A stretch of DNA of 64,000 nucleotides from Oikopleura dioica (GCA_907165135.1 OU015569.1:5208001-5272000), one strand, 5' to 3'. Positions 1 through 64,000 are shown, numbered from the stretch's first letter. Numbers and translations are program-made. The notes: generated from the sequence alone by a model not told the origin.

Positions 1-75
1 TAGGAATGGTTAACATAAGCAATAATAACTTAAACTCTCCATAAGTCAAACAGCTTATGGTCAAACCGAACAAAG

Positions 76-405
76 ACGGATCGTTCTACAAAAGCCACCC
101 ATTACTAGCTTCCTCTATTCAAGAAATGACCCAAGAGTTATTAGATGGGCACGAGGTAAATACCAATTTAGTAACTTGTTAATTAACTTGCTAGCACCAC
201 ATCGGCCACAAGATACAGGTACCCGTCATTGAGTGTTACTTAACATTAGTTTGCCATGCTCGTTGCGAGTCTAACTTAGCTCAGACGGTGTCTATCATTT
301 ATTGATTTCAACATAACTATTCAGGTGACGTTCCGAACATCATACGACGGCAGCGCGAAAGGCGCCGCTTTCCTCGCTGCTGCCAACGTCGCCGCAAATC
401 AATAG
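76..405 (+). CDS. HK: Hexokinase, last two exons (partial; gene starts before the window)
   Basis: Exon 76-155 encodes DGSFYKSHP...; GT-AG intron 156-324; exon 325-405 encodes VTFRTSYDGSAKGAAFLAA*. These match the hexokinase C-terminal motifs DGSxYxxHP and DGSGKGAA. Confidence 0.85.
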
Positions 406-641
406 ACAACTTCTAACCTATTCATCCTGAATTGCTTCAATTTCTAGTTTATGGCTGTGAGTGAGGCTGAATGCCAGTTGCGAATCTAATCTGAGTTAAC
501 TTCAAATGAATGCTGCGAATAAATGATTGAAATGACATGAGAAAGTCGTAGTTGAAATAAGCTAAAAACGCACTTTTAGCTTATTATTTCCCTGCTAAGT
601 AAATAGTGAGTCCTTATTGTCGGCAGTAGTGAAGAAATATT

Positions 642-917
642 TCAAAATACATTTACATGTATCGGTTCTTTGTACTTGAGCGTCAAGAAACCAGCAACAA
701 AAAAAAGCAGGCACATGAGGAAGGAAGAGCGTTCGGCGAATTTAGCTGCTCTGTAGCACAAGATCTGGAGGCTGCCAACGATGCCCCAGTTGTTAGGATT
801 GAAAAGCTTGGGGAACTTGGCACGAATAAAGAAGCAGGTCGCGCTGAAGAGAAGCGCAATCTCAAACTTGGTGAGGACCGTTTTCTCCACAAAGTAGTCC
901 TCCATCTGAGGCCTCAT
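642..917 (-). CDS. Kish/TMEM167-like small membrane protein (divergent)
   Basis: LLFSATCFFIRAKFPKLF...GIVG...YRAAKFAERSS aligns by eye with kish LLLICTCAYIRSLAPSLL...GLLG...WKCARIGERKS; two hydrophobic segments. Confidence 0.6.
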   Translation of the reverse strand: MRPQMEDYFVEKTVLTKFEIALLFSATCFFIRAKFPKLFNPNNWGIVGSLQILCYRAAKFAERSSFLMCLLFFVAGFLTLKYKEPIHVNVF

Positions 918-1518
918 TTCGATTTCTAATGAAAGATGAATTAGAAAAGACCAATTTAAATTTGTTCTTCGAAAGCCAAAGAGGGCAAATAGTTAAAAGA
1001 AGGGAATGTCATAACGGAACAGTTGATTAAAGCGGAAAACGAGAGAACCACCTAAAGGGGATTGTAAATGCCGATACATTATCGCGATTAGTAAATAATA
1101 AAATTAATTGGCATAAGTAATCAGAAATCCATTCGACGCGCTTACCAGGATTATTTGCTTGTTTTTTACAGGCACCCGACAGTTTTCAAGAAGAAACCTT
1201 AATAATTTATCTCGAAAAAGAAACTGTGAATGCCTGCAAAAATTTATTTTCGTGACCTTCAAATTTCCACTCTATTAGGTCAACCTTTATAACGAAAGAA
1301 AGAGTAGAAAGAATATATTTATATTTTCGAAAAGAGAAAGAGAGAGAGCAGTCGTACACCAAAACAGTGAGATTAGAAGCAGTGCAACAGATTGTCGTTT
1401 TTGTTTGTTTTTTCGTTTTTAAGAAAGAGTGGAATCGAGATCAGAAGTGAACTTTGCTTGTTGATGACTTTCACCAACGGGGAAATGGAATTTTACAGAA
1501 ATAGCTTGAACGGGGCAT

Positions 1519-3037
1519 CTAGTAAATGAACGTGGCCATATTCGGGCGGTAATAGTTCTGGTTCTGCGAAGGGCCGCGACTCGACGGGTATTCTATAAAT
1601 ACATTAAATATTTCAGGGAGTGAATGTAAAACTCCGCATATTACTGCCAGTACGTTTCAAACTTACGGGCTTGATCTGCATTAGACGGATCATAAATACT
1701 GGGCCCTCCTTCGTCCGCTGTCAACAGCTGGTCGTTTTCAGAGGTGCCTCCGACGTTGACCTGGCTATAAGGAGAGACATTTCCGCCTCTTATCGGATAT
1801 TGCGCGCGATTATGGTTCGGCTGGTAAAACTATAACGATCGTTTACTCTTTGATTTTTTCTTGCTCCTTTACCGTTTGTGAAGGGTCGGAAATAGAATTA
1901 TCCCGATTAGGTCCAGAAGTTACGATTTGGTCATGGAAGGTATTCTGAAACGAAAATTGTGAAAAGAGTATTGAAGATGTAATTAACCTCTGGATTAAGC
2001 GTAGGATTTCGATCCCACTTGTGGTACAGCTCAATATCGTTGGGTTCTTTTCCCGTCCTCTTCTTTCGAATACAATAAGCGAGCATGACAGAAAGCGTCA
2101 GAATCAACAAGAAAACGCCGGCACTGATGCCCACCACAATCTTTAAATAAAATGTAAGAAGAAAGGCCAAGTTATAGCGCCAAAATCTCACCTGATTTTC
2201 TTTCAATAAATTCCAAACACTCTGGTCGTTATTGTCGGGCGTGGCGTCAGACTGAGGATTGTCGGTGCTAGTAAAATGGTTACGAGATTGAACGAACGCA
2301 GATAAGGATATTTACTCTTCGTTTGGTACTGGAGTGTAAACATTTTGTTGACACGACGGATCATCATCACTCCATTCGAGCTCGCCCCCAGAGTATTCGC
2401 ATGTGCGGCTTCGCTCACCGACAAGCTGGAATCCATCCGCACACCTAGATGATCATTGAATCAACTGAAGCCGCAATCGTTTACTTACGAATACTCGCAG
2501 ACACTTCTTCTCGAGTTGCCAGTACATTTGATGAATCCGTTTTCTGGCTGATGCAACTCTGGACAGCTGGCAGGAGGTCCGCAGACTGGTAATTCTGCAG
2601 ACCAAACTCCATTTTCGCATAAAATTGAAGTTGGGCCGACAAGTTCAAGATCGTCTGGGCATGAGAATTTACACGACTAGCAGCCAATTATTAGATTCGC
2701 AAAAGATAGGAATTGACTTACAATTTCGTCGCAATCGTCTTGACGATTCGGCGAGGGGGAAATTTCGGGGCATTGCGCGTTTTTACAGCTGGGCAGTGAG
2801 CTTTGAAGGGTTCCGTCTTCAGTACAGCCAATCACATGCTCTTCAAGCGTGTCAAGGCACTAAAAAGAACATGAATTGAAGTTCTTTTTTGTTCTCTTTA
2901 ATTCGAGGAAGAGGACATCCCACCTCAATGTTGCATTCATTTTCACTGCAGGAGATCCACATAACCGAATCATCATAGTCTGGCTCCGGACAGATGGCGT
3001 GCGCAAAACTGGGAAGAAGGAGAATCAGCGATTTCAT
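1519..3037 (-). CDS. Sushi/CCP-domain type I membrane protein (multi-exon)
   Basis: Signal peptide MKSLILLLPSFAHA; CCP repeats (ILCENGVWSAELPVC; CPELHQPENGFIKC...CADGFQLVGERSRTC...WSDDDPSC); TM IVVGISAGVFLLILTLSVMLAYCI followed by RKKR; Tyr-rich tail ending ATFIY*. Confidence 0.75.
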
Positions 3038-3155
3038 TGTCTTATTCTTAAATAATCAACTGTTAAAAATCGAATTCTAACACTTTTAAATGGCGTTGAA
3101 CTGATATCTTGGCAGGGCAGGTTAATATAGTTTTGGCTAGTAGAAATAGACACTG

Positions 3156-6100
3156 CTACATGGTTTTCTTGAAGGTGTTTGGCTTCTTGGTCTCTCTGAC
3201 GCATCTGAAGCCCATGTCGTTGGTGGACGAGTCTGGGGAGTTGTGATGTCGCGCTGCATTGCGAATTCTATGTGCGGCTCTTTTCAGCCCTCGTCGAAAG
3301 TATGAAACTGGCTAAACTTGGCGCGAGTACATAATTGGGCCTAATTAGACTGTCGCGCAGAAAAGTGATTGAAAAAGCAATAAACTCTCTTTCCCTCTCG
3401 ATTCAAAATTGACTCTTGGAAATTATTTTTTTTTTCAGAAACGATAACTTTGAAATTAATCTTTTTTTATTTCTTTCCTTTCTGGCGCTCAAGCCGGACA
3501 AAGGAATATATAGCGCGTAGTTTAGTCACGCTTTTGGCTGGAAAAAAGAAACGGAAGTACTTCCACACAAAAGACGAAATTACATTACAAACAGCTTATC
3601 ACTCGAGACTAAAAAGAGCCCGATACTACCGTGGGATTTTTTTAGAGAGGGAGAAGGCCCCTGGCCTCGCTTCCCCGTTTCACTCTCGGGGAAGTCTAGA
3701 AATTTCTTTGAGGTCCTGTTGGGCACTTCAGAATAAAGAATTTAGAGTTCGGCGCACTCCGGAAAAATACAGTCTTCTGATTGGCTAGCCGCGCTAGGCG
3801 CGCGCGGCTAAACTGAGAGTCCCAGAGAGCTTAAGACCCTCAGATTCTCAGATCTCCCTCTAGGAAAAAATCTCATGGTAGTTATTTAAAAATCCAGTTA
3901 CGAAAAATTCGAACGTCATTCTCAACGAGGTGAAAAATGAGCCTGTGCCTGTAAGAGTGCTCTGTGTCAGACAAGAAGCTTCCTCCCTTTTTGACTCTTT
4001 CAGTGCCTCGCGGACTTCCTGAGGGATCGTTTTTTGGCTCGTGCGTGTGGTAACGAGCAAAGCGGTCGCCAGTCCACTCCCAAACGTTGCCTATCATGTT
4101 GAAGAGGCCGAACTCGTTCTGAGCCCCGAAGGCGTCAACTTTTTAAATTATTAAAAAATGCATTTGAAAAATTAAACTCACCAGGCGCGGTGGTGAGGGG
4201 GAATCCGTCGCCCCCGCCATCTTCGTCTGGGAACTCGCCCTGCCAGTAGTTGGCACGGAACTCGCCCTCCGGCGCGAGAAGGTCATCGCCCTAAATTTCG
4301 AAAATCAGACACCCCAAAGCAAATAATGAAAATTCAACACAACCGCCTTGCCAAGCAAAAATCGATCTTTTAGCGATTTGTCTCTTCAAAAAATAACTGA
4401 TAGTTATCAAATTCTAGCACGGGAAAATTACGAGCAATAGTTTTGCGCGTTTTTATCATTTTCTTGACCGCATATTTCTGTTGTAAAACTTAAAAATGAT
4501 CATAACACGGTACAGGTGAAAAGATAAACATTTATTTAAACTAAACCCTAAAGATAATACATTGTATTCCATTTTCTATAGTGTCCAAAAATACTCTCTT
4601 ACGCTTTTCTTACAAAATGCGTAGTAAGAAGTTGGCCGATTAAGAAAGAATTACGAAAAAGGCGGACATCTGCTTTTGAAGAGTAAAAATTCATCGTCTC
4701 TCTTTTGGAAAAGGTTAACGACTGCGTGCGTTTTCCTTTCGCCGCTAAATTATTCACATCATCAGGGGAGAATAAATTTTGGCCTTCGTCTCTCGGGAAA
4801 AGCGATTGTTGACTTTCAAAAGGAGAAATTAAGAAGAAAACTTAATTATTCAAGACTGAATACTTATAATGCAAATTCAAGAAGACAATGCCATTTGCAA
4901 AGAATCTAAAAAGGGCCAAGCTACTGGCATGAAGTTCATGATCCGGACCAATTGTCTGTTTATAATCAATAATTAACTATCGAGCGGATGTTGACCGAAT
5001 TTCGAAAACAAAAAAGCCGAATATTTTAAAAAATATTACTGATAATGTTAATTATACTTGAGTGCAACTAAAACTCATGAAAAATGCAATTCGCTGTAGA
5101 ACTAGATTCTGGCTATTTTTGGCACTTTGTCAAGAGGAGCAGTATTATATTGTCCACCTTCTATGAGTAGTAAAATTCGCTATTCATGGAAGCTCTTTTT
5201 CTCTGGCCGGCGTGTCTCTTTTCAATTTTGGAATGTCTAGCAATGGCAAACATAGGGGGCTGTGTAAAATCGCTTATTCCAAATACTTTTGCACGAAATC
5301 GTTGTGCAAATACCGACTCAATTATCAATAATATTTAGACGCCATGAAAACGACACTTTTTGTACGAATCTTAACGCGCGTATTCACCTTATTCTTGGCA
5401 TGATCATAATTGTAAATAATTTTTTCCCTTTTCTCGAAAAACTGTCGCCTTTCTGAATGTGAGATTCTTCCATGAGTCTTCATAGATTATTCTATTTTCT
5501 CTTGTCCAAAAAAAAAGTTTGTTGGGCCTCTCTGCTCAAATTGCTGGGATATTGATCCTAAACGAATTCACTTCAGCAGTTTTAATCGTGTCGAAGCGCA
5601 CTCGCCCATTTCCACACGATTGCGCCCGACTGGCACGGTGCCGTACTTGACGTTGCTCCAATTATTTAACCCTTGTGCGCATTTATAACGATTCAATGGC
5701 AAGTAATAAAGCTAATGAAATTTAGTCCTCTATTGCCTCGAAAGAGGATTCATCTATAGCCTATAGACTATAGGCGAATATCCTTCACTAGGGTCTTCCA
5801 TGATCCCAAAAACAAAAATTTAAATCCTCTTACATCATCCAAGTTCTTTTTTTCATCGCCGTAAATGCTCTTCTCTTTCTCTGGTTTGCCTGAAACTGGC
5901 TCAAAAATGTGTCTTTGAACAAAGAGCAAACACACGCGATTCAGCAAATGAAAAAACCGTGCGTGAATTAGCTCCCCATAAAAAGTGGAATTTCCAAATT
6001 GAAACTTTCTCCAAAAGCAGGAATTCTCTGTTTTGAAATTTTCACAGCGGGCGTGAAATTCTTTCCCACTGCGGATCGACCAGCATTTCTTTCCGGCTGG

Positions 6101-7888
6101 CTGCGTTTTCTCTCTTCATAAACGCGCTCTACTGTGTGCCCAGTATCTGGCCCACTTGAACTATTTTCGTCCCTTTATCAGAGGTAATTCAAAAGTCCTC
6201 CGAGCCATTCACATGAAATGAGAGGCTCACATTTAAAATTCTCTGGCTCTGAGTCTCGCCATTTCAAAAGAGTCGTATTTTTTTCGGGACATAAAGCATA
6301 AATGGACGCCTATTTCAAGGTCATTGTCGCAATAAAATTAAATTCTTGGCCCTTGTTCGCATGGGAGGCCAGAATTCGGGGCATTAATTTGTTCCTGCTA
6401 AAAAAATTGAGGGTTTTGAATTTTTGCCGGCGATTTCACGGTTTCACAGGGAGTCGACCGCAACGGTGATGTCCATTGTCACCGTGAAAATGAAGGTAAA
6501 AACTTCTCCTGATTCTAATCATGACATGATTCCAGAGCTTGGGCAAGGGGTCACTACTGAGTAAATAGAGTATAGATTCCCGCGGAAGTAGCGCCGGGAT
6601 CCAGGCTTGACGTTTTTACGAGCGCTGGAGAAATCTGACTGGATTCGCGTGCTGCTTCCGCGGAACTTCTCAAAAAAAGGTTCTCACCCAAGGGAAATGT
6701 TTGGAGACGAGTTTGCCCCGCGCAGCACGCTCCCACTCTGCCTCGGTCGGTAATCTCTGTCAAAGGGTGTACATTTGCACGCAGTGTTTTTCAAAAAACA
6801 AGATCATTATGATATTCTCTATGTCACAGAGTCTGTGAAAGAAAATTACACGAAAACGTCGTGAGAGTTTTTTGAAAAAATAGCGATAATTCTATCACCC
6901 TAAACCTTTCCAGCCCACTTACAGTAGCGCTCGGCGTCGGTATGCGAGACATGGACAACTGGATGCGTCCATCGGCCCTGGAGTGAACTCTGCGGCCCTT
7001 CTGGATGCGCCCAATCTGCGCCGTTGATCATCACCCACTTCATCTGGTTGCTTATGTGATAGTTACACTTATTTACATTTATGATCAAGTGGGCGTGTTT
7101 TGTACTTATGAAGTTTAACCCCTGCGTGCATATAAGCCGATATTGCTGCATTCAACCCAACGAATCTCGAAAATTTTCTTCGCGAATGAAATTTTTAGCG
7201 CTCGCCTCTGTGACAGTTTTATTCTGGCAAACATACCGCGCCGGGGTTAAATAATAATAAAAGACTTTCGAATAAATAAACTATGAAGTGGAGATTAAGC
7301 AACCTAAGCCCAAGGAGCCGCCTGAACCATTTGATCAGCAGACTCAAGGACCTCCTTTGGTAAACAGAGGTCAAAGACGTACGAGTTGCCGAAATTCTCG
7401 GCATCCGTTTTGTAGCCGGTCTTCTGAACGAATATCCAGAATTCCGAGTTCGTAACTTCATACGCATCCATGTAGTAGTCTCTAGTTTAGTTTGAGTTTA
7501 GTCTCTAGTCAAGCAGGTCAGACCTTGTTATTCTACATTCCCGCGCTGGCTCTTCACCATCGTCTTCTAAAACTGGCGAATCAGTGCCGAAAATGAAGTC
7601 TCCTTTGGGAATGAGTACTTCTTTGTTCCATCTCTCTTTGGGAAAGCTCTCATCTGGCGGGTTGAACTCCGGCTCGTACTTGTGTCCTGAGCCGCATTGA
7701 ATTGTGAGCATTATTCACGGCTTTAATCATAACACGACACTCAGAAAGAGCCTTTTATTGTCCACCCTGACGTAATAGCCAAATAAAATCGACACTGAAA
7801 TCAACGAAGACATAAATTTAAGGATCAAAACAACGCTTCCTGGAGATTCAGCCACGACCTGGCCCAACTGGAGAATCCAGACAATCAT
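3156..7888 (-). CDS. Formylglycine-generating enzyme family (SUMF1-like) protein lacking the catalytic cysteines; multi-exon, 5' end approximate
   Basis: Exons encode F.FGTD..DGE.PAR, MDAYEVTNSEF, AAPW|W..GADWAHPEGP, HPVVHVS, RLPTEAEWE.AARG...FPW|G, NYWQGEFP, NMIGNVWEW, KKGGSF and PDSS..MGFRC. Contains a 2.4-kb intron (~4292-6686). Confidence 0.9.
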
Positions 7889-8420
7889 TCTTCTGATGTT
7901 TTCGGAGAAATCTTTAATCTCGCCCCCTTTTCTCTGCTAACAAATACGCGCCAGGTGGAACATACGATGCAATAAAAAAGAAAACTGAGTAAGGGTATTT
8001 TTCTGCCGAAAATTTGACGCACGCTCATTGCCCCGCGGCTCATTGACTGCATTAGAAAAAAGTATGGAAGGGCTGCCGGGCGGGGCGTCCTTGCAATGCT
8101 GGGATTATTTTCATGTCTTTTAAGTGCCCCTCTAGGCATCGCAGGGAAATGCATTTTTTGGAAAAATGCAGTTCAATTTTGGCGAGTTAAATTTCCATGA
8201 GGTAATTTATTGTTCAAATCAAGGAAAGCATACTTGAAAACGACTGTAGCGGCAACTGTGGTTACATGGGCAAAGACACAGGAATTGATATAAAGGCACA
8301 TGATTAATTGGGGATTCAGTTGACGGGGCTAATAATCAAATAAAATAAATAACATTAACACTGTTTTTTTAGGTTGGCCATTGGCATCTATAAACTTCTA
8401 AACCGTTCTAGATATGCCCT

Positions 8421-8860
8421 CGTGACCAGGGCTATTGATTTCGAGTCCTTTCAAATTACCCGCGACATTTTCCGGGTAATCCGCAAGTTTCTACGCGTTT
8501 TTACGCTTTACAATAATTACTCGGGCTGCCTTATAATAGGTGAAAATATTTTTGTGAGATTAATTGACACCTAAATGGCTTTTTTAGTTGCGGGTAATCC
8601 GAAAGGACCCGGAATCAACAGCCCTGCTCGTGACCAATAACAGAAATGTAGGGGAATGTATGGTGGTGGTGCATAGAGTGTTTAAAAATTCTAGAGGTCA
8701 CGTGGTATTACGTAATAGACCCCTGAAAGTCGGCATTTTTTGCCCATTTTTGACTTTGGCGACCGATTACGCGAGATCACGTGATATCTAGAATTCCAAA
8801 ACCCTCTCTGCACCACCTTTGAACCCTCCTCTACAGATCCACTATAGATCATGTGACCGT
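8421..8860. repeat. Two degenerate inverted-repeat (foldback) pairs, probably old MITE remnants
   Basis: 8421-8466 is the imperfect reverse complement of 8588-8630; ~8650-8716 is the imperfect reverse complement of ~8766-8835. Confidence 0.6.
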
Positions 8861-8894
8861 AAAAACAGTGATATTGGCATTTTGATCATATTAA

Positions 8895-9658
8895 GGATAT
8901 AGCCTGTAAAATTCAACTTTCGTAGCGGCTAAACGCGAGGTCGGATCTTTTTCATTTCAAAAGCAATCTTACCTAAAAATGGACGGAAAATTCAATTTTG
9001 GTACTTTTTTAAAATTTTTTACTCGAATTTTTCTCTCTAAAGCGATTTGAAATCTTACGATCGCGATTTCTCAAAATTTTTCCACTAATTCGCTAAAACT
9101 AAACCGTGTTCTCTGTTGTCATGATGCTAAGCTAGAAAATTGAGGGAATAAAATTCTCAAACTCGGTCATATTTTCATTCTAGTATTCTCCTCTTTCTTG
9201 CTCTTGCTTTTCTTCCCTGCGCGCTTTATCGCGTGCAGCCAATCAAAGCGCTCGCAAAAACTCTCACGCTCTCCCGGAAAAGAGGAGGCGAGAGAGCGAG
9301 CACCGAGCGCAGCGCTTTTCATAGCTTCTGCGCGCTGAGTTAGCCTCATACAAGGGTTAGGGTTAGGGCTGTAAAATCGGTTTCTTTCGGATTAAGAGAA
9401 CACTGAACCGTCAATTTTGTAGATAAAGGTCTAAAGAGCCTATCTATCGAAAAAACTCGACCGATTTAGTGAAAAATTTTCGAGGAATCGCGATCGTAAG
9501 ATTTCAAATCGCTCTAGAGAGAAAAATTCGAGTAAAAAATTTTAAAAAAGTACCAAAATTGAATTCTCCGTCCATTTTTAGGTAGGATTGCACTTGAAAT
9601 GAAAAGATCCGACCTCGCGTTTAGCCGCCACGAAAGTTGAATTTTACAGGCTATATCC
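8895..9658. mobile_element. MITE with ~200-bp TIRs, TTAA TSD and GG...CC termini (Kolobok-type signature)
   Basis: TTAA|GGATATAGCCTGTAAAATTCAACTTTCG... at 8891 and ...CGAAAGTTGAATTTTACAGGCTATATCC|TTAA ending at 9662; non-coding interior. Confidence 0.85.
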
Positions 9659-9884
9659 TTAAATAGAAATAAATCAGGGCACGACTTTGAGAATTATATA
9701 AAAAAGGAAGTATTGGTGCTGTCTTGGCATGTTTTTGCGAAAGAGCGAGAACTGATCTTTGCGTTGTAAAGAATTGCTCGGTTGAAGAAGTGGTTTGAAA
9801 CTACAGTCAGATAGTACTGAGAAAACAATGTCGGAAAATACTGTTGAATTGTAATCGAAGCTTGTAAGAATGAAGAAAGCGGCT

Positions 9885-11195
9885 TTACTTGCCTTTTTTG
9901 TCGGAGAGGTTCTGATTGTCGTTGTCACTTTCATCGACGGAGAACTCCTCATCTGAGCGGCTGTCAGTGACGTTCTTGCCTTTCAGCAGCCTGTACGCCA
10001 TATCGAGGATAAGATAGAACCAGTAGAGATGCAAGATTTGAAGAACCATGAGCAGGAAGTTGAAAAAGTAGTACCCAAAGAAAGGCTCGAAGAGCCACAT
10101 TGACTTGATCCATGTCGTGTGAAGCACAACGAAAGGGAAGTAAATGATCCGACTGAAATTGTTGTTCAATCGAAGAAGAAAAAATTAAATTACCTTATAA
10201 AGAAAACAACTGCGAAAATGTTGAAGAAGTGATCTGCGATTGCTTGCCTCTCTGCGTAAACGAAGCATTTGGCGATTTCAAGGAAGATGTCGGATATGTC
10301 GTGAAGCCACATCACTGTAAATTTATCAAAACTTTTTCTCGCAGTAAACGATTACCTAAAACACCTATCCTCGTAAATCCGCATGCATACGAAAAAGTTA
10401 TCAAAGCAATAGTCGCGACGTGATGGATGATCTGCGCGAGGAAGTCTTTTCGAATTGTGTCGGAGAGTAATGTGCAGCAGAGAGAAAGATAGAACGCCAG
10501 TTCCGCAATGTAGTAATCTGAAAGATGTTATATATGTTTGTTTCGTGTAGCAATTTTACATTTGACATCCCAGGTTAGATCCTGCAAAGGAAAGTTTCTC
10601 CAGCAGTCGAGTGTGTCCCAGAACCACGTGTTTGCCATTACAACATACGTTCCATACGAGTAGGCAAGCGTATAGAAAAAGCCGCGCCACATGGTTTCGC
10701 CGAACTTCGCCGTCAGTGGCCGTGTACCCTGAGCTTTCTTCCGTCTGAACCATCTCTCTATTCTTCGTTCATTCCAATCTTTATCCAACTTCGATAAAAG
10801 ATCAGCTAAAGAAATTAGTTAACCGTCAGAAACGAAGATTTTTTACTTTACGTAAGTCTCCTCGTTCTAGACGCCTATGACTTTTTGAGTATTTTTCCAA
10901 AATAGGGCAGCTTTCAGGCTTCGCTGTACGTTTATTCTGAAAAGAAGAAGTTTAATTCAAGTAAATTTACATCATTTATCACCTTTATTCCGACTCTTTT
11001 TGCAATTGGTGTACTGATAGCTTCCTCAAACACTCTTCTTATTAAAATCATCGAAAACGCGATTGGAATCACTATCCAAAGGTCGCTCAGATGTGGGATA
11101 CTTCCACCTTGATTTTTGAATTTCTCGACGTCGGCCCAGGTTACTCCCGGTGGAAGCCAGTAACGCTCGTTCCAGAAACTCTCGACTTCCATCAT
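9885..11195 (-). CDS. CERS: Ceramide synthase (LASS/TLC family with homeobox-like region, CERS5/6-like)
   Basis: FWNERYWLPPGVTWAD; ERRIERWFRR; KFGETMWR; Lag1 motif RKDF..IIHH..T...HDISD; DSRSDEE acidic tail; C-terminal KKGK ER-retrieval signal. Confidence 0.93.
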
Positions 11196-11744
11196 GTCTT
11201 ATTTTGGAAATTTAAAATAGAGGAGTTGAATTTTAACAGGTAGATATGGTAATACGTAGTATCGTATGGCATCAGACTCATATATAAACAATATAAATGA
11301 GCAAAATATATGCAAAAAAAAATAGATAAAATCGGATATAAAATTGCACTTTGTGTGTACGATAGGCTTTCCTCAGTATACAGTTATGGTGAGAAGCTGG
11401 ATTGTACGTATATATTTATACAGAAAAGGTTTTTTGATAAAAAAAATATCAACCAGGCTTTGAATGCTAAGAAAAGGTAAATTACAAAGTCATAACAATC
11501 ATAAATGCTCATCATGCCGAGAAAATGATATTCAATAAATATTAATTATCAGAAAATTAATAAAATAGGTAAAAAGCGGATTTAGAATTGGTAGAATAAA
11601 TATGGCAGCGATCGGGGACTTGGCAGGATGGACAAACTGCTAAGCTAATAATATATAAAAACTATCACAGTTGTATAGTGACACCACTAAATATCATACA
11701 CTATGAATACAGTTTATGTAAATGCATCATGGAACTATTGGAGA

Positions 11745-13562
11745 CTACGACAAGTAGCGAATGTAGTCGATCCTGTCGTAATGCACCTAGAGAATATGTT
11801 AACTAGCATTCGACGAGAAAAGCTTACTTGAGTGGAGGCAATGACACCCAAACATCCGAAGATAGCCGAGCAGGCAGCGTAGCTAAGAGGACTTTTCGTA
11901 ATCGTAAGTAAAGTGGACACAATGGCGATAGGAATCATATGCGATAGGTAATAAGCCGAGTCCAAAAGTGCGTACATCTCACAGAGACCACGCTCGTAAA
12001 TGTTATCCTCCCCAACGGCCTTGAATAATGCAATTATCGCGACAAGAGAAATCAATGAAAGACTTACGTTGCTTTTGGCTTCTTTGTGGTACTGTGATAA
12101 AAGAGAATAGGGAAGGACTTGAAGAGCTGCGAGCAAAAAACCAGTCAGTGACGTGGCGCAAATGACGATTGGAACTGATCGGGAAACAAAAATAATTGCT
12201 GCAGCGAAGGAAAATGAAATCTAATAACAGTCATATGTTCTGGTACATCAACTAGTGATCTTACACAAGAGTAGACGAAGGCATTGCGGCGGCCCATCAT
12301 TTTGATTATGTCTTCCGCGTAGAAGGCACAAATTACCCCGACGACGTTCTGTAAGAAAAGTCCTATAGAACCGTAGCGGATGCCCTCTTCGTACAGGTTT
12401 CGTAACTCAGAGCCGACTTCTGCGTTTGGATCCCCGTTGAAGATTACTTCTGCGAAGTACTCCGTGTAGTAAGTGATCTGAAATAACAATCAAATCGACA
12501 CCAGAACGAGTTCTTTACCAGATTCATTAGTCCCATCCATCCACAGAAATGCGCGAACCAAAGTCGATGAAACATGTTTGGCATAGTAATTAAACTTCGA
12601 ATCATCTCCGCCAGCGAGCAGAAAAACATTCGGATAGCCTTGAATCAAGAGTTCAAACGGTGGGAAGTATTTTGATCGTGACTTACCGCGGGTATTTTGA
12701 AGACGATCAGTGGAGCGCGTACAACCATGGTAGTTATTGCAGAGATGGAGATAAGCCCCTGCGGGTTGCCTTCAGTGTCCTAGAAAATTCGTCAAAATAA
12801 ATTTGTGCGGAAACAGCAGAACTGTAAAAGTGGACGATCGGACAGCAGCCATCGACATCATCACCAACGAAGCGTAGACAAAGAACAGGGTCAAGAACAA
12901 AAGCTTGTCTGCTCCTCCGAGGAAAGTAGAAAGCCACAAGTTTTTCAAATCGATACTGCAGAAGAGATATGCCAGCGAGCCGCCAGCAGATACCATTAAT
13001 GATTTGATGCCGAATGCCTAATTTCAGCCTTATTAATTGCGTCCTTGATAGAAGAAGTACCTTTTGGACAAATCCTTTGGACTCGTAAAGATCATCAAGA
13101 AGCGCTTCGAATGGAGTGTAGCACAAGCTGACACAACTGTCGAGTAAGACTATTCCCGAAAAGAGCAAGCCAAGATGGATGAGACCAGAGTATTTTTCGG
13201 GGAGTACTTTCGAAATCGTGGAACTTTAGAATTTAGCAAATATAACGACTGAATCAGTTTTACACTAACCTATAAGGAATGAGAAGGAGGGCAAGCAAGA
13301 TTGCCAGGGAGATACAGAAAATAAATGGTGTTCGTTTTCCATGGCGGGACTGACAATCGTCAGACCAGGCACCAATTCGGGGGCCCACGATCATCGCAAG
13401 AAGAGGGCCACAGCCAAGAACGCAGCCGACCGTGTCGCTCTGGAGATCCGAGCTCATCAAGCTGGGCACGATGAATGTAAAGGCGGCACATGATACGAAA
13501 TCAAGCCCAGCTGGCAGCGAGTTGACCTTGATAAGCTCCCACAAGGACAACTTGTGTAGCAT
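11745..13562 (-). CDS. SLC45: SLC45-family (GPH/MFS) sugar:proton symporter, SLC45A3-like
   Basis: GPLLAMIVGPRIGAWSDDCQSRHGKRTPFI; LLD..C..YTPFEALLDD; W.AHFCGWMG; YEEGIRYGSIGL; LPYSLLS.YH; ERG...A.LDSAY.LS. Confidence 0.85.
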
Positions 13563-13926
13563 TGTAGAATTTATAACGATTCCATTGCTTCTCGACGCAT
13601 CACCAACGATGCAGGGTCATCTTTCCATCTGATATATAATGATTAAGAGACGAGCTGAGAGCATGAGCTTATAAAAATTGTAGATCTTTTACATAGTAAT
13701 GTATGTGCTCGACAACGAGAGCTATATCTCAGTTTGTTAGACATGCAAGGATTTGCGCACAGAGCCAGATTTCACTTATTAAAAAGTTTTGCGAGCGGAT
13801 ATCAGCATCGTGGCTGTGGGCGCAAGAAAGTTTTATTTGAGTTAGAAATAATAAGCTGATAATATCATATTCTGCAATAACTGATAGTGATATCGGATCA
13901 AATTTGAGGTCCGGGGTAGGAGTCAG

Positions 13927-14484
13927 TCAGGCACTTGTTTTTGTCAATGTTTGTCTGTACAAGTCGGGGTAGCTGGGCAGTTGAGTTTGGTCGACCAAAG
14001 TCGCAGCGTTATTTATAAAGTGCTTCGCTGTATTATTACCCCATTTATGGCGATAGATAATGTGTGTAGCGACTATGACAAGCGCTATTACTATAAACTG
14101 TTTCAAGTTTGTTTCAAGTTTGCTTTGAACTTTGCGGAATTCTGTACTACTATAATACAAAAAAGAAACCATCGGATGGAACCAAAGAGTACTCCGGTGG
14201 ATCGACGACCAGATACAAATGCAGGCAGTGCATCCCCTCCCCATTTTCTGACTCGACATGAGATCAATATTGACAAATATGACAATGTAGGACCCCCAGT
14301 CACGCAAGTTATGATCACAACACCTACATCAATACAAAAGTATAACAAATGGAGAAATAAAGATCTGCCACAGGAACTGTTAGTAGCAGAGGATGGAAGA
14401 GAGAGTATCTAATCTAACATCAAGCACAAAAAATAATCGACGTAATGAATTTAACTTGGCTACACCAAAATGAGCGTCGCCATA
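13927..14484 (-). CDS. Hypothetical small Cys-containing membrane protein; exon structure uncertain
   Basis: Lies co-oriented between EIF4H and SLC45; open frame with a plausible GT-AG intron leading into a hydrophobic stretch FIVIALVIVATHIIY. No family recognised. Confidence 0.3.
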
Positions 14485-14638
14485 AAGCGCGAGCCTTTTC
14501 TTAATATATTTTGTTTAATAGAGATGAAAGAGAGTGTACTGAAAATAGATTTGGGATTGGGGACAAGGAAGCACAGAAGAGGCCGGTAGCCAGCATCTGA
14601 TTTTATAGCCGAATTCCACCTTCGTTCCACTTTGGCGC

Positions 14639-15739
14639 CTAATCGGAGATCTTCTGGTTTTCGAGGCGCTCGGCCACTTTGTCAGTGGGATCCTCCATCT
14701 TTTTCTCTTTCAGCACCTTACAAATTAATTCTATAATTTAATTCAAAAAATTAAAAAGATTAACCTCTTCTCGTGGCTTGGCCGCGCCGAAAATGGAACT
14801 TCTAGCCTTGTCTTCTGATGATTTTTCCGCAGGCTTCGTCGAACCCTTTGGCATCAAATTTAATCTTGGCCGGCCAGAAGTTGATGGATTTGCTGGAGGT
14901 AAGCCACTGTCTTGTCCACGTCTATCAGAATATCTGTCGTCTCGGGGACGATCACCTCGGAAACCTCCATCTCGTCCGCCTAAAAAATGATCACGAATCC
15001 AATTTCAGGTTTTTTCTCACCTCCAAAGCTCCCTGGTCCTCCTCGTCCGGATGGCCCCGGGTACCCTCTGTCGCTAGAAAAAATTTTCAATCTTGGTTTC
15101 ACACGCGTACATTTCGCGAAACCGCAGAAATGCGTCGTATAAACAACAATCAACGGCGATAACCTGGTATTAAGACTTACTGGTCTCTGTTGTCTCCTCT
15201 GAAACCACCGTCTCTATCGCTGTGACCTCCTCTGCCTCCTCCACGGCCACCTCGACCGCCACGGTCGCCTCCACCTCGTCGGTTATCTCTGTTTTCAGCA
15301 ATATCGATACGAATCTTTTTGCCATTTTCAATTTGCTAAAAATCAATGAATTTCAAGAAGCACAGCTTTACATTACCGCTCCATCAACAGCAAGCGCGCT
15401 TTTCAAGTCATCAACCGTCTCGAACTCGACGTATGCATATCCACGGAAGGCTGCGGTTTCCCGATCGCGAACCATTCGGATTTGCTTTACCTAACGTAGA
15501 AAAATTTCAGTTAGAGAATATCCAAATCGCAAAAGGTTACCTGCTGGTCAGGGAAAATGTGATCGAAGTCACCCTGAACAAGGGTATCTGGAAGGTTTCC
15601 TACATATGCAGTAAATGGAGGCTCGGTTGGCTATTTGAGGGTTGAAAAAACAAGAAATTTAGCATTGATAAAAACTTTGGCTTTCAACCCATAGCAGTTG
15701 TTTTCTGCGGCCCCCGGAACGCCCTCCACCATAACTCAT
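14639..15739 (-). CDS. EIF4H: Eukaryotic translation initiation factor 4H
   Basis: [35 protein letters not shown] (RRM), RGG region, [19 protein letters not shown]. Confidence 0.92.
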
Positions 15740-15878
15740 GGTCGTCTTAAAACAGAAGATAATAATTTTCAATAGGTAGAAGCATTTTGTTAGATTGCAC
15801 ATGAGTAGGAAGAAGGGAACTGAAGATATTATATAAAAGTAAACGCAGCAAAGAAACCCAGTAAAAATACAATGAAAG

Positions 15879-18772
15879 TTACATAGGCTGTAAATTTATA
15901 CTAGAAGCAGGCATACTCATTAAATTACTTTTATGGCTGCCTAATGGTGCTGGGGTTAGCGTGGGGGGAGGACTGTTGGTATAAATCTGCTTGAGAATCA
16001 ATAATGCCGCGTCTTCGGATGTCCAGTAGCAGCGGTGAGCAGAAGGAGCGAACATGTACTCGTTAAACATCTCTAGCGGGCGCTCTTGGAGCTAAAAAGG
16101 TGTTTAAGACTTTATCTTGTGTGCTCAAACAATCTGGTCAATATTAACTGAGTGAGAAAGAAACTGCTGGCCAATAGTTAAAATCAACACCTTCACAACA
16201 AATTACACGCGTTTATCTAGAAACCACTGCAGTTCTCAATTACCTGATAATCAATGCGCTCTCCCGAATTAAGCTGGCCCATATCAAAGTCTTCCTTAAC
16301 AGAGGAAGAGGTGTCGGAATCTGCGCGCGCTCTGGCAGACTATGAAAATGAATAAAAAAGATGCAAACACATTTAAAGGTACCTGAATCATTTCGTTTGC
16401 AAGTTGCTCCGCCTGCTGCTGATCCTCGTCATAGCCGGCGGCTCTCTTGACAGTGGACATAACTGTTTTCATAGTGCTCATCAAGCCCGACCTAAACTCG
16501 GCAGCGGCTTTGCCAAGATTGTCGGCTAGTTCCAAATGAAGACGCTTTCGACCCTTGTGATGAGGAACTTGCGACGGCTTTGGTGGACATGGCGAGACGA
16601 TAAATGGTTCTAGACGATAGGCGAAAGGATCCATCGGATGGAAAAGATTGTAGAAACGCCCACAGGTCGGAAGACTGAATTCATAGCCAAGGGCCTCCAT
16701 TCCGCGTAGAGCTAGCAATAGTCCAGTTGGTGAGCCAAGGGTGAATACTCCATCTGGTTTGAAATTGAGCTTCGGATATCTATGAGAATTACATGCTTAC
16801 GAAAGAAAATCGAAATCACACCGACCTAATACTTGGTTGACCAGCACCATAGTCGTATTGTTTATACTCAACATTGACCGTCATGCCTTCCTCCAAATCG
16901 ATGTTTGGAATTTCATCTTGCTTGATTTCGGGTATCGAAATCTCTTTTCTTGTATTGGACGAAATGTACTTTATAAAAACATTAAAATGAAAATCTTTCA
17001 GGAGTACTCACCTGAAGAAGCTTCTTTCTTGGGCCTAGTGGTAATCCTAACGACTCAATATCCTGTTGCTCGAGCATCATTAGTGATGAGACATCAATCT
17101 GTTCCTGTTGTAAGATCGGTTCGACGCTCTCGATATTCAGGCTTTTTAACAATTCTAGGGAACATAGTGTTAATTTCGGTTTCCTTTCAAATTTTGATGA
17201 CAAACCTGCTAGTGACGTAGGTTGAGTTTCATTTTGCGAATTGGAAGCAGGTGGAACTGACGGGGAAATTTCGACGCACTCTGGCTTCTTTTCCTTCTGG
17301 TTTTGATTTTGCAAGAGGTCGAACAGCATCAGACCGGATATACCATGTCCAATGAGATGAACTGAGCCCGAAAAGTTAGGATTTTTTTCCCTATAAAGGC
17401 CGAGAATTGTTTCTAGCTGCAGCGTCAGTGACTCGATCATTGGCTGGGCATAAATAGGTGAACTGTAGAACATAACATCGGCTACAGCAGCACTGCTGAA
17501 CTCTCGAAGACGAGGAATTGAACTTATTGAAAGCTCCTTTACTACTTCTGCTGTTCCAGAAAGCTGCTCGCTGTGAGCGTCTTGCCAAATAATCGGCTAA
17601 ATTAAATCGGTTTGCAAGTTAAATAGAATATTACTTACTAAAATATCTATGCGCTGTTTGTGACCAAAGTGAGACTGCCGCATGTCGAGCAAACGGTTTC
17701 GGAAAGAGTCGACGAGTCCCACTGATGTTTCCGCGGCCGAACCATCGCATGCAACTAGAATTAGTCCACAGGCAGCGCCAACCGGTTCACTTAGAGGTAC
17801 TCGAAGACCGAGTTCGTTGTGGCGAACGTTGCGCCTAACAAACTGCATCTGGGGCGCACCTGGCGGAACATAACCTTGCTCGTCCGGGGAGCACCCAGGA
17901 GGCAAGTACACTACAGACTGAGAGTTGTGCATAACTGCGTGGCCGATTGGAAGTTGGACCTTCTTGGGGAAGCCACCAGAATTTAGCTCCATGTCAATAG
18001 CTTCGCCACAGTCTTCAGACAAAGGTTGATAAACGCCATCCACTTGTCCGTAATAATAACCTCGACGGATGCGAATTGGATCTTCTGCCCAATACTGTGC
18101 ATGACGAGTCCCATCCATCAAGTCGACCTCATATCGCCCGGACATTACTTTCACTCGTTCAGTTGTTCCTTCGTTGAATTTGGACTCGATCAGCGAAGAG
18201 TCAGCCGTTGAGAAGGGAAGCCATCTGTCTGAATCTTTCGTCGAAGCCGAATTCTCATAGAACCAGACGACATTATCCTCTGGTAAAACTGGTGGCGCTG
18301 GATTTGGAGCTTGAGTGGCTGTTTTCGGCGGCGTTTGGGCGCCATAGTAAGAGGGCGGTGGAGCAGAGGCCGCGTTGAAAGTCGGAGGCGGCTGCTGTGG
18401 AAGTGCTACTGGGGGGAGGGGGTTATACGTATGAGGAGGAAGACGCCCTGGTGGAGGCGCTGTTGTTGGTGGAGCATTAGTAGGGGAAAATGCCGGCACT
18501 GGTGCGGCACCGATAAAACTCATTCCAGGAGTAGCGGCATATCGATTCGTCTGAGCCGCAGGCTTCGGAGATTGCAAATTATGTGCTGGCAGTGGCGGAA
18601 GAGAGGGCGAGGGAGTAAAGGAGGAGGGCGGTACTAGAGAAGTGGGGACTGTTGATGATGGAGCCATAGCTGGTTGAGTTACTGGCGCAGGTACCGGCGC
18701 AGGTACCGGCGCAGGGACGAAGAATTGCGGCTGATCGTCAGTATCGTCATTGCTGAATAACAAATTCGACAT
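15879..18772 (-). CDS. SEC23IP: SEC23-interacting protein p125 / DDHD2 family
   Basis: Pro-rich N-terminus; WWE region (WFY...WLPFS..DS..IE, GRYEVDL); SAM ([11 protein letters not shown]); DDHD domain ([43 protein letters not shown]). Confidence 0.92.
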
Positions 18773-18871
18773 CTAAAATCATTCATCATGCGCATAGAGA
18801 ATTTTTTCTAAAAATATAAAATGTATATGTTGTTTACAAAATTATATGTTGCAAGGTAAATGCTTGTATAA

Positions 18872-20206
18872 TCAAATCTGGCCAGCGATGATCTGTTTTT
18901 GAAGTTGATTTGCATATTCGGGATCGGCCTTAGCTGCGGCGTGAAGGAGTTCCACCGAGTATTCGTAATCAGGCAGCGTGCCACGGCCAAGTTGAAGACA
19001 TCGAGAATAAATGAAGGCGCCCAGACAGAAGCCCTAGATATTTGATAGCTTGTTTTGGAAATACCGCGGAAAGGAAACCTTTTTGAAGTGCTCATCTTTT
19101 TCCGAAAAGTCAAAATCGGATGATGCCTCGCAGACACTGAAAACAAAGTTCATTTTAATTTGAAGCACGAGGGGAGGGGAGAACTCGCGTCACTCACCGC
19201 TTTGACTGTTGAGCTGCTTCGGTAAACATTTTTCGCTTATAATAAAGCTCAGCCAGCATTGCGCGGCCCAACGCACTACCGTTGTTGGCAGATCGTTTGA
19301 AACAGTTCATCGCTTTCGTCGTGCTTTGTGCAATCCCCTGATTAATTTTTATATCTCCGGCTTGGATAAAAAAAAAATCCGCGATGAGAGCCGACATCAA
19401 TTTTATTAATCCCACCTCGCCTTGAAGATAAAATTTGCCAATGATTGCCTGACTCGGGACATGGCCCGCTCCAGCCGCGTTTTGGTGCCAGTAGAAGCAT
19501 TTTTCTACGTTTTTGTAAACGGGATGAGCGTAGAACTTGCTCAATTCGATCATCGCATCGAGCAGCCCGTTCCCCTCGGCGGCAGCCTTTGTCCAGTACT
19601 CTTCAGCTTTCTGAAATGTTGGAAAGAAAAACGCGTTAACTCCTTACCGGTGCATTGTGAGGGAATGAATCCCAGTAGGCACGGCCAAGATTCAAAAAAG
19701 CGTTTTGTAGTAGATGTTCTTGTTTCTCATCTGAACGAAACATTATCAAGATGAATTTAATGATTTTAGGGTGCACCTTTTTGAGCGAGATCGACGACTT
19801 CTTCCATAAGAGCGATTGCTGCTTGTGTATCTTTTTCGACGCCCCTGCCATCGTACAAATATGCTGCCTTTTGATAGAGCGCTGAGAGCGAGCCAAGAGA
19901 AGCAGCTTCATCGAAGATTTTGAAGGCTTCATCTTCCTGATCTTCTTCTTGATATGCGATACCGAGAAGGAGCTTGACTTTTAAATCATCCGACTGTCAA
20001 GAGTTAAAAAGCACCAGCATTTTTTCTCGTAGTTTTATATATAGAAAAAAAAAATTTCTTTTTCTCCTTGAAAAAGTTAAAACTTTCAGAACAGAGCAAA
20101 AATTTATTACTCTTTCCTGCGTCTTCAAAATTTCTATGACCTCTGGGATAGTCGCTTCTGGAGAAACATCAATGCCCAAAGACTGACACGACTCGATTAC
20201 GCTCAT
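18872..20206 (-). CDS. LRP2BP: LRP2-binding protein (SEL1-like repeats)
   Basis: Sel1 repeats (ALYQKA..LYDGRGVEKD; NLGRAY; KCFYWHQNAAGAGH; CFKRSANNGS); last exon AFIYSRCLQLGRG...A.K.DP..A..L resembles the LRP2BP C-terminus. Confidence 0.8.
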
Positions 20207-20377
20207 TCTGATCAGATAAACGTTCAATTCACCAAGTTGAATTTGTCAAAGCAGTTTATTTCTTTCCGTGTTGCAAGTATTTTTCTAATTCAATCTATTG
20301 CACAGAGATTTGATTCTGAAGAATCAAGAGTGTGAAGTTCGCGTCCAGGGTGGAAAAAATTAAAGAAGAAAGGCTTT

Positions 20378-22256
20378 CTACAGTTGATTCGTCGAGTTAC
20401 CATTGTATGTTGGTCGATCAGCATCGTCTTGTAAATCAGCAATACGACGCTTTAAAAATTTTGATAAGTTTATCAAGAAGAAAAACAAGTGCTACTCTTT
20501 GAGGGCGTTGGGTCGAACTGGTCGTGGCTGGCTGCCTTGGAGGAGGTGCAGTATTTGGGCCGAAAATACTGGCAAGACCTCGGATAAGAAGATCTACAAC
20601 ATCATTAACTAGTGGTCAATCAAAAATGTTTACTAATTGGAAAAAAGATGAGGGCCCAGAGCCATCCGACAATGCCGGATTGTGACATCTGCGTGCCACT
20701 GACATCTTGAACGACTATCAGAACTGCTGAAGGAGCGAGCCCGAGATCTCTCATCGTTTTCGTCTCTTCATCTTTGTCAATAAGTCTGTTTGGCATCATT
20801 TGGCGGAATTTGAAAGCTCTTTAATATGAATTTTTTATTTCCGGTTCTTCAATGGTGATTTTCTCTCACCCTTTAACCTTATTATCGCTGACTAAGAGGT
20901 CGCGAGCGTTTTGAAGAGGATCGTCGGCTTCGAATGTATAAGTGATAGAAGCGCCATTGCCGAGGCGGATAGAAAGACGCGCTTTGCTCGCTTTAGCACG
21001 CTGAATCTCTTCTTGCTTTTCGCGTTCGGCACGCAACTTCTCCTCTCTAAGCCGATTAGTTTCTGCATCCCTCGCGGTTTTCTCCGCGTTGTAGGCTGCC
21101 GCTCGGTTCCGCTTGTCTTCCTCAATTTGAGCCCGTACTCTCGCGAGGTGTTCTGCGTCAGCTTTCTTTTCTGCGGCACGCTTATTTCGGTTTGCGATGA
21201 TCTTTAGTTCGTCTTCCTCTCGCTTTCGTCTTCTAAAAGGAAATTTTATTTTTTTCGAAAATAAAAGGGGAACTCACGCTTCTGCCATTTTCTTTCCCTC
21301 TTCTCTTCGTTTAATCTCGTCTTGTCGCTTCTTTTCCGCGGCTTCTTTTGCTTTTTGCTCTCGAACCGCATCAATTTTGCGCCTGTACTCTTCTGCCTTC
21401 TCTGCTAACCTTGTGGCTTTTTCTTCAGGAGTCTCTGAAGGTTCTGAAGTTCCAGGAGTTTCAGAATGCATGTTTGAGTTCGTGCTGCTTGAACATTCTT
21501 TACTAGGCGCGTCAGGCGTTGTCTAAAGACACGTAAGCTTTATACACCTCCACCATGACTCATTCGAATTCCTTTAATATTTAATGAACAATATTGATTA
21601 CCTTTTCGTTGATAATCCCAACTGCCGTTCTAAGAATCTGTGCTTGTGTGATTGTTCCTTTCAGCGGCTCTCTTATCATTTCACCGCCGCTGTTCATGAA
21701 GAAAATCATCGGAGTGCCTTCGATTGTCCAGAACTGGTTAAAATCTATAAACCCTTGTGTGCCCTCCTGCAAACGCAGAGCGATGCAATGTGGTTGAACT
21801 TTTGAATGCATTATTGGACTTTCGAAGATTTTCTCAACATCTTGTGAGGCTGAGTTGCTGCCACTGGCAACAACGACTTTCAAAGGAGTTTTTCAATATT
21901 TTTTATTTCGTGACTTTTGATTGAAAGGTAGAACCTAGGAATCCTAGCCTAGGATCGACAAATGCCCCCGAAATCCGGATCGGGTTTTCATCGGATTTTC
22001 TTGAAGTCTGATTTTTCCGATTGGGTTTTTATCGGGTTTTTGTAGGATTTTTCGGGTTTTTGTCGGGTATTTTTCGGATTTTTATCGGGTCTTTGTCGAA
22101 TCCAACAAAAACCCGACAAAAACGTCGGTTTTCGATCGGGTGTCAGGTGGGACTTGTCGATCCTAGGAAAGAACGAGATTTTCAAACCCTGCCTAAAAAT
22201 TTATCTTGGCTAACAATCGCCTGAATCGCTGAGGCTATATCTCCGGACCACCACAT
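20378..22256 (-). CDS. UBXN4: UBX domain protein 4 (erasin)
   Basis: MWWSGDIASAI start, thioredoxin-like domain, coiled coil, UBX (ARLSIRLGNG...F; L.DLGLAPSA.L), hydrophobic hairpin, C-terminal TYNGNSTNQL*. Confidence 0.93.
21948..22191. mobile_element. Small MITE-like insert in UBXN4 intron 1
   Basis: 14-bp inverted repeat CCTAGGATCGACAA (21948-21961 / 22154-22167), internal TCGGGTTTT micro-repeats, and a CAGGG-type end next to the splice donor. Confidence 0.6.
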
Positions 22257-23142
22257 ATACCCAGTATCGATTTTTCCTCACTAAAGCAAGAAGAGTCAAC
22301 TCTAGCTTATTACTGAATTAATCAAAATGATATTGTGCGGAAATAACACAGGGTTGAAGAATTAAAAGGATGAACCATGAGACATTGTCAAAAGCTAAAT
22401 ACTGTCACAAACTGTTCCGTCGCGGACATGTCACATTAAGACTCGGTTATGAAATGACAGTAATTATTATAATACAGGTAAAGGGATCCGAAATACATCG
22501 GGTCAGCGGCTGATGATGAACTTAAAGACAACGAAGGATATAAACTTAAAATCATGAAGAATTCCATTGAAAAAGGTGAATGAATATAGAGTTAGAAATA
22601 CACAAACCTCGCTTTCTAGAGATTGCTGATTAGAAGAAGAGAAAACTTAAAATATGCATTAACAAGCTACATGGGTTGAAATGAGTTTGGCTTAGTTTAA
22701 TCCGAGGTAAAGACATGGCATGAGAAGGTCTGCAAGGTATCGACTTGAATTGTGCTGCACCTGATTCTTTTGCAGTGAGACCTGAATTTGCACTTCCGGA
22801 GCAGTGATAGTTTGGAAAAGGAGACTCGACTACTAGCACTACACTAACTAGATTGATGGAATTTATATCTGCCTGATCAATTTTTGTACTTTTGATTTTT
22901 GTATTTTTCGATATATATTGCAAAGCGGACTAGATTCTAGTTTTGGCTAATGGAAAGAGAAGAAAGTACAAAGGAAAAGCAGGACTTCCGAGAGTGACAG
23001 AGTTGAACTGGTGTGGCTGACTGCAATCGCGTGATCACAGAAAGCAGGGCCTCGTCACTTAGAACTCGAGATAAATAGAGGCAACACACAAATTGTAGAC
23101 GGACGCTTCGAAGAAGGAGTAAAGGCAAGACAGTATTTCAGA

Positions 23143-26100
23143 TTAGGTACTGTGGCTCCGCGATTTCAGCTCGTGGTTGTATCTCCAGTCGCCTTTCGCG
23201 TTTTTCGTAAAGAGTTTTTGCTGGTAAGTGATTTTGTTCTCCTCGCGGTATTTGCGCTCGTCACGCTGCTTCTGCTCCAGACGACGCTTTCCAGTTGTCG
23301 CTTTTTCGATGTCGTTGATTTTCAAATTCTGAATATTGCTGTTTAAGTCACTATACAAGTGGACTCGGTTTTTACCTCTGTAACGTCCTTCCAGAGACGC
23401 CTTGATTCTGTTGGTTCTTGCTGGCTAATACTTTTGACAAACTTTCGACTAACTGGAATTTTGCGAGTATCAACAAACTCGTTGGGGCCTCGCTTTTCAC
23501 CATTCACATTTTCAGTCCAGTGAAAGTCCGCGTTCCATTCTCCCTCGAATTCCGCAAAGGGTTTCTTTGCCTTAATAAGTTACGATGAATTCGTTTTCAT
23601 TATTCGAAGTTACGTTTGGCTCGAAGCACTGTGCGCTGACTTTATGCATCTTGCCACCAATGAAGGATTTCGTATGGAACTTGACGTCCGCACGGTAGCC
23701 AGTCGATGACGTCAGCTTCGTGTCACCACCAAGTTCCACCCAAGGTACGGTTAAAATCGACCGACAGTAGCCACACGGAAATGTCAGCTCGTAGCTTTCG
23801 TTTAGATCCAAAAGTTCTGGAAACATTTTATATTTGATTTGGTATCACGGAAGACTCACCAAGCTTCCCATTTCCGATATTCTCGACTCCTATAGACAAG
23901 CCGTGGAACTGTGATTTCGTCCAGATATGCCCACTAAACTGTATCCTTTTTTGGACATTTTCTGCGTAGAAAGCAGACACAGGAGGATGGTGGGAGACTT
24001 GCTCGGCCAGAAAGCTGACATCGTCCTCTTTCGACCAAGGAACTGGGCCTCGTTTATTCAAAGGGCTTTCTGAGTCTGGAGAGCCAGTCTTCCAAAAGCA
24101 GCGGAATGTTTCCCCAATTATAGGATTGTATGGCTAATTTCAAGTGTGACGCAGATCAATAATGTATTCACTCTACCTTTTTGGCAACAGAACCGTTTCG
24201 ACCTGCATGAAAGGAGGTCAAATACCATTTGATTACAGCAATCAATCTTTCACGCGGCGTGGGGAAAGTTGGAATCATGGAGAAAAAATCAGGATGAGCA
24301 AAGAAGTCGGAATACATTTCCAGCAGCGACCTCCGTTCCAAGATAAATGTTGGCAGTACAACTGACAGCATTATTTAAATTCCATAGCATGCAAAAATTT
24401 ACCTGTTGTGAGATCCATGCCGATTCTCACTTGCTTGATTAGGTGCAGAATGACTGACTTGTGGGCTTCAACGCCCTCCCCTTCCTTGCCCCCTCTATCA
24501 TTTTCTTCTTCCATAAATTCAACTGGCTCTTGTCCACTCATCCTAAAAATAGAGATAGCTTCTTTGACTTCAAAAGAGAGTAAGATGACGCATTTGGGTG
24601 TCAAAATTTTACGATAGGCAAAGACCCGAAATGTCACTTGCTAAATGCAGTCAGTCGAGAGTTGATTGCCCTAAATACCTTTGCGATGAAAGTGATTTCT
24701 TAAGTCTCTAGAAAGGAAAGCGGACTCGCGCCGATTCGATAAAAATCCATTGGCGTTGGGCAACCGCAAATGGTTGAACCCCTTAGGGAGTCAAGTATAT
24801 ACGACCCTGAGTAGAATTAAAAATTAACTTCATTGCCATCGTCCAGCATGTACATCTAGTGCGCTTTCACTGGCGATCGCAAAGTGACATTTATTATGAA
24901 CAATCTAGCTGTACGTGCCGTAGTTACCTCTAACCCGTTCCTCTGTGTCCGGCGTTTTATAATTTATTTATCGAATTGGTGTTACACAGAGCGACGTTTT
25001 AACGAGCTTTAGATTTCCTTTTTTATTGGTCCCGCGGATTCAGAGGGCAAAGGAGAAGATGATTTAGACAGCCCGATAATGAGGTCTCTGTTATTTTCCC
25101 GTAAAATGCGCGAACAATGAAAGTAATCACTATAAAACTTACATGACTCTATGCTCTGATACATCGTCGCAATCATGGAATTCATCGTCCGAGCTTGTCA
25201 GCGTTTCCTGATGGCTCACCGCGATTGGGCTAAAGTCGCTCATAGAATCACATTTTTTCTCTTTGACGGCAATCTCGGCAGACGAGTTATTTTTCGTCTC
25301 ATCGACTTGTTTGGACCGGTTGCTCTCTTTGCTGCTTCCAGCTGCAGCGCGCAACATAAGGGCTCCTTCGGCACCGTTTTCTATCAGACCAGATGTGAGT
25401 GTTGCTACGCAAGATCGATACGCGATAAATTAACGATTCGATTATATATGGCCTTTTGGCTTCCAGTCTACTTAAGATATTAAGGGAGTGACGAGTGATT
25501 TTAGGAATATTAGATCCTTTCCTAAAGTAGCTGCTTCCGTTGCCGATGAGTTTTGTGTTTCGATTTGAATCTTTTCTATGAGCTGCAGATATTGTTCCGC
25601 TTCTTCTATTCGGCGCTGGATGTCTCCGTTTTCATCGATGAAAAGCTTTGAAAGTATCAATTATTTGCTCTTTTCGATTTCATGAAATCAAGGAAGAATA
25701 CGAGTAGACCATAACAAAATTAGCCTTAAATTGACACTTTCCTGATTGTTCGTTTTGGAGTTTCGGATGGCGTTGTCAAGCTCTGACACCCATTTATCTC
25801 GCTCAACAATATCGGGCGCCTGAGAAAAAAATGACGTCGCAGTTCGCAATGACTGGTGATACCTGAAAGTGATAAGTGTGATCGTCCACTGTAACACTAA
25901 AGTTACAGTCCTCTTCGATGTTCAGCAATGCTTGTTCGAGTGAGAGTTGTCCACGTTTTTCACCGATTTGACGTTTTTCTTTTGAAGTATAATAGGTAAG
26001 AATGTTATCTTGAAGCACAAACCATCGCCACGCCCAGCCCCTCATTACGTTAGTCCACTATCTTTGGTTCATAAAAGTCGAACTTTAACGATAACAAACA

Positions 26101-26182
26101 TGCGAAAGGAAAGAAACTCAAACACGATTAAATTGAACCCAAATCTTGCAAAGTGGCCCCTCATGTCCCCGGTACAGGCCAT
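23143..26182 (-). CDS. OSBPL9: Oxysterol-binding protein-related protein 9
   Basis: PH domain ([14 protein letters not shown]); FFAT-like DDEFHDC; ORD with [47 protein letters not shown]. The first exon boundary is uncertain. Confidence 0.93.
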
Positions 26183-26546
26183 TCTTACGATACAAGTTCG
26201 ACCGGCTTAAAAATGGAATGCGTGTTAGTAATCGTGAGGCTGGCTGGCTTGGCTTAGTTGCAATGAATAAAACGGGTACAGTGCTAGGGTAATCAAAGAA
26301 TGAGTTAATCAGCTCATGTGATAAATTTAATAAATAAGTAATTTTGGATGAATCAAAACTGATAGGCTTTTTCACTTCCATTTTCTCCTTTCTTTGCGCA
26401 AATACAGTCAATCTATAATGATTATTCAATGAAGACAAGGCCTTTTTCTATCAAAAATATAGTGTGAGTACAAAAATATACAAGGCAGGTAACAATGTAC
26501 TAGAAAATGGAAACAGAACTGGAAATGGGGCGAAATTGAAAGTCTT

Positions 26547-28101
26547 TCAATTTCCATCTTCAAAGTAACGCTCCAGCGATACGTTCTTTTGAGGCACTAG
26601 CATGAGAGGCTTCTGGTTTTGCTTTTCATTCTCTTCGCCGTCAACCTTCAGGCATATAATAATTTATTCCTTCATTTTATTGAACTTATAAGAACCTTTA
26701 CATCCCCTGCTCCTGCTGGATCTGGCGGGTTAATTTCAGTCGCCACAACAGTTGGTCGCTCTCCATTTGCTCCGACGGGGCTATTTGGCCGCTGACTAGA
26801 ATTTAAAGTTACTATTATCGATTTTCAGGAGATAATTATGATATAAGAAGATTTTTCTTACTGGGCAGATCTCGTCCACTTGACTGGTTTAGTATAGTTG
26901 GTGCCAAGTTGAGTTGCGGAGAGCGAATAATCAATATCGCTGCGCTTTTTGAGTAGCTCCTGCACATGTGCGTAACCAGAAGGCAGTCCATCTAAATCAC
27001 TAGCAATGAATTAACAGGACACAAGCCATACTGTGGTGGCCGTAGTCGACGAGTGTGTGCGCTTCGTGTCTTCTTTGCAGACGAAGGGATTCTTGCGACT
27101 GTGAAATTCTGAAATCGTTCCATTTTCGCAAGAAATTGATTTCATTTCGCGTAACATCTTTATCATCTAAACCCAAATGTAATCATTAAAATTCGATCTC
27201 AACTTTACCTATCTGAGTTATTTTCATGACGTTGAGAATGATGTGGTCTCTGTATTTGGACATTTTAGCGATGGGGTTTCCTTTCATGTACACATAGCGC
27301 AGCTCGCGACAGTGCTCTAGCACTTTTAACTCGTTGAAGCGGGTGATATTATTGTCCTCGCAGCGGAGACTGACAAGTTTGGGCAAGAAAGCACAAAATT
27401 CTAGCGTAGCAAGGCCGTTTCCAGAGACATTCAACACTTAAATCAATGTAATCTTCACTATTTTCTGTGAATAATGTTCGCGAGAAAGATTCTACAAAAT
27501 CAGATCAAATAGTTATTTTTGAAAAATTTCTGTCCAAATTTACCTTCTAAGTTTTTCAAAGTGGAGAGAGATTCCGGCTCAAGATGCATTTTTTCTCCAG
27601 GAAAGAGCTTCTGGTTCTCGATGTGAAGCTCAAGCAAGTTGTCCAAGTTTGTGAGTCCTTCAATAACCTTTTTGAACTCTTTACGAGGGAAAAGAGGCTA
27701 TGCTTTACCTGAATTCGGTTCTTGCCAGCGTAGATCTTTTCCAGTTTGCTGAGGCGAGAGACGCTGTCCAGTTCGAAAAGGGAGTTATTTATAATGTAAA
27801 GATGCGTCAAGTTTGGCGATGTCTCAACGCCACGAAGGGATTCGATGTCGTTGTTGCGTACGTAGAGCTTGACAAGATTTTTTAACTGAGACAGGTCCCC
27901 GATGACCTTCAGCTTCATGTCGTTGCATCGCACTGTAAGTAGACGACCAAGCAAGGCTGAAAGAATCGTTTTCGATCAAATTTCGCAAAGTGCTTCAAGA
28001 TGACATAGGCATCCTGACTTACACTGATCGGACTCTTCGAATCGTCTTTCTTTTGCATACTTTTGCAGCACAAACTTGCTGTTGAGTATGTCTTTCGACA
28101 T
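26547..28101 (-). CDS. PPP1R42: Protein phosphatase 1 regulatory subunit 42 (LRRC67), LRR protein
   Basis: SDS22-like LRRs; NLTHLY..NN, KLEKIY.G.N.I.VIEGL, LELHIENQKL..GEK, GNP...KYRD. Confidence 0.85.
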
Positions 28102-28175
28102 ACTATCTGAACGTAGAAATTGTTATTTTAATGGGTTTGACAACATTGTTGGTAGGTGAGATCAGGCAGTAAAAA

Positions 28176-29336
28176 TTATCCTAGAAGAATTCTAGCTTCG
28201 ACAGATTGGGACGAGAGCGTTTCGTTCGCATAAGTTTGTAAGAGCTCAATTTTTTTCTTCCGGAGCATTGCTGCTTGGATTTCATCCTAAATACAGCGTG
28301 AAAGGGGGAACTTTGGATTAATGTCCTTGCCTGGGTAGGAACAGGAACGTGCGCAGCTCTAAAGGTTTTTTCACCCGTAGCACTTGAGACTTCTTCAATC
28401 TTTTCACTTTCGGGTTTCTTCTCGCTCGTTTCTTTTTTCTCTTTTGACTTGCTTGGATCGCCCACAGCGAGGCCGGCAAAGTTCTCGTTGACTGGATCTA
28501 GATCAGTATTTCGCGGCTCCGTTGCGTAAATGTCCTGGTCCCAGTCATCTAGAAAAAAGGTGAATATAAGAACCAAAGTGCTACAATTATCACCGTTTTT
28601 CATTGCCGCCAATTCTTTGTCCATTTCATAATTTTCGATTGCTTCTGCTCTCGCTTTCCTCTCTGCCTCAGCCTCGTGCGGGAGTACTTGGCCGTCCTCT
28701 TCGTCCATGTATCCAAAATAATGAGCGTCAACATATCTAGAAGAATTTTATATTTATTTTTTGTGAATTCGACAAAACCTCATATATTCTGCGCGAGTCT
28801 TTTTTATAGGCTTAGGCGGGTCTGGCTCAAAGAGTTCCTTAACTCCTGGCAGGTCTTTTGCCGCCCCAAAATACTTGTAACCCCGATTCCACTGTAGCTC
28901 CTTCCCGTCATTGTCCAGCATTTTGTTACTAAAAACTGTTGATAAAAGAAAAACGATTTCAAAGACAACCTGGATATATAATCTGGGCCTCCTAGCTTTT
29001 TGATTCTTTCTTCCCAATGCCTCTTTTCGCGTATCAACTTGTTGATTTCGTCGTTGAGATCTCTGAGACGGAATTCACCAAGGCCAGCGTTTTGGATTTG
29101 CGCCATTTTTTGCGAGATCTCCTGGATGATTTCACGTCGCCATCTTTTGCAACTCCTGGAGCAAACGTAATAAGAAGATCGACGGTGTCTCCCACAAACC
29201 TGACATCAGAGCATTCCTCCGCGAGAAAAGGTCGTTTTCTAACTCCGTTGTAGCGACCGCCGCTGGTTTCGGAGTCGATCTTGAGCTGACGCCATCGGGC
29301 GAGCGCCGTCATCGCCTTCTCCGAATTACGCGCCAT
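28176..29336 (-). CDS. ISY1: Pre-mRNA splicing factor ISY1
   Basis: MARNSEKAMTALARW; IQNAGLGEFRLRDLNDEINKL.REK.HWE; GYKYFGAAKDLPGVKELF; AHVPVP.Q. Confidence 0.97.
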
Positions 29337-29400
29337 TCTTGTCTAAACTCGTCATCGATTATTAATCCAAATTTACCGCATATTCTTATCTTCTTTGACT

Positions 29401-30024
29401 TTAACTCAGAGTTGGTTTAACAGTTACGGAATTAATTCTAAAAGTAGTGTAAACTTCGCGTTTGAAAGAGAGCGCCGGTTTCCGCGGTGCACGTGGATTC
29501 CGGAATCGCACGAACGGCGTCTCATTAATTCTTTTCTCCACGCATGTTCCAATCACTGAAATACTAATATATCTACTGAAAGCTGTATAAATGATACCTT
29601 CCACAATTTCACTAGATATTGTCGGTCTCCCAACAAGGGTGAAATCTGTGCTCCCAGCAGTAAGAACATGCTCGAATTTGATTTCATCACCAGCTTTACA
29701 AGGCCAATCAGCAGGAACTTCCAGCAAGTCACCATTTGTCACTCTGACTTGATTGGATTCAACGTTCAATATAGCGAAATTCGGACTATTGGAGGTCTTT
29801 ATCGCTTCGTTAATCTGTTCACAGAGCTGGGATGATTCTGCACTGGAAACAGATGCTATAAGTAGGACATGCAATTAAATATATTAACACAAGGTCATTG
29901 AAAGCGATCAAATAGAGGATGATTTTCTAAACTAATTTTTACCTGGAGGTTGTGGCTTGGCAAATCTATCGTAGTAGGAAGGAACTCTAACCGAGGCGAG
30001 TCTTTTCAAAGAAGTACGAATCAT
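29401..30024 (-). CDS. MRPL21: Mitochondrial ribosomal protein L21 (bL21m)
   Basis: Arg/Ser-rich presequence; FAI.....Q.RVT.GD; GD.I.FE.VL.AGS.DFTLVGRP; T.FRINSV. Confidence 0.88.
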
Positions 30025-30383
30025 GAATCTCCCAATCTACCAATAAATGCATTGAGTCAAAGTAAGAGAACATGATTCCTAGGAGAGAAGAAAATACAAA
30101 CGTAAAAGAATGATTAGAAGGAAAAACAAGAGCATTAAGACGATTTCGTACTGAATTAAAAATAATAACACGGTTTCGACAGTTTTGATTACTGAGACTG
30201 AATTTAGTAAGGGTTAAGTAAGGAAATTTGGCTCGATTTGAAAGAGAATAGACTTAAAGGCGAAAGAATGAATGTGTTCTTGAATGCATATCATGATTCG
30301 TGGCGAGAGGAACAGATTGAAACTGTCGATTAAGAGCGAGATGAGAGGAACTTGAAGTACAAAGCCCCGGAAAATGCAACTCA

Positions 30384-31326
30384 TCACCAGTGCATTTTTC
30401 CTTTCTTCTTCATCATCTTTTTCTGTTTTTTAAGACGTTTGCGCTCATGCTAAAAAATATATGAAAATTATCAATGTCTTATATTCCTTGAAGTGTCATT
30501 GCATAGCGAAAAAAACGCTTTTCCATTAAAAAAATAACACCCGGTGACTAAAAATATATATTTGTGAGTTTTTCGTCATGATTATTTGATTAGTTTTATA
30601 ATAACTGCAAGCAACTACATAAAGATCGTTTTATAAAGTTATTATAAAGGCTATTCTGATCAAAGAACCGCAACCTTCATAAAAGCTCTCTGCCAACGTG
30701 GATCACTCTTCAAAGAGAAAGATGGGCGCTCCCTGGGAAGTAGCTTTTACCTTTGGAAGGTGCTTCCATCCGTCATCAGAGGAACAAGATGATGAAGAGG
30801 ACGACGAGGAGCCGCGTCGATGTCTATGATGCTTGTGTGGCTTGTAGTGTCCCCCATGGCCGCCATATCCGCCCATAGGGCCTCCATATCCACCTGGTGG
30901 AGCGTGAGGTGGAGGGAGACCACCTCCAGTGTGTGATGGGTAAGGTGCGGGCGGTGCGCCTCCATATCCACCATGAGGATTGTAGTTAGGATGACCTCCT
31001 GGAGCAGGATATCCACCGCCCATAGGAGGAGGACCACCAGGATTTGGATAACCTCCATGCTGCGGAGGATATCCTCCCGGCTGACCCTGGTTAGGAGGAT
31101 ATGCTGGGTAACCTGGAGCACCACCCGGTCCACCAGGCATGCCTGGTTGTGGATACCCAGTGTTAGGAGGATACCCAGATGCCGGTGGTGCTGAAGGTTG
31201 TGCACCGGGATAACCGCCTTGGTTTTGGGGCGGATACCCACCACCCGGGGGTCCTTGGGGGTACCCACCTCCAGGTGGCCCTTGTGGCGGATAACCACCG
31301 CCGCCACCAGGATACGGGTAAGACAT
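30384..31326 (-). CDS. Gly/Pro/Tyr-rich low-complexity protein, PRR13-like
   Basis: GYPP repeats, then HKHHRHRR, a poly-Ser-DD run, and after the intron (~30449-30750) HERKRLKKQKKMMKKKGKMHW*. Confidence 0.6.
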
Positions 31327-31460
31327 TTTTTCTAAACAAATGAAACTGAATAAAGATTGATCTACAGAATTTCGTTATTGCGATAGACAGAAATGAAGAA
31401 GTTTTAGTATCAGCGTGTAATGAACTAGAAGAGGAAGCAATCGTGAATTGAATAATGGTA

Positions 31461-33060
31461 TTAGTAGTGTCTTCCTGGCTCGTAAACAATTTTCCAGTGA
31501 GTGTGATGATCGCAGCACTTATGTTTTTTCGTATCCTCTCGCTCGTCGATCCCCTTGCTTCGGTCGACAATACAAGTACGCTGCCGATCATCTGGACAAA
31601 GCCTAAAGAAGTGTGTTTTCACACCAATAAGAGATCATTTTACCGATTGTAAGTCCTATCAGGATCAAATCCCATAATTTCACGCTCTTCCTGAATTCTG
31701 AAACTGAACGTGGACTCTTTGGATCCGACAAAGTATCGACCATTGGCGCAGATTATTTGATCAATGATAGCGACTCCCCCTTTTTGAATTTTTCTCTGCT
31801 TCTGGAGTCGGTTCGTAAAAGAAAACCTAGATAATCGTCTTCATAGAAGTTAAACGTTTCTCCGACCTTATCCGCGCCAAGAAGCTTTTTCATCTCTTCC
31901 CTTTCACCTTGAACACCATCAGTAGCAATGAAGACTTTATTAACACCGTAGATTTCCATTTGCTTCTTTATTTCCTTTGCAGCGCCTTTCAACGATGGGA
32001 GCTCTTTTTTGCGAGCGTAAAGAAAGTCTTTTCTGCGCAGATGAACAGCGATATATGCGCCACCAAGTGCGTCCGGCTTTGTGATGTCCCGTTCAACGGA
32101 ATCCCACGACTCATTCCAGATATCAGTTCGATCGTCTACATCGTTAGAATCCAGAAACTGAGATCGGAACTTGGCGGCTTCTTCTCGAAGCTCTTTCAAT
32201 AAGTAATTTAGCTGTCAGTAGAGGCACAAAACGAACCTTTATTGAAAACCATCGATCGGCGTGCACTCCAGTAATCGTACTGTCCATAAAATTTGTGCAA
32301 AACGTTCTCAGCTCGATCGAGGAGAATTGACCGCGCAGTAGTATTTCCACCATTCAAAGGCTCGACAAGGACAGACGAAAATCCTTGCACCGATACGCAT
32401 TTGAAGTTTACTGCGTGCGTGGAAGGATAGCCAAAGAACCAACCTCGGTATTTTTTGTCTGATAAGGCTGGTGAGATCAAAATTCGAAAACAATACAGTA
32501 AAATGAAACCTAGCCCTGCGTCAGTTTCATAAACTGGAGCGTCAATGCAGTCGCGCTCATGAACTCTTTCAACAAAGCCGCCGTCTCCCCAACCCTCCGC
32601 GTATCGCTGTAGATACCAAACTTCGTCAATTTTGTCTTCCCCGATGGCTTCAAAGTAATCGGTAAGTTCCATCACGGGAATATAGCGATTGAGCTGGTCT
32701 ACTTCGAAAAATGTACTCCATTTGATTCTCATTTTGGTTTGATCTATGAACTCCGCATAGAAATAAGAGAAAACTGGTTCAAATTTCTAGCTTAAACCTA
32801 TTCCTCGACTGTTCCATGTCCCTCTCTTGCCAATGGTAGCCTATTCTACCCCATGGGGGCAAAACCAACGTCCAGTCATACTGACCATCTTTCCGAAGTT
32901 CTTTGACCAGATTTGCGATTCTTATATAGACGTCTCTGCGTAAGTTGAATCCTTCCCCAGGATTCGTGTCATACAACAAATAACGCTTTGGCCTGTCGCC
33001 AACCTCGGCCAATGCTACCTGCAGAAAAAACGACAATAGACAACACGGAATCGAGCGCAT
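31461..33060 (-). CDS. POFUT2: GDP-fucose protein O-fucosyltransferase 2
   Basis: Signal peptide; [21 protein letters not shown]; LVLPPWG; [13 protein letters not shown]; [15 protein letters not shown]. Confidence 0.97.
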
Positions 33061-33205
33061 TTAATTCGATCTATCTAAGAACGCCGAATTTAGATGGAAG
33101 TATGTCAGGACTCTTTTTTTGTTCAGATGTTGTTGGACAGATTAATAATACTAAAGCACAACATCTTCAGCAGAGAGTACCAAGAAGGTAACCTTGCTGC
33201 AAGGT

Positions 33206-35223
33206 TTACTCTTCAGCTGCCTTCTTTTTTTTCTTCTTTTTCTTCTTCTTCTCGGAGCTGTCAACTTCGACCTAGGGAAAATAATTTAGAAAATGCAATC
33301 GGGAAACAAAGCGTTACCTCCTGAGAGGTCTCCTCTGTCACAGCCTCAGCCTCGGCCTCCTCGCTTGCCGCTTCCTTCGACTTCTTCTTCTTTTTTTTCT
33401 TTTTGACCTAGACAGGCCATAATTTTTTCTGGAAGAACTATTTACTTACCTCGGTCGAATCGGTCTCGGGCTCGACGGAAGCTTCCTCAGCCTCCTCACT
33501 CGCTTCCTCCTTTACTTTCTTCTTCTTCTTTTTCTTTTTGGGAGTTTCCTCCGTAACTTCTTCTGAGGCCTCCTTCATCAGAGTTAGATTTAGAAGCTTA
33601 ATAAAAGAGATACCTCGGATGGTTCTTCTTTGACCTTATCCTTCTTCTTTTTCTTCTTCTTGGAAGGAGTTTCCGAGGTGTCGACGTCGTCGACGGCTTC
33701 GATCTTTCGCTTAGTAGGAGCGAGCTCTGCCTTCTAATAATGCTTTTAAGAAATGATTTTGAAATAACTTATTATACCTCCTCGTCTTCTGGCTGGGCTT
33801 TCTTGACGGCTTCCATAGCCTCCTTCATAACGTCGATGTTCTTTCGTGGTACATCTCCGTCCTCATACATTTTGAGTCGCTCTTCGACCTGTTCTTTGAG
33901 CTTGTCTCCGAAGATGTTGTTGGGATTTTCGGAGAAGGCGTCAATACGAGACGCAATGGAACATTTGTTGGCAAGGAATCGGGAAATTCGACCTAAATCA
34001 TGTCAAACTCTCGTTGAGTGAAGTTGACTTTACCCTTGTTTTTGGCAGTGGCTCGACCAATAAAGGTAGAGTGGAAAAGAAGACCGTACTTGGGAGTATT
34101 TCCCTTTGTTTTGAGGGCTCGGAAAAGAGCCTTCTCAGCACCGAGAATTTGGACAGTAGAGGCGGGATACTGAAGAAATGAATAAAACAGCTTAGATCAA
34201 CCTTTTTTACCTTGGCAAGTTTGGTCAAAGAGCCAGCGTGGGAGATAAGTCGAGCGCCGACGACGTCGCCGATAAGAGCGGCAAGTGATGGAGCGACGTT
34301 GCTCATCTTGTCACTGAGGTACTGCTGGAGCTTCTTTCGGTAGTCAGCGAGGCTGATAACCTTTTTGGCGAAGATCTCGATGTTGATCAGATCAAATTCG
34401 GAAATGTCCATTCCCATGGAAGCTCGAGCACAGTCGCAGATGGCCTGCGTCTTTGCAGTGTCCATGACGACTTTTTCGATGGATTCAACAAGCTCGTCAC
34501 TTGGGTTGGTAAGGTTCTTTCGCATTTTGATGAGACCGATCAGTTGACAGTACTGATAGTTGTCGTTGACGAGACGAACCATCTCTGGGAAGTGGTAGCC
34601 GTACCACTCGCGCACTCGCATGGCAAAGGTGTTGATATCCTTGTCGAGCTGGTCGATAAGAGCGATGGCCTACGTTGATATCTAACACAAGAATTGCATT
34701 TTTGATATTTACCTGGATGACCATGTTGTCCATTCGATTGACGTTGAACTTGACCTTGGTTCGTGAGTAAGAGTGCGAGAGACCAAGCTGGGCGCCGCCT
34801 TCTTTTTCAGATTCAAAGGCTTGATCAACTTGTCGATGTTCTGTCGAACGCCTCGACAGACTTCAAGGACAATGTCGCCTCCAGCAACGCTCATGTCAAG
34901 CTCTTCCTTGACGACCTGAAGGAGTCGCTGGTCATTGATACCGACAGACTGACCCTTCGGGACATTGTTGACGAGGAATTTTTCAAGTCAGCGTGGATAA
35001 GACCTAATCGATGGTGAATAAGAGACGATTTTTGATGATTACCTTCAGAGATAGCATTCATGTTATCCAGGGCAATTGCCGCGGATGTGAAGGGCTGGAA
35101 AGCCTTCAGCTTTACAAGCTGGCTGAAGCTAGCCCAGTCGTTGGCATTGAGCTCGCTGATGTCATCGGTTTGCTCACAGTGAACAAGGACGTAGCCCGAT
35201 GCATGTTCGAATAATACGAACAT
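33206..35223 (-). CDS. NOP56: Nucleolar protein 56 (box C/D snoRNP)
   Basis: LFEHASGY; [22 protein letters not shown]; [13 protein letters not shown]; [34 protein letters not shown]; KKE tail. Two single-base indels in exon 2, probably assembly errors. Confidence 0.96.
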
Positions 35224-35386
35224 TGTCTGAAAGATTCATCAGTCAACAAGAGTACTTTTGTTTGGAGTTATATTGCAAGTACTTTGAATTTGACATATTG
35301 AGATGAAATATTGCAAGGATGAAAGAAAATACGAAAATACGAGAGGTTAAGAAGCAAGGTGTTTTAACAGTTATAAATATATAAAA

Positions 35387-37861
35387 TCAACTGTAAGATG
35401 TACATTTTTCTTCCAATTGCGCCGGGGTCAGAGGAGTACTTGTTTGACTTTCTCTGGTCAGGCCGCGAATATATTGTATTCTCACGACACCACTACCACT
35501 AGCGAAGCCGAGCCAACATGATCTGGCACCCGAAGTATTCCAGCGAACAGAACTGTAATTCGTGAGAGTGCTGAAATCTAAAAACTTGTTGGACTTAAGT
35601 TAAATCAAATATACTTTTACCGATCGGAACGGCTCCTGTCTTGAGATTAGCACGCTTTGTTGGCAAAGAAGTTTGTTCACTAATCTTCGATAGATCTTTG
35701 TGGTCTTCAAACAGCACGTCGAACTCTTTTTCGTCCTTTTTGTCAGCGAGCGGGGAGACTGAGGCAATGGAGATGACAACGGTTTGAAATCCTTTTCGGG
35801 TCATGTTCATCTGCTTACGAGGATTGGGCAACGAAGTTAGGGAGATGCGGCCATCAATATCACCAATGGCAAGGGTCCCGTGGAGATGAGCATAATCCAT
35901 CGAAGAAATAGGCTGGGCGTAACCTATTCTTTGCTTGAGTCTAGTATCCATGAAGTTCGGATCGTAAATAACGACTCCAAAGTGATCTTGAAACACATTG
36001 TCTGTTGCCAGTGCGAGCATATCCTGCACCCAACATGAGTCGAGGATCATATGTGAAGGTGAGTCTCCAGTGCTGTAGAGCTCGCCGCGAGTGCGACTCC
36101 AGATCGTTGTTATTCGCTCGAAGGAAGAAGTGGTAAATATATCGTGCTAAATGAAAGAATTCATCATTGAGGAGAAGGTAAGAATATTACGTCGAAAGAA
36201 TGAAAGCAAATACTACTGATTGGAAGTCCATGCGTATCGAAAACTTGAAGCGGTTTAATTGTTTGTTGAGCAGCTAGAACTTTGTACACAGCGGCGATTC
36301 CTGATGCGTAGCCAGCTACGATCAGGTCATTAAAAGAATCTATAGAAAGGGGGTTGGATCGCGAACGCCCGCTACAAAAAATGAGTTAGATGTTCCCCTA
36401 AATCGTGCACTTACTTGAGGACGAGCTCTTTATGGGAAAAGTCAACAGCGAATCGTTGTTTATTAGTGGGATCGATACCGGTCGGAACCAGTCGAATTAT
36501 CCCATCATCGCAAGCCATCGCGAGGTAACCGTCGTTGCTATCGTCCACAACTTGGATGAGGGCATTGATTGCGAACGGACATTGTTTGGTAAGGAGGTGT
36601 AAAGGTGAATGCACTAGATGGAAATAAGTAATATGAAACGGAAATAGATTCCAATTACCTTTTTTTGAAATGAGTGAAGAAGGGAAATACCAGAATTGAA
36701 GAAATGAGGAAAAGTGAAGATCGGAAGAATTTATTTTGAAAGGCGGAGTAGAAATGGCGAAGGCATCAATTTGCCCAGCACGGAGCCAGGTGAAGCATCG
36801 AATACTGTGGAATCCACTGTTACATTCGAATTTGTAGCCATGCTCTGCATGGTCGGACGTCTCCCACGACGTGCGTGGCTCGACGTTTTTGGTCATTAAC
36901 TTTTTACCCACTTTAACGCGGACGGTATTGCTAAACTTCCAGCCTAAGCATTCTTACGAAACACAGAGATATAACGATAATACCTTTCCGAAGAACTGTG
37001 TCGTCGGATGCCCACATTGGAGAGGACAAATGAGTTTCGTTTGGTTCCGAATTATTCTTATATTTGTAGGACGTCCGAAGAAGCTGCTCCGACATGAGCC
37101 AAGACATGGTTTGCGCTGGTTTCCTCGGAGTCGATTCAGTCTGCAGCTTCAAATGATCCAAACGAATGTGACCTTAGTTCTCCTATTATCGTAATCCCGA
37201 AGAAAACCTCGCCAACTTACTATCTATCTTGAACGTTTCCCCAGACTGGTAGTCACAAAATCGACACTTGTGAAGCGATGCAACTTCTGGACATTTTCCA
37301 TTGATGTGATACTATAAAGCTGTTTTAATACAAGCAATTTACTATCGGAGAAACCTTGATGCCTGGCCGCGTTGTGAATTTTTTGCCACATTCCGCGCAG
37401 ACGAACAGCTTGCCACTTATCTTGATGTCAGCAATTTTATGCTCCGTTTTGTACAGCTAAGGAGTATTACTATCATTATTCACTGAACCTTGTTCGGTTA
37501 CCTTTTTGATTCCATAAAGACTTTCTAAAATGCGAAGTTTATCGAAATCGCCAAGAATGCTCGCATCTTCGAGAATCTTCGCTTCTAGCATTTCGCAGTT
37601 CTTCCCGTAATCTTTTCTAACTTGATTATGTAGCACGTCGTTTAAATTGTCTGTCTGATCGTCCTTCTCGACAGGAGCCTTTCTTTTCTTTCGGGGAATG
37701 TACTCAACGGGAGCTTCGTCTTCTTCAAGGACGTATTTTTCCTCTTCTTCTATCGATTCATCAAGTTCGGTGAGGTCGATTTGGTACTCATCGTCCGATT
37801 CCGATTGACCCCTTTTCCTTGGTTTCGGCGCCAATTTCCTCAAAGCCCTAGGCTCAAACAT
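35387..37861 (-). CDS. GTF3C2: General transcription factor IIIC subunit 2 (TFIIIC110-like WD40) with an N-terminal zinc finger
   Basis: Acidic/basic N-terminus; LAMACDDG; IVAGYASG...PLQVF..H; C-terminal VRWN.....W...SGSGVVRI..IRGL resembles the GTF3C2 C-terminus. Confidence 0.7.
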
Positions 37862-38139
37862 TCTAACAGCCTGAAAAAAAACGAGTTAAGCAATTTGGCT
37901 AGAATCAAACAATCGTACGAAACGATTGAAACATTATTCAATGAACTCAGTGATGAAATATGAATCTAGAATGATTTATGAATAGAATACGATCCAACAA
38001 ACACATGTTATACTATCATCTGACAGGTGATTTTAAGCTTCTATAGAAATATTTTCTAGCGGCGATAGTATTTAAGTGGAACTGTAGGAGTAAATTATTT
38101 TGCTGAAGGGGCAGTAATTGGCTAGAAATCCCTTGATTC

Positions 38140-39852
38140 TCAGATGCTCTGAATAAGCAGGCCGCACTGTTTTTCGTGATTATGCAAAGCCGTTTTAGTG
38201 CGGAAGCATTTCTCACAGTCTGCACACTTCCACCTAATAACAACTAGCCAAGGATGAAATCAAGGAAAACTCACCTCACTGCGGAATGAATGTTGTCGAT
38301 GTGCCTCTTCAACCCACAGGAATCGACGAACTCGGCTGAACATTCCGTGCACTTGTACGGCTTCTCGCCGTTGTGTCGTCTTAGATGCACTTGAAGACTG
38401 GATTTCGTTACGAAAGACTGCTCGCAAAAATGGCATTTATGCTCCCGAATGTTCAGGTGACGTTTCTGGTGCGTGCGTAGATCTGTGGCTCGCGGAAATG
38501 TGCGATTGCACTCGCCGCATTGATGCACTGTGATCAGTAATTGACACTCGTCGGGGTGCATTCGTTTCAAGTGAGCGTTGTAGTTAGCTGAACGACGAGG
38601 ATAAATATGCGTTTAGGAAATTCTACAACAACCTTTAGTCGAAAAATCTTTTGTACAGTATTCGCAACTATGACGGGACTTTTGAGTAGTTCTGTGTGAC
38701 CGTCTGTGCTGAGCGAGGGTTTTCCTATTGGCGAGCCTCTTCCCGCAGATGGTACATTCAAATTTCTTTTCAACACTGTTATGATCCATCTGAATATGTC
38801 GATCAAGCTCGTCTTGCGATATGAAATGGCGGCTGCACAACTCGCAGGTGCGCTCTGTCATGTCCGACACGATCGTGATGGGTTGGTTGTTGATGATCGC
38901 TTCAGTTACAGAAGAGGATAAGGTGGGTTCGATGAACTCGAGATTGTTTTGAGAACAGTTTTTGATGCTTTCTTCATGCTAAGAAAGGGGCTCCCTTTAT
39001 TTAATGGCGCGATTGGGTCTTACGTTTTCTGGGTCGTTAAGCTGAATAGTCTGCATGGGAACTAAGAAGGAGTCGAGCGGGTTGGGCTGCATTGGCTGCG
39101 TGTGGGGCGGGTGGTTAGTGCGAATAATTTCTAGCAAGTGCGTGATGTCTGAGTTGGATGGGCATTCATTTGTCATAAAGGGCCCTTGAGCGGGAGCTTG
39201 GGCGACGCAGCCGTCGTTGCCGCCGTTGATTGCTTCGGTATTGTTGTTGCTTGTAGAGGCAGGAGGGGTAGATTCGTTGTTGTTCTGGGCAAGAATATTT
39301 TCAGTGAGGTCATTTACGGTCAAGCTGGGCGACAAAGTCTGCAGCTCGTAAAGAAAACTTTCGCATTTCGATCGAAGCTGGTGCACGGAAAAATACGTCG
39401 ACACGGTCAGAATGTTTTGCACATTCTCTGAGCTATAAAAGACTGTTTCGAATCTTCGCCAAACACTGGTCAAATTCACCTGATATGGGCATGCCCGGTG
39501 TAGATAAAATCGAGAACGGCTGTAACACCGTCAAAGGGAAAGTCCTCCAGCTTTATGCTCACGGGCGTGTCTTGTAGACTGAGCACTTCGTGAAGCTGCT
39601 CACAATCGATTGCCGACAGAACAGCGCGGTGGCATGGCAGGAGTTTATTCTCGACTAACGAAAATAAATAAATAAAGCTCTTTAAAGTAGCTCTTGCCTT
39701 CAAAGACGACGTCGCAACATTTGCTCTGGGGGTCGGATCGCTGTCTCTAGTATCATTTTTAATACGTTGCTTGATGTAAGAAAACAGCTTACGTGCAATT
39801 GGCGAACAAGATTTTTCGCCCACCCAGTCTCCACGATGATGTCCGACGTCAT
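38140..39852 (-). CDS. BTB/POZ plus C2H2 zinc-finger transcription factor (ZBTB-type)
   Basis: BTB (CDVV...PCHRAVLSA...VLDFIYTG...NVQNIL...L...C); several C2H2 fingers with an HNGEKPYKC linker. Confidence 0.9.
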
Positions 39853-40002
39853 GTCTTTCTGAATCGAACGCATTAATATTGACGCTTTTTGGAAATTTCA
39901 AAAATATTGAAACAGAAAAATTATTGAACAAAAAACGAATGAGTATACATGTGGCAGAAAAGGGGGTGAGTTCAATTTGAAGACTGAGGAGCGAGTTATC
40001 TG

Positions 40003-43000
40003 CTAGTCAAGCTCGGCCCGGTAGTCCTGTAGAAGCTCAGGTGGGGTTTCAATTTAATTGCCTCAACTTACTTTTGGTCCAGCTCTTACAGTATACATAT
40101 TCACCCCACACAACCATATATTTTTAGAATCGTCTCGTCGAGCTCTAGTGCTTTATCATAGCCGATTCCTGAAAAACCTCTAAATATCGGATTTTTATCG
40201 GTTTTGTCCATTTCTGACAAGTAAAGATTGGAAAATTATATATTTTTAGAAACCTCTTGACCTCTTCTTTCTAGTGACAAGTTCAATTCGTCGGATTTCC
40301 GGTTAAATCGGTCATTTATCGGTTTTAACCGTTCATGAAAGAAATCATTATAAAATTATATATTTTCTGAAAGCTCTCGGTAAGATGAATCAGTTGAGCT
40401 TATTGAAAATCTTCTCTATCTTTTTTATCGGTTTTTATCGCACAATGGTCGTTTTTTCGACCGAGAGATCGCCAGACTCTTTTCTCGGTGAAATGAATCA
40501 TCTTTGACCAACTGCAGAATCAGGAATCAAATTTCCTTGTAAGTCGAAGAGAGAGAGAGAGAAAATAAAAAGAGAAAAAGCACTAGAATATTGATTTCTT
40601 TTCTTTATCTTTTCTTGAACTCTACCTTGAGAGAAGCCACGGAAAAAGAAGAAAGCGTGGAAGAAAATCTCGCTGGAGAAATCAAAAGATAGAAAGAACA
40701 GGAAATGAAAAAACTAGAATTGGAAAATGAAATGCTCAAAATGGAAGTTGCCAGACACATTTCTCTCGCTAGAAATTAATTTTTGGATGTGTTCTTACGG
40801 GCCAGCGGTGGTTTTTGTCGGTTTTTTTGTAAAAAAAATCGGTTGTGAAATAATTTTGAAAGAGAAATCATTCAAATAATTATTCTAGACCCCAAAAGAA
40901 CCAATTCTCGTCTTACCAAGGATGGAGAAGAACCTCTCAAAGATCTTGGATTCCATCTTTACAGTTAATTTACGTAAACTGGACAGCAAAGAAGCGGTTT
41001 TTGTTCGTCAAATGAGAGGTAAAATCAGAAAATTGCTACAAATGATAACCAAAATAAAGCAATTGCTACTGGACATTCTGAACTTCTCCCATGGATAGTT
41101 CGAGACATCGAATTCGACAAGATATCAAAAGAAGACATGAAATATTCCGAGATGGGCCAGTATTGGATGAAACATCCGAAGTACAAAGAGCTCGACAGGT
41201 GCCTAGGAGACACGAGACCTGATACTTACAGTTCAACATCGAAAAATGACGACTTGAAATCAAGTTTATGCGGCTTTCTGGAGGAGAATTCCGATCTCGA
41301 AACTCGAGTAAGAAGTGAAATCGAAGTTCTTGGACAACTAAAACGAAAGCGATACCTACGAAAACCATTTTGGATACTTCTTAGACAATACAAAGATGAG
41401 AAAATGCCCGAATGCAGCCTATCGACGCTGCGGAGAATCTATCAGGAGCATTTCTCCTGCTGGCTTTCTCTCCCCGATGATGAATCCATTCTCAGATGCG
41501 TCTGCCCCAGTCACCTACAAGTGGAACTCTTCTGCAAGGCCATCAATCGAGTTTCTTTGCGACCTGCCATATCTGAAGAGCAATTATTGGACACAACAGT
41601 ATGCGAAAACTCTGGTCATGCCTATAAATGCCTCGAAAACCACTGCACCGACTGCGACGACAGTGAAGATGGATATGCCCTTGCCCGAGCTCGCCTAGAG
41701 TTGCTCATTGAGGAAGTACCAGATGATGCGGACATAACGTATGCCTATCTATGTGAGATTGAAAGAGTCGACAGCAACAACAACAAGTACAAACGCGAGC
41801 AGATTCTCATGCAAAGTGCACCGAAGTCAGAGTTCCTGGATCTGTTGACTGACTATCTTCTGAGGGGATGCATGTCTTCTGGTGCGCAAAAGAAACTCTT
41901 GAACCACTATAAACTGAATAGTGAGTGTTACAACTTTAGCAAGAGTCTTCTCGACACCTGCACCTACGACAGTGACGCCCTTGTGATCATCACTGACTAC
42001 GGTATGAGTTGATATCATCAGATAAAGTCCTGACTAACCATCAGAATCATCAGTAGTCAGAACTATTCTAGAGAATTTTGAGAGTATCGAATAACTATAG
42101 GAAGATTCAGAGGGATAGTGAGAACTTTATAAGACATTCTAGAGCCTCCAGATCCTATGGAATAGTTCTGGCTAGCCATCAGAACCTTCCTATAAGACAT
42201 TCTAGAGCCTCCAGATTCTATGGAATAGTTCTGACTAGCCATCAGAATCTTCCCGTAAGACATTCTAGAGCCTCCAGATCCTATGGAATAGTTCTGACTA
42301 GCCATCAGAATCTTCCTATAAGACATTCTAGAGCCTCCAGATCCTATGGAATTGTTCTGGCTAGCCATCAGAATCTTCCTATAAGACATTCTAGAGCCTC
42401 CAGATCCTATGGAATAGTTCTGACTAGCCATCAGAACCTTCCTATAAGACATTCTAGAGCCTCTAGATCATATAGAATAGTTCTGACTAGCCATCAGAAT
42501 CTTCCTATAACCATCCTATACTGACGTCATATTATAGCCATGGGTGTCAGTGCCAGAGAAATCCAGGAGACGCAAACCATGCACTTCCGGAAGGATGTGT
42601 TCCCGCTCCTCTCCGATATCAGCTATGGAAAGTGTCCAGATGGAAAGCCTCGGAAGATCTACACACACCTCCTTGCAGAAGTCAGAACTCCGAAGGATCC
42701 ACTGTTCTCTCTTGCCGGAATCAAGATGTCATTGGAGCGAGCGTACCAGTTGTATGGCCCGAAAAAGAACCTTTATGTGCAGAGTGATGGAGCAGAATCG
42801 CAATTCTGGAGTGCGGAGATGTTCTATACCCTTCCCCGGTTCTTTAACAGCCTCGATGATCGATTCGACTTTGAGACAATCGTCTGGTTCAAGACTGTGT
42901 CCGGACATGGGAAAGGTATGAAAGTGATGTGGGCCATTGTTAATTTTTTCAGGTGAAATAGATTCGAGTCATGGATGTGTGAAAAGAGATCTCACCAACC

Positions 43001-44540
43001 TATACAACAATCTTGGCCGCAATGACTTGAATGGAGATGGTCTCGACGTCATTGGTTTGGTTGACAGCGCCGATGGACTCGTCAACTACTTAAACAACGA
43101 CATGAAATGCCATTTCGGAGAGCTCGAGAGTGAAAAAATGGACAGCCGAGGGTTTTATCTCAGTGGAAGATACATTTCGGAGTTTAAGCGCGATCCCGGA
43201 CTGCGAACAAGCGGTAAAACTGTCACAGGCAGTCGATCGGGACGGTTACATAATGAGGATTTATCGAAATTTAAAAAAAAAAGAATTTTATAAACCAGAA
43301 AAAGTATCATATGCTTCGTCTTTGCAAGGACGAGAATGGAAAATGGGAAGAAACAAGAATTCAATTCAAAAAACGCCCGACAGATACCTTTTGTGAACGT
43401 GTTCTCGACCGAAAAGAAGAAAAAAACAATACCTGCCCAGAAGAAAACTGCCACATGCCTTCATCCCTCCACTGGATTAATATTTACCTTAAATTATGAT
43501 TCTTAAAGTTTCAATACTATGTTCTTCAATAATAACTGCCATTAAAATAACGGAAACATTGATTTTAGTTTATCGTCTAAATATTTAGATGGTGTAAAAT
43601 GGTCTTTGGAAAGGGGAATTGCGCGCGCAAGCGCAGCTCTTCAGAAAAGCGGTTAAGCTTTAGAGCGCAGAAGGTAATCTAGTCTTCGAAGTATTTATTT
43701 TTAATAAAAAAACGATTTTTTATTAAAAACCGACAAAAACCGATAATTTTCGGACTTGAGGGGCTGATTCTCTGACCAACTAATCGGTCTTGATGAGAGC
43801 ATTCGAAAAATATATCATATCCCTTATCTTACTTTTAAACTGGCCCAAAACCGATAATTGACCGGCTGAACCGGAAATCCGACAAACTGAGACTGTGAGT
43901 GGAAAGAAGAGGTCATGAGGATTCTAAAAATATATGATTGTTTAAATTTTGTGTGTCCGAAATGGGCGAAACCGATAAAAATCCGATAAAAGCCGGCTTT
44001 TCGGGAATCGGCTATGATAATGCACTAAAGCTCGATGAGACGATTCTAAAAATATATGGTTGTATAGGGTGAATATGTATACTGTAAGAGCTAGACCAAA
44101 AGTAAGTTGAGGCAATTAAATTGAAACCCCACCTCAGCTATCCTGTTTCGGATACGTCTTCGGGTGTCTTTTAATTCGTCCTCGTCCTCATTCTTCTCGC
44201 TTCGAGAAACTTGGTACGCGGCGCTAAAAATCGACTGTAGCTCTTCATCGATAAAAAGATGTGATTACCTGATGAGTAAAAGTTCTTCTTCTTGTTTTTG
44301 AAGGTCGAAAACGATAGAAGCGAGCTCGTCTTTTCCAGCAGCCGTGAGTTCCTTGCGAAGCGTTGCTGTTTCCTCGGCGAGTGATTTCATGCTCTTTGAT
44401 ATTTTGTCGAGCTCGACGCGGTACTTTTCGATTTGGCTGTGGAACTGCTCGAAGGCGCGCTCCATGCGGCCGTGTTCCATCGCGCGGTGCTCCTGAATCG
44501 AGAAGATCCTCGTCTCCAGACTCGTTTCCCCTTCTGCCAT
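40003..44540 (-). CDS. REX1BD: REX1-B domain protein (C19orf60-like); exons 44540-44269, 44223-44133, 40035-40003; last intron is the transposon
   Basis: RIFSIQEHR...F...Y...I..S.....L.....LA.....LQ.QE.E.L; the spliced C-terminus RIAE|LLQDYRAELD* matches the REX1-B ending (I.E.LQD.RY). Confidence 0.8.
40890..43499 (+). CDS. Spliced Sola2-like DDD transposase; 5' part frameshifted or uncertain
   Basis: CxCxxH (RCVCPSH) and CxxC zinc motifs; IITDY|AMG...QETQTMHF; VQSDGAESQF; SGHGK|GEIDSSHGCVKR; GSR..YH. GT-AG introns at ~42002-42537 and ~42916-42952. Confidence 0.82.
42078..42510. repeat. 63-bp minisatellite, ~6-7 copies, inside a transposase intron
   Basis: Unit ATAAGACATTCTAGAGCCTCCAGATCCTATGGAATAGTTCTGACTAGCCATCAGAATCTTCCT repeated head to tail. 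Confidence 0.95.
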
Positions 44541-44592
44541 TCTAAACACGAATGCATTTCAGAATCATTGTCAGCGATCATTTTCGATTTAT

Positions 44593-45977
44593 TCATTTCA
44601 GACTTTGATTCTTTTCGCTTTGAATCTTCGCCTCTAGAATCGCTTCTCTATCCGCCTTGCCAGCCTTTATAAAGTTCTGCGTCGCCGAGTTCTCCGGCGA
44701 GGCGAGATCCGGGGTCTGGACAAGAAGGGCGCCCCAAAAGCCAAAAATCAGCGTAGCCAGAGCCGTGTAGATGAACCATTTTACTTTCAACGGGTCGCGG
44801 TTGTATTCTGCTTCGACATCAACTTTGGAGCGGACGTCGATCGCCTCAATCACTTTCGTGTACTCTGGAATCGCGCGGTTCGGAGCGTAGTGCTTCGGCG
44901 GCTCCTTTTTCACCCAGCCTTCTCTGCGAGTTCGATCCTTTCCAGGCAAGGCGTATTTCATTGCTTCGCGGTAGGCGTTCTGGATTTCGTTAAATTTGGC
45001 ATCTGAAAACAATCTTCGTATTTCAAATCCCCTTCGGGTGCGCGTCAGTTAAGGCGTTTTTGCCATTTGCGTCCTTTAAGGCATTGCGTCAGTTAAGGCA
45101 CTTGCGTCAGTTAAGGCGCTGAAAAATTACTAGTGGAATTGTGATATCAACTAGGGTCTGCTTAATTACCTCGATTGTAACTATCCTTGAAATTCTCCTC
45201 ATTTCAATCTCAAATTTAACAGCGTATTCAAAATATTTAAATTTCAGATAATTTCAAATACATTGAAAACGATCTGAGAAAATTAACTAAAATTTTAGTG
45301 CCGAACCTTTATTTTTACAAATAATAAATTTATTCTATCACGAAAAACTTCAAATTCAATCATAAACCAGCGGTTCAGCTTATAACTGAATATAAAAGGA
45401 TTATCTTGAGAAAATATTAACTCTGGCACTTACCCTAGGAATTGGTAAAGTAATATTTTATCAAGAAATCAGGCAGACCCTACTTTATATCAGAATTCCA
45501 CTAGTCATTTTTCAGCGCCTTAACTGACGCAAGTGCCTTAACTGACGCAATGCCTTAAAGGACGCAAATAGCAAAATCGCCTTAACTGACGCGCACCCAG
45601 CCCCTTCCTTTCAGAAAAATAACCAATAATATTAATAAATTATAATGAAATCATCAATTTTTATATAAAAGGACGATTTACGATAATTTCAGCATTTTCT
45701 TACCTGAGTGTTGAGAGGGGTTATTGTCCGGGTGATAGATTCTGGCCAGATGAACAAAAGCGTTTCTCACTTCTGACTTTGTGGCATCCCTGGAAACACC
45801 AAGAACTGTCCATGGATCCGCCGAAATCTTCGCCGAATCTCCACCTGCGAAATCCCCACTCCGCCGGATCAGACGGTAGTTTAGCGAGCGGTTGAAGAAT
45901 ACTACAAATAACTTCGTTTAATCGGCGAAATCCCTTTTCCGATGTGAAAAAATAATTTATCGAGTCAAAATATGCAT
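44593..45977 (-). CDS. DnaJ (J-domain) protein with a C-terminal TM helix, probably mitochondrial (DNAJC4/C30-like)
   Basis: DPWTVLGVSRDATKSEVRNAF..LARIYHPD...|AKFNEIQNAY; TM WFIYTALATLIFGFWGALLV. Start inferred through a GA-AG intron. Confidence 0.8.
45036..45598. mobile_element. MULE-type MITE with ~115-bp TIRs and a 9-bp TSD, inside the DnaJ intron
   Basis: GGGTGCGCGTCAGTTAAGGC...GCCTTAACTGACGCGCACCC; flanks ATCCCCTTC and AGCCCCTTC (1 mismatch); three GCGTCAGTTAAGGC sub-repeats per arm. Confidence 0.88.
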
Positions 45978-45999
45978 CTTCAAGCAATTCAGGAGCTTA

Positions 46000-47100
46000 T
46001 GAATTATCAAAATTATACTGTATCGTTAACTAATTAAATACCCTTCTAGCTAGGACACCTTGCTTCGACAGCATCGTCTGGAACTTTTGCTCTGGCTCTT
46101 TCAACGTAAGTTTTTAGCAGTATTGGCCAATGATGGCGCAGCGAAGAGTCACTGGGCGCATGAGTCATTTCTTCTTATTTTTGCCATTTCTACTACGCCG
46201 CCGCCACTTTCTCTCATAAACATAAATGAGCGGAGATTGAGCTTCTTCCAGTTAATACAGTCTCTGTCTGTCTTTCGATAAACAAACCGGATAGACTGAT
46301 TATTATTAATTTAAGTAATTTCAAAAACTGAATAAGATGATCCAATAAAAAATTATCGTTTTATCGATGAATAAAAGACAATCATAATTTTTAAAAATCC
46401 AAGAAAACTATCCAGTAAGAAAGGAGAAATTATTCTTCCAGTAGCGGGCCGGCGAGAAGGATTTCTTTGAGTTGGTTCGCCCATAAAGCTGCGCCTCTGA
46501 TTGGCTCCTTTCCCGCGCTCGATTTCCTTACCGAGGGTTAGAAATTCTCCCTCCAGTAGATTCTGAATTGCTCCCTTCCTCTTTCCGAACCGAAACTCAA
46601 ACCCGAACCGTTTAACGGTGATTCAAAGAGAGCAAAAGAAGAAAGTCAAGTTTGTTCCGGCAGAATTCCGCTCGACGAGAATTTCTAATTGCTTTCGTTT
46701 GAAAACTAAAAGCTAAGAGTATCGAAAGAAAAGAAGACTGAAGTGAACGATTCAGGAATTCGCGAAAGTTCGTTTTTTCGCGACTTTTTGGAGGCCGCGC
46801 GCTAGTGTTCGGTGACAAACACCCGCCCGCGCAAAACGCGAAAAAAAAAACGAAAAAATGTAATTTTTTCTTGTGTCATCTCTCAACTGAATTCATCTTC
46901 ATTTCCTCGGCTCTAGAATCTTTTCTTTTTGGCATTTTATTTATGCCTGGAGCCAGGGATGGCGCGCCTCGAAAAACGCCCGAGAAAGAAAAATTGAGAG
47001 AAAGTCGAAAATCTGAAAACGGGAAAAGTTATTCTAGAATATGTCATCAGTTGATGTTTTCTTGATTGGTATGTTTCAATTAACAGTTTGGTTTTCTTTT
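46000..47100. promoter_or_regulatory. Putative bidirectional promoter region between the divergent gene clusters
   Basis: Strand switch between DnaJ (-) and the SR gene (+); CCAAT (ctgattggct near 46497) and CG-rich patches. Positional inference only. Confidence 0.45.
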
Positions 47101-47106
47101 TGAAGA

Positions 47107-48288
47107 ATGACTCCGAGTCACTCTCGCAGCCGTTCGCGATCCGGGTCCAGGAGTTCTAGAGGAAGAAGCGCGTCCAGAGACCGCTCAAGGTAAGATCCCA
47201 TATTTTAACTTCTCTTTAATCCGTGTCCCCTTTTCTTAAAAAAAAGCAAAGCAAAAGACACCGTAATTTTTCATGCAAAAGTGTTTTCCGGTAAATCAAT
47301 CTACTTCTTTAGCAGAAGCCGATCGAAAAGCCGAAGCCGGTCAAGATCCCGCTCTCGGTCAGTGCTTGGCCACGTGGACGGTTACGATCCGGCCTTTCGA
47401 GGTTATCGAGTGAAAGTGGCTGATTTGAACACGCGCATCTCAAAGTACGAGCTAGAGAAGGAATTCGATCGCTATGGAAAGATTATTGATCTCATTCTCA
47501 TCCGTCGCTGCCCAACCGTTTGCTTTATCGTCTACAAACACAGGTACAGTCTTAAAAACCGTTTTGAAGTTAGTTTTCTTGACCTTGTCCCCTAAAACTC
47601 GCGTTTAGCAATGACGCAAGAAACGCTGCGAGAAAATTGCATAACCTTTCGATTTGGTCAACCCGTTTGCGCGCTGAACTGGCGAAACCGAGCGGCAAGT
47701 CGAGGTAAGGATTATTTTCTCGGCGGCAAAGCACCCAGAAATTTAAAGTGCAGGGGTGATGTTGATTTAAGAGTGAACGATTGCACGATCCTACGATTAG
47801 TTTACCACTTTACGAGAGCGATACTGTAGTCTCTGTCTGTCTAATTCGCCTTTTTCGAAAACTCGCGCCAAATCGAAAAGCAGACACGCCACTTACGATT
47901 CTTAAAAGGGCGATACGAATTTACGAGAGAATTAGCAAGTGCCGAAAAGAGACGGTCACCGAAAGAGTCTCAAAAGTCGCCCAATGCACGAGTGTTCAAT
48001 TATCTAATGGAAATTTAAGACGACGTTCTCGCTCGCCACGGCGGAGACGATCTCGCTCTCCTCGGCGGCGGTCTTACTCGGGGAATCGAAGACGTCGACG
48101 CTCAAGATCACACTCTCGAAGACAGTCTGACTCACGGCGCCGCTCAAGGTCGACCAGACGCAGCCGCTCTCGCTCAGAAAGGCGCTCCAAATCGAGGACT
48201 AGATCCAAATCCAGGTTCAGCTCCAGCCGTTCTTCATTCACCTTCAACCTCTATCTTTAGAAATCGTCGCTCGCGATCCCGCTCGTAA
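47107..48288 (+). CDS. SR protein with RS-RRM-RS layout (SRSF3/7-like RRM)
   Basis: N-terminal RS repeats; RRM YRVKVADL....SKYELEKEFDRYG...CFIVY...DARNAARKL; C-terminal RSRSP repeats. Confidence 0.85.
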
Positions 48289-48479
48289 ACCAACCGCAAT
48301 TAACCGTCAATCAAGAATCATCTTTCATTAGATTTAAATTCATTATCTCACCGTGCTAGTGACCGTCCGCTGCCATCTTTCATCGAAACTTTTATTATGA
48401 AAGTTAAATCTTATTCCAATATGAGATTGTCTACGAGGACGCTTCTGACAAATTTTTAAGCGTTTAGAAATTCGAGAAC

Positions 48480-49537
48480 ATGGCGGGCAATTTCTGGCAG
48501 AGCTCGCACTGTCGCCAGTGGCTGTTGGAGCCACACGAGATTGAAAGCGAGGCAGTCAAGAGCGACCGCGAATACATTATGAACAAACTATACAAAGGCG
48601 AACGCCCGGATCTGGTGAACTCGGACGAGGCGGACGAGAACTATAGAAAGATAATCATACTCTTCGCAAACGTCATTCAAGCAATCGGCGAGCAGCTCAA
48701 GTCCAGACAGCAAGTTATAGCCACAGCAACAGGTAAAATTTTCCTCAGAACTTACTGATCCATATTATTTTGTAGTATATTTCCGAAGATTCTACGTTAG
48801 AAATAGCTTCTCATCGTGCGATCCTCTACTGATGGCACCTACTTGCCTCTTTCTCGCCTCCAAAGTAGAAGAAAGCGGACAAATATCGCAAAATCGGCTG
48901 ATCAACGCCATGACTCAGATTGTCCGCTGCAAATTCCGCGATATTTTCCACATGATCTCCGACTATCCTTACAGAAACTCGTAAGTGAGACGTCTGATTT
49001 TAAGCCGTAGCAATACTTTTTAGGAACATTCTTGAGTGCGAATTTTACTTACTCGAGCTGATGGACTGCTGTTTGATTATTTACCATCCTTATCGCCCGC
49101 TACTGCAATTTCTACAAGACTTAAATATCAAAGAATCCGATGATCGACTATCGCTCATGGCCTGGCGCATCCTAAATGATTCCTACAGGTAAAATTCAGG
49201 GCTTGTCATTTTGGAGGAGTCTTCCTTGATTTCAATTTGTCATTTCGCATTTCATAGATCTGATGTAATGCTTCAATATCCTCCCTACATGATCGCTCTT
49301 GCTGCTCTACATATGTCTGGCATCCAACTCAACTACATGGACCGTCAGATTCACGGCCGACCAAAGCTTAGCGACTGGTTCGCCGAGCTGTCCCTTGATC
49401 TCAAACAGTTGGCGAAGATAACGAAAGAAATCCTGGCTATGTACGGCGTGTGGGCCAAATTTCCCGACGACCGCTCGATGGCGAAGCTCTACGATAGCAT
49501 GCCGAAGGCTCAACCTGAGAGCAGGATTACTAGATAG
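48480..49537 (+). CDS. CCNC: Cyclin C
   Basis: MAGNFWQSSH; IQAIGEQLK.RQQVIATATVYF.RFY.RNS; DPLLMAPTC.FLASKVEE; ILECEFYLLELMDCCLI; WFAELS.D. Confidence 0.97.
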
Positions 49538-49794
49538 ACAGGAATCAACGTAAAGAACGCTTTTGCTAATAGGACGTTACTAAGGGAGGGTTTCTGTAAC
49601 TAGAAAAAGAACCTTCTGTGATCCGCAATGAGACTCAACAAATCGTTGGAGGTCATCTCACCTCCCAGCCTAGTCAGATGACTTAGCAAACCCTTGGTAC
49701 TCCCGATTCCGCTCATCTTCTCACTGCTATCTTCGTATTTCAACTCCTCCATTGCCGAAACCCGTCAAGCACACTTTCCTCATTTAGAGATCGG

Positions 49795-50497
49795 ATGCTG
49801 GCAGTACTTTGGATTCTGGTGCTCTTTCCATTCTATCGACTCGTCAAAATACTTATTTTCCAGCGTGGCAAGGCTTGTACAATTGCGCAAAGAAGGGGCG
49901 GCAGTGTGAGAGTAATGGCCGTCCTTGGCTCGGGCGGCCACACAACAGAAATGCTCCGGATTCTCTCTGTCTTAGGTATTCACGGCTCTATCTATTCCCA
50001 TATCAAATTCGCCATCAGATAACGAGTTCGGCCCTATCACAGTTGTCGTGGCCGATACCGATCGACAATCTACCTTCATGGCCAAGCAGAAAATAATCAA
50101 ACCGTACAAACTCCAAGTCATTCCAAGGGCGAGAGAAGTAAAGCAAACCTGGTCAAGTACATTATTGTCTACTGCCAAAGCAATCTTCGCCTCAATCCCG
50201 GTCGTCTTCGACGATCGACCTGACTTGTTGCTTCTCAATGGACCTGGAACATGTATCCCCATTGTAATTGCTTCATTTTGCCTGCAACTGTTCACGAATC
50301 ATGATGTAAAACTAGGTATGTGTTTTCAGTTTTTCTTGCTTTGACCTGACTATCTAGTCTTTGTCGAGTCATTCTGCAGGGTTGAAAAGCTCTCGATGAC
50401 TGGAATGCTGCTTTATCCGATTGCCGACGTATTCTTCGTACAGTGGCCTCAACTTCTTCTAAAATACCCTCGCGCCATTTACCGGGGTCGTTTCTAA
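49795..50497 (+). CDS. ALG14: UDP-GlcNAc transferase subunit ALG14
   Basis: VLGSGGHTTEML; IPRAREVKQ.W; PDL.L.NGPGTCIP; FVES.CRV..LS.TG; F.VQWP.L. Confidence 0.96.
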
Positions 50498-50633
50498 CCA
50501 CCTACTTACCCTCTTTACTGTCCTCTTCTTCGTCTGTAACTTTTACTGCTTCCATTGTTCAATAATATTTAAATTTCTGTACTGCGACGAACGCGGCCTT
50601 CATAAAAACTTACGTTAACTCATCCCTTTTAGA

Positions 50634-52608
50634 ATGCGACTTTCCATTCGCAAGGCCAGCGCCGTTGTTGCCAACTCGGGCCTCATGAACGTAAGTACTC
50701 CTGGCAATACTCCTAGTCATGCCATTTCTAGACCGTTGCCTTCAAGGCTTCCGCCTCTGCTGCCGGTGTCAAGAACTGGAATGTTTCAGTCACTAATGTT
50801 TACGATCCGGTCGTCAAAGCTGGTTTGGGTGCCGTTGTCGAATTCCAGGACTTCATCCCCCACCGAATCCGAGGCCAGGTCTCCGATGCCACCCTTGAGA
50901 AGACCCTCGCTATCTTCGAGAAGATGCGGGCCGACAACGCCAAGGCCTACCAGATCAAGTAAGTCGTTCTTTGTTAAAATACTCTTGGATAAAAGTTTTA
51001 AGAAACACTCTTGGCCCAATCTTCCTTGAAGAAGCCAAGGCCATCGAGGCTGCCCGGACCGATGCCGTCCCTCGAATTCGACGAGAGAACCGAGCTCTTT
51101 CTAACCTCTACTACCTTTACATGGGTCCCCCACCAAAGATGACCGGCTCATCTCCCATCGAAGGTCACCGAATGTTGAACACCGCTTCCTGGATCAACCT
51201 TGTCGAACGATACCCACCAGTTGTCTCCATGCACGGTCACTTCAAGGACCAGGGGATGCCACTCAACCCCGAAAATGGCTGCATCGAGGATGTCCTATCC
51301 AAGGACCGAGTCTGGCCCCACACTGGAGAGCCCGTCCTTGAGGCCGTCCACGGTGCCTGGGCCGGCGAATTCTTCTTTGAGGGTAATTAATTGTTTGTAC
51401 CCTAAAACCAAATTCTTATTTTTACTATTAGGAGAAGATGCCGCTGGACAGACTGTCCGAATCCCAATCCAGGCCCCAGTCCCTGCCAACGTTGAGACCG
51501 GTAATACAAAGTATTGTTTTAGTCATTTTTAACCAGTATTTTAGTCCAGGCTGATGGCGAGACCGCTGTTACCACCGTCTCCCCAGCTACCTCTGGCATC
51601 ACCGAGGCTAGCTTCATCACCAACGATGCTGGCTTCCCCCGATTCACCCTTGGTCCAGTCTACGGATGGCTCCAGGGCGCCGGTACTCCAAGCCAGCAGG
51701 CTGCTGAGTATGCCGCCAATGCTGCCGTCCTCGACAAGTTTAACGGCTTCCAGTCCTTGGTAAAGGGCCATTCAATCTAATAGAGCTAACGATGAAATTC
51801 CATAAGAATTTTTCGGCAAAAAAATTTTTTTGTGAGCTATCAGCATATTCTGAAAGCCCGTATCAGAATTAGTGGAATCCCCAAATTCTAGCACTTGATG
51901 ACGTCACGATGACGTCATCACTGATGATTGAAGGTCCAGAACCGCGGAACCTTAGGTACGCTTTTTGAAGACGTTTTTGTCGAAAAAATAATTTTTTTCT
52001 TTGCAGGAGGTTGTTCAGCATCGAAAACTACACGGGAATCCGGGTTCGAACCGGCCATAACCAGCCGGTCATTTTGGCGGTTCAATTTGTAACCGGTCGG
52101 TTCGGAAAAATTCTTCCGGATTCCCACGTAGTTTTTGATGCTGAATAACCTCCCGCAAAGAAAAAAAATTGCTTTTCAACAAAAACGTTCTCTAAAAGCG
52201 TACCTAAGTTTCTAGGATTCTTCACCTTCAATCATCAGTGATGACGTCATCGTGACGTCATCAAGTGCTAGAATTTGGGGATTCCACTAATTCTGATACG
52301 GGCTTTCAGAATATGCTGATAGCTCACAAAAAATTTTTTTTGCCGAAAAATTCTTATGGAATTTCATCTAACGCTACATCTTTCAGGTCGCCATCAAGCC
52401 AGCCACCGTCAACACCTTGACTGACTTGTCTCCCTTCTCCCCCCGAAACGCCGCCAAGTTCAACACCCAGACCCTCTACGGCCGATCCAACTACGTCAAA
52501 ATGGTTTTCACCATGGTCTTCGTAAGTGCACTCTATTTGAATAGCTCTTGGCCGTCAATTACTCTTCTAAAAATTCTATTTTAGTTCCTCCTTGTTTCCA
52601 ACGTCTAA
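50634..52608 (+). CDS. ~330-aa putative mitochondrial protein ending in an ATP synthase subunit k/DAPIT (USMG5)-like motif
   Basis: Seven exons joined by GT-AG introns; strong C-ending codon bias; presequence-like start; C-terminal KFNTQTLYGRSNYVKMVF plus hydrophobic tail, compared with DAPIT YFNSYTLTGRMNCVLATY. Confidence 0.6.
51791..52368. mobile_element. Foldback MITE with ~250-bp TIRs (outer ~140 bp perfect) and a 4-bp TAAC TSD, intronic
   Basis: TAAC|GATGAAATTCCATAAGAATTTTTCGGC... and ...GCCGAAAAATTCTTATGGAATTTCATC|TAAC. Confidence 0.92.
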
Positions 52609-52998
52609 ATTCCATCGAAATCGCACCATATTGGTGACGTTCATGAATGAAAAATTCTATTTATTGCGAACCTGCAAAGTTCAATTCTATTGTTAATGGT
52701 CCGCTGCAACCTTGTTGTCATTCGACTCCCAACTAAAATTATTTATTGTTCGCATAACTACATGTTTCGCTGAATAAAACATAATGGACCAATAGTTCAT
52801 AAAAATCAAACTCTTGTGTTTCATTCTCAAAAGACATTAAAATTACAATAAGACTCGGTCATCATTTTCGCGTGTAGACGCAAATACGTGTGTAAATAAA
52901 TAGACCGGCTGAGAATTCGTCCTTTGGGAGAGTTGTACCGAGAATATTTTCATCTTCTGCCAAGTCTGACTGAAAAATCTTCAGACAGAATCGTTAAA

Positions 52999-54198
<1,200 letters not shown>

Positions 54199-55639
54199 AC
54201 TACGTTTTCTTCACTAACAGTCCTTCTACTGCTTTTACTGAACAGTAACCTAATCGAACATATCCCCGGGAATCACTAGTCTAGCGAGCACCTCCTTTAT
54301 TTCAACATTTAACTATTTATACTCATTTGGTGTTGGCTATCCCAGATCTATACGCGATACCAAAACTAGAACTATTTAATTTTCCGAATGTCTTCAATAC
54401 CTTTTATTCGGTCGACTTTTGTAACATTTAGGCCGAAACAGCTGTAACCGTCAAGTTGCGTACATATCTAAGTTGAATTTTCGGTGCCCATCTCCATTAA
54501 TAATGTGCTGCTTTGACCCCTTGAATGTCACATTTCATACTGTACTACTCATCTCCTTCGTAGAGCTCTCTCTACATTCTCATTTCTATTCCTGCTTTTC
54601 ATTTCTAGTTTACTTTTCCTCCAAGTAGTCCTGAAGTACCATGAGAGACAAATCTACACCTAATTTAAATATGTGCGAAAACAATGTGCAATTTCTTGAA
54701 TTAAACTCTCAGACAACCAAAAAGCAAACTGACGGCATATTTCCGCCGTGTTTTAAAACAGGTAATATGTCTTGAACTTTCAATAATATTTCATTTAATC
54801 TCGATAATATCGTGCAGGCTGAACGGGTCATCGTTTGACAGTATATTCTCACTCACAATATTCAAACAGAAAATCAATCATATCATCAAACATACAAATC
54901 ACAGTTTATCAAATAGAAAACACTAACTACACTCATTTTTCGCATACTTATCAGGGGAGGAGTTCACGAGCAGCTGCGGATAGGATAAAATACGTGTGTT
55001 GGTTTTTTGAGGGGAAATGAGAAATCGAAAGCTGCACGTTCAATTATTTACTCTTTGGATTCTTAGTCACCCGAAGCAGAAAGAGGACAGTGTTCGCAAA
55101 GGAGGATACAGTTAGAGTTTACTAGTGGCGTATTATTAGACAGCTGTTGAACAACCAGATTCTCCTTCGCAAGCATACAGTTACAGTAAGTGCCGCGTTT
55201 TACAGATAGCACGCCCGTCTCGCATTCTTTTTACAGTACAATTGTAACACAATTATGAAAAGAGCAACATTCACTCGATGGGCGGTCGATCTGTACTAGG
55301 CAGTAGTCTCACTGTAGTTCCGTTTTTTTGTTAATCTTATCACCGAAAGATAGAATGGGTAGCGGTAATATCAAAATTAAAAGGTAAACTTCCTGTGTCA
55401 GGGAAGAGGATATAAAGCAAGTTTTTTCATCAGAAATAAAGAGAAGTGTTTTTCTTTATGAATTATGGCGCGCTTGAAGGATCACCTTTAGAGACTTTTG
55501 GCGGCATGTCGTTTAGCTTTACGATGACGCTGGCATGCACGGGTTCTGGGCTTGGACTTTTCTCGCCTTCGCTTTGCATCTATAAAAACGCGATTTCATT
55601 CTTTTTTCTCAATAGTGTCAAGCGCTCGATCGCTGAGAC

Positions 55640-57016
55640 CAGCGATTAAAGCCCTAGTCCATCACGTACCTCGGGATGATCAAGAACGGCATCTGGGTCC
55701 ATTTCCGCCTGTTTCCTGCCTGTTTTTTCGATGCGTTGCATTGTGTAGGGCAAAATCGTAACATCAAAATGGTGCGGCGGCTGTCTCATGATTAGGTCGT
55801 TAATTGTCTTTCCGCGGATGTTTTTCGCCGGGCCTGGAGTCGTCAGTGACCGCTTGCGTCTGATAAACTCCTAGAGCTATGTTAGAATGCGTATTTAGTC
55901 AAAAACGGTCCTACTGGCGTCAAAAATCACAAAATACTTACTCCTCCTTCATTCCCGTCGCTGATGCCGCGTTTTCCGGCGTTTGACAAAAGTTGAGCGC
56001 GCCGATTGTGTTGCTGCCGGCCCATCTGTCGCAGGTTCTCGTGTTCTTGCATCTTCTCCGATTTTCTATTTCGCAGCGCCTGAAGCGAGTCTGGTTATCG
56101 CTTGGGCACAGTGCGTGAGTGTTGTGTAACGAGCACGCCTGCCCAAATGAAAAACAAATGGATTAAAAAACACTGTCAAGCCCAGAAGTAATTCTTAAAA
56201 ATCTCTCGAAAAGAGTCACCTGGAGTGTTCTTGCTGCACTGATCCAGAGACTACGCTCATCAATCGGCAAGTGATGCGAGTTGACCAGACCTTCGTATCT
56301 GTTCATCTGCACACTAAGGGCAAAATCATAATCTAAGGAAGCAACAGGGATCGGGTGTCTAAATTTGCGCGACCTCTCGGGGTTCGAAATTGAACTGGAA
56401 AGAGAGGTGTAACTGAAATCTTCACAACAAGGCAATTAACTCGTTCTCCGGGATAATGGGCGCTTACAGTGCTCGAGAGACAGGAATGCCTGTAACGAAA
56501 GTCGAGGAAATCTACACACGCTACGACTTTTTGACCGAATGCAGCGATTCGAGAGGGACAATGCGGTGATTCGCTTTCAAATAAGATTTTTATTTCAATT
56601 CATGATATTTCAACTCGAAAAGTGACTTTCTCATCTTTGCTTTCAGATGATCTTGATGCTACGCCCCGTCTCTCTAGTATGAAGTATTTACAATGAGCGC
56701 GTGCTTACTTGAGCTGCGATTCATCCTTGAACTGCTCCGCGGCGAGGCAGAGGAGGCTTAGGTTGTTGTCGTTTCCGCTTCGGCCGTGTTCGACTGGGCT
56801 TCTTTCTTGATCTTCCACTGGTTTCTCTAGGACGTAGTCGACATCCATCGCATCTTGATCGGAGAATCTGAATCCCAGCTCTCGATTGCTCTTGGCGCTT
56901 GATTTGCTCTCAGTGGCGACCATAGCTTCCGGATGATGATGACCGTCTTCTTCGTTCCCTGGCGGGTGGATCGTTCCTGACTCGGGAGGCGGCGGCGGGG
57001 GTTGACTGCTCTGCAC
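55640..57016 (-). CDS. Hypothetical multi-exon protein with an LSLLCLAAE helix; 3' end uncertain
   Basis: ORF 56705-57016 with a GT donor; further in-frame exons near 56220-56310 and 55940-56140; GC-rich upstream region. No family recognised. Confidence 0.5.
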
Positions 57017-57576
57017 ACGCTGCTGAACGCACGCGGCGCTAGGAAAAAGCTCTACTGCGCGGAGGAGAGGGAGATTGTGCGCTTAGGGGAATGCTCGGCA
57101 AGTGTGGCTCCAGCCATAGTCCGCGGACGACTCTCTTGGCCTGATGCGCCTACACGGCACGGAGAGAGCGTGGGCGCTTCTCTCCCTCCGCCGCCAGTCC
57201 TTGCTGCTTCCGCGCCAATGCGGTGACCACCGCCGCGCTTAACCTTAACAGCTTAGTCCGTGTCCTTCCTTGGGCCAGGAGCCTTCTCCGTGCGCGGGGG
57301 CCTCAGCGACTCCCTCACCGAAAGTAGCGTCTTGCATAACTTGTATTTACACAACAGAAAAGGAGTTACATAATTACTTGCAGAACTTTGGCCGAATTGT
57401 CGCACCCAGTTTAGCCCAGCCTGTGCCCTCACAGCTCAGAGCCTTCACGCTCTGAGCGCGTGTTATCAGCGTGCCACCTCCTAAGTTCACCTATCCGCAT
57501 CACCCAGTTGTTGATGTTACAAGCCAGGGCTTATTCAGCGAGTTAACTTCAGTTGAAACAAGTGACAATCATTTTA

Positions 57577-60500
57577 TTAAGTTTCGATTGAGAATGGTAA
57601 ACTAAAATTCATATTCAGCGACATTTTCAGCAAAGAATCAGTGGTAAAGAACGATGCGATTGGAACCTCAGGAGATGTTATCAACGATTCGTTATTCATG
57701 CTATGGTGGTTCATTGGGATTTTCTAAAGGTTGTTTGATTCAGACAATCTTTCCATAACATCAATTTACATTGCGAAGCAGACATTTACATTGAGCGTCA
57801 CTACTCTGCCAAATATTTGACATAAAAATGGTAAAGACGAACTCAGTTGACTTGCTGTACTTTAGCATAGTACGTGAGCACGAGTTTCAGTAGATAACGT
57901 TTCCTGAATGAATACCGCTGAAATTCGCCGTTGTAAGTGCTTCGAAGTAAACATCGTCGAAGTACTCTCGGTTGAGAAAAATTGACTCAAGGATATGTTT
58001 GCTTATTGAGCACACGGACCATTCGCTATCTCGTTTCGAGAAAAAGGTCAGTTCCGCGAAGTCCTACAATTATCAAATTTTTGTCGGGAAGACATACACT
58101 TACGTTTAGGATCTTTAGGCCAATGCAAGGACTGCCACTTTGAATCGCTACTCTGAGGTCACGAGAGTCCCAAAGATACGTTTCCGCTTCGACTTGAAAT
58201 AAAGCGGAAAAACTCTGAAGAGCAGCTGACACAACCAGACGATTGAGATCAGTTCTCTCATGAATCCATTTTAGCTTAGCATTATTTTCGCTTTGCAACA
58301 AGTCCCAGAAAGCATCGTCATTAATTGTTATTAAAATCGCGCCAATAAGACTCTCAAGTGTACTCTGAAAGATGATGTCAATTTTTACTTACATCCCTTT
58401 GAAAATTGATTGCCGGCTTACCAAATCTCTCGACGAAATTGAAGAGGAAGAAAGTATTCGCCGAAGATCGTCTTGGTAAAATCTTAGACCGAGTCTTTTA
58501 AGCAAACTTCGAATATTTGAAAGAAAAAAGAAAAGCACCGATTTCTTGAAGATTCCAGAGCCACTCTAACATCCATTGGAATATAATGCCAGTCTCCTGG
58601 AATCGTTTTTCGAGGCGCTTCTGGTATGTCCTCCTCAACTTGATAGTAGCCAGTTGACTCGGTGACAACAGGTGCAATTTGGTTAATTTTCAGAGTTTGA
58701 CCATGCTCAGACTCATTGTCTTCTAGATATTCAATGAAAGCGTCGGCTAAAGAAGCCGCAAACTTCGGCCAGTACCAATCCATTTCTTTTCTATTCACAA
58801 GTTTTCTCTCCTCGGCAATCACTTGTTCATTTAGCACGGACTTCCGCAACATGTTCATTTCGTTTTTCACCGTAAAGATCTCTTAGTTGAGGATTATATA
58901 AGTACAGAAACAAAAAATTGTAAGAAATATCTAAAATCTCTGTCCTATGAAATTAGACAAATAACTATCCGAGTGTTTGAAAATAAGCATAGCGAATTCA
59001 TTTTCATTCTCTTTTGCTAGCCAGCTAACGCCGGGTGAGGCAAGCGTTATTTTGTCGGCGATAAGTGCCGCAATTTCTGATGACTTTTTGTCGAATACAG
59101 CTTTTTCAGTGGAGTTGATGTCTGTAGCAAAGATGTCGAGATTTTGAAATCGGCGAATCAAATGGATTTTTGCCGTGGTTATAATTTGATCTTCGTGCCT
59201 GTTTTAGGTCTGGAAATCTTGATCATATGATTTGGGGTCCATGCTCGCAGATCAAAACTGCCTTTTTTCGTCCACACATAAGGACTTTTGAAAATAGACG
59301 ATGTTATAGCGTTTATGACGCTAAAAGGCAGCCATCGTAATGCAAAGTTTCTATTTTGGCCGATCATTTTTTGAATTTGCTGGGCGATGAATTTCATCTT
59401 TAAGATGAAGGAAGTAAACACTATCATGACGATTTCAACTGCAACAGGGGCAATAATTTCAGATGCGTAGAATGGTTCGTTGACAAGAACATTTTGAGTG
59501 ATCAATCTCAAGCAGAGACTCAGAAAAATCGCAGTGCCGTACCAAAGAGGCTCGATCCATAGTACACGAAAGGAATGAAAGAGAAATATTCCCAGAATTG
59601 GATCTTCCGTTATACGGGTTTCGAATGGAGTTATTCCAGTGAAATTCCAAAGCTGATACAAGCAGATTGTTCCTTATCGGGCATGAGAGAAGATGAAGCT
59701 TTTGTATTGGTTGCGATTATCTTTTTTTGTTCATGTAAAAGCGACGTATGAAATTTATTCACCATTAGTTATTTGAGTACTAAGAGATTCGAAAAAGGTA
59801 AAGATCCCTCTACTGATTACCGCTCGATTTCAACACCTGCTATTTGCTTTTTGACCTGATTTCACTCGGCGGGGCATTATTGAAAGAGAATAATAAATAT
59901 TTCGCATCATTTTTACCATCTATCAGCGTGTGATTCGGGGCAGTATAAGTCTGGGTCCTTATTTTGATTTCTATCATTCGATTAAAAGAACTCCAAGTGT
60001 GTTGGGGCTGATTAAATTAATATTTTCAGACATTTTCAATAGAGGATGCTCGCTCTTTATAAGATAGAAAACTACATGGATGCGAATGCCTGCACACAAT
60101 CCAAGTCGGAAAGACTAAAACTACCAAAAGATGTATTTCGGTACAACCAAACTCTGGATATTTTTTCATGTCAACCATTCAGTGACTTCAAAGATGATGA
60201 TAAGAGACTGCAGACCCTTCAATCTGCGCAGATGTCAACGAAGAATGAATTGCAGAAAACGGTTGCTAAATTGAGCTTCATGGCAGTTCATGAGCGCGAG
60301 ATCAAGAAGGACAATAACCTCGATGAAAAAGAAAAAGAGAATTTCTTGAAGAAACGATTCAAAGAGAAAAAGAAACTTAAAAAGGGCAGAGAAAGAATGA
60401 GAAAAGAAATAGATGACCGAGAAAAGAAAATTCGAGCACTGGAGAGCAAAATGTACCGTACACTATCTGCCTGAATTTACTCACTGCCTTATGGAAAGAA

Positions 60501-62294
60501 AAAAGTATTGACATAATAAATAATCCCATCCCTGGTAGAAACTAAAGCCTGTTCTGTCGATTAGACAAAGTAGGCCAATTGACCGCTAATTGTGTTAAAT
60601 ATACGGTATATTATATACCGCTTTGGTCAGAATACGAATCACGCCCTCTGCTGACCCTCTATAGCAGTATAAAAAAGGTTCCGGCTTTTAGCTCTTTGCC
60701 CGTTCCTGGAAGTATGAAGTCAGTGATCATTTGTCGTAGCCATCCCGTTTCTTGATAAACAATAGCAAAACAAACAGCGTTGAATACAAGCAGGACTCCG
60801 ACTATTGATTTAAAAACGATTTCTCGCTGTAGGAGTTTTCCGAAAGACCGGTCGGTTTCTGTTGCGCCAATTACTATCATTGCAATTAATAAGAGGAGAG
60901 GAATTAGAACGTGGCGTAGCTGGGCGAATCGTGTTTGTTGTTGGAAATTTATTTCTTGCTTGAGCACTTGAAAACAAGGAAGAGTCAGAAAGAGATAATC
61001 GACCACAGCCAAGTTCCAGACATAACAAACCAGGAAAGATGTCCCCACGAAAAAAATCATCTTCATTTTTAAAATGATACATCCTATTTAATATGGTTCA
61101 CAAGAATAGTTGATGTCCAAATATATTTGTGCCAGAGTAAACTGTGGACCAGAACCTATTAAAATAACTGCCAGCAACGTTGTCTTACTCAGATCTATTC
61201 CTCGATTAATCGCACAAGTCCTCCCACCGAAAATCAGTCTGTCGATCGTTTCGAGAATGAAAAAGCCTAACGAAATCGTCGCGGGTACCAACGAGAGAGT
61301 GTTGAGTGATGGAACCAATAGAGGAAATATAATTGCAAGAACGTCTACATAAGTTGTCCACGTCGTAAAAAATGTGGAAAATATAAACTGGATCGTGCCC
61401 CAAGCATACGCGAACATGGTTATCGTTACTCCCGCCAGAGAATTGATGGCTTCTTCTTCGTTTTGAGAATAAGTCATTTTGCAGAGATGAATGCCAGTTG
61501 AAGCTGGGATAAAGTGAACAAAGAAGTAAAACCAGACGCCGATAAGATGTTCTATTTTCAGTCCGCAGGCGAGACCACTACAATTCGGTCGTGGGATCGG
61601 ATGTTGGAGGATTTCTGTCTCGTTTGAAATTTTTGACCAGCCAATCCACTGATCAGCCCAGAATGTATAGATCACTTTTGAGAAAATCCATCCACCTACG
61701 ATTATTCCCCGAAGAATCACATTAAGAGTATTCCTAAGTAAGATTTTAACGAGTACAGTACTCGAAGTACGCATGTTAAAAATAGATTGATGAATTGATC
61801 TGCTAAAATCTTTCCTCGGTGGAAAAATATCCGTAAAAATTTCGGTGAGCTTCTTATGCGGTGATGATTCATCTCCTGTCTGCTTTCTTTTGCTGTATAA
61901 ATTCGACAGGAGTCCGAAGAGAAAAATACAGGAAGCTCCGATCGCTGAGGAAATTCCAGCAATTTGAAAAGGATCGATGATTAGAACGTTAGTCAATTTG
62001 AGACTGAATGAAGCCGGAATAGAAATATATTTTTTGTGATAAAAGTGTTCTTTCTATTCCTTAAACTTGAATGATTATCGGAAGAAAAACTAAAATTGCT
62101 GTGGATATTTGGAGAACATAGTGTTTCCAATTAAATGAAGGTTCCGACCTTTGAGATGTCTTCTTAATTGGATAAACAAATAGAATGTATTTATTTCTAG
62201 TGAGGAGACTCATTTTGTAGAGAAAACGCTTCCTGACGCCACAGTAGAACAGTAAGCAGTATTTGATGACTCTCTGGACTTTTGGATTATCCAT
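57577..62294 (-). CDS. PCNX4: Pecanex-like protein 4, divergent
   Basis: Multi-TM N-half (IFPPRK...IHQSI; FPLL...L.L.P.....F.LE.I....FGG); C-half W..E..L..L...A...D.R.L...EW.V..IS resembles PCNX4. Interrupted by a ~1-kb intron. Confidence 0.65.
60046..60474 (+). CDS. Intronless 142-aa Lys/Glu-rich coiled-coil ORF nested antisense in a PCNX4 intron
   Basis: ATG-initiated ORF; TTTTCAG acceptor ~16 nt upstream; AATAAA ~40 nt after the stop. Confidence 0.6.
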   Translation: MLALYKIENYMDANACTQSKSERLKLPKDVFRYNQTLDIFSCQPFSDFKDDDKRLQTLQSAQMSTKNELQKTVAKLSFMAVHEREIKKDNNLDEKEKENFLKKRFKEKKKLKKGRERMRKEIDDREKKIRALESKMYRTLSA

Positions 62295-62433
62295 AAAATT
62301 CTCTTTAAAAATCAACGATTTAGACTGCAACGTCGAGCGCGGTTTTGTTCGGCTGAGTTTTGAAATTCAAGTGCCTTTTAGCCTAAGTGCCAAGTTTTGT
62401 TTCGAACATTGCCGCAGTGAAGACGGACGATTT

Positions 62434-63810
62434 CTAGTTTGCATAAGAACGCGCTTGAGTGAGGATCTTTTTATTAGAGGAATATCGACAAGGGCAGGAT
62501 TCTCTAACAGCAGTCAGATTCTGTACAGGAGTGACTTTCTGCGAGCTGAACTCTTTTTTGGCTTCGCGCGTCAAATCACGGAATATCATTATATAATTGG
62601 TATGTGCAAGTGCGTCTTCGTTGATTTCAAGGCTTTCCTTGAGTCTTGCTCCTTTTAGAGCTCTCGGCTGGACTCGTCCACTCCTCGATTCCCAGCTCGT
62701 GTGCACTCTCTTCCAGTGGCCTCCAGAAGGTATCGCGAGTGCGCGGGAATGCGCGGAGCAAGACATTGAATAGAGGTAGCACGCAATTGCGATGAAAGTT
62801 GAACTGCTGCTGCTCGCGAGGAATTTCAATTTCGCTTTGAGGAATATTGAGTGATGTTGCCAATTCCTGAACAATCAGTGAATTTCCGAAGAAAAACCGA
62901 GAAATACCTTTTCCATGTTCATTTCTTGATAAAGTGAGTCCACGATTTTCTGAGCAATCGGTTTGGGGCGGACTTCGTTCGAGATGTCAGCGCATTTTAG
63001 AAAAAGCTTGAGGGTTTCGTCGGTGCTGAGCGAGTCTTTTTTGGAAGCAGAAGCAATGAATTCTGGCTGCTTGGCCATATCCGTGCAAAGGATTAAGTCT
63101 TTGATCCTTCTTAGCAGATTGCTCTTTCTTTAACAAAAATTAAATCTCACTTTCTTACAAATGTTTGGCCATACTTGTCCAGGACATTCGTGAAAATGTC
63201 GTTGTCGCGGTGGTGGAGAATCTTACACAGCGTTGAAAAATGGTGATGCTCCAGCGTGCCGGAATCCCCGTAGAGGATATACAGAGCGTCGCACGAGTTT
63301 TTGAGAAAGCTGTTCGCAACTCCTGGGTGGTCTCCCAGCGGGCTCACAAAAGCTCTACTCTCTATATTTTTTTAGAAATTCTTCATGAACCGCTTCCTAC
63401 GTCGTGGCAAATGGCGGCGAAGATGAGCACACCCCAGGAATCGAGGTCCAGGTGCAAGTCGGATTTGAGCAGCTCGAGCAGCGAATAGACGATTTGCGTC
63501 ACACAAAAGGCATGTCGAAAGTTGTGATAGGGATTGGCTGATAAGAACGGTTAGACCACGCTGGGCTAGACCAGAGCTTTGGTGAAGTGTTTTCAAGTAC
63601 TTCTTAGGAATTTTTACCTCGATAGTTGGACTTGACTGTGAGAAGGAAGTGTCCCAGCCGATCCGTGGAAATCTTCCAATGGCTTATGACGCCCGCAGTA
63701 TCGAGCATCTCTGTGATAACGGACACAAGACCATCTTCATCGTACGAGAAGATAGGAAACTCCACCGAGGTGAGCTCGTGACTGTGGCCGTTTGAGTTCT
63801 CCTCTTCCTA
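62434..63810 (-). CDS. PDE9A: Cyclic nucleotide phosphodiesterase, PDE9-like (5' partial; 3' end approximate)
   Basis: NPYHNFRHAFCV; AICHDV|DHPG..N; LEHHH; LIL.TDM; KCADISNEVRP; Q..F....LPLF. Confidence 0.88.
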
Positions 63811-64000
63811 AAGGAACATTAGCTGTTTGAATGTGTTGAGCCCACTGATAAAAATTGAAATAATGATCAGTTTTTGGATCCGTCGAGAGAGCGAGAAAAT
63901 AAAGAAAGGCGATCTATCACTTCTTTGATCTGACCGTAAACACGATTTATCGCCTCTCGCTCTTTTCAGATCTGTTAAGCTCTCTTTCTTCTTTCGATGG

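Follow-up and report, generated by a model that had tools for sequence, protein, structure and literature searches.

The window analysed here, a stretch of 64,000 nucleotides of Oikopleura dioica DNA, contains a REX1BD gene whose last coding exon is split by a complete-looking transposon with terminal inverted repeats (TIRs). The locus belongs to the X-specific region of the OKI2018_I69 assembly. Males of O. dioica are hemizygous for this region. The proteins encoded here correspond to the public models XSR.g14767 (transposase) and XSR.g14768 (REX1BD) of OKI2018_I69, a long-read assembly of one single male (PMC8008620). The host gene comprises the following features.

44269-44540, minus strand: REX1BD coding exon 1 (PF14966, E 8.7e-10; homologues)
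44224-44268, minus strand: ordinary REX1BD intron, 45 nt, GT-AG (homologue transcripts)
44133-44223, minus strand: last REX1BD exon, portion ahead of the insertion (83% identity to homologue residues 96-125)
40003-40035, minus strand: last REX1BD exon, portion past the insertion, 10 codons and the stop (equal to the C-terminus of four homologues)

The initial annotation had named a REX1BD coding exon as the host, and both the Pfam match of exon 1 and uninterrupted homologues support this. Four homologues from other lineages are unbroken across the insertion point, which lies in the last coding exon, 10 codons ahead of the stop. Exon 2 aligns to residues 96-125 of an uninterrupted homologue, and the last ten residues of that homologue, like the C-terminus of all four, are encoded by what is here exon 3.

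REX1BD (44540-40003) is the middle one of three close minus-strand genes, preceded by a 139-aa ORF without a Pfam match (45012-44593) and followed by a BTB-like gene (39852 and below); the same order is found in another lineage (L002). A gap of 52 nt separates the stop of the upstream gene from REX1BD, and about 150 nt downstream of REX1BD the next gene begins, likewise on the minus strand. Under the 500-bp spacing definition (PMC11067885) the cluster is likely an operon, and with such spacing early termination in REX1BD might also affect the downstream gene. Other inverted-repeat, MITE-like elements occur in the window at 8891-9662, 21948-22167, 45036-45598 and 51791-52368.

Structure of the insertion and its target site

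The insertion and the duplicated target are delimited by alignment of the TIRs and by comparison with empty sites.

40041-44132, no strand: DNA transposon, 4,092 bp, or 4,094 bp with a 3-bp target duplication (TIR alignment; empty-site comparison)
40041-40396, plus strand: left TIR, about 356 bp, with subterminal repeat units of about 120 bp (TIR alignment)
43777-44132, minus strand: right TIR, whose first two host-strand bases are the GT donor, 44132-44131 (TIR alignment)
44133-44137, minus strand: exon-retained target copy, CTGAG (empty-site comparison)
40036-40040, minus strand: second target copy, CTGAG, which supplies the AG (40037-40036) of the proposed distal acceptor (G at -3, U-tract absent)

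The first 39 nt of the two TIRs are identical and their alignment extends over about 356 nt, well beyond the 40 bp originally assigned to them. One 20-nt word of the TIR is found twice in the window, where 0.01 occurrences would be expected, and no further copies or derivatives of the element were found inside the 64-kb window. The target site duplication (TSD) admits a reading of 5 bp (CTGAG) and one of 3 bp (TGA, with a terminal G on the element); the empty site and the symmetric ends permit 5, 3 or 1 bp, and a 4-bp AGCT duplication with GAG ends is ruled out by the empty site.

On the minus strand the donor side reads ...GATAGCTGAG|GTGGGGTTTC at 44133/44132, and the acceptor side ...AAACCCCAC CTGAG|CTTCTACAG at 40036/40035. 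The segment 44132-40036 measures 4,097 nt, with GT at its start and AG at its end; since the element begins with GT and the target ends with AG, exact removal is possible on paper. The initial annotation had placed the donor at the first two bases of the TIR, which the junction sequence confirms, and the acceptor at the end of the duplicated target, a geometry that is indeed present. It had also pointed out that removal of this segment restores the REX1BD frame. The restoration is exact, but as evidence of splicing it carries no weight, being automatic for any element taken together with one TSD copy, so that only the GT and the AG are informative.

Transposase gene

The element carries a transposase gene on the plus strand.

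40889-41018, plus strand: transposase exon of uncertain true start, with its first in-frame ATG near 40922 (N-terminus of P0025 matched)
41060-42001, plus strand: transposase exon with a Cys-rich region and, at its end, the first catalytic Asp (TDY)
42128-42510, plus strand: 63-bp tandem array, 6.1 copies, inside transposase intron 42002-42537
42538-42915, plus strand: transposase exon with the second Asp (SDG) and a GHGK motif
42953-43239, plus strand: transposase exon with the third Asp (EID)
43305-43499, plus strand: final transposase exon, reached via a putative GG-AG intron at 43240-43304 (the related L040 copy is intronless and reads through)

Joined, the five exons give about 640 codons uninterrupted by stops, an open frame that depends on that one GG-AG intron. 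At the same place the L006 copy seems to have a GA-AG intron, L040 has none, and the public model mis-splices. A frameshift near 43120 was considered and rejected, as sister elements keep the main frame. In the large exon, 119 of the 191 differences from sister copies fall at third codon positions, and 98 codons differ only synonymously against 50 with a changed amino acid.

The predicted fold was made from the public model P0024, which is mis-spliced after residue 529; its mean pLDDT is 57.8 overall and higher in the core. Residues 300-511, the predicted core, take the RNase H/integrase fold (Z 9.6, rmsd 3.6, 143 aligned), with retroviral integrase cores as the best structural matches and with D315, D400 and D446 placed as expected with respect to strands and helix. 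Foldseek found nothing that reached E 0.001, and no Pfam transposase family was detected in the window or in ten aligned members. Atlas neighbours of the protein are unnamed eukaryotic clusters and DUF7869, the nearest named one. The open five-exon frame and the predicted DDD core uphold the earlier description of the element as transposase-encoding. Among three related copies checked for intactness, L006 has a 1-nt deletion, L039 is missing the catalytic exons, and L042 represents a fragment. With its apparently intact transposase, the window copy is a fair candidate for an autonomous element, and its recent insertion speaks indirectly for an ability to mobilise.

The 63-bp array recurs in related copies (L006 5490-6254, L039 8135-8646, L040 6215-6942 and L042 24713-25458), arranged head-to-head as a foldback in copies other than that of the window. 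It is 81-89% identical between subfamilies whose coding DNA barely aligns, and reaches depths of 350-700 in DNA runs, including X6, where the transposase is absent. The array looks homogenised or independently mobile.

Empty alleles and age of the insertion

Exact empty sites are found in L001, L046 and the DNA runs X2 and X6. In a Tara contig a single CTGAG without the element is flanked by sequences identical to the window at 560 of 568 and 620 of 635 bases. Run X6 holds the empty site only, on one 8,229-nt contig nearly matching the window (0 of 436 and 1 of 668 flank bases different). Run X2 comes from the study that also supplied the run covering the window best. It tiles the element at a depth of 25-46, against 41-43 for the flanks and 13 for the empty joint, and displays no alternative letters within the unique parts of the element. 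X2 and X6 being DNA, the joint that skips the 4,097 nt represents an empty allele in both. Together with the orthologues in L002-L004, sequences without an intron at the insertion site are known from L001, L046, X2 and X6. Given such near-identical empty sites, the insertion is real, very recent and polymorphic, and still segregates with the empty allele; the empty-site alleles proposed earlier as a check are present both in wild samples and in the same-study run. The filled allele seems to be common in X2, with contig depth as a rough guide only, and the depth in this run suggests few near-identical copies of the element. In X6 a 133-nt TIR-like contig, with CTCAG ahead of it, comes from other sites.

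An assembly error that misjoined the element into REX1BD would account for the break of Logan contigs at both element ends, although repeats would cause such breaks as well. The clean target duplication, the tiling of the element in X2 with an empty joint at about one-third of the flank depth, and the long-read nature of the assembly make such an artefact extremely improbable.

Related copies and target preference

The family was sampled by four two-ended copies from the same assembly (window, L006, L040 and L039) and three single ends from marine metagenomes; no element ends were found in L041 and L042, and a scan of metagenome contigs for the TIR word returned 32 matches, all due to chance. 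The L006 copy (74-77% identity) interrupts a conserved exon in an alpha/beta hydrolase gene; homologues without the interruption confirm that it is exactly removable. The L040 copy (53-63% amino-acid identity) lies in intron 2 of UFD1, 7 nt ahead of the intron end, and for the L039 copy no host gene is annotated. The three copies within genes are all oriented antisense to their host.

The seven targets, given for the strand opposite to the transposase, are CTGAG, CTTAG, CTGAG, CCAAG, CTAAG, CCTAG and CCAAG. Their outer C and G are invariant, which makes a 5-bp duplication indistinguishable from a 3-bp duplication with a terminal G. The element end facing the host 5' side starts with GT in 7/7 cases, and AG closes the target throughout, in three subfamilies and in wild samples; GT...AG on the antisense strand is a property of the family. 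At the ends L006 3450, L039 6081 and L050 right, bases 2-4 vary (GCGC vs GTGG/GTGC); the first G and the inner AATTTAAT core are constant across element ends.

Some copies have peculiar surroundings. A 56-codon Cys-rich open frame in L039 (5913-6080 and 9620-9665, transposase strand) reaches the element and would resume in frame past it; it has no Pfam match and no annotation. The hydrolase exon of L006 holds a 246-bp insert with GAC...GTC inverted ends (3414-3169, minus strand), 30 nt past the large element, absent in homologues and removable in frame as a GA-AG intron. The last hydrolase exon shows a net 2-nt deletion against two homologues within homopolymer runs (about 2935-2925, minus strand). 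This hydrolase allele is apparently decaying or a pseudogene, though a homopolymer sequencing or assembly error would have the same appearance.

The recurrence of GT and AG at 7/7 antisense ends across subfamilies and wild samples is what a working autonomous introner would display, one whose 4,097 nt are efficiently removed as a GT-AG intron to yield wild-type REX1BD and whose CYNAG target and GT end are adaptive. Two of the four two-ended copies lie in conserved coding exons, each exactly removable, the reference male carried the element on its X-specific region as a viable adult, and the long TIRs, being complementary, could bring the element ends into contact. Two copies out of four, however, amount to no enrichment in a gene-dense genome, and the UFD1 copy sits in an intron. 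UFD1 is an essential gene. As to the check proposed earlier, whether exonic copies coincide with annotated introns, neither of the two exonic copies is modelled publicly as an intron; of the others, one lies inside an existing intron and one is without an annotated gene. With the splice signals described below also taken into account, we consider this reading improbable.

Splice signals on the host strand

Two further features of the element bear on the processing of the host transcript.

44024-44060, minus strand: proximal U-rich acceptor in the TIR, AG ending at 44046, giving an 87-nt intron and the alternative end NRLIEL-stop of XSR.g14768
43694-43724, minus strand: two AATAAA hexamers (43724, 43699), where early polyadenylation may occur

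In a small, hand-picked set of 22 local introns, read by frame and partly on predicted models, the acceptor is TAG in 14, CAG in 5, AAG in 3 and GAG in none, GG at donor positions +3/+4 does not occur, and 19 introns are 65 nt or shorter. AAG acceptors are found in the transposase's own introns. The splice-like signals of the proposed 4,097-nt intron (GAG acceptor, one-T tract, GTGG donor) are unlike those of the 22. The distal acceptor has no U-tract, holding 1 T between -10 and -3 where 13 host-gene introns hold 3-7, and is preceded on the host strand by four U-rich YAG acceptors and the two AATAAA hexamers. The proximal site has 6 T in the same tract and a TAG acceptor 87 nt after the donor; the hexamers lie about 300 nt past the stop that this splice creates. 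The public annotation, which used RNA hints from pooled animals (PMC8008620), takes the 87-nt intron in XSR.g14768 instead of the 4,097-nt one, and at L006 it ends the hydrolase gene inside the TIR, with the element not spliced out. Splicing at the proximal site, too, is a prediction.

Across the family, a pyrimidine at acceptor position -3 (YAG) is present at 2/7 targets, and donor positions +3 to +6 vary (GGGG, GGAG, GGAC, GCGC) independently of local donors; these two observations give no sign of selection for splicing and, along with the TIR end devoid of a U-tract, count against an introner. All three target deviations keep the AG on one side, a bias expected by chance in 1 case of 8 and not significant. 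Local RNA folding at either splice site is no better than in shuffles.

RNA runs X13 and X16 represent a diverged lineage, with 11 and 51 partial reads only. The joint of exons 1 and 3 in X16, with unknown letters between them, attests REX1BD mRNA in that lineage and not splicing of the element. In pooled RNA, an exact-junction read from an empty allele is the same as one from a spliced filled allele; as near-identical empty alleles exist, such reads prove nothing.

Another reading is that of a leaky proto-intron. Here a minority of transcripts would carry the exact junction and the rest would use internal acceptors, selection against the insertion being softened, and copies at TAG targets, such as L006, would splice better. 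The donor stands in an AG|GT context and is accepted by the public model; splicing of transposons via their own or nearby latent sites is a recognised route (PMC3443670). The 4-kb antisense transposase gene with polyadenylation signals between the two sites speaks against it, and we regard a proto-intron of this kind as unlikely.

Discussion

By its general features the window element would work like introners, which combine TIRs and a TSD, provide their own 5' splice site, borrow the 3' site from the target (Fig. 2C type) and have intron-less alleles (Gozashti et al. 2022, PMC9860276). Autonomous TIR introners have been reported from several species but are rare, most introners being non-autonomous (Gozashti et al. 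2025, PMC12130899). At the window element we find TIRs and a TSD, a recent exonic insertion with empty alleles, and removable ends. It differs from introners in the lack of annotated introns at its exonic copies, its low copy number, its weak acceptor and its length of 4.1 kb in a genome whose introns are mostly short. The initial annotation had interpreted it as the transposase-bearing master of an intron-generating family. The young TIR element with a transposase, its position in a conserved coding exon, the open frame and the recurrent GT...AG all stand; splicing and an intron-generating family are not supported, as the distal acceptor is atypical and has stronger ones ahead of it, the exonic copies are not annotated as introns and no short intron-forming derivatives were found among the sequences sampled. 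Transposon insertion is listed among the sources of intron gain in Oikopleura (PMC3443670, Table 1); the window copy is set apart from such transposon-derived introns by being full-length, transposase-bearing and still polymorphic, not an established intron.

The element appears to work like a Sola2 transposon. Compared by eye with Sola2_DFa-2 and PPa-1, it has the same order of motifs, D(F/Y), SDGA..F.S.E and W....HGK..(V/I)D (PMC3627910), and the two share a DDD triad on an integrase-like fold, predicted on the window side. Sola2 makes 4-bp TSDs (PMC3627910), against 5 bp, or 3 bp and a terminal G, at CYNAG in the window family. PIF/Harbinger, with 3-bp TNA duplications and G ends, was rejected for lack of a DDE_Tnp_4 domain or any other Pfam transposase in the ten aligned members. 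Transib elements have 5-bp TSDs and CAC termini; they were rejected too, as the window termini begin with GTG. The termini of Sola2 are GRG, differing from the GTG/GCG of the window family, or GGT/GGC on the 3-bp reading. We file the element neither as an introner, of which it has the candidate geometry only, nor as Sola2, for which the TSD test failed.

The reading we prefer, with a probability of about 0.68, is that of a young insertion of a Sola2-like transposon whose host mostly uses the proximal acceptor or reads into the TIR. The element was inserted antisense to REX1BD at its preferred target CYNAG (host strand), probably by cut-and-paste through its own or a sister transposase, and the GT of the element end and the AG of the target end may be a by-product of end sequence and target preference. 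The host transcript would then join the GT donor to the U-rich acceptor 87 nt into the TIR, or run on into the TIR, and would end near the AATAAA pair. The last 10 REX1BD residues would be replaced by 6 or 13 others, a change of the C-terminus that the animal presumably tolerates, and the exact 4.1-kb splice would be rare or absent. The uniform GT...AG at 7/7 antisense ends, the antisense orientation of 3/3 genic copies, the seemingly common filled allele in X2 and the acceptance of unusual splice sites by O. dioica, such as GA-AG introns (bioRxiv 10.1101/616565) and the AAG acceptors of the transposase introns, run counter to this preferred reading.

Intron gain in Oikopleura is large-scale, and the locus offers an unusually clean test of its source: the element is intact, its splice geometry is family-wide, a single stock has both the filled and the empty allele, and the position is X-specific. 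At most, the locus would represent an autonomous introner in an animal, arisen in a Sola2-like lineage whose ends are GT and whose CYNAG target is of odd length; a full-length copy would be exactly spliced while the empty allele still segregates beside it in a laboratory stock. We think it improbable that this is the case. If it were true, the hemizygous position would make the birth of an intron measurable in single males. Even without splicing, the locus documents a Sola2-like lineage in which the target duplication departs from the 4-bp rule.
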